Origin: an uncultured Actinomycetota bacterium
GTDB taxonomy: Bacteria > Actinomycetota > Acidimicrobiia > Spongiisociales > UBA4744
Direction of reading: 5' to 3'
DNA length: 64,000 nt
Assembly: GCA_963823915.1 (NCBI GenBank)
Contig: CAWGNJ010000005.1
Coordinates: forward strand, 119,105-183,104
This document shows positions 1 through 64,000 of this stretch, in pieces. The notes below the pieces were generated by a model. It searched no databases. It was not told where the DNA came from and saw nothing but the letters and a program-made list of their open reading frames with translations. The number at the start of each line of letters is the position of its first letter. Positions within the stretch are counted from its first letter, which is position 1. A program made the position numbers and the translations under genes.

Positions 1-991
1 GTGCTGAGGTCGGCTTGCCCGCTCTTGGCGGTGGGGACCCGCACCAGAGCCGACTGGTTGTTGCGTGCCCAGGTACATAGACCGGTGCTTCGAAACCCGG
101 CACCAGCCGCTTGTACGAGTTGACCCACTGGTTGGTGACCGCGGTGATCTCCCGGGCATGGACGAGGAGCCCGGCGATGAAGCTCTCCGCCGATCTTGGA
201 AAGCCGGTATCTCACTTCCGGCGTCGTAAAAGGCGTTCGGTCACCTTCGAAGAGGGACAGGTGGAGGTGGAGACCGCTGCCGTCGTGCTGCTCGAGTGGC
301 TTGGGCATGAAGGTGGCATAGATGCCGTGCTCGAGCGCCACTTCTTTGACCGTCAAGCGGGAGGTCATGACGTTGTCCGCCATCGTGAGGGCGTCGGTGT
401 ACCGCAGGTCGATTTCGTGCTGGCTCGGCGACACCTCATGGTGGGAGTACTCGACCGGGATTCCCAGCTGCTCCAAGCGCGTTGATGGTGGTCCGGCGGT
501 ATTCCTGGGCAACATCGAGTGGAGTCAGATCGAAGTACCCGCCCCGGTCAAGTACTTTCGGCTCCGGTGAGGTGTCCTCGAAGTAGAAGTACTCGAGTTC
601 CGGCCCGACGTAGAAGCGTGAAGCCAAGATCGGCTGCTTGCGGCAGGTTGCGCTTCAGCACCCAGCGGGGATCTCCCTCAAATGGTTCGCCATCGGTGGT
701 GAGGATGTCGCAGAACATGCTCGCTGACCTGGCGTGGTCGGGTCGCCAGGGGAGGATCTGGAATGTCGATGGATCCGGGCGGGCAATCATGTCCGCTTCC
801 TGAATCCGGGCAGAAGCCATCGATCGCCGAACCGTCGAACTGTCATTCCTTCCTCGAAGGCGACCTCGAGTTCGGCGGGACTGATCGAAACCGACTTGAG
901 AAACCCCGAGACGTCGGTGAACCACAGGCAAGACGAAACGGATCCCCCGTTCCTCCACGGTGCGCAGCACGTATTCGTCCTGTTTATCCAT
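1..991 (-). CDS. glnA2: Glutamine synthetase type I, GlnA2-like; 5' part only, runs off the window start, frameshifted
   Basis: [40 protein letters not shown] and [12 protein letters not shown] occur across ORF pieces 548..1201 and 436..627; AAGGAG RBS precedes the ATG at 991. Confidence 0.88.
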
Positions 992-1056
992 CCCGGTGAC
1001 CTCCTTGCGTGTTACGGGCAAATCGTACGCCGAGGCGGACTGCTCGAAGAACGCCC

Positions 1057-1083
1057 GAAACACAGCGTTCACATTCCTGCAAC
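1057..1083 (+). promoter_or_regulatory. GlnR-box-like site GAAAC-N6-TTCAC-N6-GCAAC
   Basis: Pentamers spaced by 6 nt between two divergent glnA genes; resembles the actinobacterial GlnR consensus gTnAc-n6-GaAAc. Confidence 0.6.
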
Positions 1084-1144
1084 CGATCCAGTAATCGCCG
1101 ACCGGTAGAAACAGCCCGATACGAATTGCGAGAGAGGACTGCCC

Positions 1145-2580
1145 ATGGCCAAGACTCCGGCCGACGTAATGGAGATGCTCAACGACGGTGTTCGAGTTCA
1201 TCGACCTGCGGTTCTGCGACCTACCCGGTCAGGTGCAGCACTTCACAATCCCGGCCGGCGAGCTGACCGTCGACTGCGTTCGATGAAGGGTTCGGGTTCG
1301 ACGGCTCGTCGATCCGGGGGTTCCAGGAGATCCAGGAATCGGACATGATCCTCAAACCCGATCCCGATACTGCGCTCATCGACCCCTTCATGGAGCACAA
1401 GACGCTGCTGCTCTACTGCTTCGTGCACGACCCGATCACCCATGAGCCCTACGACAAGGATCCCCGCTACGTCGCCAAGAAGGCCGAGCAGTACCTCAAA
1501 GGGACCGGTCATCGCCGACACTTCCTACTGGGGACCGGAGGCGGAGTTCTACATCTTCGATTCGGCCCGTTTCGATCAGAACCAGCACTCCGCGTTCTAC
1601 GAGGTCGATTCGGTCGAGGGCGCCTGGAACACCGGCGCCGAGGAGGAACCGGGACGGAACCTCGCCTACAAGCCCCGCTACAAGGAGGGGTACTTCCCGG
1701 TCCCGCCGACCGACCACTATCAGGATCTGCGCTCGGAGATGACCGCCGATCCTCGATAGAGGCGGGCATCGCCGTCGAAGTCCATCACCACGAAGTGGGC
1801 ACCGCCGGGCAGGCGCGAGATCGACATCCGATTCGACACCCTGCTGCGGACGGCGGACGACGTCACGCTGTTCAAGTACATCGTCAAGAACGTCGCCTGG
1901 CAGTACGGCAAGACGGTCACGTTCATGCCGAAGCCGATCTTCCAGGACAACGGCTCGCGGGATGCACACCCACCAGAGCCTGTGGAAGGAGGGCATCCCG
2001 CTCTTCTACGACGAAACGGGCTACGCCGGGCCTGTCCGATATGGCCCGCTGGTACATCGGTGGACTGCTCAAGCATGCCCCGGCCGTGCTGGCCTTTGCG
2101 GCACCGACCACCAACTCCTACCGGCGGCTGGTGCCCGGGTACGAAGCTCCGGTCAACCTGGTGTACAGCCAGCGAAACCGGTCGGCCGCGGTGCGGATCC
2201 CCGTCTACTCGCAGAAGCCAAGGCTCAAGCGGATCGAGTTCCGCTGCCCGGACCCGTCGGCCAACCCCTATCTGGCGTTTGCCGCCATGCTGATGGCCGG
2301 CCTGGACGGAGTGGAAAACCAGATCGAGCCCCGCCGAACCGGTCGACAAGGACATCTACGACCTGCCGCCGGAGGAGCTGGCCAAGGTGCCGGCCGTGCC
2401 CGGGAGCCTGGAGGAGGCCCTGGCTGCTCTGGAGGCCGATCACGACTTCCTGCTGCAAGGGGGATGTCTTCACTGCGGACCTGATCGAGACATGGATCGA
2501 CTACAAGCGGGCTCACGAGGTCGATGCGATGCGTCTGCCGCCCGCACCCCTACGAGTTCTAGCTGTACTACGACATTTGA
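1145..2580 (+). CDS. glnA: Glutamine synthetase type I (GlnA1/GSI-beta), frameshifted
   Basis: [86 protein letters not shown], adenylylation-type [11 protein letters not shown]; ends LYYDI-TGA at 2580. Confidence 0.95.
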
Positions 2581-2606
2581 GGTAAGGCGCCTTGGGCGCC
2601 TTACCT
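2580..2606 (+). terminator. Perfect 12-bp hairpin directly after the glnA stop
   Basis: AGGTAAGGCGCC-TTG-GGCGCCTTACCT. Confidence 0.7.
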
Positions 2607-2921
2607 GGTTTCAGGTTTCAGGTTTCAGGTTGTGGGGAGCCGAGGGCTCCAAGCTCCAAGCATCAAGCCGGAGCCAATGCGCTGAGCGGATAGCGGTCGG
2701 CGGAAAGCGGCCATCTGACAACCGCCCTCCCCCAAACCCCCTCCCGCCGGCGGGAGGGGGGACCAGAGAGAGTCGTCGGGCGTGTATTGCCTCTCCTGCT
2801 GGCGGGAGAGGCGCGCCGCTGCCGCAGGCGGCGGAGCGGAGAGGGTGGGACGGATGGCATCAAGCTCCAAGCATCAAGCCGGAGCCAATGCGCTGAGCGG
2901 ATAGCGGTCGGCGGAAAGCGG
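2607..2921. repeat. Composite intergenic repeat: (GGTTTCA)3, a 61-bp direct repeat (2650-2710 and 2861-2921), and two REP-like palindromes between the copies
   Basis: CAAGCTCCAAGCATCAAGCCGGAGCC...CGGAAAGCGG occurs twice; CCCCCTCCCGCCGGCGGGAGGGGG within 2725-2761; TGCCTCTCCTGCTGGCGGGAGAGGC...GAGGGTGG at 2788-2848. Confidence 0.85.
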
Positions 2922-2929
2922 AAAGGTTT

Positions 2930-4165
2930 TCAGAACACCTCGGGGCACCAGGGGGCGGGGTGCCAAAAGAACATGGCATCGGCTCGGCGGATGTTTTCGG
3001 GTGAACCGCCCACACGTCCGGCCGCCGCCAGATCGAGGAGACGGACGCCCCCCATGTAGATGGCGCCGAGATCGGAAGCAGAGATCTGCACTTCAGCCGG
3101 AGAAGTGGTGGGCGAGCAGTCTGTTTCGCCCCCGTCGGTCTCCAAGAGATAGGTCCCGGCGTTCGAAGGGCTGAAGTCGTCGCGCACTTCGACGGTCAAT
3201 CGACCCGCCTGGGAGTACCGTCGACCCGCCAGCACGCTCGGGACATCGATCAGGCACATCCACAGTGAATCCGACAACCGGCGGGTGAGGCGGCGCGGGT
3301 CGGTCAGCCTCGAGATCAGCGGATCGTCGATGGGAAGGTTCCAATGGCTGATCTTGCGGATCAGATCGATAGAACCCACATAACGCCAGATAGCGTCGGA
3401 GGCCGCCAGGTCGACAGCCTGCAGATCGGAGATCCGCACCTCACCGTTCGGGAAACCATCGTCGTCCCACTGCTCCTTGGCGCGGTACTGCACATACCCC
3501 CTCGGAACACCGTTCTCTTCGTACACGGCATACCGGTAGCTGGTGGCGCCCGCCCGCCGGGTCTCGGGGTCGCGCATGGTCATGTTCTCCCACCACACCT
3601 CAGACCGGGCAGACATCCCGGGTCGCATCAGGCGGGACTGTTCATAAACGGCAGGCAGCAACCGTTGCGCTTCGTCCAATCCGACCAAGCGAACCCGGCC
3701 GGAACCCAGAGGTGGCCCGTCGAAAGCCACGTAACGCGGGTCGATTTCGGCGTCAACCTTGGTGGCGGCCGCCCCAAACCCGAACCGCCCGTAGATCGAA
3801 CTCTCCGACGCCCAGAGGCCGGCCAGCAGGTCCCCGTTTTCTCGAGCCTCGTCGAGATGAGCTCGCATCATGAGCCGCAGGGCACCCCGGCGGCGGTGGG
3901 TGGTTAGGACCGTGACCATCGTGGTGCCGGCCACCGGGAGCACCGCCCCCGGCACCGTCATATCGAGACTGAAAGCCGCGGCCGTTCCCACCATTTGGTC
4001 ACCATCGAAGGCGCAGATCGTGCGCTCGGTTTCGAGAATCGCCTTGAAAGAATCGGTGCCTTCATCGGTGGGGTCGAAACCGAAAGCCAGCCCCATCAAG
4101 CGACGGAATTCGGGCCGTTCGTCTTCAGTGATGGCGCGAATAATGAAGGTCATAGATCGATTCAT
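2930..4165 (-). CDS. eis: Eis-family GNAT acetyltransferase
   Basis: VTVLTTHRRRGAL and ASESSIYGRFGFG motifs, SCP2-like C-terminus, terminal PWCPEVF. Confidence 0.85.
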   Translation of the reverse strand: MNRSMTFIIRAITEDERPEFRRLMGLAFGFDPTDEGTDSFKAILETERTICAFDGDQMVGTAAAFSLDMTVPGAVLPVAGTTMVTVLTTHRRRGALRLMMRAHLDEARENGDLLAGLWASESSIYGRFGFGAAATKVDAEIDPRYVAFDGPPLGSGRVRLVGLDEAQRLLPAVYEQSRLMRPGMSARSEVWWENMTMRDPETRRAGATSYRYAVYEENGVPRGYVQYRAKEQWDDDGFPNGEVRISDLQAVDLAASDAIWRYVGSIDLIRKISHWNLPIDDPLISRLTDPRRLTRRLSDSLWMCLIDVPSVLAGRRYSQAGRLTVEVRDDFSPSNAGTYLLETDGGETDCSPTTSPAEVQISASDLGAIYMGGVRLLDLAAAGRVGGSPENIRRADAMFFWHPAPWCPEVF

Positions 4166-4180
4166 GTTACGCCGTGCTGT

Positions 4181-4810
4181 CTAGGCGCCCGTTCCGGCCG
4201 TTGCTGCCGCGGCAGCCACTAGGGCTTCGTACGCCGTTGAGAACTCGAGCGAGGCCGCCTGGAACGCGGCGACGGCGTCGCGACGTGGTTGGGCGCTCGG
4301 CCCCTCGAACCCCACCCGGGCGTTCTGGGCCGCGGCTCGCAGTTTGCCGGCGGCGGTAGCCAGATCGGCGTGGATGGTCGCCAGGGTCTCGTAGCCGGCT
4401 GGTGGTGCAGCGATCTCAACTCCGTCGGCGAACACCGAGGCGTTCACTTCGACCTCCCGGAACTCGGCCAGCGCGTCGGTGTAGGTGATGACTCTGGGGT
4501 CGGCGTCTTGCTGAGTGTTGACATCGAGGAGGTCGGCTTCGACGCCGGCCAGTTCTGCCAGGGAACCGGCCATCTTGTCGACGTACGCCTGGACCTCAGC
4601 GGGCACAGTCGGAGCGGTCGACGTCGTAGTTCCGCCGTCGCCGTTGGAGGTCGTAGTCGTAGTTGCCGCTGAGGTGGTAGTCGTTTCGTCCGGTTCGGTG
4701 TCCGGCAGTTGCTGGACGAAGAAATAGGTGAATCCAACCATGCCCACGATGATGAGCGGGAGGATCCACCGGCCTGGCTTGGGATCTGGATTTCGACTGG
4801 TCATTGGCAC
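4181..4810 (-). CDS. Hypothetical membrane-anchored protein with Thr-rich linker
   Basis: N-terminal TM helix (WILPLIIVGMVGFTYFFV), ETTTTSAATTTTT linker, helical C-domain. Confidence 0.75.
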   Translation of the reverse strand: MPMTSRNPDPKPGRWILPLIIVGMVGFTYFFVQQLPDTEPDETTTTSAATTTTTSNGDGGTTTSTAPTVPAEVQAYVDKMAGSLAELAGVEADLLDVNTQQDADPRVITYTDALAEFREVEVNASVFADGVEIAAPPAGYETLATIHADLATAAGKLRAAAQNARVGFEGPSAQPRRDAVAAFQAASLEFSTAYEALVAAAAATAGTGA

Positions 4811-4948
4811 CAGAACGTTAGCGGACCGGAACCGGGTTCCCGGGAATCCGGGCTCGGAACCCCGGCCAACCCTCTTGTAGGCGGCGAATTCTTCGCATAC
4901 GTTTGATCGGGTTCCCGCGCTTCCCGTCGCTCGACAAGGAGAACCAGC

Positions 4949-5847
4949 GTGGATGGGTCACGTTCGGATGGATCAACGGAGCCGGTAGAGGTCTATGAGC
5001 ATATTCCCTGGGCGCAGCTGGCGGTGCCTCCGCCCGACAAGCGACCTTGGGTGGTCTACCTAGCCGCCGGGGCCATCGCGGCGGCGGCGCTCGGTGCTCT
5101 GGTGGTGCGTTCGGTCGGGCCCGCACCGGACCTTCCGGCGGCCGCCGCTCCAGCCCTGGTGACGGCACCCACGGCCACGACCTTGCCCCCTTTACCCGGG
5201 AGGAAGAGGTCCTCACCCACGCGGACCTGCTGGCCGTGACCCCCGGCCGCGGAGAAATGAGCGCGGCGGCCCGGGCCGAGTGGTTCGTGACCGACTACTT
5301 CTCGACGGGTGGGGCTCCCGGAACCCATCAGCTGGTACTCGATGCCCTTCCCGAAGGTGTCGTGGTGCCGGCGGATACCACTTCGGACCTTTCATCGTAT
5401 GTTGAGTGGGTGGCGACGGCCCGGATAGAGGCTATCGGTGATCAGCGGTTTCGATCCACCGTGCTCTTCCGCGTGCTCACCTCCCGCGTAGAGAGCTATT
5501 TGCGGCTGCCGGTGCAGGCAGTCGACGTCGTAGTTGAGGTGGACGGCAGCGGTGCCTCCCGGGTGGTGGATCTGCCAATGCCGGTCGAGATCCCGTCGGG
5601 ACCGCCGGTACCCGCTTGGGAAGAGTCGGTTCTTGAAGTGCCGGACCTGGTTGGCGCGGCAGCGATGCGGGTCGCCGGGTCCTGGGGATCCGAGCCTTTG
5701 TTGATTCACGGCAGTGAGCGAGAAAGCGGCTGGAGAGTGGTTGTCGAGGTCGCCGATGAAGCGGGTATTCGCTGGCCCCTCACCGTCTGGTTGACCGAGC
5801 AGGGGGAACCGGCCTGGAACGAGGCACCGCTGGCCTTCGAGGACTAG
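4949..5847 (+). CDS. Single-pass membrane protein, possibly TcpC-like; frameshift near 5195
   Basis: TM segment WVVYLAAGAIAAAALGALVV in 4949..5239 continues into AARAEWFVTDYFS...VDVVVEVDGSGASRVVDLPMPV in 5047..5847. Confidence 0.55.
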
Positions 5848-6101
5848 CCCCCGAAATGGCTCTGTAGGATCTCCTGCGCAGGCCCGGCGATGACCGCCCA
5901 GTCGGCGTCGGGGGTTTTGGTCAACGTCACGAAATCGGCGGTCATGAAGATGCTCGTAATGCCCGGGATAGACAGAAGCGCACCAGCCAGCGGGTCGTCG
6001 TCTTCCCGGCCGGCCACGAAGGTCTTCGGTCCACCAACGTCGACCCCGACGGTGAACTTGAGTGCGTTGGGGTTGGGTGTGGACTCGATCTGTACCGGCA
6101 T
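5844..6101 (-). CDS. Nfu/NifU N-terminal (scaffold) domain protein
   Basis: IESTPNPNALKF...LLSIPGITSIFMTADFVTLTK is typical of Nfu_N. Confidence 0.88.
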   Translation of the reverse strand: MPVQIESTPNPNALKFTVGVDVGGPKTFVAGREDDDPLAGALLSIPGITSIFMTADFVTLTKTPDADWAVIAGPAQEILQSHFGG

Positions 6102-6143
6102 CTGTCATCCTTTCGACCTGCCGCATCGTAGCGAGACCGCCTG

Positions 6144-8132
6144 ATGTCTTCAGACGGCACCGCGCTGGGAGTGGACGTCGGAGGGACGTTTACCGACCTC
6201 GCATCCTGGGATGGTTCCCGTCTGCAATCCGGCAAGACCTCATCGACTCCCGACCAAAGCGAAGGGGTTCTGTCGGGCGCCGCGGCCCTTCTGGAAAGCG
6301 AGGCGATCGGCTATCTCCTCCATGGGACCACAGTGGCCACCAACGCACTGCTGGAAGGCAAAGGCGCCCGAACTGCCCTGGTGACAACCGCCGGGTTCGT
6401 AGATGTGGTTGAGATTGGGCGGCAAGATCGACCGGCCCTCTACGACTCGATGGTCGACAGACCCACCCCTCTCGCACCTCGGGAGCTCCGTTTTGGAGTT
6501 GCCGGCCGGCTCGACGCATCCGGCCGAGAGATCGAACCGCTGGGCGACCTCGAACAGCTGGCGCAGGACGTTCGAAGCAGCCGCCCGGAGGCCGTGGCCG
6601 TATCCCTTCTCTATGCGTTCGCGGCTTCGACCCATGAGAGAGCGGTGGCGGAGGCGATATCCCATGCTCTGGGCGACGTTCCGATCTCGGTTTCGTCGGA
6701 AGTAGGGGCAGAGTTCCGCGAGTTCGAACGGACCTCAACAACTTTGCTGAACGCCTATCTAGAGCCGGGGACGGGCCGCTACCTGCGCAATCTCAAGAAG
6801 CGGGTAGAGGAGAGCCGGCTTGCAGAAGAGATCCTCGTCATGCGGTCCTCGGGCGGCCTGATGGACGTGATGGCCGCAGCCAGACTCCCGGCCGCGGTGC
6901 TGCTGTCCGGCCCGGCCGGAGGTGTTGTTGCCTCCGCTGAACTGGGGCAGGCGCTGGGGTACGGGCGGTTGGTGAGCTTCGACATGGGGGGCACGTCGAC
7001 CGACGTCTGTCGCATCGAAGGTGGTCGACCGGAGGTTAACTACGAACGGGCCATTGACGGGTATCCCTGCCGGATGCCGGCCGTCGCCGTGCACACGGTG
7101 GGGGCCGGGGGCGGCAGCCTGGCTTGGGTAGATCCGGGAGGCGCCTTGCGGGTCGGACCGGAGAGCGCCGGTGCCCATCCGGGACCGGCTTGTTACGGAC
7201 GCGGGGGTGATCGGCCGACTGTATCCGACGCGGATCTGCTGGCGGGTCGCCTATCAGCGGATACGTTGCTGGCGGGTTCTCTTCGCCTCGACCGGGACGC
7301 CGCCCGACAAGCGCTGGCCGGCCTGGCGACTGAGCTAGGTATGGACGAAAAAGTGGCGGCCTTGGGCGTGATCGACGTTGTGGAAGCTCACATGGAGCGG
7401 GCGGTGCGGACGGTTTCGGTCGAGGAGGGGGCTGATCCCCGTGCCGCGGTCTTGGTGGCGTTTGGCGGCGCCGGTGGCATGCACGCCACCGCTTTGGCCC
7501 GTCGGTTGGAAATGGTCGGGGCCGTGATCCCGCCTTACGCCGGGGTGTTCAGCGCAGTTGGTCTGCTTCTCAGCCCCGCCCGGACCGATGCCGTCCAAGG
7601 CGTATTGCTGTCGGAAGGGGGGCGGCTCGACGAGGTGGTTGCTGAGGTGACGACCCGGGTTCGAGAGCAGATGATCGCTGAGACGGGTCGACCGCCGGTG
7701 GAAGTGCGCAGCCTGGTCGACGTTAGGTATCGCGGCCAGTCCCACGAGACCCAGGTTTCCTATTTGCCCGGTGATGGTTGGGAACTACTTGCCGCCCGAT
7801 TTCATCGATCTCATCAGGAGCGCAACGGCTTTGCTCGACCCGGGGATCCCATCGAGGTGGTCGCGGCGCGGGCGGAAGCCACCGGCCAACCCGCCATGCA
7901 GTGGTCGGATCTCCCCGAGGTGGTGCCGACCGGCGATCCTCGCCGGGGCACTCGGACCGTGCTGACGGCTGAAGGCGCGAGGGAGGCGTCGGTGTGGTGG
8001 CGGTCCGGCCTGCGGGTGGGGACCGAAGTGGTCGGGCCGGCGATCATCGAGGAGGCAGAGGCGACCACCTACCTGGCCCATGGGGAGCGGGCGACCGTCC
8101 ACCCGTCGGGGGCGTTGGAGGTGTCCTGGTGA
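6144..8132 (+). CDS. Hydantoinase A / 5-oxoprolinase family subunit
   Basis: GVDVGGTFTD, HGTTVATNALLE, SGPAGG, DMGGTSTD, HTVGAGGGS, AFGGAGG. Confidence 0.93.
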   Translation: MSSDGTALGVDVGGTFTDLASWDGSRLQSGKTSSTPDQSEGVLSGAAALLESEAIGYLLHGTTVATNALLEGKGARTALVTTAGFVDVVEIGRQDRPALYDSMVDRPTPLAPRELRFGVAGRLDASGREIEPLGDLEQLAQDVRSSRPEAVAVSLLYAFAASTHERAVAEAISHALGDVPISVSSEVGAEFREFERTSTTLLNAYLEPGTGRYLRNLKKRVEESRLAEEILVMRSSGGLMDVMAAARLPAAVLLSGPAGGVVASAELGQALGYGRLVSFDMGGTSTDVCRIEGGRPEVNYERAIDGYPCRMPAVAVHTVGAGGGSLAWVDPGGALRVGPESAGAHPGPACYGRGGDRPTVSDADLLAGRLSADTLLAGSLRLDRDAARQALAGLATELGMDEKVAALGVIDVVEAHMERAVRTVSVEEGADPRAAVLVAFGGAGGMHATALARRLEMVGAVIPPYAGVFSAVGLLLSPARTDAVQGVLLSEGGRLDEVVAEVTTRVREQMIAETGRPPVEVRSLVDVRYRGQSHETQVSYLPGDGWELLAARFHRSHQERNGFARPGDPIEVVAARAEATGQPAMQWSDLPEVVPTGDPRRGTRTVLTAEGAREASVWWRSGLRVGTEVVGPAIIEEAEATTYLAHGERATVHPSGALEVSW

Positions 8133-9667
8133 ACGTGGACTCGATCACGCTCGAGGTGGCCCGCAACGTGTTCGCATCGGTGGCCGACGAAATGGGTGCC
8201 GTGCTGCGCCGGACCGCGTATTCGCCGAACATCAAGGAACGGGCCGACTGCTCGGCTGCAGTCTTTGTCGCCAGCGGTGAGATGCTCGCCCAGGCGGAAC
8301 ACATACCGGTGCACCTCGGCTCAATGCCCGCCTCGGTGGCGGCTGTTCTGGAGAACATAGACCTCGAGCCAGGCGTCCAGTACGCCGTCAACGACCCCTA
8401 TCACGGTGGAACCCATCTCAACGACTTGACGTTGGTTCGGCCGGTGCATCTCGAAGGCCTATTGATCGGGTGGGTGGCCAACCGTGCCCATCACGCAGAT
8501 GTAGGTGGCGAAGCGCCCGGTTCGATGCCGGCCCACGCCGTCACGGTTGATCAGGAAGGTCACGTGGTTGCGCCGGTGGCGGCCGTCCGCGATGGAGAGT
8601 GGTTGGATAACTTCACGGGACCGTTCCTGGCGGCCACCCGGACACCCGCCGAGCGGTTGGGCGATCTATCCGCCCAGCTGGGAGCCAACGAAGTCGGCGC
8701 CAGAAGGCTGATCGGGCTTGCCCGTCGGGAAGGAATCGACGCCCACGTCGAAGTTACCGACGCCCTTCTCTCATATGGAGAGCGGCGAATGACCGCCGCG
8801 CTTGCGGCCCTGCCCGACGGAGCCTTCCGGTTCGAGGACGTGATGGAATGGCGCGGGGAACTGCTGCCGATCGTGGTGAAGGTGTCCATCGAAGGTGGGC
8901 GGCTGGAGGCCGATTTTGCCGGCACCGCCGGTCAGATTGAGGGAAACATCAATGCGGTCGAGGCGGTGACCCGGTCGTGTCTCTACTACGCCGTGCGGGT
9001 GGCCACAGATCCGACTATCCCCACCAACGGCGGGTGTTACCGGCCGCTGTCGTTGTCCGTTCCCCCGGGGTCGTTGGTGGATGCCCGCTCGCCGGCGGCT
9101 GTGGCGGCCGGCAATGTGGAGACCAGTCAGAGAATTGCCGACGTGTTGTTGGGCGCTCTAGCCCAGGCCGCGCCGGATCGGGTCCCGGCCGCCTCCCAGG
9201 GAACCATGAACAATGTGTTGATCGGATCAGACGATTTTGCCTATTACGAGACGCTGGCCGGTGGGCAAGGCGGGCGGCCCGGCAAAGCGGGCCAATCGGG
9301 AATCCACACCGGAATGACCAATACCAAGAACACCCCGATCGAGGCTCTCGAAACCCACTATCCCTTCCGGGTGATTCGCTCCGAACTGCGACGAGGCAGT
9401 GGTGGCACCGGCCGGTATCCGGGTGGTGAAGGGATCGAACGGGAGATCGAGTTCCTGGTCCCGGCGACGGTATCGCTCATGGGAGAGCGCCGGGTGGTGC
9501 CCCCATGGGGTCTGGCCGGTGGGGGGCCGGGAGCTTGCGGAGAGGACTGGCTGGTTCGAAAAGGAGACGCTCCCGAGCGAGTCCCCGGCAAGACCACCTT
9601 CGAGGTAGCACCCGGCGACCGCTTGCTGGTCAAAACCCCGGGAGGGGGAGGCTGGGGAGCCCCCTGA
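8129..9667 (+). CDS. Hydantoinase B / 5-oxoprolinase family subunit
   Basis: RTAYSPNIKERADCSAA, NDPYHGGTHLND, RAHHADVGG, SQGTMNN, NTPIEALE, TPGGGGWG; GTG start overlaps the upstream TGA. Confidence 0.93.
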   Translation: MNVDSITLEVARNVFASVADEMGAVLRRTAYSPNIKERADCSAAVFVASGEMLAQAEHIPVHLGSMPASVAAVLENIDLEPGVQYAVNDPYHGGTHLNDLTLVRPVHLEGLLIGWVANRAHHADVGGEAPGSMPAHAVTVDQEGHVVAPVAAVRDGEWLDNFTGPFLAATRTPAERLGDLSAQLGANEVGARRLIGLARREGIDAHVEVTDALLSYGERRMTAALAALPDGAFRFEDVMEWRGELLPIVVKVSIEGGRLEADFAGTAGQIEGNINAVEAVTRSCLYYAVRVATDPTIPTNGGCYRPLSLSVPPGSLVDARSPAAVAAGNVETSQRIADVLLGALAQAAPDRVPAASQGTMNNVLIGSDDFAYYETLAGGQGGRPGKAGQSGIHTGMTNTKNTPIEALETHYPFRVIRSELRRGSGGTGRYPGGEGIEREIEFLVPATVSLMGERRVVPPWGLAGGGPGACGEDWLVRKGDAPERVPGKTTFEVAPGDRLLVKTPGGGGWGAP

Positions 9668-9782
9668 TGGTTTGGGCGTCAAACCACCACCACCGGCGGT
9701 GCAACATTGACACCAAAACTGGTGTTTGGCCGGTTGACTTCCCAGGACGGCGACCGCATTGTGATCAAGAGGAGGACCTGCC

Positions 9783-10463
9783 ATGCAGCAGTTCGCGGAT
9801 CACGAACATCCCTCGGTTCAGGAGACGGCCAAGCGATTGACAGGAGAGGTCGAGTCGGATCGGGAGGGATTGGAAAGACTGTTCCTATTCGTGCGGGATG
9901 ACATCAAGTTTGGTTTTACCGGTCGCTGGAACGACCTGAAAGCCTCAGAAGTGCTCGAAGTGGGAGTCGGTCACTGCACGACCAAGGCAACCCTCTTGCA
10001 CTCGCTCTGCAAGGTGGCCGGTATCCCGTCACGGGTCCACTTCGCCCTGATCGACGTGCGGATCATGAGCGGGTTCGTACCGAAGTTCGCGTTCGCGACG
10101 ATGCCCAAGTCCATTTCTCATTGCTGGACCGAAGTGGAGATCGACGGAGACTGGAAACGGCTCGACTCCTACATCATCGACGCGCAAGCCTTTGCCGGAT
10201 GCCGGGCGGCTCTACAGGAGAAGGGATGGCGCCAGGGGTTTGGTGTCGCGCCATACGACGGGAAGCTGAGCTGCGACTTCAACCTTGACCAAGAGGGGTT
10301 CGTGCAAATGGGGTCGGTCATTGGGGACCATGGCGTCTGGGACGATCCGGACGAATACTTCTCGTCGGATCGTTACGTGAGCTTCAACGGAATTCAGTTG
10401 CTCGGCTTCAAGATGCTCGTGGGCATGGTCAACCGGAAGATCGAACACCTCCGCTCGATTTGA
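9783..10463 (+). CDS. Transglutaminase-like domain protein
   Basis: Cys-His-Asp triad pattern: GHCTTKATLL, HCWTEV, WKRLDSY; GAGGAGG RBS. Confidence 0.85.
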   Translation: MQQFADHEHPSVQETAKRLTGEVESDREGLERLFLFVRDDIKFGFTGRWNDLKASEVLEVGVGHCTTKATLLHSLCKVAGIPSRVHFALIDVRIMSGFVPKFAFATMPKSISHCWTEVEIDGDWKRLDSYIIDAQAFAGCRAALQEKGWRQGFGVAPYDGKLSCDFNLDQEGFVQMGSVIGDHGVWDDPDEYFSSDRYVSFNGIQLLGFKMLVGMVNRKIEHLRSI

Positions 10464-10473
10464 GTCCGGGTCT

Positions 10474-12255
10474 TCAGACGGAGACGAGGGTGCCGATCTG
10501 TTGGACGGCGCGGTGGAGGCCTTCCAAGCGGTCCGCAAAATGTCCGCGGTCGGCCTTCGGGAGACGCTCGATCAACTCAGCGTAATGCTCGATGCCGGAT
10601 CGCAGGTTTTCTTTCACCTCGTTGAAGTAACTCTCCTTGCGAGCGGAAATCCCGAGGGCGAACCGTCGAAACTCTTTGCCGGCATAGTCGACGTACAACT
10701 CGATTTCCCTGATGAACATGTGTGGTCGATCAGGGTTGGTGAGCAAAGAGATACGTCCGTAGATGTGGTCGACCATTTCGCGCAGAGTCGCCACTTTCGA
10801 GAAGTTGACGATGTTGGGTCCGGTGCAGACCGCCGTGGCCGCGTCGTCGTTGATGCCGGAGCTGAGCTCGGCGCCTCCGGCCAGGTCGCGGCATAAGCAG
10901 GTCTTAGCCAGCACATCTTCTTCCACCACGACTCGCTGCTCGGGGGTGTACCCCTCCTTGTCCAGGTGAGCGAGCTTCTGGACGACGTACTTGCGCGAGG
11001 CCGTACAGATCGGTTCTTCGGAGAATTCCGTGTTGTGCAGGGCGAGGTATCCCTTGGGGCAGGCACTTCCGGGCTTGCCGAGGGAGATTCGAGCCCGGCG
11101 GAGGAGATCGCTCGCCGAGTTGCGGAGGTTCCAGAAAGGGATGCCAAACGGGGAGGCTTCACTCAGCTCGACGTCATCGTCGGTTGCCTCCAGCAGCTTG
11201 GCTCGGTGTGAGTCATCGACGTTGGTCACTTCTGGGACCAGCAGGAAGGGTGTGCCCCATCCGGCCGAGTCCAGCTCATAGTGGTCGAGGAGCAGATTCT
11301 GCTCATCAGCGGTGCCGATGCCTCCCTGGGCCGTAATCCGCATCGGTAGTGGATCGCGCAGCGCCGGGCGCCCGCCGGCGATCAGAGCCTTGCTGGTCGC
11401 GTTGTGCAGCGTCTCGACCAATTCAGAACGTCTGGTGCGGAATTCGTCCAGGATCGGGCCCATCAGTTGGCCGGCGGTCGGGAAAGTGTGGCCGCCGCAG
11501 TTGAGGCCGGACTCGATCCGGTACTCGGAGACCCACAATCCACGTTTCGCCAGGTACTTGCCCTGTATGAAGGCCGACCGATAGTCACTCACCTTGAGGA
11601 CGATGCGCTTGCGAAGCTCGCCTCGCTCATCCGGGAAGAAGTCGTCGAAGTCGCTCATGTAGCCGAAGAGGCGCGGGTTCAGACCCGCCGAGAAGACCAC
11701 CGATGATCGGAGAGTACTCATGGCGAATCCTCGCAACCCGGAAAGGGCGTCACTGAACTGGGGTGCCCGCTTCTCCTTCCCGAGATAAGTGTCCCGATCG
11801 ATTTTGGTCATGAGGTTGACGTCGATTGCCCCTGGAACGACTTGCCGCCGCAAGTCTGCCTCCAGCACCGCTTGCTCACGATTGTCTTCTGTCGCCAACA
11901 TCTTCCGATATGACACCTTGAGGGGACCTTCCGGCAACATTTCGAAATAGACCGTTAGGTCCGTTCCTGGATCGAACGGCAAATCCTTCATGGCGTCCAT
12001 CTGCCGCTCAACCAGCAAATGGACCAGATCGAGGTACGCCGTGATGCGGTTGGCACGAGCGTCTTCATCATCATCCGTGATTTCTTCGTACGGTTCGCCG
12101 GCCTCGGTGCTGTGCAACCTGCGCATCTGTTCGATGAGCACGTCATCGACGATCTGGATGACGGAGTCGATCCCATAGCGGGCCACTCTCAAAGGCGTGT
12201 CGATGGTGAATCCGGTGCCCATCACGGGAATGTGGAAGGAGTGAGCGGTCGTCAT
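10474..12255 (-). CDS. Conserved hypothetical protein, possibly a flavin TIM-barrel (nitronate-monooxygenase-like) enzyme
   Basis: Intact 593-aa ORF; HSFHIPVMGTGFTID, ESGLNCGGH, ITAQGGIGT, GWGTPFLL; Cys cluster CPKG...CTAS...CLC...CTGP. Confidence 0.6.
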   Translation of the reverse strand: MTTAHSFHIPVMGTGFTIDTPLRVARYGIDSVIQIVDDVLIEQMRRLHSTEAGEPYEEITDDDEDARANRITAYLDLVHLLVERQMDAMKDLPFDPGTDLTVYFEMLPEGPLKVSYRKMLATEDNREQAVLEADLRRQVVPGAIDVNLMTKIDRDTYLGKEKRAPQFSDALSGLRGFAMSTLRSSVVFSAGLNPRLFGYMSDFDDFFPDERGELRKRIVLKVSDYRSAFIQGKYLAKRGLWVSEYRIESGLNCGGHTFPTAGQLMGPILDEFRTRRSELVETLHNATSKALIAGGRPALRDPLPMRITAQGGIGTADEQNLLLDHYELDSAGWGTPFLLVPEVTNVDDSHRAKLLEATDDDVELSEASPFGIPFWNLRNSASDLLRRARISLGKPGSACPKGYLALHNTEFSEEPICTASRKYVVQKLAHLDKEGYTPEQRVVVEEDVLAKTCLCRDLAGGAELSSGINDDAATAVCTGPNIVNFSKVATLREMVDHIYGRISLLTNPDRPHMFIREIELYVDYAGKEFRRFALGISARKESYFNEVKENLRSGIEHYAELIERLPKADRGHFADRLEGLHRAVQQIGTLVSV

Positions 12256-12437
12256 GAGCCATCCCTGGTGCTGCGAGGGCTGGTGGGAGGCTGCATTTTG
12301 TCCCCAATCGTGGATCGGGGGTCAGACCTCCGACCCCACTGCTGCGTTACCGGTCGGATCGACCGAACTTTGGCGTCCCAGGTGCACGAAGAGCGTGTTC
12401 GTACGACGCCAAAACCGGGAAGGGCTAGCGTGACGTT

Positions 12438-13854
12438 GTGACCCTGGTTGGTGAGCTGCAAGACCTGCTTGGTGAGGATCGGGTTCTGGCCGATCCGCTT
12501 CGCACGCACGTCTATGGGAAAGACGCCGGAATCAGGCGCGGCGAGGTGGCCGTTGTCGTCCTGCCGGCTACGGCCGCGGAAGTCGTGGGAATCGTCGAGA
12601 TCGCCACCCGATATGGAATCCCCATCGTGCCCCGGGGTGCCGGAACCGGTCTGGCGGGCGGAACGGTTCCCACCAGTCCATCTCTGGTGGTGTCGCTCAC
12701 ACGATTGACCGGTATCGCGGTGGATGCGGAAAGCCAGACAGCCTGGGTCGGGGCCGGGGTACTCAACCTCGATCTGAGCAACCACACCGCCGCCCACGGC
12801 CTCCATTTCGCTCCCGATCCCTCGTCGCAGGCGGCCTGCACCATCGGCGGCAATGTGGCCAACAACAGCGGCGGGCCTCATTGTCTGGCCGAAGGAACCA
12901 CCGTCAATCACGTGCTGGCCGTCGAGCTCGTCACGGCCGGAGGCGAGTTGATTGTGTTGGGCGGCGAATCGCCTGATCCGATCGGACTGGATCTGCGGGG
13001 GATTGTGGTCGGGTCGGAGGGCACTTTGGGCATCGTAACCCGGGCGCTAGTCAAACTGACCCCGAATCCTCCCGCGGTTCGCACCCTGCTCGCCGCCTAC
13101 GACCGGGTTGAGGATGCCGCCGCCACCGTAACGGGGATCATCGCCGGAGGGATCGTGCCCGCCGCGTTGGAGATGATGGACCGCCTGATGACCACTGCCG
13201 TGGAGAGATTCGTTGGAGCGGGTTTTCCCACGGATGCGGCGGCCGTGCTCCTCGCCGAGGTCACCGGTCATCCGGCCGCGGTGGAAGCCGAAGCCGAATT
13301 GATCCGGGCAGTGGCGGAAACCAACGGTGCTCGTGACATCCGGTTGGCCGTCGATGAGGCGGAGCGAGCGTTGCTCTGGAAGGGGCGCAAGGCGGCTTTT
13401 GGAGCGGTGGCCCAGACCGCTCCCGACTACTACCTACACGACACGGTGGTACCTCGCACCAAGTTGGTGGAGGTCATGGCCAAGGTCTACGAGATCGCCG
13501 ATCGGTACGACCTGGCCATGATGAACGTCTTTCACGCCGGCGACGGCAACCTCCACCCTTTGATGGCCTTTGATGCTTCCGAGGACGGCGTGCTCGAGAG
13601 AGTCGAGGCCGCGGCCGATGAGCTGGTAAGGGTTTGCGTGGCCGCCGGGGGTGCTCTGTCCGGCGAGCACGGCATCGGGTTGGAAAAGCGGGATCTCATG
13701 CCACTCGTGTTTTCTGCAGCCGACCTCGATGCCCAAGCTCGTCTCGCCGAAGCATTCGATCCCGACGGGTTGTTCAACCCCGACAAGGTGCTTCCGAGCC
13801 GGATCCAGGTGTTTCGACATGGGGCGGCCGGTTCCTGAAGGAACGTGGATATGA
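12438..13854 (+). CDS. glcD: FAD-linked oxidase, glycolate oxidase subunit GlcD-like; frameshift near 13800
   Basis: PRGAGTGLAGG, PDPSSQAACTIGGNVANNSGGPH, GSEGTLG, FHAGDGNLHP, GEHGIG. Confidence 0.88.
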
Positions 13855-14970
13855 CCTCGGTGAAGGCCGCCCTCCAACGCCGTCTGGGAGCGTTTCTGGC
13901 TGACCCTATTGAAGGGGCGCCCGACGAATCGGTGGTCGTTGCGCCGGCCACGCTCGAGGAGCGAGCCGCGGTGCTTTCTGTGGCGTCGGAACACTCGTTG
14001 CCGGTGTTGATCTGGGGCGGTGGTACCCAGCAAGGCATCGGCGGCCGGGTCGATCCAACGATTGTCCTGTCGACTGCCCGTCTAGCTTCGATCGTCGATT
14101 GGCAGCCAGAAGACCTCACCGTCGTTGTTGAGGCCGGGGTGCGGGTGACCGACCTCGAAGACGCAATTGGCGGAGCGCGGTCAGACGGCGGTGCTGCCCG
14201 AGGGTGCTGGGAGGGCAACGGTCGGCGGAGTCGTAGCGGCCGGTGCTTCTGGGTTCCGGCGCTTGCGATACGGGCCGACCCGCGACCGGATGTTGGAAGT
14301 CGAACTGGTGACCGGCGACGGACGGATAGTCCGCGGTGGCGGTCGGGTCGTCAAGAACGTGACGGGCTTTGACCTGCCCCGTCTGGCCACCGGGTCCCTT
14401 GGCTCACTGGGGTTGATCGGCCGGGTCTGCCTGAAACTCTGGCCGCTTCCGACGGCGGCCACGACTGTGACTCTGGGCGAAAGAAGATCCGACTACGGAT
14501 ATCGGCCTCTGGCGGTGGTCGAAGAGCGAGAAAGGGTGCTTGTCTTTCTGGCGGGAACCCCCGCCGAGGTCGAAGCTCGATCGGCCGAGCTGGGTGGCAG
14601 TCGTCAGGAGGGCTGGCAGTGGCCAGATCCGCCGGCCGGAGCCATCCGGCTCTCTTTGCGTGTGCCTCCCCGGCTGCTGGATCGGGCCCTAGCCCAGCTA
14701 CCGGCCTCTTGGAGCTACCAAGCGTTGCCGGGGGTGGGGGAGGCACGGATTGGTGCGTCCGAGTTCGACCTCGAAAGCTGTGCAGGGTTGCGCCGCTGGG
14801 CCGAGACCCACGGCGGCGCGCTGGTGCTCACCGGCGCTCCTCGGTCTGTCTACGAGTCGTTCGACCCGTGGGGTACCGATCCGGCCGACCTGGCGTTACA
14901 GCGTCGGGTTGTCGCCCGCTTCGATCCGGACCGGGTAGTCAACCCGGGCCGCATGCCGGGCGGTTGGTGA
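13851..14970 (+). CDS. glcE: Glycolate oxidase FAD-binding subunit GlcE-like; frameshift near 14167
   Basis: WQPEDLTVVVEAG, ATVGGVVA, GGRVVKNVTGFDL, FDPDRVVNPGR; lies between glcD and glcF. Confidence 0.82.
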
Positions 14971-16226
14971 TGGGCTGGACCACTTCCGAAGCCCCGCGCC
15001 CGGCAGAGCTCAGCGCCTGTGTCGATTGTGGTTTGTGTCTGCCCCATTGCCCGACCTATCGGCTGACAGCGGATGAAACGGCGTCTCCTCGTGGCCGCAT
15101 CGCGGCAATGCGAGCAGTGGCTGCTGAGGTAGCTCCCCTGGATGGCGTCTTCGAGGAAATGATGTCGTTCTGCCTGCAATGCCGGGCGTGCGAGACCGCG
15201 TGTCCTTCGCTGGTCCCTTTCGGCCGGGCCATGGAAGGATCCCGAGCGGAAGTAGCTGCCCAGCGTCCCGATCCGGCCCGGCGGCTTCGCCACCTGGTGG
15301 CCGGCCGTTTGGTTTCCTCCCCCTGGTTGATGAGGTTGGCTACCCGGGCCATTGGGTTGGCACGCCGAACCGGTTTGATCCGGTTGTTCCCGATTGGGGT
15401 CAAGACGAGCGTCTCCGGGATGAGGGACGTCCGCCGCTTGTCGGCGACTGTGCGCGGCAGCGTACATCTCGCCCAAGGCGAGGAGTTGGGGACGGCGGCG
15501 CTACTGGCCGGTTGCGTGATGGATCCCTGGTTTGGCGGCGTGCACGAAGCATCAATTGAGTTGCTGAGGAGGGCGGGCTATCGGGTAGTGATCCCCGTAG
15601 ATCAGACCTGTTGTGGGGCGCTGGCCGCGCACGACGGTGACACCAGGCGGGCCCGCCGGTTGGCCGCCCGGAACGTTCGGGCGTTGCGCGGCTGTGATCT
15701 GGTTGTCAGTGACGCCGCCGGGTGCAGCTCGCATCTCAAGGAGTATTCCGAATGGGCCGGCGATGGGGGAGCAATCATCGCCGATCGGACTCGGGACATC
15801 ACCCAGGTGGTTGCCACGGCCATTGAGAGCGGCCGGCTTCCGAGGATGTTGGGCAACCGGGGGGCGGTCGCGGTGCAGGACCCTTGCCATCTGCGGCACG
15901 CACAGCGCATTGTCGACCAGCCTCGGGTCATCCTGGCCGCCGCCGGCTACCAGCCGGTCGATCTGTCCGACGATCAATGTTGCGGGGCCGCCGGTCTCTA
16001 CTCGGTGCTGCAGCCCGAGACTTCGCAAGCTTTGGGTGCCAACAGGGCTGCACAGGTTCGATTGGGTGGCTCAACCGTGGTGGCCTCCGCCAATCCCGGG
16101 TGTGAGATGCAGTTGCGCGCCCATCTGGAGAGCTGGTATCGCGTCGCTCATCCCGTGGAGCTGTACTGGGAATCCTTCCGCGAAACCGAAACCAGGAGGC
16201 CCGGCGACGAGTCTGAACCCGAGTAG
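14970..16226 (+). CDS. glcF: Glycolate oxidase Fe-S subunit GlcF-like
   Basis: CVDCGLCLPHCPTY, CLQCRACETACPS, two CCG domains, ANPGC. Confidence 0.88.
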   Translation: MGWTTSEAPRPAELSACVDCGLCLPHCPTYRLTADETASPRGRIAAMRAVAAEVAPLDGVFEEMMSFCLQCRACETACPSLVPFGRAMEGSRAEVAAQRPDPARRLRHLVAGRLVSSPWLMRLATRAIGLARRTGLIRLFPIGVKTSVSGMRDVRRLSATVRGSVHLAQGEELGTAALLAGCVMDPWFGGVHEASIELLRRAGYRVVIPVDQTCCGALAAHDGDTRRARRLAARNVRALRGCDLVVSDAAGCSSHLKEYSEWAGDGGAIIADRTRDITQVVATAIESGRLPRMLGNRGAVAVQDPCHLRHAQRIVDQPRVILAAAGYQPVDLSDDQCCGAAGLYSVLQPETSQALGANRAAQVRLGGSTVVASANPGCEMQLRAHLESWYRVAHPVELYWESFRETETRRPGDESEPE

Positions 16227-16229
16227 GCT

Positions 16230-16868
16230 GTGCCGACCGCACGTGAACTCCAGGGAGTAGGGACCGTGGACGATCCTCAGGTCATGATCCAGGAACCAGC
16301 TGAGCCAGAAGCCCGGCGACTGTTCCGCCTGTTCCGACGTATCGCCGGCACAACCTTTGACGTTGGCCTGTTGGTGGTGGGCACAGCTTTGGTCTCGCTG
16401 GCCATTGTCGTTCTATTGGACGGGTTTGAGGTTCTCGACGTTGGCTTGACCAAGTCAACCGGTGAGATGCTGGGCTCCGGGTTGGTGATAGCGGTATTCG
16501 GCGCGTTTGCCCTGGGGGTAGCGGTCGAAGGCCCCATTCGGGCGCTCCGGACTCGGACGGGAACGGAAATCGAAATCCTCCTCATTCGGGCCGGCTCGCT
16601 GCTGCTGGTCGGTGGCATCCTCCTGTTCATCGGACGGTTCATCGAGCCGTACCTCGAAGAATTGCCGTCCACTTTCGCCATCGCCAACGATGTTCTCGTG
16701 GCCACCGGGGTCGCCGGTCTGACGGCCACGTTGTTGCTGGGGGCAACCATCCTCTGGGGTTTGCGGCGCCTCTATGCCGATCGGCCGTGGTTGGACTTGA
16801 TCGAGCTTCCCGTCCTCTACTCCCTATGGGTAATCGGGACGCTGATCGTGTTCAACGTCATGAATTAG
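16230..16868 (+). CDS. Hypothetical integral membrane protein; start may be 16266
   Basis: About five hydrophobic segments. Confidence 0.7.
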   Translation: MPTARELQGVGTVDDPQVMIQEPAEPEARRLFRLFRRIAGTTFDVGLLVVGTALVSLAIVVLLDGFEVLDVGLTKSTGEMLGSGLVIAVFGAFALGVAVEGPIRALRTRTGTEIEILLIRAGSLLLVGGILLFIGRFIEPYLEELPSTFAIANDVLVATGVAGLTATLLLGATILWGLRRLYADRPWLDLIELPVLYSLWVIGTLIVFNVMN

Positions 16869-16869
16869 A

Positions 16870-16960
16870 AGCGAAGCTTCGCTCCGCAGTTGTCAGTTAT
16901 CAGTGTTCAGTGGTCAGTTTTCAGTCGTCAGTTGGTAGCTCGTAGCTCGTAGCTCGCAGC
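16870..16960. repeat. Short palindrome followed by a degenerate 7-bp tandem array
   Basis: GCGAAGCTTCGC, then AGTTGTC AGTTATC AGTGTTC AGTGGTC AGTTTTC AGTCGTC AGTTGGT AGCTCGT AGCTCGT AGCTCGC; between convergent genes. Confidence 0.8.
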
Positions 16961-17533
16961 TCAGACAAACGGGTCGGGGAGGGTGTCGGTCAGGTCGTCG
17001 CGTAACGCATAGAACTCCTGGCGGGTGATGTCCATGACGACGGAACCGCCCAGTTGCCCGTTTCGGTAGATGGAACGCCGGAAACGAGCCGTCTCCTTGA
17101 AGCCGAGTTTCTCGGCCAAGGCAATCGCCCGGGGATTCAGCGAGTGGGTCCAAATGCGCACCACCCGAAGTCCCAACTCGTCGAACATGAAGCGGAGCAA
17201 GAGGTCGTTGGCTTCCAGTGCGTAACCCGTGCCCCAGAAGTGCCGGGCAACCATCACCCCGAGGCTGGCCGAGAAGCGAGGTTCGAGCCCCATGTATCCT
17301 ACGAATCCAACCCGGTCGCCCGTTTCGTTCTCCTCGATGATGAAACGCCCCTCATCGGGATCGAAAGAGAACTCACGAGCCTCGTAGCGTTTCGCCATCA
17401 TCTCCCGGGTGTAGTGAGGAGGGAGGCTCTTGGGCCATGCTTGGGTGTCGAGATCGTTGCGGAGCGCCGTGACGAAATCGACGTCATCGGCTCTTTCCTC
17501 CCGCAGCCGGACCGTGGTGCCCTCAATTGCCAT
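16961..17533 (-). CDS. GNAT acetyltransferase, RimJ/RimL-like
   Basis: FWGTGYA and NPRAIALAEKLGF motifs. Confidence 0.85.
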   Translation of the reverse strand: MAIEGTTVRLREERADDVDFVTALRNDLDTQAWPKSLPPHYTREMMAKRYEAREFSFDPDEGRFIIEENETGDRVGFVGYMGLEPRFSASLGVMVARHFWGTGYALEANDLLLRFMFDELGLRVVRIWTHSLNPRAIALAEKLGFKETARFRRSIYRNGQLGGSVVMDITRQEFYALRDDLTDTLPDPFV

Positions 17534-18050
17534 GATTGGCCTCCCACTCCTCCCGAGTCAGATCAAGGCCTACCGATGCGAAGTATTTGCCGTGGCGGAT
17601 TCCTTCCCGCCGAGCCCGGCCCGCCTCCTGAAACCCATACGTCTCGGCAAAAGCGAGGCCGGCCTCGTTCCACTCGTCGACCCAGGTCATGGCTGCCAAA
17701 GCAGGGGTGGCTCCGAACAGGTTTTGCAGCAACTGGTCGAGCGCGGCCGTCCCGAAACCGCGCCGCTGGTGAGCGGGGTCGACGACCACCGCCACGAAGG
17801 GAGCTAGAGACTCCCAGCTGGGATCCATAAGCGTGATGCCAACTAGAGCCTCACCATCATCAATTGCCAGGCGGGTCTCATCCTCCGGCTTGGTCCACTT
17901 CTCCAGCAATACCTCGACCTGTTCGAGCGAGAGAGGTTCCCGGTCCTTCTCGAGATAGCGGCGGCCCAGCAGCTCCGGCTCGTTGAGCAGTTGGTGCAGA
18001 GCACGAGCGTCGGAGGTTTCGATTGGACGCAGGGTTATGTCACCGGCCAT
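17523..18050 (-). CDS. GNAT acetyltransferase, RimJ/RimL-like
   Basis: DPAHQRRGFGT and WNEAGLAFAETYGF; start taken at MAGDITLR. Confidence 0.85.
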   Translation of the reverse strand: MAGDITLRPIETSDARALHQLLNEPELLGRRYLEKDREPLSLEQVEVLLEKWTKPEDETRLAIDDGEALVGITLMDPSWESLAPFVAVVVDPAHQRRGFGTAALDQLLQNLFGATPALAAMTWVDEWNEAGLAFAETYGFQEAGRARREGIRHGKYFASVGLDLTREEWEANHGN

Positions 18051-18119
18051 GAGGTGATGTCTAGCGGAAAGGGAGTGGAAGCGTCTCCGATTTGGTTCGC
18101 ACGGCATGGGTTTGCGAGA

Positions 18120-18188
18120 TTCGTTCCTCGTTCCTCGTTCCTCGTTCCAGGGTCTGACTAGAAACGAGAAACGAGAGACGAAGAACGG
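18120..18188. repeat. 7-bp tandem arrays (TTCCTCG)n and (GAAACGA)n
   Basis: TTCGTTCCTCGTTCCTCGTTCCTCGTTCC...GAAACGAGAAACGAGAGACGAAGAACG. Confidence 0.75.
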
Positions 18189-19058
18189 TTAACGAAGCGC
18201 CTTTTCGTAGACGAGCAATGGATGCAGCTCCATTCCGGCGCGGCGGGCTGCTTGCTGGATCCAATCGGTTTGTGGGAAGAGGATGCGCAGCCGTTCAGTG
18301 CCCTGCTCTTCAGCTAGGTCGATGGTCGCTTTCAGGAGGCGGTAGGCATCCTCGGGACCCGTGGCAATCCAGGGCACCCAGTACCGGTCTTCTTCGACGG
18401 TGCCGATCAGCCACCCTGCCGGACATTCCCACAGCGATCGAGAGAGCGCGGCGCTGACGACGTCGTCGAGGCTCATCTGTCGCCACATCCATCCGACCGC
18501 GGGGAAGAGTCCATGCCCGGAGGTGATCAGATCGCTTGTGGACCAGGCGAGAAAAGCGGGTTCCACTTCGTGGACGCCGGCCGGGTGCAACCGTTCGGGG
18601 GCCGGAGCCCTCCGCCCGCCGTTGCCGGGGACGGCCGGTACCGAACTACCTACGTCTCTTTGGGCCATTGCCCATTGCGCTACCAATCGGTAGCCCGCCT
18701 TGTCGACCTGCCGCTGGGCCGGCTCGTTCCACACTTCGGTCACCAAGCGCATGACCACCGCACCCCGTTCGCCGGCCCAAACTTCTCCGGCTTCGGTCAG
18801 ACGACCGGCGATACCCTGTCGGCGGTGGTCCGGGTGAACTCTGGCCGCCTGCGCCCAAGCTTCGGTGGGGGACAGCATCGCGACCCTGGCCATCCCAATC
18901 GCCTCGTCGTCCTCGTCGGCGGCGATCAGGATCTGTCCCTGAGGATCCCCCATCCAGCTATCGAAGGCATCGGTTACGTAGTCGCCCCACTCGAAAGTCT
19001 CGGCGGTGAACGCGGCAATGGAAGCTTTGTCCTCCGGGCGGGCCAGTCGGATTCTCAT
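18189..19058 (-). CDS. GNAT acetyltransferase, two-domain
   Basis: MRIRLARPED, ARVHPDHRRQGIA. Confidence 0.85.
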   Translation of the reverse strand: MRIRLARPEDKASIAAFTAETFEWGDYVTDAFDSWMGDPQGQILIAADEDDEAIGMARVAMLSPTEAWAQAARVHPDHRRQGIAGRLTEAGEVWAGERGAVVMRLVTEVWNEPAQRQVDKAGYRLVAQWAMAQRDVGSSVPAVPGNGGRRAPAPERLHPAGVHEVEPAFLAWSTSDLITSGHGLFPAVGWMWRQMSLDDVVSAALSRSLWECPAGWLIGTVEEDRYWVPWIATGPEDAYRLLKATIDLAEEQGTERLRILFPQTDWIQQAARRAGMELHPLLVYEKALR

Positions 19059-19101
19059 CGCTACGAGGATAGGGCGGTGCCACCCGTCCCGAACCTGGCG
19101 C

Positions 19102-20870
19102 CTACATGCGTTCCGGAATCTCGATCCCCAGCAGATCAAGGAGCAGCGTGAGTTCTCGCAGGGTCAAGTCGACAAGAGTCAGCCACGACGCCTGACGAGC
19201 AAGGTCGGGTTCGCGCAAGATGTGGCATTCCTCGTAGAAGCGGTTGAACTGCGTGGCCAGCTCGTAGGCGTATTCGGCGACATGGTTGGGAGCCCGGAGC
19301 TCAAATGTGCGTTCGAGGACCTCGGGCAAGCGTGCCAGGTAGAGCGCCAGATTGCGCTCAGCGTCGACCCCAGGCGGAACCAAAGGACCAAGCGACAATC
19401 CGGCCTGTTCGGCGTTGCGGAGAATCGACTTGATCCGAACGGCCGAGTACTGCAAGTAGGGCCCGGTCTTCCCCTCGAAAGAAGCGAACCGGTCCAGGTC
19501 AAATAGGTAATTGGACGTTCGGTGATTGCTCAAATCCCCGAACTTCAGTGCTGCCAGCCCAACCTGCCGGGCTATCTCGGATCTCTCGGCATCTGGATAC
19601 TCCTGGGCGATATCGGCTTCCGACAACCGTCGGTCGGCCGCCTCAGTGACCAAAGAAATCAGATCGCGAAGCTTCAGCACCCCACCCCGGCGAGTCTGAA
19701 ATGGTTTGCCATCCGGCCCGTTCATGGTCCCGAACTTGATATGTTCCAACCCCACGCTCTCCGGGGCGATGCCACCTCGCCGAGCCGCCCGGAATACCTG
19801 TTCGAAGTGGAAACCCTGCCGAGCGTCGACCACGTACAACACCAACTGCCGGTCGAGATCATCGACTCGTTGCTCGATCGTGGCCAGATCGGTCGTCGAG
19901 TACAGGAATCCGCCGTCCGATTTGGCGACCAGGAAGGGAGGCATGTCCGCCTTGTCGTCTGGTTCGTCAATGGCTATGACCAACGCCCCGTCGCTCTCGG
20001 TCACGACGTCGGCTTGCTCGAGGCGTTCAACCATCGGAATCGATGCGGTCGTGCACGGTGGACTCGCCGTACCACAGATCGAACTCGATCCCGAGGGCGG
20101 CGAAATCTCGGCGGTGGGCGGCCATCGAGATGTCGTGAAGTTGCTGCCACAGCGCCCGATAGCCTCGTCGACCTTGTTGCAGTTCAACGGTGGCGATCCG
20201 GGCCCGCTCGGCCTCTTCCGGGTTCTCGGCACAACGCGCCGAGACCAGCGGATACATGGCTTCGAGGTCGTCCAGGGTGATCTCGATCTCCGGGTACTCG
20301 CCGTCATAGTCGGCATCGAAGAAGGGGAGACGGGGGTTGCCGCCGGGCGATTTCGATGATGAGCATCCCCATTTGGGTGCCCCAATCTCCGAAGTGGGCG
20401 TCGCCGAGCGTGTTGTGGCCCGAGGAAACGGGCAATCCGCTTGAGCGAATCACCGATGATCGTGGCGCGCAGATGCCCGACATGCATCTCCTTGGCAACG
20501 TTGGGACCGCCATAGTCCACGAGAACCTTCGGCGGGCTGGACCTCTGGCACTCCCAGCCGTGGGTCGTCGGCTACCCTTGCATCTCCCCGGCGACAAAAG
20601 TCGTCCGTCAGGCTGATATTGATGAATCCGGGTCCGGCCAGGGAAAGGTCCGCGAATCGATCGTCATGCAATCGGACCCGATCAACGATGTCCTGGGCGA
20701 TCTCCCGGGGAGGTCGTCCGGCTGCTTTGGCAGCCGGAAGCGCCCCGTTGCATTGGAATTGTCCGAGTTCGGGCCTCTGGGAGACGACCACCGTGCCCAA
20801 CGCGCGATCGAGCCCGGCCTGCTCGAAGGCGTCGCCGAAGATTCGAGGTGAGATCATTGAGAAGTGACAT
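19102..20870 (-). CDS. argS: Arginyl-tRNA synthetase, frameshifted
   Basis: FQCNGAL and AGPGFINI, HIGH-type PNVAKEMHVGHLR, HFGDWGTQMG, GKTGPYLQYSAVRIKSI, terminal LGIEIPERM. Confidence 0.95.
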
Positions 20871-20998
20871 GTGGTTGCCGTTGTCGGGAACGTCTGCAGG
20901 ATAGGCTGCCGATCCGCACTGCCGCGGACCTTGGCTGTTGCCGCCGGGTACCCGACCATGGTTGCATGAAGAACTCAGCTAGAGGAGTCGTCGAGAGG

Positions 20999-21975
20999 AT
21001 GCAAGGAACCCACCCCCGTCGGGTCGTCGTCTTCCTGGCTGCTCTTCTTGTCCTGGCGGCGTGTTCAAGCGGTGACGCCGGCGTGGATTCGATAAGCCTC
21101 TACACGTCGGTAACCCAGGGCACCGTCGATGCGGTGGTCGAAGCATTCGAAGCAGACTCATCCCGGGAACCGAGGTCGAGGTGTTCCGCTCCCCGACCGG
21201 GGAACTCACCGCCCGAATCGCCGCCGAACAACGGGAGGGTGGTATCCAGGCAGATCTCATCTGGCTGACCGACCCACTCTCGATGCAGCAATACGACGCG
21301 GACGGTCTGCTGGGGGAATTCACTCCTGCCGAAGTCGAGCAGATCCCGGCCGAGTTCCGCTCTGATCGCTTCTGGGGAACCCGGCTTCTCTCGATGGTCA
21401 TCATTCAGCAAACAGGTTTGACTCCCGGAATGAGGGGATGGGAAGACCTTGCTGATCCGGCCTTCGGAGTCGTGGCGATCCCCGACCCGGCGTTTGCGGG
21501 TTCGGCGCTGGGAGCCATGGCCTATCTGGCCATGGCGGACGGTTTGGGATGGACTTCTATGCTCGTGTTGGCTGCCAACGGAGGTGTGCAGGTCAATTCC
21601 CCGGGCGATGTGGTGACCGGTGTGGCCGAAGGTCAATTCGCGGCCGGAATGACGCTGGCGTTCTCGGCCCGGGCGGCTATCGACAAGGGGTCGCCGATCG
21701 AGATCGTATGGCCGGAGCCGGGGGCCATCGCCATGTACAGCCCGATCGCCATATTCGCTTCCAGCCGATGAGCCGGCGCATGGCCGAGACATTTGTCGAC
21801 TACGTGTTGACCCGCGCAGGTCAGGAAGCCATTGCCGGGACGGGCTGGCAACCCGTCCGAGCGACGTGGCTTGGGAGTGCCGGGGGCGGCCCGATCGTGA
21901 CTCCCTCCTGGCCGGACGTGTTCAACCGGCAAGACGAGCTTTTGAACCAGATACCGGGAGATCTTCGGTGGCTGA
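20999..21975 (+). CDS. ABC transporter substrate-binding lipoprotein, Fe3+/AfuA-FbpA-like, frameshifted
   Basis: Lipobox VLAAC, LYTS, TGELTARIAAE, WEDLADP, DPAFAGSA, IVWPEPGAI. Confidence 0.8.
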
Positions 21976-23610
21976 GTTCGCAGCGCTCGCGCCGCCCTCG
22001 CTGGCCTGCGGTCGGCATCTGGACGGCCGGGCTCGTTCTGGCTCTGCTGGTGCTGGTTCCACTCTTTGAGCTGTTCCGGGGAGCGATCGGCGAAGGTTGG
22101 GCTATCGGCCGGCGAAGCGTTTCGAGGAACGGGTACCGGGACCGTGGTAGTGCAATACGTTGTGGACCGGTACGGTCGCCACCGTGGTATTGCCGTGCTG
22201 GTCGGTGCGAAGGCCGCATTCGTGACCGAGCGGCTGTCGCGTTCCGGCCCGAAACTGGCTGCGCCTGGGGTTGCTGCTTCCCCTGGTGACCCCGCCGTTC
22301 GTCTCGGCGCTGAGCTGGGCGCAGGCGTACGGTCCGGGCGGGCTCACCGACGACTTCGGCGGTTTCGTACTGCCCGGCTTGTTCGGTGGAGCCGGTGTGG
22401 TCATCGTCATCGCGGTCAATGTGGTCCCTCTGGTCTACCTGATCGTGGCGGCAGGCTTGGCGACGAGGGTGGCGCCTGACCTCGAACGGGCCGCCCGAGC
22501 CGCCGGTGCCGGCGGCCGGGAAGCCTTCCGGTTGGTGACCTTGCCGCTGCTCCGTCCGGCCTTGCTCGGAGCGGCCGCCCTGGCCTTTGTCGTGGCGGTC
22601 AATTCGTTCGGGATACCCGCGGTGCTCGGCTTGCCGGCCGGGTTTGGCACCATGACCACTCGCATCTACCAGGATCTGGCCCGCTCAGCAGCGCCGGCCG
22701 CCTTCACGAGGGTGCTGGTGTTGGCGGCGGCTCTGGTGGTAGTCACGGTGACGGTGGTTGCCGTCGCCGATCGACGGTTTGGTTTGGCCCGCACGGTCGT
22801 TCGGACCGCCGGTCCGGTGGGAGCCAGGATGGTGGCCGGCCGGAGAGCTTGGTGGCCGGCGCTGGGCCGTGTGGGCTTACGTGGCATTCACCGCCCTGGT
22901 CCCCTTGACAGCCCTGGTCGCGAGCTCGCTGACGAAGGCGGTGGGCCTTTCGCCGGTGCCTGCCAACTGGACGCTGGCGAATTTCGGCGAGGCTCTCGCC
23001 GGGAGTTACGGAGCAGCGTTGGGGCGCAGCGTGTTCCTGGCGGTCATCGCCGCGACCCTGGTGGTGCTGTTCGGGCGGCTTGGCTGCTTCCCTCGCCCAG
23101 CGACGTGGGGGACGCTCGATTGGCTCCGCCGCCATTCTCACCTTTGCCGTGCCGGGATCAGCGCTGGCCGTGGCAGTGTTGCTGGCGTACGGACCCTGGT
23201 TGCGAGACACACTGCTGATAATCCTGGTGGCCTATCTGGCCAAGTTCTGGGCTTTGGGCCACCGGTCTATCGCCGGTTCGGCCGATGCCATTCCTCCAGA
23301 CCTCTACCGGGCGGCTCGCAGCGGCGGTGCCGGCCCCATCACCGCCCTCCGGACGGTGATAGTCCCGCTCTTGCGACCGGCTCTCGCGGTCGCCTGGGCC
23401 ATCGTGTTCCTGTTCGCATTCCATGAACTGACGATGTCGACCCTGCTGTACGGGCCGGGGAGCGAGACATTGGCGGTGGTCATTCTCAACCTCCGCCAGC
23501 TGGGCGACGTGACCGTCACGTCGGCGATGGCTGTGCTGCTTACGGCTTTGGTCTTGGTGGCTTTCCTGCCAGTCCTGGCGATGCGGCGGAGCCGGGAGGC
23601 TCATCAATGA
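21968..23610 (+). CDS. ABC transporter permease, AfuB/FbpB-like, frameshifted
   Basis: Two EAA-type loops (DLERAARAAGA, DLYRAARSGGA); many TM helices. Confidence 0.82.
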
Positions 23611-24668
23611 GCCTGCCACTCGAGTGCCGGAACATCACCGTTGCCTACGACACCGACCCGGTCCTGAGGTCGGTCGACTTCGAGGTGAACCCCGAAGAGG
23701 TCGTTGCCGTGCTCGGACCGTCCGGATCCGGGAAGACCACCCTGCTGTATGCGGTGGCCGGGTTCATTGATTTGGTGGTCGGGGAGATCTCGATCGGCGG
23801 CCGGCCGGTGGCAGCATCCAACCACCAGGACCCGCCGGAGGTGCGAGATGTGGGTTTCGTGTTCCAGCACTATGCGCTCTGGCCTCATCTCGATGCGTTG
23901 GCGACGGTTGCCTTCCCGTTGCGGCGCCGCGGGTTGGAGAAAGCGCAGGCTGCCGGACAGGCGCGGGACCTGCTGGAGCGGATGGGCATCGCCGACCTCG
24001 CCCATCGGAAACCTGCCGAGCTGTCCGGCGGGCAGCAACAGCGGGTCGGGCTGGCTCGTGCTTTGGCCGGGCGTCCCGGTCTCTATCTCTTTGACGAGCC
24101 GACCGCTCACCTCGACACGACCCTGCGGGTAACCCTGCAAGAGGAGTTGGCGGAGCAACGGCGGGCGTCGGGAGCGGCGGCGGTATACGCGACCCACGAT
24201 TCGGGGGAGGCGTTGGCCATCGCCGATCGGATTGTGCTGCTGCGGGACGGATCTGTCGTCCAGATTGGCACGCCGGAAGAGGTCTACGCCCGGCCGGTCG
24301 ACCTGTGGGCGGCCCGCCTGACGGGACCGGCGTCAGTTCTGAGTGTCGACATCGCCCAAGCCGGTCAACGGGAGGTGGTCGTCCGTTGCGAAGGAAGGAC
24401 CGTGAAGGTGGAAGGGGCAGTGGAATCGCCCGGGTGGGCCTCGGTGCTGGTCCGGCCCGACTGGGCTGACTTGGGCGGCGACCTGCCCGGCCGGGTGACG
24501 CACGTCTGGTATCGGGGCCCCTATACCGACTACCGGCTGGAAACGGCCGCGGGACTCGTCGAAATCCGCCGGGAGGGACCTCCGACTGCCAGACCCGGGG
24601 AGCGGGTCACCTGGGCACTTCATCGGGTGTGGTCGGTCCCCGCCGTCGCTGAGACTGACCTTGACTAG
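23607..24668 (+). CDS. ABC transporter ATP-binding protein with TOBE domain
   Basis: GPSGSGKTT, FQHYALWPH, LSGGQQQR, LFDEP. Confidence 0.93.
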   Translation: MSLPLECRNITVAYDTDPVLRSVDFEVNPEEVVAVLGPSGSGKTTLLYAVAGFIDLVVGEISIGGRPVAASNHQDPPEVRDVGFVFQHYALWPHLDALATVAFPLRRRGLEKAQAAGQARDLLERMGIADLAHRKPAELSGGQQQRVGLARALAGRPGLYLFDEPTAHLDTTLRVTLQEELAEQRRASGAAAVYATHDSGEALAIADRIVLLRDGSVVQIGTPEEVYARPVDLWAARLTGPASVLSVDIAQAGQREVVVRCEGRTVKVEGAVESPGWASVLVRPDWADLGGDLPGRVTHVWYRGPYTDYRLETAAGLVEIRREGPPTARPGERVTWALHRVWSVPAVAETDLD

Positions 24669-25323
24669 CCGGACCGGGATGATTCATCGGCTGGCCGGTT
24701 GGGAGCTCGCCCCCGGTATCGCGAGCAGGTTGGCCATCGACGGACCCGACACAGCCGGGAAGACAACCCTGGCCGGTGAATTGGCTGAGGTGATCTCCGA
24801 TCGAGGCCGACCGGTGGTACGCGCTTCGATCGATGGATTCCACCGGCCGGCGCAGGAGAGGTACCGGCAGGGAGACCTGTCGCCGGAGGGTTACTATCAA
24901 GACTCGTTTGACCTGGCTCGATTGCGTTCAGAATTGCTCGATCCGTTCGGTCCCGGCGGTAACCGTGAGTACCGCACAGCCGTGTTCGACCACGTGAACG
25001 ACCGGCCGGTAGAGCTGGCGAAATCGGCCGCCACGGAAGACACGGTGCTCATATTCGACGGTGTCTTCCTGCAGCGATCTGACCTGGCTTCGTGCTGGGA
25101 CCGGGTGATATACGTGGACATCAGCGAGGAAGAGGTTCTTCGGAGAGCCCTGTCTCGCGATACACCTCTCATCGGCCCGGGGGTGCGGGAGCGATATCTG
25201 CGCCGATACCTCCCGGCCCAACGGCTCTACCGCGATGAGGTCCGACCGCGGGAGCAAGCAGACGTGGTGATCGACAACAACGATCCTGACAACCCGCTGG
25301 TGGTCCGGGCTCCGTGGGAGTAG
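24661..25323 (+). CDS. Uridine kinase-like P-loop protein
   Basis: AIDGPDTAGKTT, ASIDGFH, DGVFLQR, RYLPAQRLY. Confidence 0.8.
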   Translation: MTSRTGMIHRLAGWELAPGIASRLAIDGPDTAGKTTLAGELAEVISDRGRPVVRASIDGFHRPAQERYRQGDLSPEGYYQDSFDLARLRSELLDPFGPGGNREYRTAVFDHVNDRPVELAKSAATEDTVLIFDGVFLQRSDLASCWDRVIYVDISEEEVLRRALSRDTPLIGPGVRERYLRRYLPAQRLYRDEVRPREQADVVIDNNDPDNPLVVRAPWE

Positions 25324-25327
25324 AGGC

Positions 25328-25670
25328 TGTTTCTGGTTTCTAGTTTTTGGTTTCTAGTTTCTCGTTTCTCGTTCTCCACCCTCTCCGCTTCGCCGCCTTC
25401 GGCAGCTCCGCGCCTCTGCCGCCGGCGGTGATCTATCGCGGTTTGTGTGCGACGGTTTTGGCGTCTTCCCTCACCGAAGGTGGCGGTGCATATGGTGGGA
25501 GGCGAGTCGATGTGTTGCCCCTCCCGGCAAGGGAGGGGAAGCGTTGCCCGGAGGGCGAGGCAGGGGAGGGTCAGGCGTTAGCCGGACGGTCTGGGGGCGA
25601 GGCGTGACCCCCATCCCCCTCGCTTCGCTCGGGTACTTCCCCCTTTCAGGGAGAAGTCGGTGCCCGTATT
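25328..25670. repeat. 7-bp array plus REP-like elements between convergent genes
   Basis: GTTTCTG GTTTCTA GTTTTTG GTTTCTA GTTTCTC GTTTCTC, then the reverse complement of the 27638-27706 element, then CCCTCCCGGCAAGGGAGGGG. Confidence 0.75.
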
Positions 25671-25758
25671 GAGAGGCGAGCCGGAGTGTCGCATCTGTTC
25701 TGCAATGGAATAGCTCGTAGCTCGTGCCCTGAAACCTAAAACGGCGAACGAATTGAGC

Positions 25759-26547
25759 TCAGCCCAACACCTGGGCCGGGCCGGGGTGGGCTAGACGATG
25801 ATTGGTTATCTCCAGCTGTCTGGCGTTGAAGCGTTTCAGGTTGGCGAGGGTGTGTTGGTCCAACCGGTCGCAGACCCAGTTCCAATGCAGCGCCACCCAG
25901 TCGCCCGGTTCCAAGTGATCAACGAACCCGGCGCCGTCAATGGCGCGAATCACCTTTTCGGTGACAGGCGGACCGAGGCTCAGTGATCGTCCGTCCCAGA
26001 GGAGGGGTTGGGATTCCGTGACTACCTGGTCGCCGGTGCTGGAGACCACCCGGCCCCAGCGGATGCGACAGCGGTCGAGGATCTGGAGTGGATGATCGCC
26101 ATGATCGGAGCCGAGCAGGCCAACCCAGGGGTAGATGCCAAAGACATGGAAGGCATGGTGGGGCACTACGCCGGCAGGTATCGCCTCGGCGAGGTATCCC
26201 CAGTTGGTTCCGGCCCGGGGCCGGAACCGGTCGAGCAGCGAATCTCCGAATAGCTTGAAGTCGATCTGATCGAGCAGGTCGCTGCCGATCCAGTACGCCT
26301 CCACTACACGGCGGTCGAGCGGATCAGCGATGCCGGTTGTGGCGGCGATGAACTGCAGGTACGGCCAGGCACCCTCAAACGCCTGGGCCAGCTCGACTAG
26401 GCCCGCGTCGACCACTCCTGAGGAGCCGTATTCGAGCAACGTCTGGTGGTGAGGTGGTCCGCAGTAGCCCCGCTCGTTGGGTGGATAGGCGTAGCGGGCA
26501 AAGAGGATTGGCCCGGATGTCTCGGATAGTTGTGACGGCCGATTCAT
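25759..26547 (-). CDS. DUF6390-like protein
   Basis: GPILFARYAYPPNERGYCGP, FEGAWPYL, VVEAYWIG, PHHAFHV, DRCRIRWG, VALHWNWVC. Confidence 0.75.
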   Translation of the reverse strand: MNRPSQLSETSGPILFARYAYPPNERGYCGPPHHQTLLEYGSSGVVDAGLVELAQAFEGAWPYLQFIAATTGIADPLDRRVVEAYWIGSDLLDQIDFKLFGDSLLDRFRPRAGTNWGYLAEAIPAGVVPHHAFHVFGIYPWVGLLGSDHGDHPLQILDRCRIRWGRVVSSTGDQVVTESQPLLWDGRSLSLGPPVTEKVIRAIDGAGFVDHLEPGDWVALHWNWVCDRLDQHTLANLKRFNARQLEITNHRLAHPGPAQVLG

Positions 26548-26630
26548 GGTGGTGTCTCCTACTGGCAGCCATCGTACCTGGGGGAATGGCAAGGTAGGCT
26601 GGTGTCGCCGACTGAAAGAGGAGCAAGCCG

Positions 26631-26858
26631 ATGTGTCTTGGCTCGGTGGGAAGGATCACCCGCACCTGGGACGCGGGTGGGGTCCCCATGGCCGAAGTTG
26701 ATTTCGGGTCCCGCACCGACACCGTGTGCCTGCTCTATCAGCCGGAGGCAACCATCGGAACCCCGGTACTGGTCCACATGGGCTTCGTCATGGAAGAACT
26801 CGACGAGGAACGCGCCAACGACGCTCTGGCCCTTCGCAAAGAGATAGCGGGGGAGTAG
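26631..26858 (+). CDS. hypC: HypC/HupF-family hydrogenase maturation chaperone
   Basis: N-terminal MCLG, VLVHMGF, 75 aa, GAGGAG RBS. Confidence 0.8.
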   Translation: MCLGSVGRITRTWDAGGVPMAEVDFGSRTDTVCLLYQPEATIGTPVLVHMGFVMEELDEERANDALALRKEIAGE

Positions 26859-26872
26859 CTCGCTCCGCTCGC

Positions 26873-26910
26873 GGTTTCAGGTTTCAGGTTCCGGTCACTG
26901 GTTACTGGTT
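26873..26910. repeat. 7-bp tandem array between convergent genes
   Basis: GGTTTCA GGTTTCA GGTTCC GGTCACT GGTTACT GGTTA. Confidence 0.7.
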
Positions 26911-27295
26911 ACTCCCTTTTCGGAAGCGGTCGTAGTTCGTCCATTGGTTTTTCGTGTCGTTGGCCGATTCGAATCATGACGATTCCGATCACGGCGAGGG
27001 CGCCACTGATCGAGGCCATGGTTACGAGACGAGCCTTGGCGACTAGCTCGCACTCCTCCCGCAAAGATGCCCCGTCCGGGTCGATGGCTTGAGCTTGCGG
27101 GGGTCGTTCACCTTCAACGGCCGCCCGGTAGTCGCCGAGGGCAAGCATCCCGAAGACCGATCCACACTTCTCCGCGGCCCGTTCAAACGTGCCGCCCCCG
27201 ATCCGGTAGCCGAGGTCGACACTCACGGTCAGAAAGCTCATGAGCGCCGCAATTAGAAGAGCCAGTACCACTAGGAACATGCCAAAGAGGCGCAT
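26909..27295 (-). CDS. Hypothetical membrane protein with two TM helices and a Cys pair
   Basis: Hydrophobic N- and C-terminal helices; KCGS...EC. Confidence 0.7.
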   Translation of the reverse strand: MRLFGMFLVVLALLIAALMSFLTVSVDLGYRIGGGTFERAAEKCGSVFGMLALGDYRAAVEGERPPQAQAIDPDGASLREECELVAKARLVTMASISGALAVIGIVMIRIGQRHEKPMDELRPLPKRE

Positions 27296-27310
27296 GGGGG
27301 AAGAATACTA

Positions 27311-27775
27311 GGGAGCACGAAGTGCTCCCGTACCTGGTACCTCGTACCTAGTACCGCGGCCAAGGTTGCGCGAGTTGAAGCGGCGAGAGAAGCTATGTCG
27401 CGAGAGGCCAAGAAGCATCAAGCAGCAAGCATCAAGCCAGCAATCTCGAGTCTCGGGTCACGAGCTACGTGCTTTGCCTCGCCCGCTGGCGGGAGAGGCG
27501 CGGCGCTGCCGGAGGCGGCGAAGCGGTGAGGGTGGTCGCGGACGGCTGACGACTGAGAACTGAGGACTGTTTTCTCCACCCTCCCCCTGATCCCCTCCCG
27601 CTGGCGGGAGGGGGACCTTTTTTGGTCTCGCCCGCAGACGTGCTTTGCCTCGCCCGCTGGCGGGAGAGGCGCGGAGCTGCCGGAGGCGGCGAAGCGGAGA
27701 GGGTGGAGAACGAGAAACGAGAAACGAGAAACGAGAAACAGGTACGGAAACGAGAAACGAGAAACGAGAAACTAG
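27311..27775. repeat. Composite repeat block: hairpin, several 7-bp arrays and three REP-like elements
   Basis: GGGAGCAC-GAA-GTGCTCCC; (GTACCTN)n; (AGCAKCA)n; near-identical copies at 27467-27535 and 27638-27706; CCCCTCCCGCTGGCGGGAGGGG within 27574-27617; (GAAACGA)n. Confidence 0.85.
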
Positions 27776-29806
27776 CTACCACTCCACCAGCTCCACGGCG
27801 TGCCTCACGATGCCCTCGGTGTTGGGCATCACCATCGCTTCGAGTTCGGAGGCGAAGGGGAAGGCGGGCACATCGGGCGTGGCGTAGCGACGCACCGGAG
27901 CATCGAGTAGTTCGAAAGCTTTCTCCGCGGCTTGAGCGGCGATCTCGGCTCCAAACCCTACGAACTCGTTGTCTTCGTGGACGATGAGGAGGCGTCCCGT
28001 CTTGGCGATTGAGGCTTCAAGCGTTGGCCAGTCGAGCGGTTTGATCGAACGCAGGTCGATGACCTCGGCCGATATGCCCTGCCCGGCGAGTATCTCGGCA
28101 GCTTCGATCGAGAAGTACGACATGGTCCCGTAGGCGACGATCGTGAGGTCGGTACCGGCTCGGCGGATGGCCGCCTGGCCAAGTGGAATCCGGTGGTCGC
28201 CGGAGGGGAAGGGGCCCTTTACCAAACGGTAGAGCTTCTTGGGCTCGAGAAACAACACCGGATCCGGATCTTCAACGGAGGATACGAGTAGCCCCTTGGC
28301 ATCGGCCGGGGTCGAGGGAATGACCACCTTGAGGCCGGGAATGTGCGCGTAGAAAGCCTCAATCGACTGTGAGTGATACAGAGCCCCGTGAATGCCGCCG
28401 CCGTACGGAGCCCGGATCACCATCGGGCATAGCCAATCACCGTTCGTTCGGTAGTGGATTCGCGAAACCTCGGACAAGATCTGATCGAAGGCCGGGTGGA
28501 TGAAATCGGCGAACTGGATCTCTGGCATGGGGATTTTGCCGGCGGCCGCCAGGCCTACCCCAACCCCGATGATCAAGGACTCGGCGAGGGGCGTGTTGAA
28601 GCATCGATCCCTTCCGAAAGCCTCGGTAATTCCCTTGGTTGCCTTGAAGGCTCCCCCCTTCGGGTCCGCCACGTCCTCTCCGAAGATCATGGCCTCGGGG
28701 TGGGCGGCCATTACTTCGTGCAGGGTCTGATTGATGGCAGTGACGAGGTTGATCTCGTCGCCCGCAACTGGTTGCTCAACTTCGGTCACCGGTTCCTCGG
28801 GAGTAATCGGCAGGGCATAGACCCGGGCGAGGGGATCGTCGGCGACCGGGGCGGCTTCGGCTTGCTTGACTGCGTCGGCTACCCGGTCGGTGATCTCCGA
28901 TTCCATCTCTTCTTCGAGCGTCTCGGACAGCAGCCTGGCTTCGATCAGGTACTGCTTGAGCAAGATCAGCGGGTCACGGCGGCGCCACGACTCGACCTCT
29001 TCGCGAGTGCGGTAGAGCTTGTCGTCGTCATCAGATGTGTGGGCGTAGTAACGGTACGTCTTGGCCTCGATCAAGGTCGGGCCTGCACCGCTTCGGGCCC
29101 GGTCTACCGCTTCCCGAGTGACCGCGTACATGGCCAGCGCATCGTTGCCGTCGACCGCGACCCCATGCATGCCATAGCCGAGGGCCCGGTCGGCGACCTG
29201 GCCCGCCACCTCTTCGGCGACCGGAACGGAGATGGCGTACTGGTTGTTCTCGATAACGACGATCAGGGGAAGCCGATAGATGCCGGCGAAGTTCATGGCT
29301 TCATGCCAGTCACCTTCTGAGGTCGACCCTTCACCGCCATAGACCGCCACAACGCCCGGACCACCGTCCTTCTGGATGGCGTAGGCGATTCCGGCCGCAT
29401 GGGGGTATTGGGTGGCAATGGGTGAGGAGTGGGAAAAAATGCGGCGTTCGCGCAGTGACCAGTGGTTGGGCATCTGCCGGCCGGCGCTGGTCGGGTCGGC
29501 TTGCCGAGAGAAGACGCCGAGGAAAACGTCTAGCGGACTGAAGCCCCAACCCAAGACGACACCAACGTCTCGATAGTACGGAAGACACCAGTCGACCTCG
29601 GGATCCATGGCGGCGACGCTGGCTACCTGCGCCGCCTCGTGTCCCGACGCAGAAACTACGAAGGGCGCCCGACCTTGCCGGTTGAGCGCCCACATGCGGT
29701 CATCGACACGACGAGATTCGAGCATGGTCCGGTATATGGCCAGGACCAGCTCGTCCGATAAGCCCAGGTCGCGATGATTCTCCCTGAGCTCCAGCTCAAC
29801 CTCCAA
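27776..29806 (-). CDS. Fused E1 alpha/beta subunit of a (branched-chain) 2-oxoacid dehydrogenase
   Basis: GHEAAQ, TPP motif GEGSTSEGDWHE...ENN, HTSDDD, GEDV, NTPLAES, EIQFADF, GALYHSQS. Confidence 0.9.
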   Translation of the reverse strand: MEVELELRENHRDLGLSDELVLAIYRTMLESRRVDDRMWALNRQGRAPFVVSASGHEAAQVASVAAMDPEVDWCLPYYRDVGVVLGWGFSPLDVFLGVFSRQADPTSAGRQMPNHWSLRERRIFSHSSPIATQYPHAAGIAYAIQKDGGPGVVAVYGGEGSTSEGDWHEAMNFAGIYRLPLIVVIENNQYAISVPVAEEVAGQVADRALGYGMHGVAVDGNDALAMYAVTREAVDRARSGAGPTLIEAKTYRYYAHTSDDDDKLYRTREEVESWRRRDPLILLKQYLIEARLLSETLEEEMESEITDRVADAVKQAEAAPVADDPLARVYALPITPEEPVTEVEQPVAGDEINLVTAINQTLHEVMAAHPEAMIFGEDVADPKGGAFKATKGITEAFGRDRCFNTPLAESLIIGVGVGLAAAGKIPMPEIQFADFIHPAFDQILSEVSRIHYRTNGDWLCPMVIRAPYGGGIHGALYHSQSIEAFYAHIPGLKVVIPSTPADAKGLLVSSVEDPDPVLFLEPKKLYRLVKGPFPSGDHRIPLGQAAIRRAGTDLTIVAYGTMSYFSIEAAEILAGQGISAEVIDLRSIKPLDWPTLEASIAKTGRLLIVHEDNEFVGFGAEIAAQAAEKAFELLDAPVRRYATPDVPAFPFASELEAMVMPNTEGIVRHAVELVEW

Positions 29807-29817
29807 TGACGCCCCCT

Positions 29818-30915
29818 TCAGCTTCCTTCTACTTCTGTCCAGGTCAGGCCACCCGGCGACAACCGGCGAAGGTCACTAATCGCTTCGATTCGTTCGTTTG
29901 CCAGCTGCATGGCGGCTTCCTGAGGCATGACACCCCGTTCTTTGGCCGCCACCAGGACGTCCATCGTACGCTGCCCGATGGCGTCCACGTGGTGCATGGC
30001 CCGCTGTTCTGAGTAGCCGATCAGCTCTTCGGAGATGTTGATCAGACCGCCCGCATTGACCAGGAAGTCGGGACCGTAGAGGATGCCGCGCTCGGCGAGC
30101 AGCACCGCGTCCTCTTCTTTTTCCAATTGGTTGTTGGCGCTTCCGGCCACGGCCTCGCAGTTGAGCTTGGGAATACTCTCTTCGTTGAGGATGGCGCCGA
30201 GAGCGCAAGGGGCGAACACGTCGCACTCGACGGTCATGATCTCGTCCAGTCCGACTGCCTTGACACCGAAGTCGTCTACCACCTGGCGGATGGAGGGTTC
30301 GTAGACGTCGGTGACGATCACTTCGACTCCTTCGTCTATCAGGAGATGGGTGAAGTAGTACCCAACCTTCCCAACTCCCTGGACGGCAACCCGCCGCCCG
30401 GCCAGGTCGGCCGAACCCCAGAGGAATTCGGCGATTGCTTTCACAGCCGCCAGCAGACCGATGGCGGTGGCGGGAGACGGGTCGCCCGATCCGCCTTCTT
30501 CCATCGGCACGCCCGACGCCCATCGGGTCTCGCGGCGAACCATGGCCAGATCAAGCGCGGTGCTGCCCACATCCTCGGCGGTGATGTAACGGCCGTTGAG
30601 GGAGTCAACCATGCGGCCGTAGGCCCGCCAGAGACGCTCGTTCTTGTCCCGACGAGGATCTCCAATGATGACGGCCTTGCCGCCGCCCAGGTCGAGACCT
30701 GCGGCCGCGGCCTTCAAGGTCATTCCGTGTGAGAGTCGCAAAGCGTCCCGCAGAGCCTCTTCTTCGGTTTCGTACGGATAGAAACGAGTCCCGCCGAGAG
30801 CGGGACCGAGGGCTGTGGAATGAATTGCGATAATCGTCCGCAAACCGGACTTCGGATCGTGGCCGTAGAGAACCTGCTCGTGGCCGGTCTCGGCGACCAG
30901 AGAGAATACGCCCAT
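29818..30915 (-). CDS. Glu/Leu/Phe/Val dehydrogenase (leucine/valine dehydrogenase)
   Basis: IHSTALGPALGGTR, GGGKAVI, YITAEDVG, QGVGKVG, GSANNQL, PDFLVNAGG. Confidence 0.92.
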   Translation of the reverse strand: MGVFSLVAETGHEQVLYGHDPKSGLRTIIAIHSTALGPALGGTRFYPYETEEEALRDALRLSHGMTLKAAAAGLDLGGGKAVIIGDPRRDKNERLWRAYGRMVDSLNGRYITAEDVGSTALDLAMVRRETRWASGVPMEEGGSGDPSPATAIGLLAAVKAIAEFLWGSADLAGRRVAVQGVGKVGYYFTHLLIDEGVEVIVTDVYEPSIRQVVDDFGVKAVGLDEIMTVECDVFAPCALGAILNEESIPKLNCEAVAGSANNQLEKEEDAVLLAERGILYGPDFLVNAGGLINISEELIGYSEQRAMHHVDAIGQRTMDVLVAAKERGVMPQEAAMQLANERIEAISDLRRLSPGGLTWTEVEGS

Positions 30916-31055
30916 GTGGGTGCGTCCTTTCGAAGGTCGAACTTCTGGCAGTCTAACGGAGGCGGGTTTCCCGTTGAGGGGGCGGAGCACCGATGGCGAG
31001 GGGCGCGGCAGAATCGATCGGAGGTTTGCACGGTGTCTCGTTAGCATCCGGATCC

Positions 31056-31820
31056 ATGACACCGTCATCGTTCCTTCGGGTTTACATCGCCGCCGAGAAA
31101 TTCCCGGCCCAGGAGCCCGCGCCAGACTCCGGTGCCCTCCGGACCCTGCGGGCCGGAAGGTACGGCTTGCTCGGCGAGTCGATGCACGAGGATGCGCTCC
31201 ATGCGGAGTGGTCGGGACGGCGTTACGTATGCCCCCGGCACCCGCGTCTTCGCATGCTGGAGGGTCTCCTGGCGTTCCACAACACCTACCGGGACGTCGG
31301 CGGCGACCTGATCGTTCCCGAAGCCAACGCCCGCCTGGCCGGCCAGGAACTGCAGCGCCTGTACGAGAAGCGGCCGGCCGAACGGTCGCACATACTCACG
31401 TCGCCCTGGCATGTGCCTTTGCGGTGGTTTTCGGCTTTTGATCCCGACGAGCGCGAGATCGTGCAGATGGTCGATCATTTGCGGCTTCGCTACCGCACGT
31501 TGTTGACGCTGTCTTCGCAACGCCTCGAGCGCACCCTCAATGCCCTCAAGGAAGCCGGCTTTGCGGGGTCGGTCACCGACGATGTCGAAGAACTCGCCGA
31601 GTGGCTCGACGATTTCCCCGAAGACGCCATGGTGGAACTCGACTACGGAGGGGTAGCCGGGTTGTTCCCAGAAGGCGATCTGGTCCTCGACGAGAGCTCC
31701 GCAGACATCTGGTCGTCTATCGAGGCGCTCGAGGCCGGGAACATGGAAGAGGCAATCGAGCGATACAGCGTGATGGCCTCACGCTGGGCCCCCGCAGTAG
31801 CAGTCACGTTTAGCAACTAG
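31056..31820 (+). CDS. Conserved actinobacterial hypothetical protein, divergent from the Leu/Val dehydrogenase gene
   Basis: SFLRVY, HILTSPWHVPLRWF, MVELDYGG, DESSAD motifs. Confidence 0.7.
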   Translation: MTPSSFLRVYIAAEKFPAQEPAPDSGALRTLRAGRYGLLGESMHEDALHAEWSGRRYVCPRHPRLRMLEGLLAFHNTYRDVGGDLIVPEANARLAGQELQRLYEKRPAERSHILTSPWHVPLRWFSAFDPDEREIVQMVDHLRLRYRTLLTLSSQRLERTLNALKEAGFAGSVTDDVEELAEWLDDFPEDAMVELDYGGVAGLFPEGDLVLDESSADIWSSIEALEAGNMEEAIERYSVMASRWAPAVAVTFSN

Positions 31821-31839
31821 ACAGCCTCCAGCCAGCAAC

Positions 31840-31905
31840 GGTGGTAGGTCTTCAGCTGGTAGCTGGTGGTGCTGGTGGCTGGTGGCTAGGAACTACTGGC
31901 TACTG
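31840..31905. repeat. Degenerate 7-bp array between convergent genes
   Basis: AGCTGGT AGCTGGT GGTGCT GGTGGCT GGTGGCT ... CTACTGG CTACTGG. Confidence 0.6.
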
Positions 31906-34900
31906 GTGACTGCTTCTGGTATTGACTTCTCTACCAGCTCCTCCAGCGACATCTTTTTTCCGGCTTCAATCGCTCGACCGAACAGCTCATCGCCCAAGCT
32001 CAGGCGGAGTTCCGACATCGAGGTCTCGTACTCGTTCTCAGCAAGTTTGGTGCGGGCCAGGCGCACCCGGTGGCGTAGATGGTCGGCTGCTGCATATTGT
32101 CGGGCGCTGTCTTCCAAGCGTCCTTCCGATCTGTACAACTGAGCGATGGTCTCGGCGGTCGTCAGCGTTTCGAAATAGTCTCCGACTCGGTGCGCCTGAC
32201 CGAGGGCACGGGTAAGGCAGTGTCGAGCTTCTTTCAACTCATCTCGATTGATGGCCACTTTGCCGAGGAGACGCAACGCGCTCGATCTGGTTTCCCATAG
32301 CTCCCAGCTCCGTGCTGCTGGCCAGGACCTGATTGCCGAAACGTTCGGCAGCGTCCAGATCTTGGCGAGCCAGGGCGATCTCGCCCCGAAGTGCCGGGAT
32401 GTAGGCCACTTCTTCCATCATCCCGGCGTCCTCGAACAGTGAGATTGCAGATTTCAGTCGATTGTCCGCTTCCTCCCAGTCTCCTTTGTAGAGCGCGACC
32501 AGACCGTGCATCAGAGCAAATAATGCTGAGGACCCCGGGTAGTGCGATTCCTCGGCGGAGCGATCAAACTCTCGGATCAACTCCTCGGCAATATCTGTGT
32601 AACCCATCGACAGAGCAGGCCACGAAACCCCGAGGGTTCCCTGAGTCAGCCAGAGCCGCTGCCCCGAATCGCGATAGCAGGCCAGGCTCCGCCGGTATTC
32701 GGCCCAGAACTCGTCAAGGTCTCCGATTCGCAGGGCGTGGACTGCCAGAGCCGACCTTCCCAGACCTTCGAGGCGGTCATCGTTGATGCGCTGGGCAGTT
32801 GCCACGATCTTGTGGGCAATCTCGGCAGAACGTTCGGGATCGCCCATCCTTCTCACCATCGACTCCAGGTTGGCCAGGGTGATGCTTGCCCAGAAGGGCT
32901 CGTCGAGGGCTTCGAAGACCTCGAGTGCTTGCTGATACTTGGCTACGGCTCCGTCAACGTCGCCGCGGCCAGAAGCAACGAAGGCCATGGCGATCATGCC
33001 GAGCCCTAGCCCGGTCTCGTCCCCCGCCGCGTCGTAGGTGTCGTAGGCGCGTTTGGCCAGTACATCAGCGTCGTCGAGGTCGCCTTGGTGAAGTGCCAGC
33101 ATGGCCGTCCAGCGGAGGGCTTCGGCCCGGTCCGTGGATGGTTCTTCCGGCCCATCGGAGAGCATCAGCTCCAGCCAGCGGCGACCTTCGGGGAAAGGTC
33201 CGTGCTGCCACCAAAACCGACCCATCCAACGGGCGATCTGAAGCCCGAGGTCGGACCGCCCGGCATCGCGGGCCCAGGCCAGCGCGGCCCGCACGTTGCC
33301 TCGTTCTTCTTGGAGCGTTTGCACCCACAAGGATCTGGTCCTTGCCCAGCAAGCCTGCCTCACCACGCTGCGCCATGTCCAGTACGAACTTGGCGTGCGA
33401 CAGTCGGATCTGGTCGGCCTCGCCGGTGGCGATGAGTTTGTCCTGCGCGTACTGTCGAACCGTCTCCAGCGTCCGGTATCTCATCTCCAACCCTTGTTCG
33501 ACCAACAGGAGAGATTCCTCGACGAGTTCGGTGAGCAGATCCAAGACGTCCGCCTCCGGAACCTCGAGTGTTGCTGCACACCGCTTCGGCGGCGGCATAG
33601 GTGAAACCACCTTGAAAGACCGAGAGTCTCTGGAGAAGCGTCTGAGCTTCCGCGGAGAGCAGCCCAAAACTCCAATCCATGGTGGCGGCCAGCGTCCTCT
33701 GACGCGGCAGGGCAGTACGGCTGCCTCCGGTGAGGAGCCGGAACCGATCGTCGAGTCGGTCGGCGACCTGTTGGACGGAAAAGACCCGAAGGCGGGCGGC
33801 GGCCAGCTCGATGGCCAGGGCAATGCCATCCAATCGGCGACAAATCTCGGCGACGGCATCGGCGTTCTCTTCCGTGAGTTCGAAGTCGGGCCGGACGGCT
33901 TTGGCGCGGTCCAAGAAGAGCTGCACGGCCTCATACGCCGGGGAGCCGATCGTGAGCTTCGATCTCACCGGGGCTGGCCAGCACCGGCACCTGCCAGAGC
34001 CGCTCGCCACTTATGGCCAGACCTTCCCGACTGGTGGCAAGAATGTGAAGGAGGGGACAGGAACGGAGCAACCGATCGGCCAGGCGTGCCACCGGTTCGA
34101 TCAGATGCTCACAGTTGTCGAGGATCACGAGGGCGTGACGTTCTTCGAGGTAATCGACCAGCGTGTCGGCGATAGGACGATTGGGGTCCTCTCTGATTGA
34201 AAGTGCCGAGGCGATGGTTTTGGCAAGGAGGTCCGGTTCAGTCAGGGGAGCCAGCTCCACCAGCCAGACGCCGTGTCGGTAGCCATCCAGTAGATCGGCC
34301 CCGGCCTGAAGGGCGAGCCGGGTCTTGCCTACCCCGCCTACCCCGGTCAAGGTCACGAGCCGATGGTCGTCGAGTAACGCCTTGACCTCCGCCAGTTGGT
34401 TTTCTCTACCGACGAAACTGGTGAGCTGGACCGGCAGGTTGTTGGGGAGTGCCTCCAGCGATCGGAGCGAAGGAAATTCTGTCTCGAGATCACGGTGGGA
34501 TAGCTGGTAAATACGCTCGGCGTGGGCAAGGTCCTTGAGGCGATGTTCTCCAAGATCGACGAGAACGGTGCCGGTGGCCATCGAATCTTGAACAAGCCCG
34601 GCTGCTGACTCAGAGACGAGGACCTGACCGCCGTGGGCTGCATCGAGCAAGCGAGCGGCCCGGTTGACTGCCGAACCGAAGAAATCACCATTGCGCTCCT
34701 CGGCCTCGCCGGTATGGACTGCCATTCGAGCTCTGAGTTCTGACCCCGTCTTCCACGGCTCGTTCACCATTGCGATCTGGGCGGCGGCGGCTGCCTCCAT
34801 GGCCTGAGACGGTGTCTCGAACACGGCCAGGACACCATCACCCGAGTGTTTGAACAGATGTCCGCGGTGATCTTCGATAATCGTGGTGAGCAGGTGGTCG

Positions 34901-35010
34901 TGGCGGGCCAGGTCGGCTTTCATCGCTTCCGGTTCTCGTTCCCAAATCCGGGTGGAGCCCTCGATATCGGTAAACAGGAAGGTCACGACGCCCGTGGCTT
35001 GTCCGGTCAT
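31893..35010 (-). CDS. Class III nucleotide-cyclase domain + STAND (NB-ARC-like) ATPase + TPR protein, frameshifted
   Basis: TFLFTDIEGST, GDG, NRAARL; NNLPVQLTSFVGRE, GVGGVGKTRL, LDNCEH, ICRRLDGIALAIELAA, YRTLETVRQY; helical repeats; spans ORFs 33931, 33360, 33065, 32239 and 31893. Confidence 0.85.
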
Positions 35011-35144
35011 AGGGGGAGATCCTCTCGAGTCAGTCCCGACGCTACCCAAGGTTGGCCAGGACTGCCGACGATTCCATGCTCTCTTCCCGGCATTGGTTGG
35101 CTGGAGGGGCCTATGGTGGAGGGCCGAGAGGGAGGGAGATTCCT

Positions 35145-35483
35145 ATGAGCAATGCAGATCGGACCGCCTCCGAGGCACGATTTCGGGACGAGTACGGGTG
35201 CGGGCTCCAGGATGCTGCGCTGGCCGCCCGGGCGCTGAATCCATTCGATGACGGGGTAGAGCCGGGGCCCGCTTTTGCGAAAGAAGGGATCCGACGCGCC
35301 CGCCAGTTCGGGGACGAGACCGCAGGCTTGCGAGGCAATCAGGTCGGAGTGGCCGCGGAGAGCGCTATCGAAGAGTTGCTCGACCTGGCTCGCGATCACC
35401 AGGAGATGCACTACGTCACCGTGTTCGGAGACGCTCTCAAGGGCGCCGGCGGACCGACGGCGGCTCCCGAGTCGGGCGAATAG
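35145..35483 (+). CDS. Hypothetical protein
   Basis: GGAGGGAG RBS before MSNADRTASEARF. Confidence 0.6.
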   Translation: MSNADRTASEARFRDEYGCGLQDAALAARALNPFDDGVEPGPAFAKEGIRRARQFGDETAGLRGNQVGVAAESAIEELLDLARDHQEMHYVTVFGDALKGAGGPTAAPESGE

Positions 35484-35487
35484 ACTC

Positions 35488-35667
35488 CTAGTCGGGTAGC
35501 TCGACCTCGAGGAGCTCGGCGGCTTCGAGCATCTGCTCTTCTTCGATGCTGCCCGGCGTGCCGATGGCGTCCTCGATCCCGTCGGCGATCGCTTTTTCGG
35601 CTTCGGCGGCATCACGGAGCTCTCGCCGTTGGGGACTTGGCGTCCTTTGTCTCGATGTCCTGCTCAT
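35488..35667 (-). CDS. Small acidic hypothetical protein
   Basis: AGGAGG RBS before MSRTSRQRTPS. Confidence 0.55.
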   Translation of the reverse strand: MSRTSRQRTPSPQRRELRDAAEAEKAIADGIEDAIGTPGSIEEEQMLEAAELLEVELPD

Positions 35668-35813
35668 GGTCGGGCACTCAGACCTCCTCTTTCCCGGGAC
35701 GGCGATCATAGATCCTTGATCAGACAGAGAGGATCAAACCACCTCGCCTCGCTGGTCGAGTGGCCGGTAGATTGCTGGAACTGAACGGCCCTGCCGAGCG
35801 TCATAGGGGGTAG

Positions 35814-37916
35814 ATGAAGCGCATCAGCGTTCTCGTGTCGCTTGTGGCCGTGTTGGTCATGGTCCCGGCATCGGCGCGCGCCCAGGAAGCCGTCACGGTC
35901 GAGGCAACGATCGGCCTCCAGGGTTATGTGGCGCCGTATCACTCGACCAGCTTGACGGTGCGGGTGGCCGCGGACGTGCTCTTCGTCGGCGATATGCAGG
36001 TGTCAATTGGTGGCGTGAACCTGTTCACGGCGATCGAAGTTCCGGCCGGGAGCAGCAAGGAATACGTTGTGGCGATTCCGCCCACCGGCAACAACAGCCG
36101 GGCGACGATCTTGCTGTTTGCGGAAGGATCCGAAGATCGCTCTGGTGAGGGAAACCGTTGCGGTTCTCAACCAGGCCAACGAGGTCCTGGTGGGCGTCGT
36201 TGGGGTGCCGGTCGTTGAACCTGCGCTGGCCGCCGCCGGTACCGTTCCGTTCGACCGTCCCCTCACCGTTCTCAATTTGACTCCCGAAGAACTGGGCCGT
36301 GATCTGGCTCCGCTCGCTTACCTGGTGGTCGGCAAAGGTTCTCTGACAGGAGTTGGTCCAGAGGTCCTCGCGGCTGCCAGCGATTGGGTTCACCAGGGCG
36401 GCCGGATCGTGGGATCGGCGGATGATCTCGGGCGGCTCGAAGGTTCCCCAGGACCGGCCACGGCATTGACGAGCGAGACAACCGTTGCACCCCTCGGCAA
36501 CGGGGAACTGGTCGTGGTCGATGATCCGGCCAGTGTCTCCGACTGGAGCCGCGTCATTCGTGATGTCCCACCGCTGAGTCTTTCGACCAATCAATTTGAC
36601 GAAGGATTTGGGTTCCAGATGGTCGAGGCCGCCTCGGCCGGGGGAGATACGGCCACTCCCGGTATTCCCTGGCTCTTGGCCGCTTTGGCCATCTATGTGA
36701 TCTTGGTTGGTCCGGTCAACTTCATGATCCTGCGCCGTTTCCAGCGCCGTGAGCTGGCCTGGGTCACCATCCCGGCAGTGAGCGCCATGATGCTGGCTGC
36801 CCTGTGGGTCGCCGGCCGATCACAACTTGACGACCGGATCGTTACGCATGCTTCGATCGTCGTTCAGGACGATGACAACATCCGGGCCCTTTCTACCTTG
36901 ATCGTGGCGGCCGGCGGCGAAGGCGAACACACCCTCGACGTTCCAGCGGGGTGGAGCATTGCCCCGCTGGATTTTTCGATGATGTTCGGACAGGGCAGCC
37001 GTCTGGAAGCTCGGGTGGCGGCGGCCCCTGATGGGGGCACCCGTCTGAGCTTCGATCTCCCCAATCTCGGAGCGGCCAGCGCCAGTGCCAGCTGGAATCC
37101 GGACCCAATCGCTCTGCGCGCCGACGTGGAAATGGATGGCAACAACCTCACCGCCACGCTGCACAACGACGGAGATATCAGCTTCTGGGCGTGGGGGATC
37201 GGAGACGGCACGTCGGCCCAAGCTGCCTCCGGGCCGCTGGATCCAGGTCAGTCGGGTTCGCACCACCCTGCGGCCGCGCGCCGATTTCTTTGAAGGCGGG
37301 GGCATGATCGCCGATGCGGTGATGTCGCAGTGGCAACTGGGATTGGTCGGGAAGTGGCCCGGACCCGTGGCAACGGGTGTGGCCGCTCTCCGAAACGATG
37401 TCTCGCCAGGAGGCCCGAGTTTTGCAGAGCGGACCCTACTTCTTCGGGTACACCGATGATCTGGTGGTGGAAGTGGCCGTCGATGAGTACCGGGAGACGG
37501 CGCGGGGCCCGGCCCTCGTGGTGGTTCCTCTCGATGTTCCAGCCTTCGCCGGGAACGTCAACGGCGTCGGGGAAATCGTGCGGATAGTCGGAGCCAATTT
37601 TGTGGACTCCTATCCGGGTTTTGTGTACGCCAGTGGTGCCGATGCGGTTGAGCTGCGGTTCCGGGTAGCCGACGGCACGGAGGGCGAGGCCACGATCAAG
37701 CACCGGGGCGGGCATCTCCCCGGCGTGGAACTTCTCGAGATCTACAACTGGGACACGGGTAGTTTCGACGAGTACTCATGGCCCGGCGGTTTCCCCGTGG
37801 GTTCCTACGTCTCGCCAACCGACGAAGTGATGGTCCGGATCGTGCTGGCCCAGGCCGAATTCAACGATCTCGATCTCCCGACTGGTGGGATCACCTTGGC
37901 GGTGGGGTCGTCATGA
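35814..37916 (+). CDS. Large exported/membrane protein heading the ABC-MoxR operon, frameshifted
   Basis: Signal peptide (VPASARA-Q), EVPAGSSKEY, YVILVGPVNFMILRR...WVTIPA; spans ORFs 35814, 36067 and 37377. Confidence 0.75.
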
Positions 37917-38845
37917 TCATCGAGTTCGACGGTGTAACCAAGAAGTACGGGTCGGTGACGGCTCTAGCGGACGCCAATCTGTCGATTGCCGAAGGATCGA
38001 TCACCGGATTGATCGGACCGAATGGGGCCGGCAAGACCACGTCGATGGAGGTCATCAGCACCCTCCTGGCTCGCGATGGTGGCAAAGTAAGCGTCGCCGG
38101 GCACGACCCCGAGCAAGACCCGCGGGCCGTACGGAAGATCCTCGGCTACATGCCCGATTTCTTCGGGGTCTACGACGGGTTGATCGTTCGCGAGTATCTC
38201 GATTTCTTTGCCACTGCCCATGGTTTGCGATCGGAGGCGCGACCGGTGGTGGTAACCGATCTCCTGGCCTTGGTAGACCTGGAAGAGAAGGCCGATGCAG
38301 ATGTCAACAGCCTGTCGCGCGGCATGAAACAGCGGCTCTCGCTGGCTCGGGCACTGGTCCATGACCCCCAGGTCCTCGTGCTCGACGAACCCGCCTCCGG
38401 ACTCGATCCGCGCGCCCGGGTCCAACTTCGGGAGCTGATCGCCGAGCTCGGCAGGATGGGGAAGACCGTGCTGATTTCATCTCACATCCTTTCAGAGCTC
38501 GAGGGAGTCTGCTCGCACATGGCCATCGTCGATCGGGGCTCCGTCAAGGCCCAGGGAACGATGGAAGAGATCCGCTCGGCACTTATTGGGAATCGCCGGG
38601 TGACCCTGCGGACCCCGCCCGACCAGCTGCTGGCGGCTGAAGACCGGTTGCGCGAGGCTGAGGATACGATCGAGCTTCACCTCGAACACGACCATCTCTG
38701 GTTCACCGCCGATGTCGGGGACGATCGCTTGGCCGAACTGCTCCGGCAGTTGGTGAGCGGAGACATCTCGGTGTGGGACTGGCGGGTTGACACCGCCGGT
38801 CTCGAAGAACTCTTCCTGCAACTCACCGAGGAGGAAGGCTCATGA
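37913..38845 (+). CDS. ABC transporter ATP-binding protein
   Basis: GPNGAGKTT, LSRGMKQR, LDEPASGLDP, SSHIL. Confidence 0.93.
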   Translation: MIIEFDGVTKKYGSVTALADANLSIAEGSITGLIGPNGAGKTTSMEVISTLLARDGGKVSVAGHDPEQDPRAVRKILGYMPDFFGVYDGLIVREYLDFFATAHGLRSEARPVVVTDLLALVDLEEKADADVNSLSRGMKQRLSLARALVHDPQVLVLDEPASGLDPRARVQLRELIAELGRMGKTVLISSHILSELEGVCSHMAIVDRGSVKAQGTMEEIRSALIGNRRVTLRTPPDQLLAAEDRLREAEDTIELHLEHDHLWFTADVGDDRLAELLRQLVSGDISVWDWRVDTAGLEELFLQLTEEEGS

Positions 38846-39921
38846 AGCTGAACCCGGTGACCATGCGAGAGATCAAAGAACGCTTCCGGCGCAAACGAGC
38901 CGTGACCTTCCTGACATTGTGGATCGTGCTCGTTATCGGCATCGGATACTTGATCTACCTGGCCGCCCGCGCCTGGGCTGGGAACACCGGGTTCTTCGGT
39001 GGCATCTCGCCCCTACTGATCAGTTCGTCCCTTGGTCAGATCATGTTCGAACTCGTCAGTCTCCTGCTGCTGTCGGCCATGCTGCTGGTCGTGCCGGGCA
39101 TCGCCGCCCTGTCGGTAGTCGGCGAACGCGAGCGGCTCACTCTCCCGCTGCTCCAGGTCAGTCAGCTGAAACCACGCCAGATCGTCTTGGGCAAGCTGGG
39201 ATCGTCCCTCGCCTATCAGCTGTTGTTACTGGTCTCCGTCGCTCCGATCATGCTGGTCCCGATGCTCTTCGGGGGAGTCAGCTTTCTCGATGTGTTGATA
39301 GCCGTGGCCGTGATAGCTGCCACATCCATTCTGATCGGCAGCCTTTCTGTGTGGGTATCGGCGCGAGCCAAGTCGACGCGGGGGGCCGTCGCGGGGGCGT
39401 ACCTGTGGACCTTCGCCATCGCGGCCGTTACCGCCCTGGCGCTGATAGGTGAGGTGTACTTCTTCGCTCCCAGTCGCAATGACACATGGGGCCCGCAAGG
39501 GAGAGAGCTGTACACGGCCTGGCTCAATCCCTACATTGCCTTGGCGTCGGCCGTCGACGAACCGCTCGACGACACGAATGAATTCATGGTGCTCAACACC
39601 CCATTCGATACCATCGACACCCTCCTCAGCCGGCGCCAGTGGGGCAGTCGAGTATTCAACGATTTTGGCGGGGTGCCTTTCGGGGCGAGGTTCATTGAGC
39701 AGGGGTTCGGTGGTGTCGCGTTTGAGGAACCATTCTTCGGAGGCAATGCCAATGGGCCTCCGAACCGGGGACCGTTGTGGGTTCGATCTCTGATCGCGGC
39801 CTCCCTCCTTTCGGCGCTGGTTCTGTGGAGAGCGACTCGTCACGTGGCGGTGCCGTATCGCAAGACTCGCATGCGGCTCCGGTTGCCCAGGAAGAAGGAG
39901 CCGGCCGATGCTGCTGCCTGA
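38842..39921 (+). CDS. ABC-2 type permease
   Basis: NPVTMREIK, GERERLTL, IVLGKL; multiple TM helices. Confidence 0.85.
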   Translation: MKLNPVTMREIKERFRRKRAVTFLTLWIVLVIGIGYLIYLAARAWAGNTGFFGGISPLLISSSLGQIMFELVSLLLLSAMLLVVPGIAALSVVGERERLTLPLLQVSQLKPRQIVLGKLGSSLAYQLLLLVSVAPIMLVPMLFGGVSFLDVLIAVAVIAATSILIGSLSVWVSARAKSTRGAVAGAYLWTFAIAAVTALALIGEVYFFAPSRNDTWGPQGRELYTAWLNPYIALASAVDEPLDDTNEFMVLNTPFDTIDTLLSRRQWGSRVFNDFGGVPFGARFIEQGFGGVAFEEPFFGGNANGPPNRGPLWVRSLIAASLLSALVLWRATRHVAVPYRKTRMRLRLPRKKEPADAAA

Positions 39922-41443
39922 ACCGGTCCGCATCCTGATTGCCGGGGCCCGGCGGCGGTTGCTGCTGATGGACTTGACCGAACGATTGGTCGTGGTCACG
40001 GCCGTCGTCGCCGTGCTGGCCGCGGCGGTGATCGGTATCGCCCGGTATGTTGCGGCTCCGTGGGTAGAGCCGGCTGCCCTAGCGGTCCTGGTCGCTGGAT
40101 GGCTGGCTGCCCTCGCGTGGTCGATGATGGCGCGCCCCTCTCTGACCCGATCGGCGATTGAGACCGACCAGCGAATGGGGGGTTTCGACCGGGTCTCGAC
40201 GGCCCTCGAGTTGACCGGCAGATCCGGATTGACCGAGCCGGAGGAACGCCAGATCAAGGAAGCAGGGCAATGGGCAACCAACCGGCCGCTCTCGGGTTTC
40301 GAAGGTGTTTGGCCGGCCGGGCCACTCGTACCCCTCGCCGTGCTGGGCCTCGCCGCCGCCCTGGTCTTGGCTCTCGTCCCTTCCCCGGCCGACGCAGTGG
40401 TCGAACAACGCCGGATCGATGAAACGCTTATCGAAGACGCTGCCGACACTCTCGAAGAGCAGGCCGAAGAACTCACCCCCGAGCTCCAGGAACAGCTGGA
40501 AGCTCTCATCGAAGAGCTGCGGGAGGCTGAAGACCTCGAGCAGGCGATAGCTCGCCTTGGCGAAGCCAGAGAGCAGTTGGCGCAACAGGCTGATCCTTCT
40601 TTGCTCGCTCGCAAGACCACAATGGCGGCCCTCGATCGGGAGATCGACCGACAGCCCCTGGCGAACGGTTCCGACCTGGCCGAACAGCTACAACAGCTGG
40701 CCGCAACTGCTGCTTCACTTACCCCCGAGCAGGCGGCGGCCGCCGCGGCCCGACTCGACGAACTGGCGGCCACCGCCGAAGCCGACGGAACCCTCGCCGA
40801 ACAACTAGCGATGGCGGCCGACGCCCTCGAAGCAGGTCAGGATCCTTCCTTCAACCTTGACGCGGCGGCCGCCGCGGTATCCGATGCCCAGGCGCAAATT
40901 GCCGCCGGGGAAGCCACCGCCAGTGCGCAAACAGCCCTCCGCGATGCCCAGGACAGTCTCAACAACGCCCAGCAAGGGCAGGGCGACGGCCAAGGACAAG
41001 GACAAGGCCAAGGTCAGGGCCAAGGGCAGGGCCAAGGGCAGGGCCAAGGGCAAGGCTCGGGTCAAGGCCAGGGCCAGGTCTCCGGCGGCAATGTCTCGGG
41101 TGGGGGCGGCTCAGGCACCCCCGGCCAAGGCGGGGTTGGGACCGGCAGTGTGAATCCTGGACAAGGAGACAATGACCCGTTCGCTCCGGTCGGTCGTACT
41201 GATGTGTTCGATCCCGTTGACTTCAATCTGGGCGATGAAGTGAAGGTTGATCTCGAAGGCAATGATCCCGGCCAAGTCGTTGGACAAGCGGAGGGCTTTG
41301 GCCTCCGCAACCTGCCAACTCTTTCGTACGCCGACCGGCACACCGAGTACACCAGCCAAGCTCTTGATGCCCTTGACCACATGACCATTCCCACCGACCT
41401 ACAGAACATCGTCCGCGACTATTTCACGAAGCTGGAGCCATGA
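39908..41443 (+). CDS. Membrane-anchored coiled-coil protein with a (GQ)n tract
   Basis: Three TM helices, DRVSTALE, long A/E/Q helical region, terminal IVRDYF. Confidence 0.8.
   Translation: MLLPEPVRILIAGARRRLLLMDLTERLVVVTAVVAVLAAAVIGIARYVAAPWVEPAALAVLVAGWLAALAWSMMARPSLTRSAIETDQRMGGFDRVSTALELTGRSGLTEPEERQIKEAGQWATNRPLSGFEGVWPAGPLVPLAVLGLAAALVLALVPSPADAVVEQRRIDETLIEDAADTLEEQAEELTPELQEQLEALIEELREAEDLEQAIARLGEAREQLAQQADPSLLARKTTMAALDREIDRQPLANGSDLAEQLQQLAATAASLTPEQAAAAAARLDELAATAEADGTLAEQLAMAADALEAGQDPSFNLDAAAAAVSDAQAQIAAGEATASAQTALRDAQDSLNNAQQGQGDGQGQGQGQGQGQGQGQGQGQGQGSGQGQGQVSGGNVSGGGGSGTPGQGGVGTGSVNPGQGDNDPFAPVGRTDVFDPVDFNLGDEVKVDLEGNDPGQVVGQAEGFGLRNLPTLSYADRHTEYTSQALDALDHMTIPTDLQNIVRDYFTKLEP
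40973..41077 (+). repeat. Coding (Gly-Gln)n hexamer repeat
   Basis: GGNCAR tandem codons encoding GQGQGQ... Confidence 0.85.
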
Positions 41444-42408
41444 CACCCGATCAATTCGCGTCAACCGTTGAGAGCATCCGCCGCGAAGTGGGCAAGGTCA
41501 TCGTCGGTCAAACCGATCTCGTCGATACCGTCCTGCTGGCCGTCCTCTGTGAGGGACACGTCCTCTTGGAAGGTGTTCCGGGACTCGGCAAGACCCGCCT
41601 TTTGCAGACCCTGGGAGGAGTGCTCGATGTCGCTTTTGGCCGGGTTCAGTTCACTCCCGATCTGATGCCTGCGGACATCCTGGGCACAAACATCCTCCAG
41701 GAAGGCCGGTTTGAGTTCCACCGCGGCCCCCTCTTCGCCAACCTGGTCCTGGCCGACGAAGTGAACCGGGCGACTCCCAAAACGCAATCGGCGCTGTTGG
41801 AGGCGATGCAGGAGCGCCATGTGACCCTGGGGGGAGTGACCCACGCCCTGCCCCGGCCCTTCTTTGTCATGGCCACCCAGAACCCCATCGAGATGGAAGG
41901 CACGTATCCCCTCCCTGAGGCACAACTCGACCGGTTCCTCTTCAAGGCGCTGGTTCCCTTTCCTTCCACCGACGACATTGTGGAGATTCTCCAACGGACC
42001 ACCACCCGTCTGGATGCCGAACCGGAGCCCGCCGTCGACGGACCAACGCTGCTCGAGATGAGCACGATGGTCCGAGAAGTTCCGGCCGCGGCTCATGTTC
42101 TGCGCTACTCGGCGACGCTGGTGGCGGCCACCCATCCCGACAATGAGGCCGCCCCGGACCTGGTGCGAACCTACGTCCGCTACGGCGCCAGCCCGCGGGG
42201 CGCCCAGGCGATGATCCTGGGCGGGAAGGCTCTAGCCCTGCTGGACGGACGACCCAACTTGGCCGGGGAGGATGTGCAAGGCGTTGCCCGCGCCGCCCTC
42301 CGGCATCGATTGGTGCTGGGGTACGAGGCCGCGGCCGACGGGGTCACCCCGGACGACCTCATCGGGTCCATTCTCGAGGCCCATCCCCGCCCGGCGTCCG
42401 AAGAGTAG
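41440..42408 (+). CDS. moxR: MoxR-family AAA+ ATPase
   Basis: EGVPGLGKT, QFTPDLMPAD, DEVNRATPKTQSALLEAM, ATQNPIEMEGTYPLPEAQLDRF, GASPR. Confidence 0.95.
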   Translation: MTPDQFASTVESIRREVGKVIVGQTDLVDTVLLAVLCEGHVLLEGVPGLGKTRLLQTLGGVLDVAFGRVQFTPDLMPADILGTNILQEGRFEFHRGPLFANLVLADEVNRATPKTQSALLEAMQERHVTLGGVTHALPRPFFVMATQNPIEMEGTYPLPEAQLDRFLFKALVPFPSTDDIVEILQRTTTRLDAEPEPAVDGPTLLEMSTMVREVPAAAHVLRYSATLVAATHPDNEAAPDLVRTYVRYGASPRGAQAMILGGKALALLDGRPNLAGEDVQGVARAALRHRLVLGYEAAADGVTPDDLIGSILEAHPRPASEE

Positions 42409-42419
42409 GAGGCCACTGC

Positions 42420-43289
42420 GTGCTCCTCTCTCCGGAGTTGCGAGCCCGGCTGGAGCGACTCTCGCTTCGGACCCGGGGCCGGGTACGGGGCAAGTGGGCG
42501 GGACGCCACGCGTCGAAACAAATCGGAGAGAGCATCGACTTCGCCGACTACCGGGAGTATGTCCCGGGGGACGACTTTCGGCGGATCGATCACAACCTTC
42601 GGGCCCGCTTGGGTGTTGTGATGGTGCGCCTCTTCGAAGCTGAGGACGAGCTGCCGCTGCGCTTGGTCATCGACACGTCCGCTTCGATGGGGTTTGGTGC
42701 CAAGTTCCGGGTCGCCCAGGAGCTGGCCGCCGTCATGTCGTTTCTGGCCCTGGCGGGCGGGGATCGGGTCTACCCGATCCAGGTTCCGGGAAACGATGGT
42801 CGTTCGTTTGCGACCGGTCCCCCCAGTCGCCACCTATCTGGGTGGCCGGTCTTGGAGTCTTGGCTCGAGACTTTGGCTCCGGGTGGCGCCGGAACGTTGA
42901 CCCCGGCAGTCCACAGCCTGATCGGCAATGCCACAGTGCGGGGGCCCATTGTGTTGGTTTCCGATCTGCTGGACCCGGCCTGGGAGAAGACCATGGATGC
43001 CATTGGCACTTTCGGCTCGGGGACCGTGCTTCATGTGCTCGCCCCCGATGAACTCGAGCCGGACCTTTCAGGCGACCTGCGCCTCGTCGACTCCGAAAGC
43101 CAACAAGTAGTTGATCTGTCGACCTCGTCCGACGCGCTGGCCGCGTACCGCAAAGCCCGGGATTCTTTTCTGGCCGGGGCAGCCGCCCGGGCTCGCCGGG
43201 CCGGTCTGGACTACGTCCTTGTCCCCGCCGAACCGGGAGCGGCCGAGCGCACTTTGTCGGCGCTGGCTGCCGTCGAGGCCGTGCGATGA
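42420..43289 (+). CDS. DUF58 domain protein
   Basis: FADYREYVPGDDFRRID, DTSASM; directly follows moxR. Confidence 0.9.
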   Translation: MLLSPELRARLERLSLRTRGRVRGKWAGRHASKQIGESIDFADYREYVPGDDFRRIDHNLRARLGVVMVRLFEAEDELPLRLVIDTSASMGFGAKFRVAQELAAVMSFLALAGGDRVYPIQVPGNDGRSFATGPPSRHLSGWPVLESWLETLAPGGAGTLTPAVHSLIGNATVRGPIVLVSDLLDPAWEKTMDAIGTFGSGTVLHVLAPDELEPDLSGDLRLVDSESQQVVDLSTSSDALAAYRKARDSFLAGAAARARRAGLDYVLVPAEPGAAERTLSALAAVEAVR

Positions 43290-45130
43290 ACTTTCTGGCT
43301 CCGGCGGCCCTGGCCCTCGCCGCACTGGCCATTCCGTTGATTGCTCTGTACATGCTGCGTACTCGGCGACACCGCCAGGAAGTGTCGAGCGTGATGTTGT
43401 GGGAGCGGGCCGGGGTAGCGGTCACCTCAGCGGTTCCCTGGCAGCGATTGAAGATCACCCCGCTGCTGATCGCCCAGCTGATTGCTTTGGCATTGTTCGT
43501 GTTGTTGCTGGCCCGTCCCTTCCTGCGGGAGGCATCTCTTCTGGGTCCCCACACCGTGTTTGTGATCGACACTTCCGGTTCGATGGCGATGGGCGACCGA
43601 TTGGAGGAAGCCAAAGAACGCGCTCTCGGTCTGCTCGCGGATGCGTCTTCGACCAACGTCGTTTCGATAGTGGAAGCTGGACCCCAACCGGTCGTCCTAA
43701 CGGCACTGGCCCGTGACCCCGCCGAACTGCGGGACACGGTGGCCGGCCTCGTTCCCAACGGTGGTAGGGAGGACCTGCCCGCCGCCTTGGCCGTGGCCCG
43801 GAGCCTTGCAACACCCGATCGACCCACGCGGATCTTGCTCTTCTCCGACGGAGGCATCCCCGAGCTCTCCACCCTCGAGGAACCTGTCATCGGCGCCGAC
43901 CATCTTCTCTTTGCCGGGTCTGAGGACAATCTGGCCATCACGGCGTTCAGCGGTGAGGCGGCCGACGACGGTCGCGTGCGTCTCTTCGTGGAGGTCTCCA
44001 ACTTTGGTGAGACCGACCGTGAGGTAACGCTCAGAGTCTCAGCCGGATCACAGCCGGCCATCACAGTCCCGCTGTCGATCGTGGCGGGCGGCCGGGCCCG
44101 GGACGGGATGCGGATAGATGCCGAACCCGGTTTGGAGGTACGGGCAACTCTGCAAGACGAATCCGGTGAGCCGCTCGACGATGGGTTGGCACTCGATGAC
44201 ATTGCCTACCTGGTGATCGGGACCGGGCCGGCCCGGGCGGTGGCCACCATCGGGGACGGGTCGATCTTCATGGAGGCGTTGATCGCCTCGGCTGCCGGGT
44301 TTGTCCCCGCCGCTGGTCAAGCCCCGGACGTGATCGTCATTGACGGTGAACCGGCTATCGACCTTCCCGCTCCTGCCTGGCTGATTCGACCCTCCGTTCC
44401 TCCGGCCGGGGTGACCGTCACCGGAACGATTCAGAACACCGCTGCCAGCTTCCAACGCCCGGGCGAACCGTTGCTCGACGACGTGGACCTTTCGTCGCTC
44501 GCCATTGGGGAGGCCGACATTGTTGATGCACCAGGGTGGTTGCCTCTCGTTAAAGCCGGTGAAGTACCCCTCATCTTGCTGGGCGAGATCGACGGCAAGC
44601 GAACGGTGTACTTCACCTTCGATCTCACTCAGTCCAACCTTCCCGTTCAGGTCGCCTTCCCGGTTCTTGGTACTCGCATCCTGCAATTGCTGGGCGGTGC
44701 CGAGGAGGCCTCGCTGACCCCCGAGCCGGCCGGGACTCCGATCGCGCTCGCACCCCCGACGGACTGGGAGACCCGGGTGGCCTTGCCGTCGGGCTCGACG
44801 ATCATCCCTTCCGCCGATGCGGCCCTTTTTGTAGACACGGGCAGTCCCGGTGTCTACCGGGTGACCTATCACGCCGAGGATGGAGCCGTGCGGCCTGGTC
44901 CCATCGCTGTCAGAAAATTCGTGGCAGCAGAGTCGGCTGGAACCTCGAGAGTGATCGAGACTGAACCGATGGCCCTGGCCGCCGCCGAATCGACGGCCGT
45001 CGTCAAGGAATGGGCCCCCTTGCTGATCTCGGCTCTCCTTTTGCTCTTGATAGTCGAGTGGTGGATCGGCCACGGTGCCCCCCGCCCCCGTTTCCGCCGG
45101 GTCCGGCCGACGACGGGGACTCGCCGATGA
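43286..45130 (+). CDS. BatA-type N-terminal TM + VWA domain protein
   Basis: MNFLAPAAL...IPLIALYML, LARP, MIDAS DTSGSM, FSDG. Confidence 0.87.
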   Translation: MNFLAPAALALAALAIPLIALYMLRTRRHRQEVSSVMLWERAGVAVTSAVPWQRLKITPLLIAQLIALALFVLLLARPFLREASLLGPHTVFVIDTSGSMAMGDRLEEAKERALGLLADASSTNVVSIVEAGPQPVVLTALARDPAELRDTVAGLVPNGGREDLPAALAVARSLATPDRPTRILLFSDGGIPELSTLEEPVIGADHLLFAGSEDNLAITAFSGEAADDGRVRLFVEVSNFGETDREVTLRVSAGSQPAITVPLSIVAGGRARDGMRIDAEPGLEVRATLQDESGEPLDDGLALDDIAYLVIGTGPARAVATIGDGSIFMEALIASAAGFVPAAGQAPDVIVIDGEPAIDLPAPAWLIRPSVPPAGVTVTGTIQNTAASFQRPGEPLLDDVDLSSLAIGEADIVDAPGWLPLVKAGEVPLILLGEIDGKRTVYFTFDLTQSNLPVQVAFPVLGTRILQLLGGAEEASLTPEPAGTPIALAPPTDWETRVALPSGSTIIPSADAALFVDTGSPGVYRVTYHAEDGAVRPGPIAVRKFVAAESAGTSRVIETEPMALAAAESTAVVKEWAPLLISALLLLLIVEWWIGHGAPRPRFRRVRPTTGTRR

Positions 45131-47797
45131 GCTGGCCCACCTTCGAGGATCCGTGGTGGTTGGTCCTTCTGATTCCGGCCGTGGCGGCTGTGTTGCTGCT
45201 GGCGAAGGCCGGGACGCCGACCGTTCCCGCCCGGCAACACCGGTGGGCCACCGCCGCGCGCCTGGGAACCTTGGCTCTGGTGATTCTGTCGGCTGCCCAA
45301 CCCACCTTCGCCCTGGACGTTCCCGAGAGGACGGTGCTATTCGTTCTGGATCGTTCTGCTTCCGTCCCCTCCGCAGCTCGTATCGGGCAAGAAGCTTTCG
45401 TGGCGGAGGCTCTCGCGGAGTCTCGTCCCGGAGACGTGACGGGCGTCGCGATCTTTGGTGAAGAGCTCAAAGTGGATACCGCCCTTGCTCAGGACCGCCG
45501 CCCGGAGCCCGTCCGCACCACCGTCAAGGACGGTGCTACTGACCTGGCCGGGGCGCTGCGCTCCGCCGCGGTTCTCCTCCCCACCGAAGGTTCTCGACGA
45601 ATCGTGCTGTTCACCGATGGCGTGGAAACCGAAGGTGACGCCCGCGCCGCGGCTGCCGACCTGGCCGAGCAGGGGATCGCCGTTGATGTTGTGCCCTCGG
45701 TCACGGGCCGCGGACCGGATGCCGTCGCTGAAGGCGTGCGAGTGCCCTCTACGGCCCGGGTGGGCGAGAACATCCAGGCGACGATCGTTGTTCGGGCGAA
45801 CGCCGAAGGTCCGGCTGAGCTGCTCGTCCAGGCCGGCGATGGCGAAGTCGATGTGCTGGACGTCCAGTTGCAGGTCGGGCGTAACGAATTCACCATCGAG
45901 TATCCGGCCCTCGAGTCCGGATTCCTTCGGGTGGGCGCCCGGGTCGTCGCGTCCTTCGATACCCGGGTCGAGAACGACGTTGCCGAGGGTTTGGTGCGGG
46001 TCCTGGGTCCTGCCCAGGTGGCCGTCATCGAGGGGAAACTAGGTGAGGCCGGTGACCTGATTCTGGGACTGCAGGCGGGCGGTTTGGAGGTAGACCTGTT
46101 GGCTTCGATTCCGTCGGACAACGCCCTGCTGTCCTATGACGCAGTGGTCCTGGTCAACCTGCCGGCACCGCCGGCCACCGATGCCGAACGGTTGGCTTCT
46201 TATGTCGAAGACCTGGGGCGGGGCTTGGTGGTGGTGGGCGGCGACCAGGCTTTCGGTCTCGGCCGCTACGAGAACACCGCTTTTGAGGAGCTTCTCCCGG
46301 TCAACAGCAATCCAGATGATCTGGTGCGGCGCCAGAAGGTGGCCGAGGTACTGGTCATCGATACCTCGGGCTCGATGGGTGCTTGTCATGCGCGGGGCGA
46401 CAATTTCGTCGAGGGGGGCATCAACAAGACCGACATCTCTCGGGCCGGTGCCGCAGCAGCTATCGAGGCGCTCACCGGCCAGGACCGGGTCGGGGTGCTG
46501 GCGTTCAGTTCGGGAACCAATTGGGCGATCCCCCTCGGCCCCAAACCCGACGCCGCTTCAGCCGAAACGGCTCTCGGCACTCTGACCCCTCAGGGTGACA
46601 CCGAGATCGCCACCGGGTTGCGGGAAGCACTAACTCAGCTGCAAGGTGCTCAAGAGGAGCTGCGGCACATCGTTCTGTTCACGGACGGTTGGGACCCCAA
46701 TGAGGCCAATCTGCTTCCCATCGCCGGAGAGATCGCCGACAGCGGCATCACCTTGTCGGTGGTCGGTACGGGAGAGGGGGCCGGGACCACACTGCAGCGG
46801 ATGGCCCAACTGGGTGGGGGCCGCTACTACGAAGGGCGGGATCTGGGAGCCATCCCCGAGATCTTCGTCGAGGAGACCTTGACGGTGGCCCGCTCTCTGG
46901 CCCAGGAGGGATCTTTCGTTCCGATCTTGGGGAACCGATCTCAGGTCACAACCGACCTTGAAGCTACCCCACCGCTTTTCGGGTACGTTCTCACCCGGTC
47001 AAAAGCCACCGCCCAACTGCCGTTGCTGATCGGGGAAGACGATCCGCTGCTGGCCTCATGGCAAAGGGGCCTCGGCAGGGTCAGCGCCTGGACCTCCGAT
47101 GCGACCGCTCGTTGGTCGGCCGACTGGCTTCCCTGGGAGGGATACGTCGACTTCTGGGGCAAGGTCGTTGGGGACGTTCTTCCCGCCGGCCGGGAGACTC
47201 CTCCAGATGTCGACGTATCCGGGGGCCTTCTCACGGTCGGTTTCGACGCCGGTGATGTGCCGCTGGATGCGGCGGCAGTGGCGACGGTGCGCAGTCCCGA
47301 TGGCGACGTCCAGAATGGTTCCGTTGCGTCGCACCAGCGGGTCAGAGTTCAGCGGACAGGTTCGGGTATCCGATTCGGGGGCGTACTGGGTGGCCGTGTC
47401 GGTGGAGAATGCCGGCACGACTCTGGCATCGGGCAGTTCCGGCGCCGTGTCCAGCTATGCGGAGGAGTTCTCGTTCCGCGACCCGGATGAGCGGCTCAGC
47501 TCCGATATCGCTTCTCTGACCGGCGGTCGGGTCGACCCCGAGGTGGCCGCGGTGTTCGATCCGGCTCCGGTGACGGGAAAAGCCCGCCGGGTCGTGTGGC
47601 CGTGGTTGGCCGGCGCCGCCCTGCTGTTGTTCATGGCCGACGTGACTCTGCGCAGGCTGGTCTTGACCGGGGCCGTCACTCGCCGATCCGCTCAGCGGGC
47701 CGGAGAGGAACCAGTCGAAGAGGAACCACCCGAGCCGGTCGAACCGCTGGTTGAACGGGAAACGGTGGGAAGGCTGCTGCAGCGGAAGAGGAAGTAG
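45127..47797 (+). CDS. Double-VWA / GATase-like membrane protein; frameshift near 47310
   Basis: DRSAS and DTSGSM MIDAS motifs, FTDG twice, PLLASWQRGLGRVSAWTSD, C-terminal TM helix. Confidence 0.85.
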
Positions 47798-47801
47798 GAC
47801 C

Positions 47802-47995
47802 GGTTTCAGGTTTCAGGTTTCGGGTTTCACGTCACGAGGAACGAGGAACGAAGCAGCAAGCAGCAAGCAGCAAGCGTCAAGCATCAAGCCAGCAGGTCAC
47901 GGAGTTCAGGGTATGAGCTGGCGGGTAGCGGATGGCGGACTGCGGATAGCCCTTCTCCACCCTCCCCCTCACCCCCTCCCGCCGGCGGGAGGGGG
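47802..47995. repeat. Drifting 7-bp array plus REP-like palindrome between convergent genes
   Basis: (GGTTTCA)n, (GGAACGA)n, (AGCAGCA)n..., then CCCCCTCCCGCCGGCGGGAGGGGG. Confidence 0.85.
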
Positions 47996-48019
47996 CAAAC
48001 AAGAGGCATCAAATACCCG

Positions 48020-49036
48020 CTAGGCCGTGCCGGCCGGTTTCCTCGTGAAGGCGATGATGCCGAGCAGCGCAAAGATGGCGCCCAAGACGATCAACGCGTA
48101 AGGCAGGACCGTGCCGAGCCAGAAGAGCTGACCTTTGGCATCCTCGGCGTCGGCCACCGCGTCTGCAACCGAGGCCGCAGTTTGCGCATACTCGAGGTGC
48201 ATCACCTCGGCCAATGGCTGGACCTCACCGACATTCAATGCCACCGACCGCGACTCCATCTTGTTGTAGTCGATGAGCACGCCCGAGTCGGGTTCGACCC
48301 AATACTGGGTCTCATAGGAGTAGGTGTAGGCCAGGGGGATCGGGTCGGGGAGCAGGGGAAGCGCCTGTCCGAGCACGGCCATCATCTCGTCAGGCAAGCC
48401 AAGAGCCGGGACCAGTCCTTCGATGACGGCCTTGGGAAGTGCCGCTGGGAACTGCGACAGGAGCTCCGGATCGGTGATCAGATCAGGTCCCGAGGCGGCT
48501 GTGAAGAAGTAGGTGTCGAGACCTTCGTGCTCTTCTTCTTGTACGAAGCTCAGGGTGTTGGTCTCGCCCGTGTCTCCGTTCCAGCCAATGTAGGCAGCGT
48601 CCTCAGTACCAATCGGGAACCCCACTACGAGGCCTTCCCGGTCAGTCACCCGAGCGTCGTCGGTGAAGTTGTCAATGTGCAACATTGTCTTGCGGTCGAT
48701 CGAGTAGATGTCCTCTGCCTGCTGAAGCGGACCGGCCGGGCCCGACATCACAGCTACGTCGCTGACCAGAGCCTTCTCGCCGTCGACCTCCAGGGTTTTG
48801 ACCTGTCGATCGATTGTCACAGGAACGTCACGCAAGAAGATGTTCGCCAGATCCATACTGGCCAGCGCCTCGGCGTTGAGCATCACACTCAGTTCGCCCT
48901 CATAGGCCCGGGCCGAATCCACGTCGTCCGGGAACTGGGCCATGCCCGGGATGATGACCAATAGGAACACCAGGCCGGCGGCGATCAACAAGATCCCCAA
49001 ACCCAACCAGGTCGATCCGGCTGTTTTGCCTCTCAT
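48020..49036 (-). CDS. DUF3068 / porin-PorA-like protein with two TM anchors
   Basis: YSIDRKT, REGLVVGFP, EEHEGLDTYFF, YWVEPDSG; TM helices at both ends. Confidence 0.72.
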   Translation of the reverse strand: MRGKTAGSTWLGLGILLIAAGLVFLLVIIPGMAQFPDDVDSARAYEGELSVMLNAEALASMDLANIFLRDVPVTIDRQVKTLEVDGEKALVSDVAVMSGPAGPLQQAEDIYSIDRKTMLHIDNFTDDARVTDREGLVVGFPIGTEDAAYIGWNGDTGETNTLSFVQEEEHEGLDTYFFTAASGPDLITDPELLSQFPAALPKAVIEGLVPALGLPDEMMAVLGQALPLLPDPIPLAYTYSYETQYWVEPDSGVLIDYNKMESRSVALNVGEVQPLAEVMHLEYAQTAASVADAVADAEDAKGQLFWLGTVLPYALIVLGAIFALLGIIAFTRKPAGTA

Positions 49037-49348
49037 TTCGAACCCCTCCTCCGCCGCGGCGGCCTAAGACCCGCGATATGCGGTTCTTGGCAATCATGCT
49101 GGATCAGCGATCTCCCCGACCAGGGGCCTATGCCTCTATCGAGGGCCGATCCGTCCCAGGTCGACATCGGAAATGGGCCGTGATCAGGTACGGAACACTC
49201 CGCCAGGATCCGACTGGAGTTGCCGAACACTCAGGGGTCGTTGGCCTCTGGACCTGGGAGCTCGAGGTGCCGAGGATGGTGGTGGCTGCGCAGGAGCTGG
49301 TGTCGGGTTCGGTGAAGGGTGGTCGCAGTACCCAAGGAGGCTGTGACG

Positions 49349-50451
49349 ATGGCGAAGTCGGAGCTTGATAGAGGCCCGTATCGGCCGCTGGAGGATTACT
49401 CGAAACCGGGCTACTACCAGCTGCCTAGTTCTGACGATGCCGTGGACGACGAAAAGTATCGCTGGTTCGACGGCACGTCCTGGAGCGGCCCGAAAGTGTC
49501 GACGTTTTGGAGAGTCATCGGCAGGTTCCTCGTCAGGCTCGGGGCCGGGCCGGAGACCGTGCAGACGCTGGCGATGATGTTCATGGGCGCTGCCGTCATC
49601 GTGGTCATCATCCTGCTGTGGGTCGTGATCGCCGGTCTCGTCTCCGGTGAGCAGAAGGACAACGCAGCAGCCGGCGGTCCGTGTGTCGCTGCTCGAATTC
49701 GATCTTGCGCCCGGCGCACCCGACCCCTGTGCATCCTCCACCACCAACGGAACCAATTCTGCGACCTTTCCCCCGGACGACAGCAGTGAGGAAACCTCTA
49801 TCCCGAACCAGACAACAACTGCTGCAACCCTGCCGCCCGGCACCGGAACGGCAGTCAGTGAGTTCACCACGGGTCGAATAATCGACCCCGGGTCGCTCGA
49901 CTGGGCGACCTCCTACGACTACCAGGTTCTCGACAACCACTTGACGTCTCAGGATATTGCCAGCGAAGACGGCGAAACTGCGAGGCGCTCGGATACGGCG
50001 AAGTGACCGTGCGGCACGCAATACGAGACTGAGCAGTTTCCAGACTCCGACAAGGAGGGGACCGTCCGCAGACTCTTACTGCCGTCACCGTTTCGAGTTT
50101 GTGGGAACTTGGACGGGACAGTCCCGGACTGGTGGAAGAAACGGTCACCTGGACGTGCCCGCCGACCGCCTCGACGTTGAGTACAACGAGTCCACCGTCG
50201 GTACCTATCCTCTCACCGACGGGATCTTCACCGGCCCCGCCCACCCGGCGGGGTTTTCACTGCAACCTACTCGCCAACCACCGGTGAGACTCCTTGGTGA
50301 GGTGACAGTTGACCCATGGGGAGTGTTGGGCTTCCGCGCCGTGGCGCACACTTTTGAGCCCCTAACCACGCCGGGCGCGACACCATATCGACGCTCAGAA
50401 ACGCATCGGGTCAGCCCTCGTGGTCGATCTGACCTCGGTGGCGGACACTGA
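49349..50451 (+). CDS. Hypothetical membrane protein with DUF2510-like N-terminus; frameshifted, 3' end uncertain
   Basis: AAGGAGG RBS; PGYY...RWFDGTSWS; TM helix, then a T/P-rich linker in another frame. Confidence 0.5.
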
Positions 50452-50491
50452 GCTAGCCCGCCATGCGAAGTGAAGCATCGAAGACCGTCAA

Positions 50492-50540
50492 TGGGTGGCC
50501 AGGGGCAGAATCGAACTGCCGACCCCAGGTTTTTCAGACC
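50492..50540 (-). other. 3' half of tRNA-Phe(GAA), interpreted as the att site of the integrated element
   Basis: Minus strand reads GGTCTGAAAAACC-TGGGGTC-GGCAG-TTCGATT-CTGCC-CCTGGCCACCCA (anticodon arm, T arm, acceptor 3' strand); no D arm upstream; 75 bp from the integrase. Confidence 0.88.
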
Positions 50541-50615
50541 TAACATAACCCCAGCTAGACACAACTTTCTGTGCCCTGTTTGTGCTCGAAAAGTGCTCAC
50601 TTCTACAATCCGACC

Positions 50616-51731
50616 GTGAGTCACACGTACAAGTACAAGAAGGATCCCACGAAGAGCGCCAGCCGCAACAACATCGCCTGGCGAGCGGTCTGGAAGGATC
50701 CGGCCGGGCAACGGCAGACCAAGGCCGGCTTCCCGACCAAGGCCGCGGCCGACTGGTTTCTCGAGAACGTCATCGCAGATCTGATCAGCGGCTCCTACAC
50801 CGATCCGAAACGAGCGCTGACCACCTTCGACAGGTTGGCGGAGCGATGGTTCCGCACCCTGCGGGACAAATCGCCGAACACGCTCGCTGGGTACCGATCG
50901 TTGTTGGACGTTCACGTGCTACCACGATGGGGCGCCGTACCCGTCGGCGACATTGACAACCTTGGGCTGGCTGAATGGTTGGCAGAGCTTCCATTGTCAC
51001 TGTCAAGGCGCCGCCAGGCCTTCAGGGTCATCACCGCGGTCCTCCGGGTGGCTATGCGGAACGGCTACATCGCCAAGAACCCATCGGAAGGGATCACCCT
51101 GCCCGAACCACCCAAGCGCGAGCGGTACCTCACTCCCGCCGAGGTGGCCCGGTTGGCCGACGCGCTAGCGCCGGATTACGACGCCCTCGTCCTGGTGATG
51201 GCGTTCGGTGGATTGCGTTGGGGGGAAGCTGTGGCGCTGCGTCGCCGTGACGTCGACGTCGCGCGGGGAAGGCTGATCGTGTCTCGCTCCCTCGTCGAAA
51301 AGCCGGGCGGCGGGTTCCTGTTCAAGGGTACGAAGACTGAGCGGGCGCGAACAGTCGCCCTGCCTCCCGGCGTGGTCGATCGATTGGTCCGGCACCTCTC
51401 AGGAGTTCCGGACGACCAAGAGACGCTGGTGTTCACTTCATCGCAGGGCCGTCCGCTGCGCAGGTCGAATTTCAACCGCCGGTACTGGCAACCGGCCCTT
51501 TCCCGGGCTGGGCTCGAGAGTGTCACTCCCCACGATCTTCGACATACGTCCGTTGCTTTCCTTATCGCTGCGGGGGCGCCGGCCCTGCAGGTTCAGACGC
51601 ACGCCGGACATGGATCCGCACGGGTCACGCTTGATCGCTACGGGCACCTCTTCCCCGATGCCTTCGACACGACGCGAGCACTGTTGGAGAAGCTGTTCCA
51701 GGAAGGAGCTGCTGAGCTCGAGCCTAGGTAG
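50616..51731 (+). CDS. int: Tyrosine recombinase / site-specific integrase
   Basis: GLRWGEAVAL (R), HDLRH, GH, TLDRYGHL (Y); N-terminal arm-binding-type WKDPAGQRQTKAGFPTK. Confidence 0.93.
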   Translation: MSHTYKYKKDPTKSASRNNIAWRAVWKDPAGQRQTKAGFPTKAAADWFLENVIADLISGSYTDPKRALTTFDRLAERWFRTLRDKSPNTLAGYRSLLDVHVLPRWGAVPVGDIDNLGLAEWLAELPLSLSRRRQAFRVITAVLRVAMRNGYIAKNPSEGITLPEPPKRERYLTPAEVARLADALAPDYDALVLVMAFGGLRWGEAVALRRRDVDVARGRLIVSRSLVEKPGGGFLFKGTKTERARTVALPPGVVDRLVRHLSGVPDDQETLVFTSSQGRPLRRSNFNRRYWQPALSRAGLESVTPHDLRHTSVAFLIAAGAPALQVQTHAGHGSARVTLDRYGHLFPDAFDTTRALLEKLFQEGAAELEPR

Positions 51732-51746
51732 GTGAATCCTGCGGGG

Positions 51747-51938
51747 TCAGCCAGTGCGTTCGCTGATCCGGCCTCTGATCCAAAGCTCGACGTCGGCCCA
51801 TCGGTAGCGAATATGCCTTCCCACCCGGAAGCCGGGGGGTCCTTCTCCGCGGTGGCGCCAGGCGTAGATGGTTGCGATGGGGACTTCGAGGTAGTCGGCG
51901 AGTTGTTGGGCTGAGAGCAGCGGTTCGAGGTTGTTCAT
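51747..51938 (-). CDS. xis: Excisionase-like helix-turn-helix protein
   Basis: LLSAQQLADYLEVPIATIYAWRHRGEGPPGFRVGRHIRY; next to the integrase. Confidence 0.85.
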   Translation of the reverse strand: MNNLEPLLSAQQLADYLEVPIATIYAWRHRGEGPPGFRVGRHIRYRWADVELWIRGRISERTG

Positions 51939-51980
51939 TCCCCAACTTTGGGTTGGGACCCTGTTATTTGGATGTTATTT

Positions 51981-52132
51981 GAGTGTCAGCAGCCCTTTCA
52001 TTCGGATTCTATTTCGGTTGTTTCCCCTGCTCAGAGTGCCTTTTTGGAGATGTTCGAGATCGGTGCAAAACGGGCAACTATGAGATGGTCGGCGATCAGG
52101 TTGGAGGGTTCCTGACAGGGCTACTGACACTC
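51981..52132. repeat. 16-bp inverted repeat pair in the xis-relaxase spacer
   Basis: GAGTGTCAGCAGCCCT (51981-51996) versus AGGGCTACTGACACTC (52117-52132), 15/16 complementary. Confidence 0.7.
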
Positions 52133-52514
52133 TGCTGAAAGGGTGGTCGTGTCTAGTAGCCGACATGGAACCTGTTGGCAGCGTCGATAACAGCGAAGAT
52201 CGGAACCGCATCGCAGGTGTGGCCGGCGTTGGGTCGGGCCCGGGGATCTCGTTCTCCGAGACGCGGCCGGCGACGATGCCGGACTCGGATCACGAACCGT
52301 TCGAAGCAACCACCGACCACCATCTCGGCTCCTCAAAAGCCCCTGAACCAGAGACCACCCGATCCGCAACAGCCACGATCCATCGAGACCCCCATCGCAT
52401 CAACCATGCCGCCTCCACCCAGGTTGCTGCCCTCTCGACCGATCGTCTTGTTCGACACACGCATCTGCAACGAGTTGCTCCATGTATACCAGCTACCGCT
52501 CGTGGGGGTGGGCG

Positions 52515-55299
52515 GTGTTGAGTTTGGCCAAGGCCGCCAAGGACTATTACCTGCGCAAGTTGGGGGAGATCTCACCCGGGGAGGACTACTACCTGCGGGG
52601 TGGTACCGCCACCGGGAAGTGGCGCGGCAACGGCGCCACCGAGCTGGGCCTTTGGAGGCCGGTGACCGCGGAGGGTTTGGTTCGCCTGTTCGACGGTCAA
52701 CACCCCGCCACCGGTGAACAGTTGGGTCGGAGCTTGCGTCAGCGATGGGGTGGCGGCGTGGGATGTGACCTTCTCAGCGGACAAGTCGGTGTCACTGCTC
52801 TGGGCCCTCGGCGATCCCGACACCCGTCGCGAGGTGTTGGAGGCGTTCGAGGAGGCTACCTCCCAGGCGTTGGGGTATTTGGAGTCGGTCGCGTCATCAA
52901 CCCGAGGCGCCTCCAAAACCCCGCTCCTCGACGAGAACGGCGACCCGATCCTCGACGACCAGGGGAATCCAAGGTTTCGGGTGGTGACCTGGCCGATCCC
53001 AACGTCGGGGTATGTGGCGGCGTCGTTCACCGAGTTCACTTCCCGCGCCGACGACCCCCAACTCCACACTCATGTGGTGGTCGCCAACAAAGTCAAAGGC
53101 ACCGATGGGGTATGGCGGACCGTGGACGGCCGGCTGTTGTATCGGTATCAGCTGGCCGCCGGGTACCTCCACGAAGCCGTCCTGCGGACAGGAGTTGACG
53201 GAGCGGTTGGGGGTGCGGTGGCAGCCGGTCCGCAACGGGATGGCCGACATCGAAGGGTTCACCCGTCCGCAGATCGAAGCGTTCTCCCGCCGCCGGCACC
53301 AGCTCGAAACCTGGCGCCAAGACCAAGGCCTCCCCGACACGCCGGCGGCCCGGCAGGTCGCAGTGCTGGCCACCCGGCAACCGAAGCAGGATCATCCCCT
53401 CGCCGAACTCGAAGCCGAATGGCAGGAGCGGGCCGTCGAGGTGGGTCTCACCCCCGACCGGCTCACCCGACTCATGGGTGCGAGTCGGGAAGTCACCCCG
53501 GTCGATCCACGGACCCTGTTTGAGCGGTTGGCGTCGGCGGAGGGGCTCACCGAACGGGCCTCCACCTTCGGACGGGCCGAGGTAGTCAAAGAGATGGCAG
53601 CGGCCTTGCCGGAGGGTGGCACCCGCACCCAAATCGAACGCCTCGCTGAGACGTTCCTCGACACACCCGACGTTGTACCCGTCCTTACCCGAACGCTACC
53701 GTCGACGATCTCACCCCAGTCGAGCTCGAAGCGATCGACGGGCCGGTCGCAGACGCGGTGTCTCGACCGATGCGACGTCGAGACGGCACCCTGTTCCCCG
53801 GCACCGTGTACCGGAAGTACACCACCACCGAGCTGTTGGTTACCGAGCAGCGGATCATCGAACAAGCCAGGGCTGGTATCGGTGCCGGTCGATGGGCCGC
53901 ACCCCACCGTCTGGTCGAAGCCAGGTTGCGACGCTACCGGCAGCTGACTGAAGGGCAGCGGGAGATGGTCCGCCGGTTCGCCACCTCCACCAACACCATC
54001 GACATCGGGATCGGTCCAGCCGGGACTGGCAAGACTGCGGTGATGGAAGTGATCGGCCAGCTCGCCGCCATCACCGGCACCCCGATCTTGGGTGGGGCGC
54101 TGGCCGGCCGCACCGCCGCCGGCCTTGAGACAGCGACCGGGATCCCCTCGACCACCCTGACCCGACTGATCGGCGAATCGAAAGATCGGGGTCTGCCCCA
54201 CGGTGCGATCGTGGTGGTCGATGAGGCTGGGATGGTCGGTACCCGCCAACTCGCCGCCATCACCGACCTCGTCGAAGCGGGCTGAAGGGAAGCTGATCCT
54301 GATCGGTGACGACCGGCAGCTACCCGAAATCGACGCCGGGGGCCTCTTCCGGGCGCTCGCCAACCGGCTCCCCACCGTTGAGCTGACCGACAACATCCGC
54401 CAGCAACACCAATGGGAACGCACCGCTCTCACCCAACTCCGCCACGGATCCGTCGACCAAGCGATCCAGGCGTACCGACAGCGGGGCAGGGTGAACGTCG
54501 GACAGAACCGAGACGACACGACGGCCAGGGCCGTGGCGGACTGGTATCGCCATGTCACCGCCACCGGTGACCTCACCTCAGGGTTGCTCATCGCCCACAA
54601 CAACGACACCGTCACCGAACTCAACCAACAAGCCCGCACCCACCTCGAAGCATCCAGACGGCTCCACGGACCCACCCTCGAAGCAGGGGAAAGGGTCTTC
54701 CAGGCGGGTGACCGGATCCTGTGCCGCCAAAACCAGAACCGGCTCGGGGTACTCAACGGCGACCTCGCCACCATCACCAACGTCGATCAAGAACGAGAAG
54801 AGCCTCACCGTTCAGCTTGACCGTGACCCCGAAACCCGAGACCTGCCCGTCTGGTATCTCGACCAGGGGCACGTCGACTACGGCTACGCCCTCACCGGGC
54901 ACAAAGCCCAAGGGGTCACCACCGACCACACCTTCGTGATCGTCGACGGGACCACCGACCGGGAATGGGCCTACGTGGCGATGAGCCGCGGCCGACAAGC
55001 CAACACCCTCTACCTCACTACCCCCAAGACCCGCTGACGAGCAGTGCACCCACCTCACCCACCAGGGTCGCCACGATGCCCTCGAGCGTCTCACCGCTAC
55101 GCTCAACCGCGGTTCGGCCCAGATCGCCGCTATCGACCATCCCGGGCCGGCGCCCAGCGACGACATTGATCCGTTGGGTCCGCCGCCACCCAGCAGTGAT
55201 GTCGCTGCTCGGGTCGCCTGGCAGATCGCCAAACGCCAAGCCCAACGAGACGAGACCGAACGGCAAACACCCGGCCTCGACCTCGCCGTCGGCCGCTAA
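52515..55299 (+). CDS. mobF: MobF (TrwC-like) relaxase fused to a RecD-like helicase, frameshifted
   Basis: DYY twice, WDVTFSADKSVSLLWAL, TSRADDPQLHTHVVVAN, AFSRRR, GPAGTGKT, VVDEAG, GDDRQL, GYALTGHKAQG, YVAMSR. Confidence 0.92.
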
Positions 55300-55380
55300 C
55301 CGCAACCACAGACCGTGACAACCCAATATCTGGGATCAGCGACATAGTGAATCTCGTATGTCAAGGTGCCGGTGGGTTTG

Positions 55381-55530
55381 GTGGACAGGACTGGGATGGG
55401 CCACACGGGTGTGGGCAGGCTCTTATTAGGTCACACCGCCCGTTGAAGGGGTGGTGGGTGGGGTCGACAGGTCATTATGAGGACAGCATCAGGTGATGCG
55501 TCAGCCGGATTATTCGGGTCAGACCCCACC
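55381..55530 (-). ncRNA. Candidate IS110 bridge RNA, downstream non-coding region
   Basis: Two consecutive stem/internal-loop/hairpin units: GGGGTC...GCATCA-CC-TGATGC...GACCCC and GGGCGG...CCACAC-CC-GTGTGG...CTGTCC. Confidence 0.6.
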
Positions 55531-55537
55531 CAGGCTT

Positions 55538-56572
55538 TCAGACTGTCTGGGGTAGGTGTTTGAAGGTCTGGCGGGCGACGTAGCGTTTCAGGCACCGCAT
55601 GATTTCGCCGCTGTTGAGCCCTTCGGTTCGTCGGCGTGCCACATACGTGCGGGTCTCTTGATGGTTGCTCATACGGGTCAACACGATGCGGTAGAGGGCG
55701 GCGTTGGCTTGACGGTCTCCTCCCCGGTTGAGTCGATACCTAGTGTTCACTTTTCCCGAGTTGGCGGGGAGTGGGGCGACCCCGCAGAGGCGAGCCCATG
55801 ACCCTTCCGAATGGAGACGGTCTGGGTTGTCGCCGGCGGTCACCAGAAGCGAGGCGGCACTGTCGACTCCGACTCCGTGGAGTTCGAGCAGTGAAGGAGC
55901 CGTCTGACTGATCAAGCCAGCGAGCATCCGGTCGATCTCTGTCATCTCATCGTTGAGCCTCTTTACCCGTCTCGCCAGGTTCCGGATCACCAGATTGGTG
56001 GTGTATTGGAGCGGGTCGGAACCCTCACGAAGCCGCATCGCGGCTGCCTCTTTGACCAGCCCGGTCTTGGGTCTGTCCTTGAAACGGACCCTGATCTCTT
56101 CGGGAGCACAGAAAACAAGATGCCGGATCTGATTCAACGATTGGATACGTTGTTGACGGGCCGAACGCCGAGCCACCAACAGAACCCGTATTTGTTCCAC
56201 CGCACCATTCCGGGCCTTCGGGGTCACCGAAGCCTCCCCGGACAGAGCAGCTCTGGCCGCTGAGACAGCATCAGTCGGATCCGACTTACCCTGTTTGCGT
56301 CGGGTCTGACGGTCGGGTCGATCTACCTCGATCACCTCGAGGTCCTGGTCCGCCAGGAACCTGGCCAGTCCAACACCCCACGATCCAGTCCCCTCAACCC
56401 CGATCCGGACGATCGGCCCGAACTCGATCAACCAGCTGAGCAGGGTCTCATACCCGGCGAGATCAGCAGGAAACGATTCCACACCCAACAGTCCACCGTT
56501 ATGGTCGACAGCCGCCGCCACATGAACATCAGCATGGGTGTCGACACCACCAGTGATACCTACGATTGACAT
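55538..56572 (-). CDS. IS110-family transposase/recombinase
   Basis: GGVDTH, GVEGTGSWG, GKSDPTDA, LCGVAPLPANSGK, RLNRGGDRQANAALY, RCLKRYVAR. Confidence 0.95.
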   Translation of the reverse strand: MSIVGITGGVDTHADVHVAAAVDHNGGLLGVESFPADLAGYETLLSWLIEFGPIVRIGVEGTGSWGVGLARFLADQDLEVIEVDRPDRQTRRKQGKSDPTDAVSAARAALSGEASVTPKARNGAVEQIRVLLVARRSARQQRIQSLNQIRHLVFCAPEEIRVRFKDRPKTGLVKEAAAMRLREGSDPLQYTTNLVIRNLARRVKRLNDEMTEIDRMLAGLISQTAPSLLELHGVGVDSAASLLVTAGDNPDRLHSEGSWARLCGVAPLPANSGKVNTRYRLNRGGDRQANAALYRIVLTRMSNHQETRTYVARRRTEGLNSGEIMRCLKRYVARQTFKHLPQTV

Positions 56573-56605
56573 GGCCGCCCCTTTCTTGTGCTTACAGGCC
56601 AAGGG

Positions 56606-56697
56606 GTGGCAAGCACCACCGGGACGGCGGACCGGACCCGACCGAGCTGGGCCTAATCAGCTCAACAGGAGAGCCACCGCCCGACCGGTGCGTGCCA
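56606..56697 (-). ncRNA. Candidate structured RNA in the IS110 upstream non-coding region
   Basis: GGCACGCACC...GGGCGG [loop] GAGCTG-ATTAGGCC-CAGCTC [loop] CCGCC...GGTGCTTGCC. Confidence 0.45.
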
Positions 56698-56966
56698 CAC
56701 CGCCCAATCATCGCTCCCAGCCGGATCTGCTCGGAACGCAGTGCGCGATATCGCTCGAGGGGAAGAGTGATATGTGCGGCTGAAGCCGGTGGGCCGAGTG
56801 CCTGTGCTTGCTCTGGATTTGGCTATTGTCGAGGGGCAATGTCTGCTATTTGCAGTGTTGTTCTGCTGCTGCGAGCTATTCGCACGGGCGGGTCGCGACA
56901 TCTCTTTAGTATTCCGTTGCAACTCTCTTCGGCCATGAGGTTGCACTATTCAATTGGCAGGTTCTG

Positions 56967-57573
56967 TCACCCATCCTGCGAGCGATGGGCGAGAAGCGCA
57001 TGCTCCACTTGTTCAAGACATGCCCTATCGATGTCGGTCAGTACACTCTCAGTTGGGTCTTCCAGAGTGTCATGTTGGAACACGATCTCCAGGTGCCCGT
57101 CCTCGTCGACTCCGGCCTTTTCCACAACCAAGCCGGTGATCTTCTCAGCTTGTAGCAGGCAGTCTTCTGCTTGTATTTGAAACTCACTCGGTAGTGGCTC
57201 CAACTCCGGCCGTATGTCGGTGGCACGCGCCATTAGCTCGTCCGCGCAGATCCAGAACCTATCTGCCCGGTCGTCATCATCCACCGCAGATCCGTCGTCA
57301 GAGACGAAGGCCTGTACCCAATCTGACTCCGCCGTATCTACCGTAATAAAGTCTCCTGTGTTGGTGAATAGAACACTCAGCGGGGCTTCAGCGACATATC
57401 CTCCGCCTGCCATACATTCCTCGAACACGGCTGTGCCATCAACCATTTCGGTTCGAAGACCTTGGATGACCTTCTCCTCTGCTGAGGCGTCGGGACGCGG
57501 CGGAGGCTGTCAACGCCACGACGGTGCCGACAAGTCCGAGGACCAGGACGACTGTTGTGATTCGTTTCGTCAT
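56967..57573 (-). CDS. Secreted acidic hypothetical protein; frameshift near 57490
   Basis: GAGGAG RBS; MTKRITTVVLVLGLVGTVVALTASAA signal peptide joins ORF 56967..57446, which has four Cys. Confidence 0.65.
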
Positions 57574-57626
57574 CTTCTCTCCTCTGTCATCGTACGCTCT
57601 CAAGAACTGCAGATTGCCGCTCGGTC

Positions 57627-57955
57627 TTATGGTGGGCTACATCCTGAAGTCATGTAATGCGTGAAGCGCGGCCAGACGAGGTCATGCCATGAGTGGATCG
57701 GCTGCACGTTTGATGAGACGTAATCGCTACCGACGTAGGAGGTCTTCAGGAGCTTGTTGAGGCTAGTTGTGAAGCCGGAATAGAGCGTCGATGTTGCCCC
57801 GCTGTAATAGTCATTGATCTGGAGTGCCTGGGTGTGGCTCTTGTCGTCATAATCTCGCTGCTGGGTGTAGGCACTCGCTCTCCAACTGGAATTTGAACAG
57901 GATGCCCCTATGCCGTTTGCAACGGTCCTACCATCCTGTTCCTTTCGTCCCTCAC
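57627..57955 (-). CDS. Hypothetical S/T/Y/H-rich protein; start uncertain or frameshifted
   Basis: Coding-like ASCSNSSWRASAY...HSWHDLVWPRFTHYMTSGCSPP; AGGAGGTG near 57960. Confidence 0.45.
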
Positions 57956-58189
57956 CTCCTCGTTCTTGGGCTCGTCGCCAGTGCGACGTCGCCCTCTCGA
58001 CCCACCGTCTGGGGCCGAAGCCCGCTGCGATCCTCAGCGCTCCTTTCTTCACTGCACATTGGTCTCGTCGGTTTGGGGACGGCAACCCACTCACGAGGTT
58101 CCAAGGGCAAGGGCAGAGCTTGGTAGGTGGCGTGATGCCACCGATTCCCTTCGGCGCCTTGTTCCGTGTCGAGAAGCGCATGCCTACTG

Positions 58190-58215
58190 TGTGTCCGGTC
58201 CTTCCCGCGTGTCGC
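58190..58215 (-). promoter_or_regulatory. ECF-type promoter motif, copy A
   Basis: GCGAC-ACGCGGGAAGGACC-GGACACA. Confidence 0.65.
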
Positions 58216-58533
58216 GCCCGCTCGCCCTTTCTGAACCGGGCCGGGTCTTGGAGGCTCGAATCTCCACACGGGATGCGAGGGGGCATTCCGTCCGAGGTGC
58301 ATGACTGTCCATCCCCGGTGTTACTGCTCGTCCACCCGCTTATCGGTCGACGGAGGGATGCGGCTTCGAATTTGATGGCGAAGGTGTTGGGGGCCGCTTT
58401 GTGCCAGGGGCGGCAACGGCGCGGCCGTGCAGCCCAGCTTCCAAATGCCGGAACACAGACCGAATGCCGAAACTAAATCGATGGGCCGGGCCGGCCCTTG
58501 TCGAGATGGGTACGACGCCGTTGCCTGATTTCT

Positions 58534-59279
58534 CTAGCCGGGGTCGGGGATGGGGATGAGGTGGATGGTTCGTTGTTGGGCGTCCAGTCCGAAGCTTGCG
58601 CAGGGACGGTCTGGGCTGCCGGGAATAGGCTCAATTGTCCATTGGGTGAGCCCTGCGTCGGCGACGGCCTGTTCGATGTAGCGTGCTGCTTCGTCGAGTG
58701 GCACGCATGCATTGCTGGTGAAGTGGGCGGCGAGTTGGTCATTGAGTTGTCTGATTGTTTCGCCTTCGGGGATGGATTGGTCGTCAGGCAGGCTTAGTCC
58801 GAGCTGTGCGCAGAGAGTGGGGTCGTTGCTGGGGAAGACGGCGAGGCTGTCAGTGTCGGTGACACAGCCGAGGAGGGGAGGTATTGAGCCGGCAGGTGTT
58901 ATGTCCGGGTTGGTGAGAGTTCCCTCTTCCCACATTTGGGTGCACACCGAAGGGTCGAGTCGTCCGCCCGATGCCACTCCTACACGGTCGCTGTCGAGGG
59001 TGGGAGCCTGGTAGCACCCGATTGCGATTGGGTCGGAGATGGCTCGGATGGCGATCCAGGCGGCGGCGATGGTGGCCAGCGCCACGAACGCGAGAGCCAA
59101 CGCCACCCGCAATCGCCGCCTGGAGGGTCTCAGACGGAGGGCGCGGGGCGTGTGCCGGGGCTCCGATAGGATCCCCGCCAGCAGTTGTTGGGCTTCGGGA
59201 GTCTGATGGTCGGGCAGGCGGTCCTCATCGACAGGGTCGCGCCGCGGAGGAGTTCGAAGGCGTCATCGGGGTTGCCCAT
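58534..59279 (-). CDS. Putative anti-sigma factor (single TM, Cys-rich extracytoplasmic domain); frameshift near 59245
   Basis: GGAGGAGG RBS; MGNPDDAFELLR...DPV...EAQQLLAGIL, RRRLR + TM, six Cys; directly downstream of the ECF sigma gene. Confidence 0.7.
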
Positions 59280-59336
59280 ATGCCTCCTCCTCATCTAGTC
59301 GCGGGGAATACGTCAGACGGTCGCCTCCCACTATGT

Positions 59337-59362
59337 TGTGTCCAACTGAGTGGATTCGTTGC
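59337..59362 (-). promoter_or_regulatory. ECF-type promoter motif, copy B
   Basis: GCAAC-GAATCCACTCAGTT-GGACACA. Confidence 0.65.
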
Positions 59363-59375
59363 GGTGGGAAGAGCA

Positions 59376-59948
59376 TCAGTCGTTCTCCCCGCCACTTCCA
59401 GGTGCCTTCGCGGCACCCTCGTATGCGGCCTGTAAGCGTTGTCTGGCGCGGAATAGCCGACTCCTCACCAGCGCAGATCGGATACCGAGAACGCTAGCGA
59501 TCTCAGGGTTGGTCAGTTCTTCGAAAGCGACCAGGCGCAGGATCTCCTGATCCCGCTGGGTCAGAGTGGCCAGGGCGTTGAGGACCTGATCGAGTGTCTC
59601 GCTTGTTTCGGCGACCGACGGCGCCAGGTCCGGTTGGGAGGCGGGCAGCTCCGGCCTAACTCGCTCACTGAGACGTGCTGCCCGGGCGGCTGTGCGTCGC
59701 TGGTTGGAGAGCGTCCGATACGCCACGCCGTAGAGCCACGCCAGCGGGATGTCGGCGGCGATCACCTCCTCGAGTCGTCTCCACGCCACCAGAAAGGTGC
59801 TCGCCACCAGATCATCCGCGTCCATAAGGTTGGGTGTGCGTCGTCTGGCGTAGGCGAGCACCTTCCGGTAGGTAGTGGCATAGAGCAGCTCGAACTCTCG
59901 GCGACCCTCCTCCGGTCCCAGCCGGAAACCACTGTTGCCACCGGTCAC
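59376..59948 (-). CDS. ECF sigma-70 factor
   Basis: Region 2 DADDLVASTFLVAWRR...AWLYGVA; region 4 LTQRDQEIL...EIASVLGI...VRSRLFRAR. Confidence 0.92.
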   Translation of the reverse strand: MTGGNSGFRLGPEEGRREFELLYATTYRKVLAYARRRTPNLMDADDLVASTFLVAWRRLEEVIAADIPLAWLYGVAYRTLSNQRRTAARAARLSERVRPELPASQPDLAPSVAETSETLDQVLNALATLTQRDQEILRLVAFEELTNPEIASVLGIRSALVRSRLFRARQRLQAAYEGAAKAPGSGGEND

Positions 59949-60011
59949 CTCGGCCTCGCCTGGCCAAGCAGATGACGGTTGGGGTGCTGCGGTCGCAGCC
60001 GATCGCGGATT

Positions 60012-60596
60012 CTATTGGAGATATACGGAGGAGACCCGGTTGTTCCACCCCGAGGCCATAAACGGTGCAACATCCCACGCCTGGGTTCCCGAACTCGGGT
60101 ACCAGCTTCCCCCTCCCCAATCACCATCAGCGAAGTAAGCCGAGCAGGCGCTGATCTTGAACGACGAGGTGCGATTGGAAAACCCGTACCCGCTGAGGTT
60201 GAGCCACTGCGAACGATCCCGCAAATACAACACCGACCCGCTGTAGTTGGTGCCGTCATACATCCGAATATACCCAGAACACAACGAAGACCGGCCCGAT
60301 GCCAACCCGCCACCCGGGGCAATGTTCTGTTCGATTCCGGCGACCCGGGCATCCAACGCCTCCTCGGTACGGAAGCATTCCACCACGCCCACATCGTTCC
60401 AAACCAGACAAGCGGTGGCATCCCCCCAATCTTCCGCCAAGTTGATCTCTGTGCCTTCAAAAACCGCCGTCTCACCCTTGATCTTCTCTATCGCCGACGC
60501 TGGTGGCGCGACGGCACCCACGAGGGCAAGAAGCACTGCCATCATCACAAACCGTTGTGCCCAGGAACGCTGGGCCTCAACTCGACTGAATACCAC
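60012..60596 (-). CDS. Secreted peptidase-inhibitor-I36 / beta-gamma-crystallin-like protein
   Basis: Signal peptide APPASA; CSGYIRMYDGTNYSG, FSNRTSSF, WNNRVSSV; AGGAGG RBS. Confidence 0.78.
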   Translation of the reverse strand: MVFSRVEAQRSWAQRFVMMAVLLALVGAVAPPASAIEKIKGETAVFEGTEINLAEDWGDATACLVWNDVGVVECFRTEEALDARVAGIEQNIAPGGGLASGRSSLCSGYIRMYDGTNYSGSVLYLRDRSQWLNLSGYGFSNRTSSFKISACSAYFADGDWGGGSWYPSSGTQAWDVAPFMASGWNNRVSSVYLQ

Positions 60597-60659
60597 GATT
60601 CCCTCCTAACGGTTCCGGCCGTGACCGCTCAGTCGCGGCCCGTAGGTATCGAATCGGTA

Positions 60660-60685
60660 TGTGTCCGAATCCGGACATCCGTCGC
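60660..60685 (-). promoter_or_regulatory. ECF-type promoter motif, copy C
   Basis: GCGAC-GGATGTCCGGATTC-GGACACA. Confidence 0.65.
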
Positions 60686-60704
60686 GCTTTGGGTATCACC
60701 CCCC

Positions 60705-60730
60705 GCGACAGACCAGGCGCAACGGACACA
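60705..60730 (+). promoter_or_regulatory. ECF-type promoter motif, copy D (divergent from C)
   Basis: GCGAC-AGACCAGGCGCAAC-GGACACA. Confidence 0.65.
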
Positions 60731-60781
60731 ACCTCTCGCGACGAGGTTCAGAAAAGGGCTCACGGGACGGGAGGTGTTCCC

Positions 60782-61429
60782 ATGCTCGATGACAATCGAG
60801 TGATTGCCCGGCGGGCAATTGCAGTTGACATCGACATCGCCCCGGTCCCCAGAAGCCGACTGGCCGCCGCCCTGCACCGCAGCGGGCGCCGAGGGCAACT
60901 CGTCGATGACCTCCACGGCTGGATCACCTCCCACCACGACGCGGTCGTGTTCTTCGCTGCCGGCTCATCGAGCCCTCCCGACGAGCCACTGTTTCGAAAC
61001 GCACGCCGGTACCAGGTGGACCTCGTTGCAGTGATCAACGGCGATGCGGAACCTGCCGACTACCGCCACTGGCTTCGAGCTGGCAGCATATCCGTGGTAA
61101 ATACTGCGGCATCGATACAGGAGGTGAGCCTCCAGGTGGAAGGAGCCCTCTTGGGCGCTGTGGTCATCCCCACCAAGAGCGCCGCCGCGATGACCAGACG
61201 GCTCGCCGAACCACCCACAGGAATCGTAATCGACCAGCGACAAATCGAGATCCTCGAAGCGTTTGCCTCTGGAGCGAAGTTGCCGGCGATCGCCAAACGG
61301 CTCGATCGATCCGAACGCCACACCAGACGATTGATCCGCCTGCTCGTTGATGAATTGGGAGCAGCCAACACGCACGCCGCCGTCGCAACGGCTACGAGTT
61401 GGGGATGGATCGCGTCTTGCCACCACTGA
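60782..61429 (+). CDS. LuxR-type HTH regulator with degenerate receiver-like N-domain
   Basis: GGAGG RBS; QIEILEAFASG...IAKRLDRSERHTRR...LGAANTHAAVATATSWGWI. Confidence 0.8.
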   Translation: MLDDNRVIARRAIAVDIDIAPVPRSRLAAALHRSGRRGQLVDDLHGWITSHHDAVVFFAAGSSSPPDEPLFRNARRYQVDLVAVINGDAEPADYRHWLRAGSISVVNTAASIQEVSLQVEGALLGAVVIPTKSAAAMTRRLAEPPTGIVIDQRQIEILEAFASGAKLPAIAKRLDRSERHTRRLIRLLVDELGAANTHAAVATATSWGWIASCHH

Positions 61430-61473
61430 AGCTGGCAAAAAGCCTGATTGGCCTGGCCACGCGATCCCCTGTG

Positions 61474-61514
61474 AGTGCTAGGCCCAAGCCCCTTCCCGGC
61501 TTGGGCCTAGCACT
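61474..61514. terminator. 17-bp perfect inverted repeat, likely a bidirectional terminator
   Basis: AGTGCTAGGCCCAAGCC-CCTTCCC-GGCTTGGGCCTAGCACT between convergent units. Confidence 0.78.
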
Positions 61515-61777
61515 TCCTAGCCGTGTTGTCCTGAATCGATTTGCTGCTCGCTTCTGCTCGGCCCTGTCAGGAGATTGATGCGGTGCGAGTAATCATTGTC
61601 TGGAGCAAGAACGTCGTCTCGAAAGAGAGGTTCTTGTTTTCGTCTCACCGTGCCCCAACGTTGCCAGCTGCCCTCTTTTCGAACCGTGCGTGCAATCCCG
61701 CACACGGCTCTCCGACTCAGCTGACTTCGGTTAGCGGCGGCGGTTACGTCACCTCCGGGCAAGAGCCAGACGACAGT

Positions 61778-62209
61778 TCAATTGGTTTGAGATGTGTGGT
61801 CATGAGTGTAGGCGCCCCAAGACGCACACGGCTGCATGTAGCCCCCAGAGCTTGCGAGTTTGTGGGACCCGTCAACGGCGCAAGCTACGGACTCGAGCTT
61901 GTAGGCCGTCTGCAGGAAGTACCTTGTGGAAGTCTTCCGATATCCACAAGAGCCTGAGCAAGTTAGGGTTTCCTCGTCAATTAGCCCTCCCCCCGTGGTT
62001 AAGCGCCTCCATCTTGCATACGAGGACTGGACCGTGGTCGTCGCTCCGATATCAGCGTACGACCAGTATTGGCTTGAGCCATAATCATTCCAATGGAGAT
62101 CATGATGATTCCAGCTACCGTGGCTTGCGGCCGCAGGGACGCCGACAGCGATCACCAGAGTGACCGCTATGGCTGCTGCGAGCCGATAGTTCGTGTGAGA
62201 CCGCTTCAT
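61778..62209 (-). CDS. Secreted His/Cys-rich small protein, paralogue 2
   Basis: Signal peptide ending PAAAS, then HGSWNHHDLHW...CSGSC...CAVDGSH...C...HDH. Confidence 0.8.
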   Translation of the reverse strand: MKRSHTNYRLAAAIAVTLVIAVGVPAAASHGSWNHHDLHWNDYGSSQYWSYADIGATTTVQSSYARWRRLTTGGGLIDEETLTCSGSCGYRKTSTRYFLQTAYKLESVACAVDGSHKLASSGGYMQPCASWGAYTHDHTSQTN

Positions 62210-62335
62210 ATCGACAACCCCTGTGGTTAGTTGCAGGCATTCCTCTCGGTACGAGTGAACGGCAAAGAATGGGCGGAAGCGCTTTGCCGTTCACTCAGTT
62301 CTGTTGGCCGATGCACTGTCTTACAGCTGATCTGG

Positions 62336-62776
62336 TCAGTTGGTTGTAGCGGCATGGACGTGGGCATAGAGCTGCTGCACCGCCGTGCAATCCCATATCC
62401 ATTGGCCAGACGATGGAAATTCATGGGAGCCATCCTTCGCACAGGAAATGCCTCTGATGATGTACGCCGTCTGCGGGAAGTACCTCGTAGGGGTCTTCTT
62501 GTATCCACAGCTTCCCGTGCAACTTATGCTCTCGCCATCCAGCCAGGTCCACCTCGTAGTCCAGCGTTGCCATTGTGCGTAGACGAAGTCCACATTGTTT
62601 GTTGCGCCAATGTCGGCGTATGACCAGTACTGGCTTGGTCCACTTTCGCCCCAATGCAGGTCATGGTGATTCCAAGTGCCGTGACCTGCTGCGACGGGTC
62701 CCGCGGTCAAGACCACGAGTAGGGCGATGATCACCGAACGGTTGAGAAGGCTGCGCAAACTTTTCATGGCGCTCAT
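62336..62776 (-). CDS. Secreted His/Cys-rich small protein, paralogue 1
   Basis: Signal peptide ending PVAAG, then HGTWNHHDLHW...CTGSC...CAKDGSH...C...HVH. Confidence 0.8.
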   Translation of the reverse strand: MSAMKSLRSLLNRSVIIALLVVLTAGPVAAGHGTWNHHDLHWGESGPSQYWSYADIGATNNVDFVYAQWQRWTTRWTWLDGESISCTGSCGYKKTPTRYFPQTAYIIRGISCAKDGSHEFPSSGQWIWDCTAVQQLYAHVHAATTN

Positions 62777-63394
62777 CCTTCGTGAGAGGGGTCATGGGAA
62801 TCGTGGATGAGTGCTGAGACGTCGCGGCTTGCAGCGTCCCAAAGGTCCACGGTTGGCGAGCCCGAGGCGTAAGCTGTCTTCACGTGAGGAGACCGGGGGT
62901 GGCTCCGAGCTATGGCGACTAGCGCACCATTGCTGTCTTGATAGTCGAACACCACGTCGGCGAACGTCTCCTGCAGGTAGGTCTTCCAGTCAGCGTCGGT
63001 GGTTTCGCTATGAAGCACCGTTGGCGCTAGCTGGATGGCTACGGTTCCATCCTCATCAGCGAACTCCACGAAGACAGCGCGAACGTAGCTATCCTCGCCG
63101 TTCCAGCTGGCCAGGCACGTGACGCTCACGGGCTTGGCGATGTCGATTACCTGCGCCGGGACACTTGTCCCTCGCAAGCCCACCGACGTGAGTATGTCTC
63201 CTCGCTGGCTCTCGAGATCCATGACTGCATTGCACGGATCGGGCCCGGGGCTAGAGACCTCAAGACTCTGCGGCTCGCTCTTGTCGGCAAGTGCCGTCCC
63301 AGCGAACGCGAAGTGCGGATACGACCGATAACCCTGTCAAGACGAGCAAGATTGCCCGTCTTGTGGGATTTCTCTTCTGGCCAGTTCGAATCAT
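62773..63394 (-). CDS. Secreted or membrane-anchored hypothetical protein; frameshift near 63330
   Basis: MIRTGQKRNPTRRAILLVLTG N-terminus joins ...PDPCNAVMDLESQRG... (ORF 62773..63222); its stop overlaps the next start. Confidence 0.6.
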
Positions 63395-63721
63395 GACACC
63401 AAACCCCTTTCACTCAGTACGATGTCCGTCGAATAGCACACCAAGGTTGAGACACTGGAGAGAAGGACACGCGGCGCAGTGCTGGCCTGATATTCCGAAA
63501 ACACCCCAGGTTTCAAACCCGAAATGAACACCTAGGCCGACTGAGTCATCGGTCATCGCCATTTCACAATCCCTACTCATAGCCGCTGCTATCCGTGGTC
63601 TCATTCCTGCGAAATCCTCCCTTCTGCAGCACGTGAAGCAGGAGTCCCGGGATGCCCGTCGGCGACCTTGTCCCTGATCCTCGCATCCCGTGGCTGAGTA
63701 TCGAGTGGCGAACACCTGCTA

Positions 63722-63747
63722 TGTGTCCAGTCCTTCCCGAATGTCGC
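63722..63747 (-). promoter_or_regulatory. ECF-type promoter motif, copy E
   Basis: GCGAC-ATTCGGGAAGGACT-GGACACA. Confidence 0.65.
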
Positions 63748-64000
63748 AGCCGCCAAGCGTCGTTCGCCGCTTGCTTGAACTCTGTGGATCTCTCTCGTGT
63801 CGAAGGTCTGGCGTGAGATGAACTAGACGCCGCCACCACACCAGGCAACCTGCGCCACAGGATGGTCACATCGGGTACACGCCGATGCCCGGACGGGCGA
63901 CCAGAGGACGCCTACGCCCTCATAGGTAACGCCGACACATGCAGGAGTGCTCGTTTGCTCGCGTGGCGGTTTCGCGGCGCGTTTGAGAAGCAGCCGATAT

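Follow-up and report, generated by a model that had tools for sequence, protein, structure and literature searches.

The sigmaE-RseA module of E. coli and the sigmaW-RsiW module of B. subtilis are canonical autoregulated modules in which an ECF sigma factor is paired with a single-pass anti-sigma factor. Promoters of ECF sigma factors commonly, though not universally, have AAC in the -35 element and a CGT core in the -10 element. The Cnr genes reside on a plasmid, and their products respond to metals. ECF sigma factors are described in PMC7826278 as usually autoregulated and encoded together with their regulators and targets, and the class II or 'two-helix clamp' anti-sigma factors are defined in PMC6101532. 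A literature search for ECF sigma factors of Acidimicrobiia found no paper.

Here we describe an ECF locus on a 64-kb stretch of DNA from an uncultured sediment-dwelling member of the Acidimicrobiia; this whole stretch is referred to as the window. Like the canonical modules, the locus encodes a two-domain sigma factor with a predicted promoter of its own before the operon, a co-encoded putative membrane inhibitor that touches both sigma2 and sigma4 in a structural model, and a small predicted regulon of envelope/secreted proteins marked by one two-part promoter. It differs from them in that the operon begins with a gene for a secreted crystallin-like protein, that the anti-sigma gene has its own promoter copy in about half of the loci, that the inhibitor has a cytoplasmic segment of only ~50 residues with no Pfam anti-sigma match, and that the -10 element reads GGACACA. 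The closest solved structure to the sigma factor is CnrH of the CnrYXH system of Cupriavidus metallidurans (CnrH-CnrY, PDB 4cxf), a remote match (E 1.3e-8) with other ECF sigma factors close behind (E 3e-8 to 4e-6). Both systems have a short cytoplasmic anti-sigma segment before one membrane helix, but there is no CnrX-like sensor at the locus studied here, and its anti-sigma protein has a Cys-rich outer domain of ~170 residues. The ECF sigma factors of Sinorhizobium meliloti, as presented by Lang et al. 2018 (PMC6180224), also control accessory functions and not core stress survival; however, phylum, ECF groups and targets are different, and regulons were measured there whereas they are predicted here.

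Results

Five copies of a two-part motif, the putative promoters A to E, are present in the window, together with an inverted repeat:

58190..58215, minus strand: putative promoter A, GCGAC-N14-GGACACA, toward secreted module 1
59337..59362, minus strand: putative promoter B, GCAAC-N14-GGACACA, in the gap that separates the sigma stop at 59376 from the anti-sigma ATG at 59281
60660..60685, minus strand: putative promoter C, upstream of the operon of the crystallin-like gene and the sigma gene
60705..60730, plus strand: putative promoter D, divergent from C, toward the LuxR-like gene
63722..63747, minus strand: putative promoter E, toward secreted module 2
61474..61514, no strand: 17-bp perfect inverted repeat, read from the sequence, where the LuxR-like gene and module 2 converge

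A pattern scan of both strands gave exactly five matches to GCRAC-N14-GGACACA in the window, confirming the positions, strands and 14-nt spacers that a preliminary description of this DNA had reported. All of them lie at 58190-63747, in agreement with its remark that the motif was not noticed in the first 50 kb. The window expectation is 0.03, and five matches were reached in 0 of 100 dinucleotide shuffles. The genome-wide scan for enrichment that it had proposed returned the same five matches and no others in the whole assembly (2,317,647 bases, 6 contigs). Pairing of GCRAC and GGACACA at N13 or N15 yielded 0 matches in the 2.32-Mb assembly, and the other spacings of 10-13 and 15-19 likewise yielded 0 matches each. 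With 150 GGACACA heptamers and 14,165 GCRAC pentamers in the assembly, 0.46 chance pairings are expected genome-wide at one fixed spacing; the Poisson probability of at least five is 1.2e-4, before crediting the clustering of all five within 5.6 kb. Every GGACACA heptamer in region 57500-64000 (5/5) has GCRAC at N14. Allowing one mismatch added six sites elsewhere, each of them covered by an open reading frame 223-911 aa long.

The motif consists of two parts, lacks palindromic symmetry and is directional. All five copies are intergenic and each is directed at a start codon on the same strand (5/5), so that the claim that each points into a transcription unit holds. The distance from motif to start is 55 nt for B (ATG 59281), 63 nt for C (GTG 60596) and 51 nt for D (ATG 60782). 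Copies A and E are located ~260 nt and ~327 nt, respectively, from the first plausible starts of modules 1 and 2, and a distance of 260-330 nt to the first gene is long for a simple promoter. We propose that GC[G/A]AC is the -35 element, which reads GCGAC in four copies and GCAAC in one, and that GGACACA contains the -10 element, its ACA core being 16-17 nt from the -35 pentamer. This does not follow the common ECF consensus: GAC is more frequent than AAC in the -35 element, and GGACACA has no CGT. A promoter scan of region 56500-64000 found 0 promoters of the sigma-70 type against 1.9 expected, which adds weak support for reading of the five sites by an ECF sigma factor. The 17-bp repeat at 61474-61514 is likely a two-way terminator; it is not listed by a terminator scan because no T run follows the repeat.

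The genes at the centre of the cluster are the following:

59376..59948, minus strand: ECF sigma factor gene, 190 aa (Pfam and NCBIfam domain matches)
58534..59281, minus strand: single-pass membrane protein, putative anti-sigma factor (orthologue alignment and complex model of an orthologue)
60012..60596, minus strand: secreted protein whose C-terminal domain is modelled as beta-gamma-crystallin-like (AlphaFold2 model and fold search)
60782..61429, plus strand: LuxR-like HTH regulator, 215 aa, predicted regulon member (sub-threshold HTH match)

The assignment of 59376-59948 as an ECF sigma gene was upheld. Its product scores 83.4 bits against TIGR02937 (cut-off 42.9), 37.3 bits against Sigma70_r2 and 53.1 bits against Sigma70_r4_2, also matches Sigma70_ECF, and gave no region 3 match in the profile search. 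Having sigma2 and sigma4 domains and 190 aa (about 170-220 residues are expected), it is an ECF (group 4) sigma factor; the best NCBIfam subfamily, SigE-fam_strep, matches with 84.9 bits, below its cut-off of 141.55. The position of copy C 63 nt before the operon, and the conservation of this element in 13/13 related loci, agree with the autoregulation suggested earlier, which remains a prediction from sequence comparison.

The membrane protein has ~50 residues ahead of its membrane helix, followed by the Cys-rich outer domain, and does not match any known anti-sigma domain (class I, the zf-HC2/RsiW/RskA type, which forms a three-helix bundle with a fourth helix) in Pfam/NCBIfam at E <= 0.01. 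In this assembly it switches reading frame somewhere within about 59233-59245: residues 17-242 of an orthologue align to 59232-58537 in one frame, and a different frame holds ATG 59281, which has a ribosome-binding site. Other contigs do not cover this spot. The complex was modelled with the sigma/membrane-protein orthologues of a relative (G011), not with the frame-broken copy of the window. This pair scored 0.79, versus 0.00 for the best of three controls, with at least 82% contact agreement between runs and a partner pLDDT of at least 76. The score mark was reached by 58/80 solved complexes and by 2/110 mismatched pairs, counts that are only rough for the G011 pair because analysis-specific alignments were used. 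In the model the first 52 residues of the membrane protein span both sigma domains, contacting sigma2 residues 8-55 and sigma4 residues 112-176. The model thus indicates that the membrane protein binds sigma across sigma2 and sigma4 and would be an anti-sigma factor in the functional sense, consistent with its earlier description as anti-sigma-like; the pass may be partly due to likeness to solved sigma/anti-sigma complexes.

The first gene of the sigma operon had been called 'I36/crystallin'. The crystallin part of that name fits the AlphaFold2 model (mean pLDDT 68), whose top PDB matches are all beta-gamma-crystallins (E 3e-3 to 5e-2, TM 0.53-0.65, single-domain targets): the C-terminal ~95 residues may adopt a double Greek-key fold like that of microbial beta-gamma-crystallins and the peptidase inhibitor family I36 (PDB 3hzb, 2kp5, 1nps; Pfam PF03995). 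The I36 part is not borne out by the Pfam score, since the protein scores 11.4 bits against Pfam I36 (PF03995; cut-off 21.1), and in contrast to the known proteins it has an extra N-terminal domain. Of its 11 orthologues, four match I36 at E <= 1 (lowest E 0.041), and in one relative (L034) a motif-driven target passes Pfam I36 with 29.3 bits. For the gene termed LuxR-like, an HTH match was recovered, albeit a sub-threshold one (HTH_23, 23.2 bits, cut-off 24.6); profile searches gave no GerE or related HTH domain above cut-off in this protein, and its other matches are weak.

The gene order crystallin-like, ECF sigma, membrane protein is kept in 13/13 related loci of other Acidimicrobiia, with sigma identities of 33-64%; as these loci are kin, their counts overstate independence. 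The search upstream of homologous loci that had been proposed showed GGACA[CT] ahead of the first, crystallin-like gene in 13/13, with GCGAC at exactly N14 in 8/13; where the start is clear, GGACA[C/T] lies 45-72 nt upstream of it. At position B, G[CT]RAC-N14-GGACAC is present in 6/13 loci and a degenerate copy in two more. A divergent copy equivalent to D is found in 9/13, and would drive a LuxR-like or a secreted-protein gene. Motif flanks and spacers vary between the 13 loci. Six further loci with another gene order do not contain the exact motif, and there the sigma was matched in 3/6 only, at 29-34% identity. Among 41 relatives, motif clusters occur in exactly those four genomes that have close orthologues of the gene cluster (E 1e-96 to 1e-108). 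In two loci (L038 and L040) the -35 element reads GAAAG and the region-4 helix of sigma is [VA]A[VI]RL, not V[RK][STG]RL; no other locus of the set has either feature, and this co-variation is probably a single event.

These comparisons also bear on whether the copies function at all. Copies A and E are alike over ~55 nt around and 3' of the motif; because of this common ancestry they are not fully independent, which leaves about four independent copies rather than five. This likeness, and the paralogy of two His-rich genes of module 2, would fit functionless relics of local duplication. However, B, C and D have only the 12 specified bases in common, and these bases recur at corresponding positions in the related loci despite protein identities of only 33-64% and dissimilar spacers and flanks. 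We regard relics as very improbable.

Another explanation is that the motif is an operator at which the LuxR-like HTH protein (60782-61429) activates or represses the five units, sigma reading something else. The HTH gene adjoins the cluster in 8/13 related loci. Moreover, the spacer of promoter C contains the inverted repeat TGTCCG-GATT-CGGACA (60662-60677), and in 5/13 loci the GGACA of promoter C is one arm of the inverted repeat TGTCC-N6-GGACA, the HTH gene being present in all five. Yet the shared motif is directional and two-part, the palindrome is confined to promoter C, and the HTH gene is itself behind a motif copy, as expected of a target. In addition, searching with this query detected no LuxR-like gene in G018 (77% complete), G041 or G042, where 2-3 motif copies are kept at the cluster. 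The conservation of the motif in these three genomes disfavours binding by the LuxR-like protein, which we consider improbable. On the sequences compared, the motif tracks sigma, not the HTH protein.

The cluster is located within a ~17-kb island, whose borders are marked by a 48-bp repeat derived from the end of tRNA-Phe and by a tyrosine integrase:

50494..50541, no strand: island border, 48 bp identical to the 3' part of tRNA-Phe (repeat search)
50571..51731, plus strand: tyrosine integrase of the island (Phage_integrase, 78 bits)
55538..56602, minus strand: IS110-family transposase, in the island and adjoining module 1 (profile match)

The second 48-bp copy is inside an intact tRNA-Phe, 3.4 kb past the window end (L046 3407-3482). 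An integrase beside a tRNA 3' repeat, and an intact tRNA at the other border, identify a tRNA-integrated island with the same integrase/tRNA-Phe repeat layout as known islands of this kind. The cluster was not found in 9/9 congeners, in line with its previous placement among the cargo of an island, and these nine genomes contain at most 2 scattered motif matches each. The assembly, only 52.7% complete, contains some seven further ECF-like genes (43% identity to the island sigma for the closest one), and the sites could accordingly be promoters read by another host sigma factor, such as a chromosomal ECF paralogue. Against this stand the confinement of the motif to the island, its near absence from congeners without the cluster, and the observation that it accompanies this sigma clade across genera and families. 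Reading by another host sigma is, in our judgement, distinctly improbable.

Two groups of genes follow copies A and E:

57627..57920, minus strand: module 1 gene 1, small Cys-N/Cys-C aromatic-rich protein (loose alignment)
56967..57573, minus strand: module 1 gene 2, acidic protein with signal peptide (two frames in this assembly)
62773..63394, minus strand: module 2 gene 1, protein with signal peptide (split by an extra base at 63311 in this assembly)
62336..62776, minus strand: module 2 gene 2, 146-aa secreted protein of a His/Cys-rich beta-sandwich family (fold search)
61778..62209, minus strand: module 2 gene 3, paralogue of module 2 gene 2 (51% identity)

The outputs of the regulon are predicted to be secreted proteins. 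The product of module 1 gene 1 aligns loosely with small secreted proteins that relatives encode downstream of their motif copies. In module 1 gene 2 a single surplus base at 57499 of the assembly divides the coding sequence into two frames; one short-read contig from the same study has one base fewer there, where both frames are open. RNA-library contigs, which cannot show starts, cover 62351-62600 within module 2 gene 2 and 61905-62155 within gene 3. The His/Cys-rich beta-sandwich family is rare and has no Pfam match. Its invariant His32 sits after an A-x-A-x signal-peptide end (cleavage site placed by eye), and is probably residue 2 of the mature protein, not residue 1. In the comparison with N-terminal-histidine copper proteins (LPMO, CopC), the fold search returned generic Ig-like beta-sandwiches only.

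Discussion

The uniqueness and orientation of the motif, its conservation with the sigma clade and its island setting were observed, and the binding of sigma and membrane protein was modelled; from these we infer that sigma reads the sites, and in the same way the signal and the role of the outputs. Very likely, the five sites serve as promoters for RNA polymerase bound to the island's own ECF sigma (59376-59948), and the system as a self-activating ECF regulon is well supported. At rest, the membrane protein (58534-59281) would hold sigma via its first ~50 cytoplasmic residues. An outside signal sensed by the Cys-rich outer domain would free sigma, and the secreted crystallin-like protein, encoded in the same operon, may share in sensing. 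Free sigma would act at promoter C on the crystallin-like gene and its own gene (positive feedback), at promoter B on the anti-sigma gene (negative feedback), at promoter D on the HTH regulator, a possible second tier, and at promoters A and E on two operons of predicted secreted proteins.

A more far-reaching reading is that the island carries a sensing circuit that is portable and complete in itself and belongs to an ECF group not yet described. It would combine a non-canonical -10 element (GGACACA), a secreted crystallin-like co-sensor, an anti-sigma factor with a Cys-rich outer domain and a very short segment for inhibition, and outputs that include a new family of secreted, metal-binding proteins of the His-rich beta-sandwich type, and would serve the recipient cell in metal handling or antagonism. 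We hold this to be rather unlikely. Self-activating ECF mini-regulons are a common and well-described kind, and the type of system is ordinary; its secreted outputs are undescribed.

The locus offers a clean, testable pair of promoter and sigma factor from the Acidimicrobiia, and indicates that a tRNA island can carry a whole circuit of sigma, anti-sigma and targets with it. Four unannotated protein families are thereby linked to one switch, namely the short anti-sigma factor, its crystallin-like partner, the small Cys-bridged secreted proteins and the rare His-rich beta-sandwich, and this single switch provides a handle for learning the function of all four.

Five directional motif copies face the genes of the ECF circuit

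The preliminary description had reported five copies of the bipartite sequence GCRAC-N14-GGACACA, and a pattern scan reproduced the coordinates and strand of each exactly. The copies and the genes that they face are the following.

58190-58215, minus strand: copy A, 260-330 nt upstream (as is copy E) of an operon, secreted module 1 (56967-57920, minus strand), whose proteins carry signal peptides
59337-59362, minus strand: copy B, between the sigma stop codon and the ATG (59281) of a gene for a single-pass membrane protein
59376-59948, minus strand: ECF sigma factor gene, encoding sigma2 and sigma4 domains only, with TIGR02937 above cut-off
60660-60685, minus strand: copy C, 63 nt upstream of a secreted-protein gene (60012-60596), the sigma gene being next
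60705-60730, plus strand: copy D, divergent from copy C, 51 nt upstream of a gene whose 215-residue product matches an HTH model below threshold
63722-63747, minus strand: copy E, upstream of the second operon, secreted module 2 (61778-63394, minus strand), likewise encoding proteins with signal peptides

Whereas shuffled sequences predict 0.03 matches in the window, five were found, and the pattern occurs nowhere else in the assembly, which spans 2.32 Mb in 6 contigs and has a marker-gene completeness of 52.7%. A spacer allowed to vary from 13 to 15 nt yielded no further match there. The two half-motifs occur 14,165 and 150 times in the genome, so that 0.46 chance pairings are expected at one fixed spacing, and no pairing at spacings of 10-13 or 15-19 nt was present genome-wide. 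The five-fold occurrence of the motif is far beyond chance. One-mismatch variants occur at six sites elsewhere in the genome, all of them under long open frames; this test is crude, since open frames cover the island sites as well. Copies A and E are alike over ∼55 nt around the motif, which indicates their descent from one promoter.

The motif is non-palindromic and every copy faces a gene. When the reversed sequence (TGTGTCC...GTYGC) was considered as the promoter, the copies would face gene ends or away from genes, and this orientation was rejected. By its defining domains the island sigma factor belongs to the ECF family; its solved relatives are all remote, the nearest being CnrH (E 1.3e-8). 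The trinucleotide CGT is commonly present in the -10 element of ECF promoters; the -10 element of the island motif is without it. A scan for sigma-70 promoters gave none against 1.9 expected, which is not significant, and Pfam and NCBIfam searches with the nine non-sigma proteins gave no match above cut-off. Codon-position GC, a weak test here, suggests that the long leaders downstream of A and E are non-coding, and no leader RNA family of Rfam was matched in region 56500-64000. An Rfam match below threshold to the group II intron domain V/VI model (61624-61712, minus strand; 33.7 bits against a gathering score of 40, E 0.0009) sits just 3′ of the last module 2 gene and is possibly an orphaned 3′ fragment of an intron.

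The motif is conserved at related loci

The exact pattern was clustered in three of 40 related genomes besides the source genome: G011, of the same family (11 copies, four on one contig), G018 (three copies within 1.4 kb) and G031, of another family (two copies 1.35 kb apart). In all three clusters, orthologues of the crystallin-like protein, sigma factor and membrane protein are encoded in the order seen in the island. The motif also occupies the same places, upstream of homologous loci, where the preliminary description had proposed to look for it.

When one genome per species was scanned, 18 loci were found to hold a relative of the crystallin-like gene, all in Acidimicrobiia-type MAGs, two of them being the G018 and G031 contigs again. 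The gene order of the island is found in 13 loci, including the window and G011, with sigma factors 33-64% identical to that of G011. GGACA[C/T] is present upstream of the first gene in all 13, at 45-72 nt from its start in the 11 loci with correct anchoring and a clear start. The -35 element is GCGAC at exactly N14 in eight of the 13, shifted or variant in three and GAAAG in two. A divergent copy is present in nine loci, and a copy upstream of the putative anti-sigma gene in six, with two further degenerate ones; in all five loci lacking the latter copy the sigma gene adjoins or overlaps the anti-sigma gene. No exact motif was found in six loci where the crystallin-like protein is encoded last, after the sigma factor and then the membrane protein, in three of which a sigma factor was matched (29-34% identity). 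In one related locus (L031, about position 5153) a stop lies inside the otherwise aligned frame of the crystallin-like gene.

The island sigma factor very probably reads the motif

The direction of the motif, its presence in three genomes in which one query did not find the HTH gene, and co-variation of the -35 element with sigma region 4 together make it very probable that the five sites are read by the island's own sigma factor. A different reader would be the LuxR-like HTH protein, whose gene lies beside the cluster in eight of the 13 loci. However, the query used did not find this gene anywhere in G018 (77% complete) or in two other related genomes, G041 and G042, where the motif pairs are kept and the divergent copy serves a secreted-protein gene instead. 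Reading by the sigma factor also agrees with the two GAAAG loci being the two whose region-4 helix lacks the Arg/Lys and Ser/Thr of the other eleven, but this co-variation is weak support because it probably reflects one evolutionary event.

The HTH protein may have another role. The spacer of promoter C, and of no other copy, contains an inverted repeat, TGTCC-N6-GGACA (60662-60677). Repeats of the form TGTCC(G)-N4/6-(C)GGACA are present in five of the 13 loci (the window, L013, L031, L035 and L037), all with the HTH gene, while the remainder of the spacer varies among them. The repeat may therefore be a candidate operator through which the HTH protein would add a layer of control at the autoregulated promoter.

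The membrane protein as putative anti-sigma factor

In the membrane protein (58534-59281, minus strand), ∼50 cytoplasmic residues are followed by a single membrane helix and an outer domain of ∼170 residues with six invariant cysteines; the protein has no Pfam match. A complex was modelled for the intact G011 pair, using full-length sigma factor and partner residues 1-52, each with its own alignment. The score was 0.79, against 0.00 for the best of three controls; among solved complexes 58 of 80 attain this mark, as do two of 110 mismatched pairs, counts that apply here only approximately because custom alignments were used. Contact agreement between runs was at least 82% and partner pLDDT at least 76, and the predicted interface involves sigma2 as well as sigma4. 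This outcome may partly reflect likeness to sigma/anti-sigma complexes already solved. In the description of PMC6101532, the class I anti-sigma domain is a three-helix bundle plus a helix, for which the cytoplasmic segment is too short; it may instead be a class II two-helix clamp, as in CnrY.

The crystallin-like protein and the secreted proteins

In the crystallin-like first protein of the operon, a signal peptide precedes two domains, one N-terminal and one C-terminal. For the latter, the best PDB matches were all beta-gamma-crystallins, although with weak scores. The Pfam I36 model scores far below its cut-off.

In relatives the motif precedes genes for small (∼100 aa) secreted proteins that are rich in aromatic residues and have one Cys near each end, often with a lipoprotein gene next. 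Only one of ten such motif-driven proteins passed a Pfam cut-off (I36, in L034). The first gene of module 1 fits this loose class. In three copies from G011 and another related genome, G014 (L016:4290-4660, L021:440-670 and L021:1910-2180), a ∼130-nt leader that separates the motif from a small secreted-protein gene is conserved and may be a leader RNA element.

Module 2 includes two His-rich paralogues (within 61778-62776, minus strand) that are 51% identical. Their family is rare, with 38 representatives among 1.84 billion, and was found in two of 401 Acidimicrobiia genomes. It has no Pfam match; with the His-rich protein as query, a word-based homologue search returned only the protein itself, and a search of the Atlas yielded no family, with scores not exceeding 0.83. 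H32, W35, H38, four Cys and H118 are invariant, and H139 and H141 nearly so. The first invariant His directly follows the end of the signal peptide, which hints at a putative metal site. The structure is predicted confidently (pLDDT 91) as a beta-sandwich, for which a fold search gave only generic Ig-like beta-sandwich matches and no specific structural relative. The copy outside the source genome, in G024, is preceded by no motif over 500 nt, which means that the link to this sigma factor does not hold for the whole family. Two contigs from an RNA library of another study lie within the two His-rich genes at full identity, a hint of expression only, since DNA can occur in such libraries.

In the window, three or four genes of the circuit appear to be frame-shifted. 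At 57499 and at 63311, the two positions at which both frames are open, short-read contigs of the same study have one base fewer (one contig each); these two breaks are therefore most likely assembly indel errors and both genes whole. In the membrane protein gene the frame changes between about 59233 and 59245, a stretch that, like 57900-57925 near the unclear start of module 1 gene 1, whose signal peptide seems to be missing, is outside the coverage of the short-read contigs, from which transcript starts cannot be read. Single-base insertions may also lower the marker-gene completeness of the assembly.

The circuit is carried on an integrative island

The following features delimit the island.

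50494-50541: direct repeat, a perfect 48-bp copy of the tRNA-Phe 3′ part
50571-51731: tyrosine integrase gene, adjoining the repeat
L046, 3407-3482: intact tRNA-Phe gene, 3.4 kb past the window end

The island bounded by the repeat and the tRNA gene measures ∼17 kb and contains the whole circuit and an IS110 transposase gene. The word mobile, used in the preliminary description, is justified in this sense of carriage on an integrative island. The crystallin-like gene was not found in any of nine same-genus genomes (63-97% complete). Integrase homologues lie at most 7 kb from the ECF cluster in two other MAGs (L029, 2-904; L028, 102-407 and 9643-10611), and four loci (L013, L029, L030 and L040) have tRNA genes close to the cluster.

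Relation to known ECF systems

A literature search found no paper on an ECF sigma factor in Acidimicrobiia. Among the matches listed, none was relevant by title for crystallin with ECF sigma and anti-sigma factors, and none was on point by title for island-borne ECF factors. The kind of circuit is already known and not new: it is predicted to work like the standard self-activating switch of an ECF sigma factor and a membrane anti-sigma factor. Compared with that switch, the crystallin-like first gene, the separate promoter of the anti-sigma gene, the short inhibitory segment and the target families are specific to this clade.
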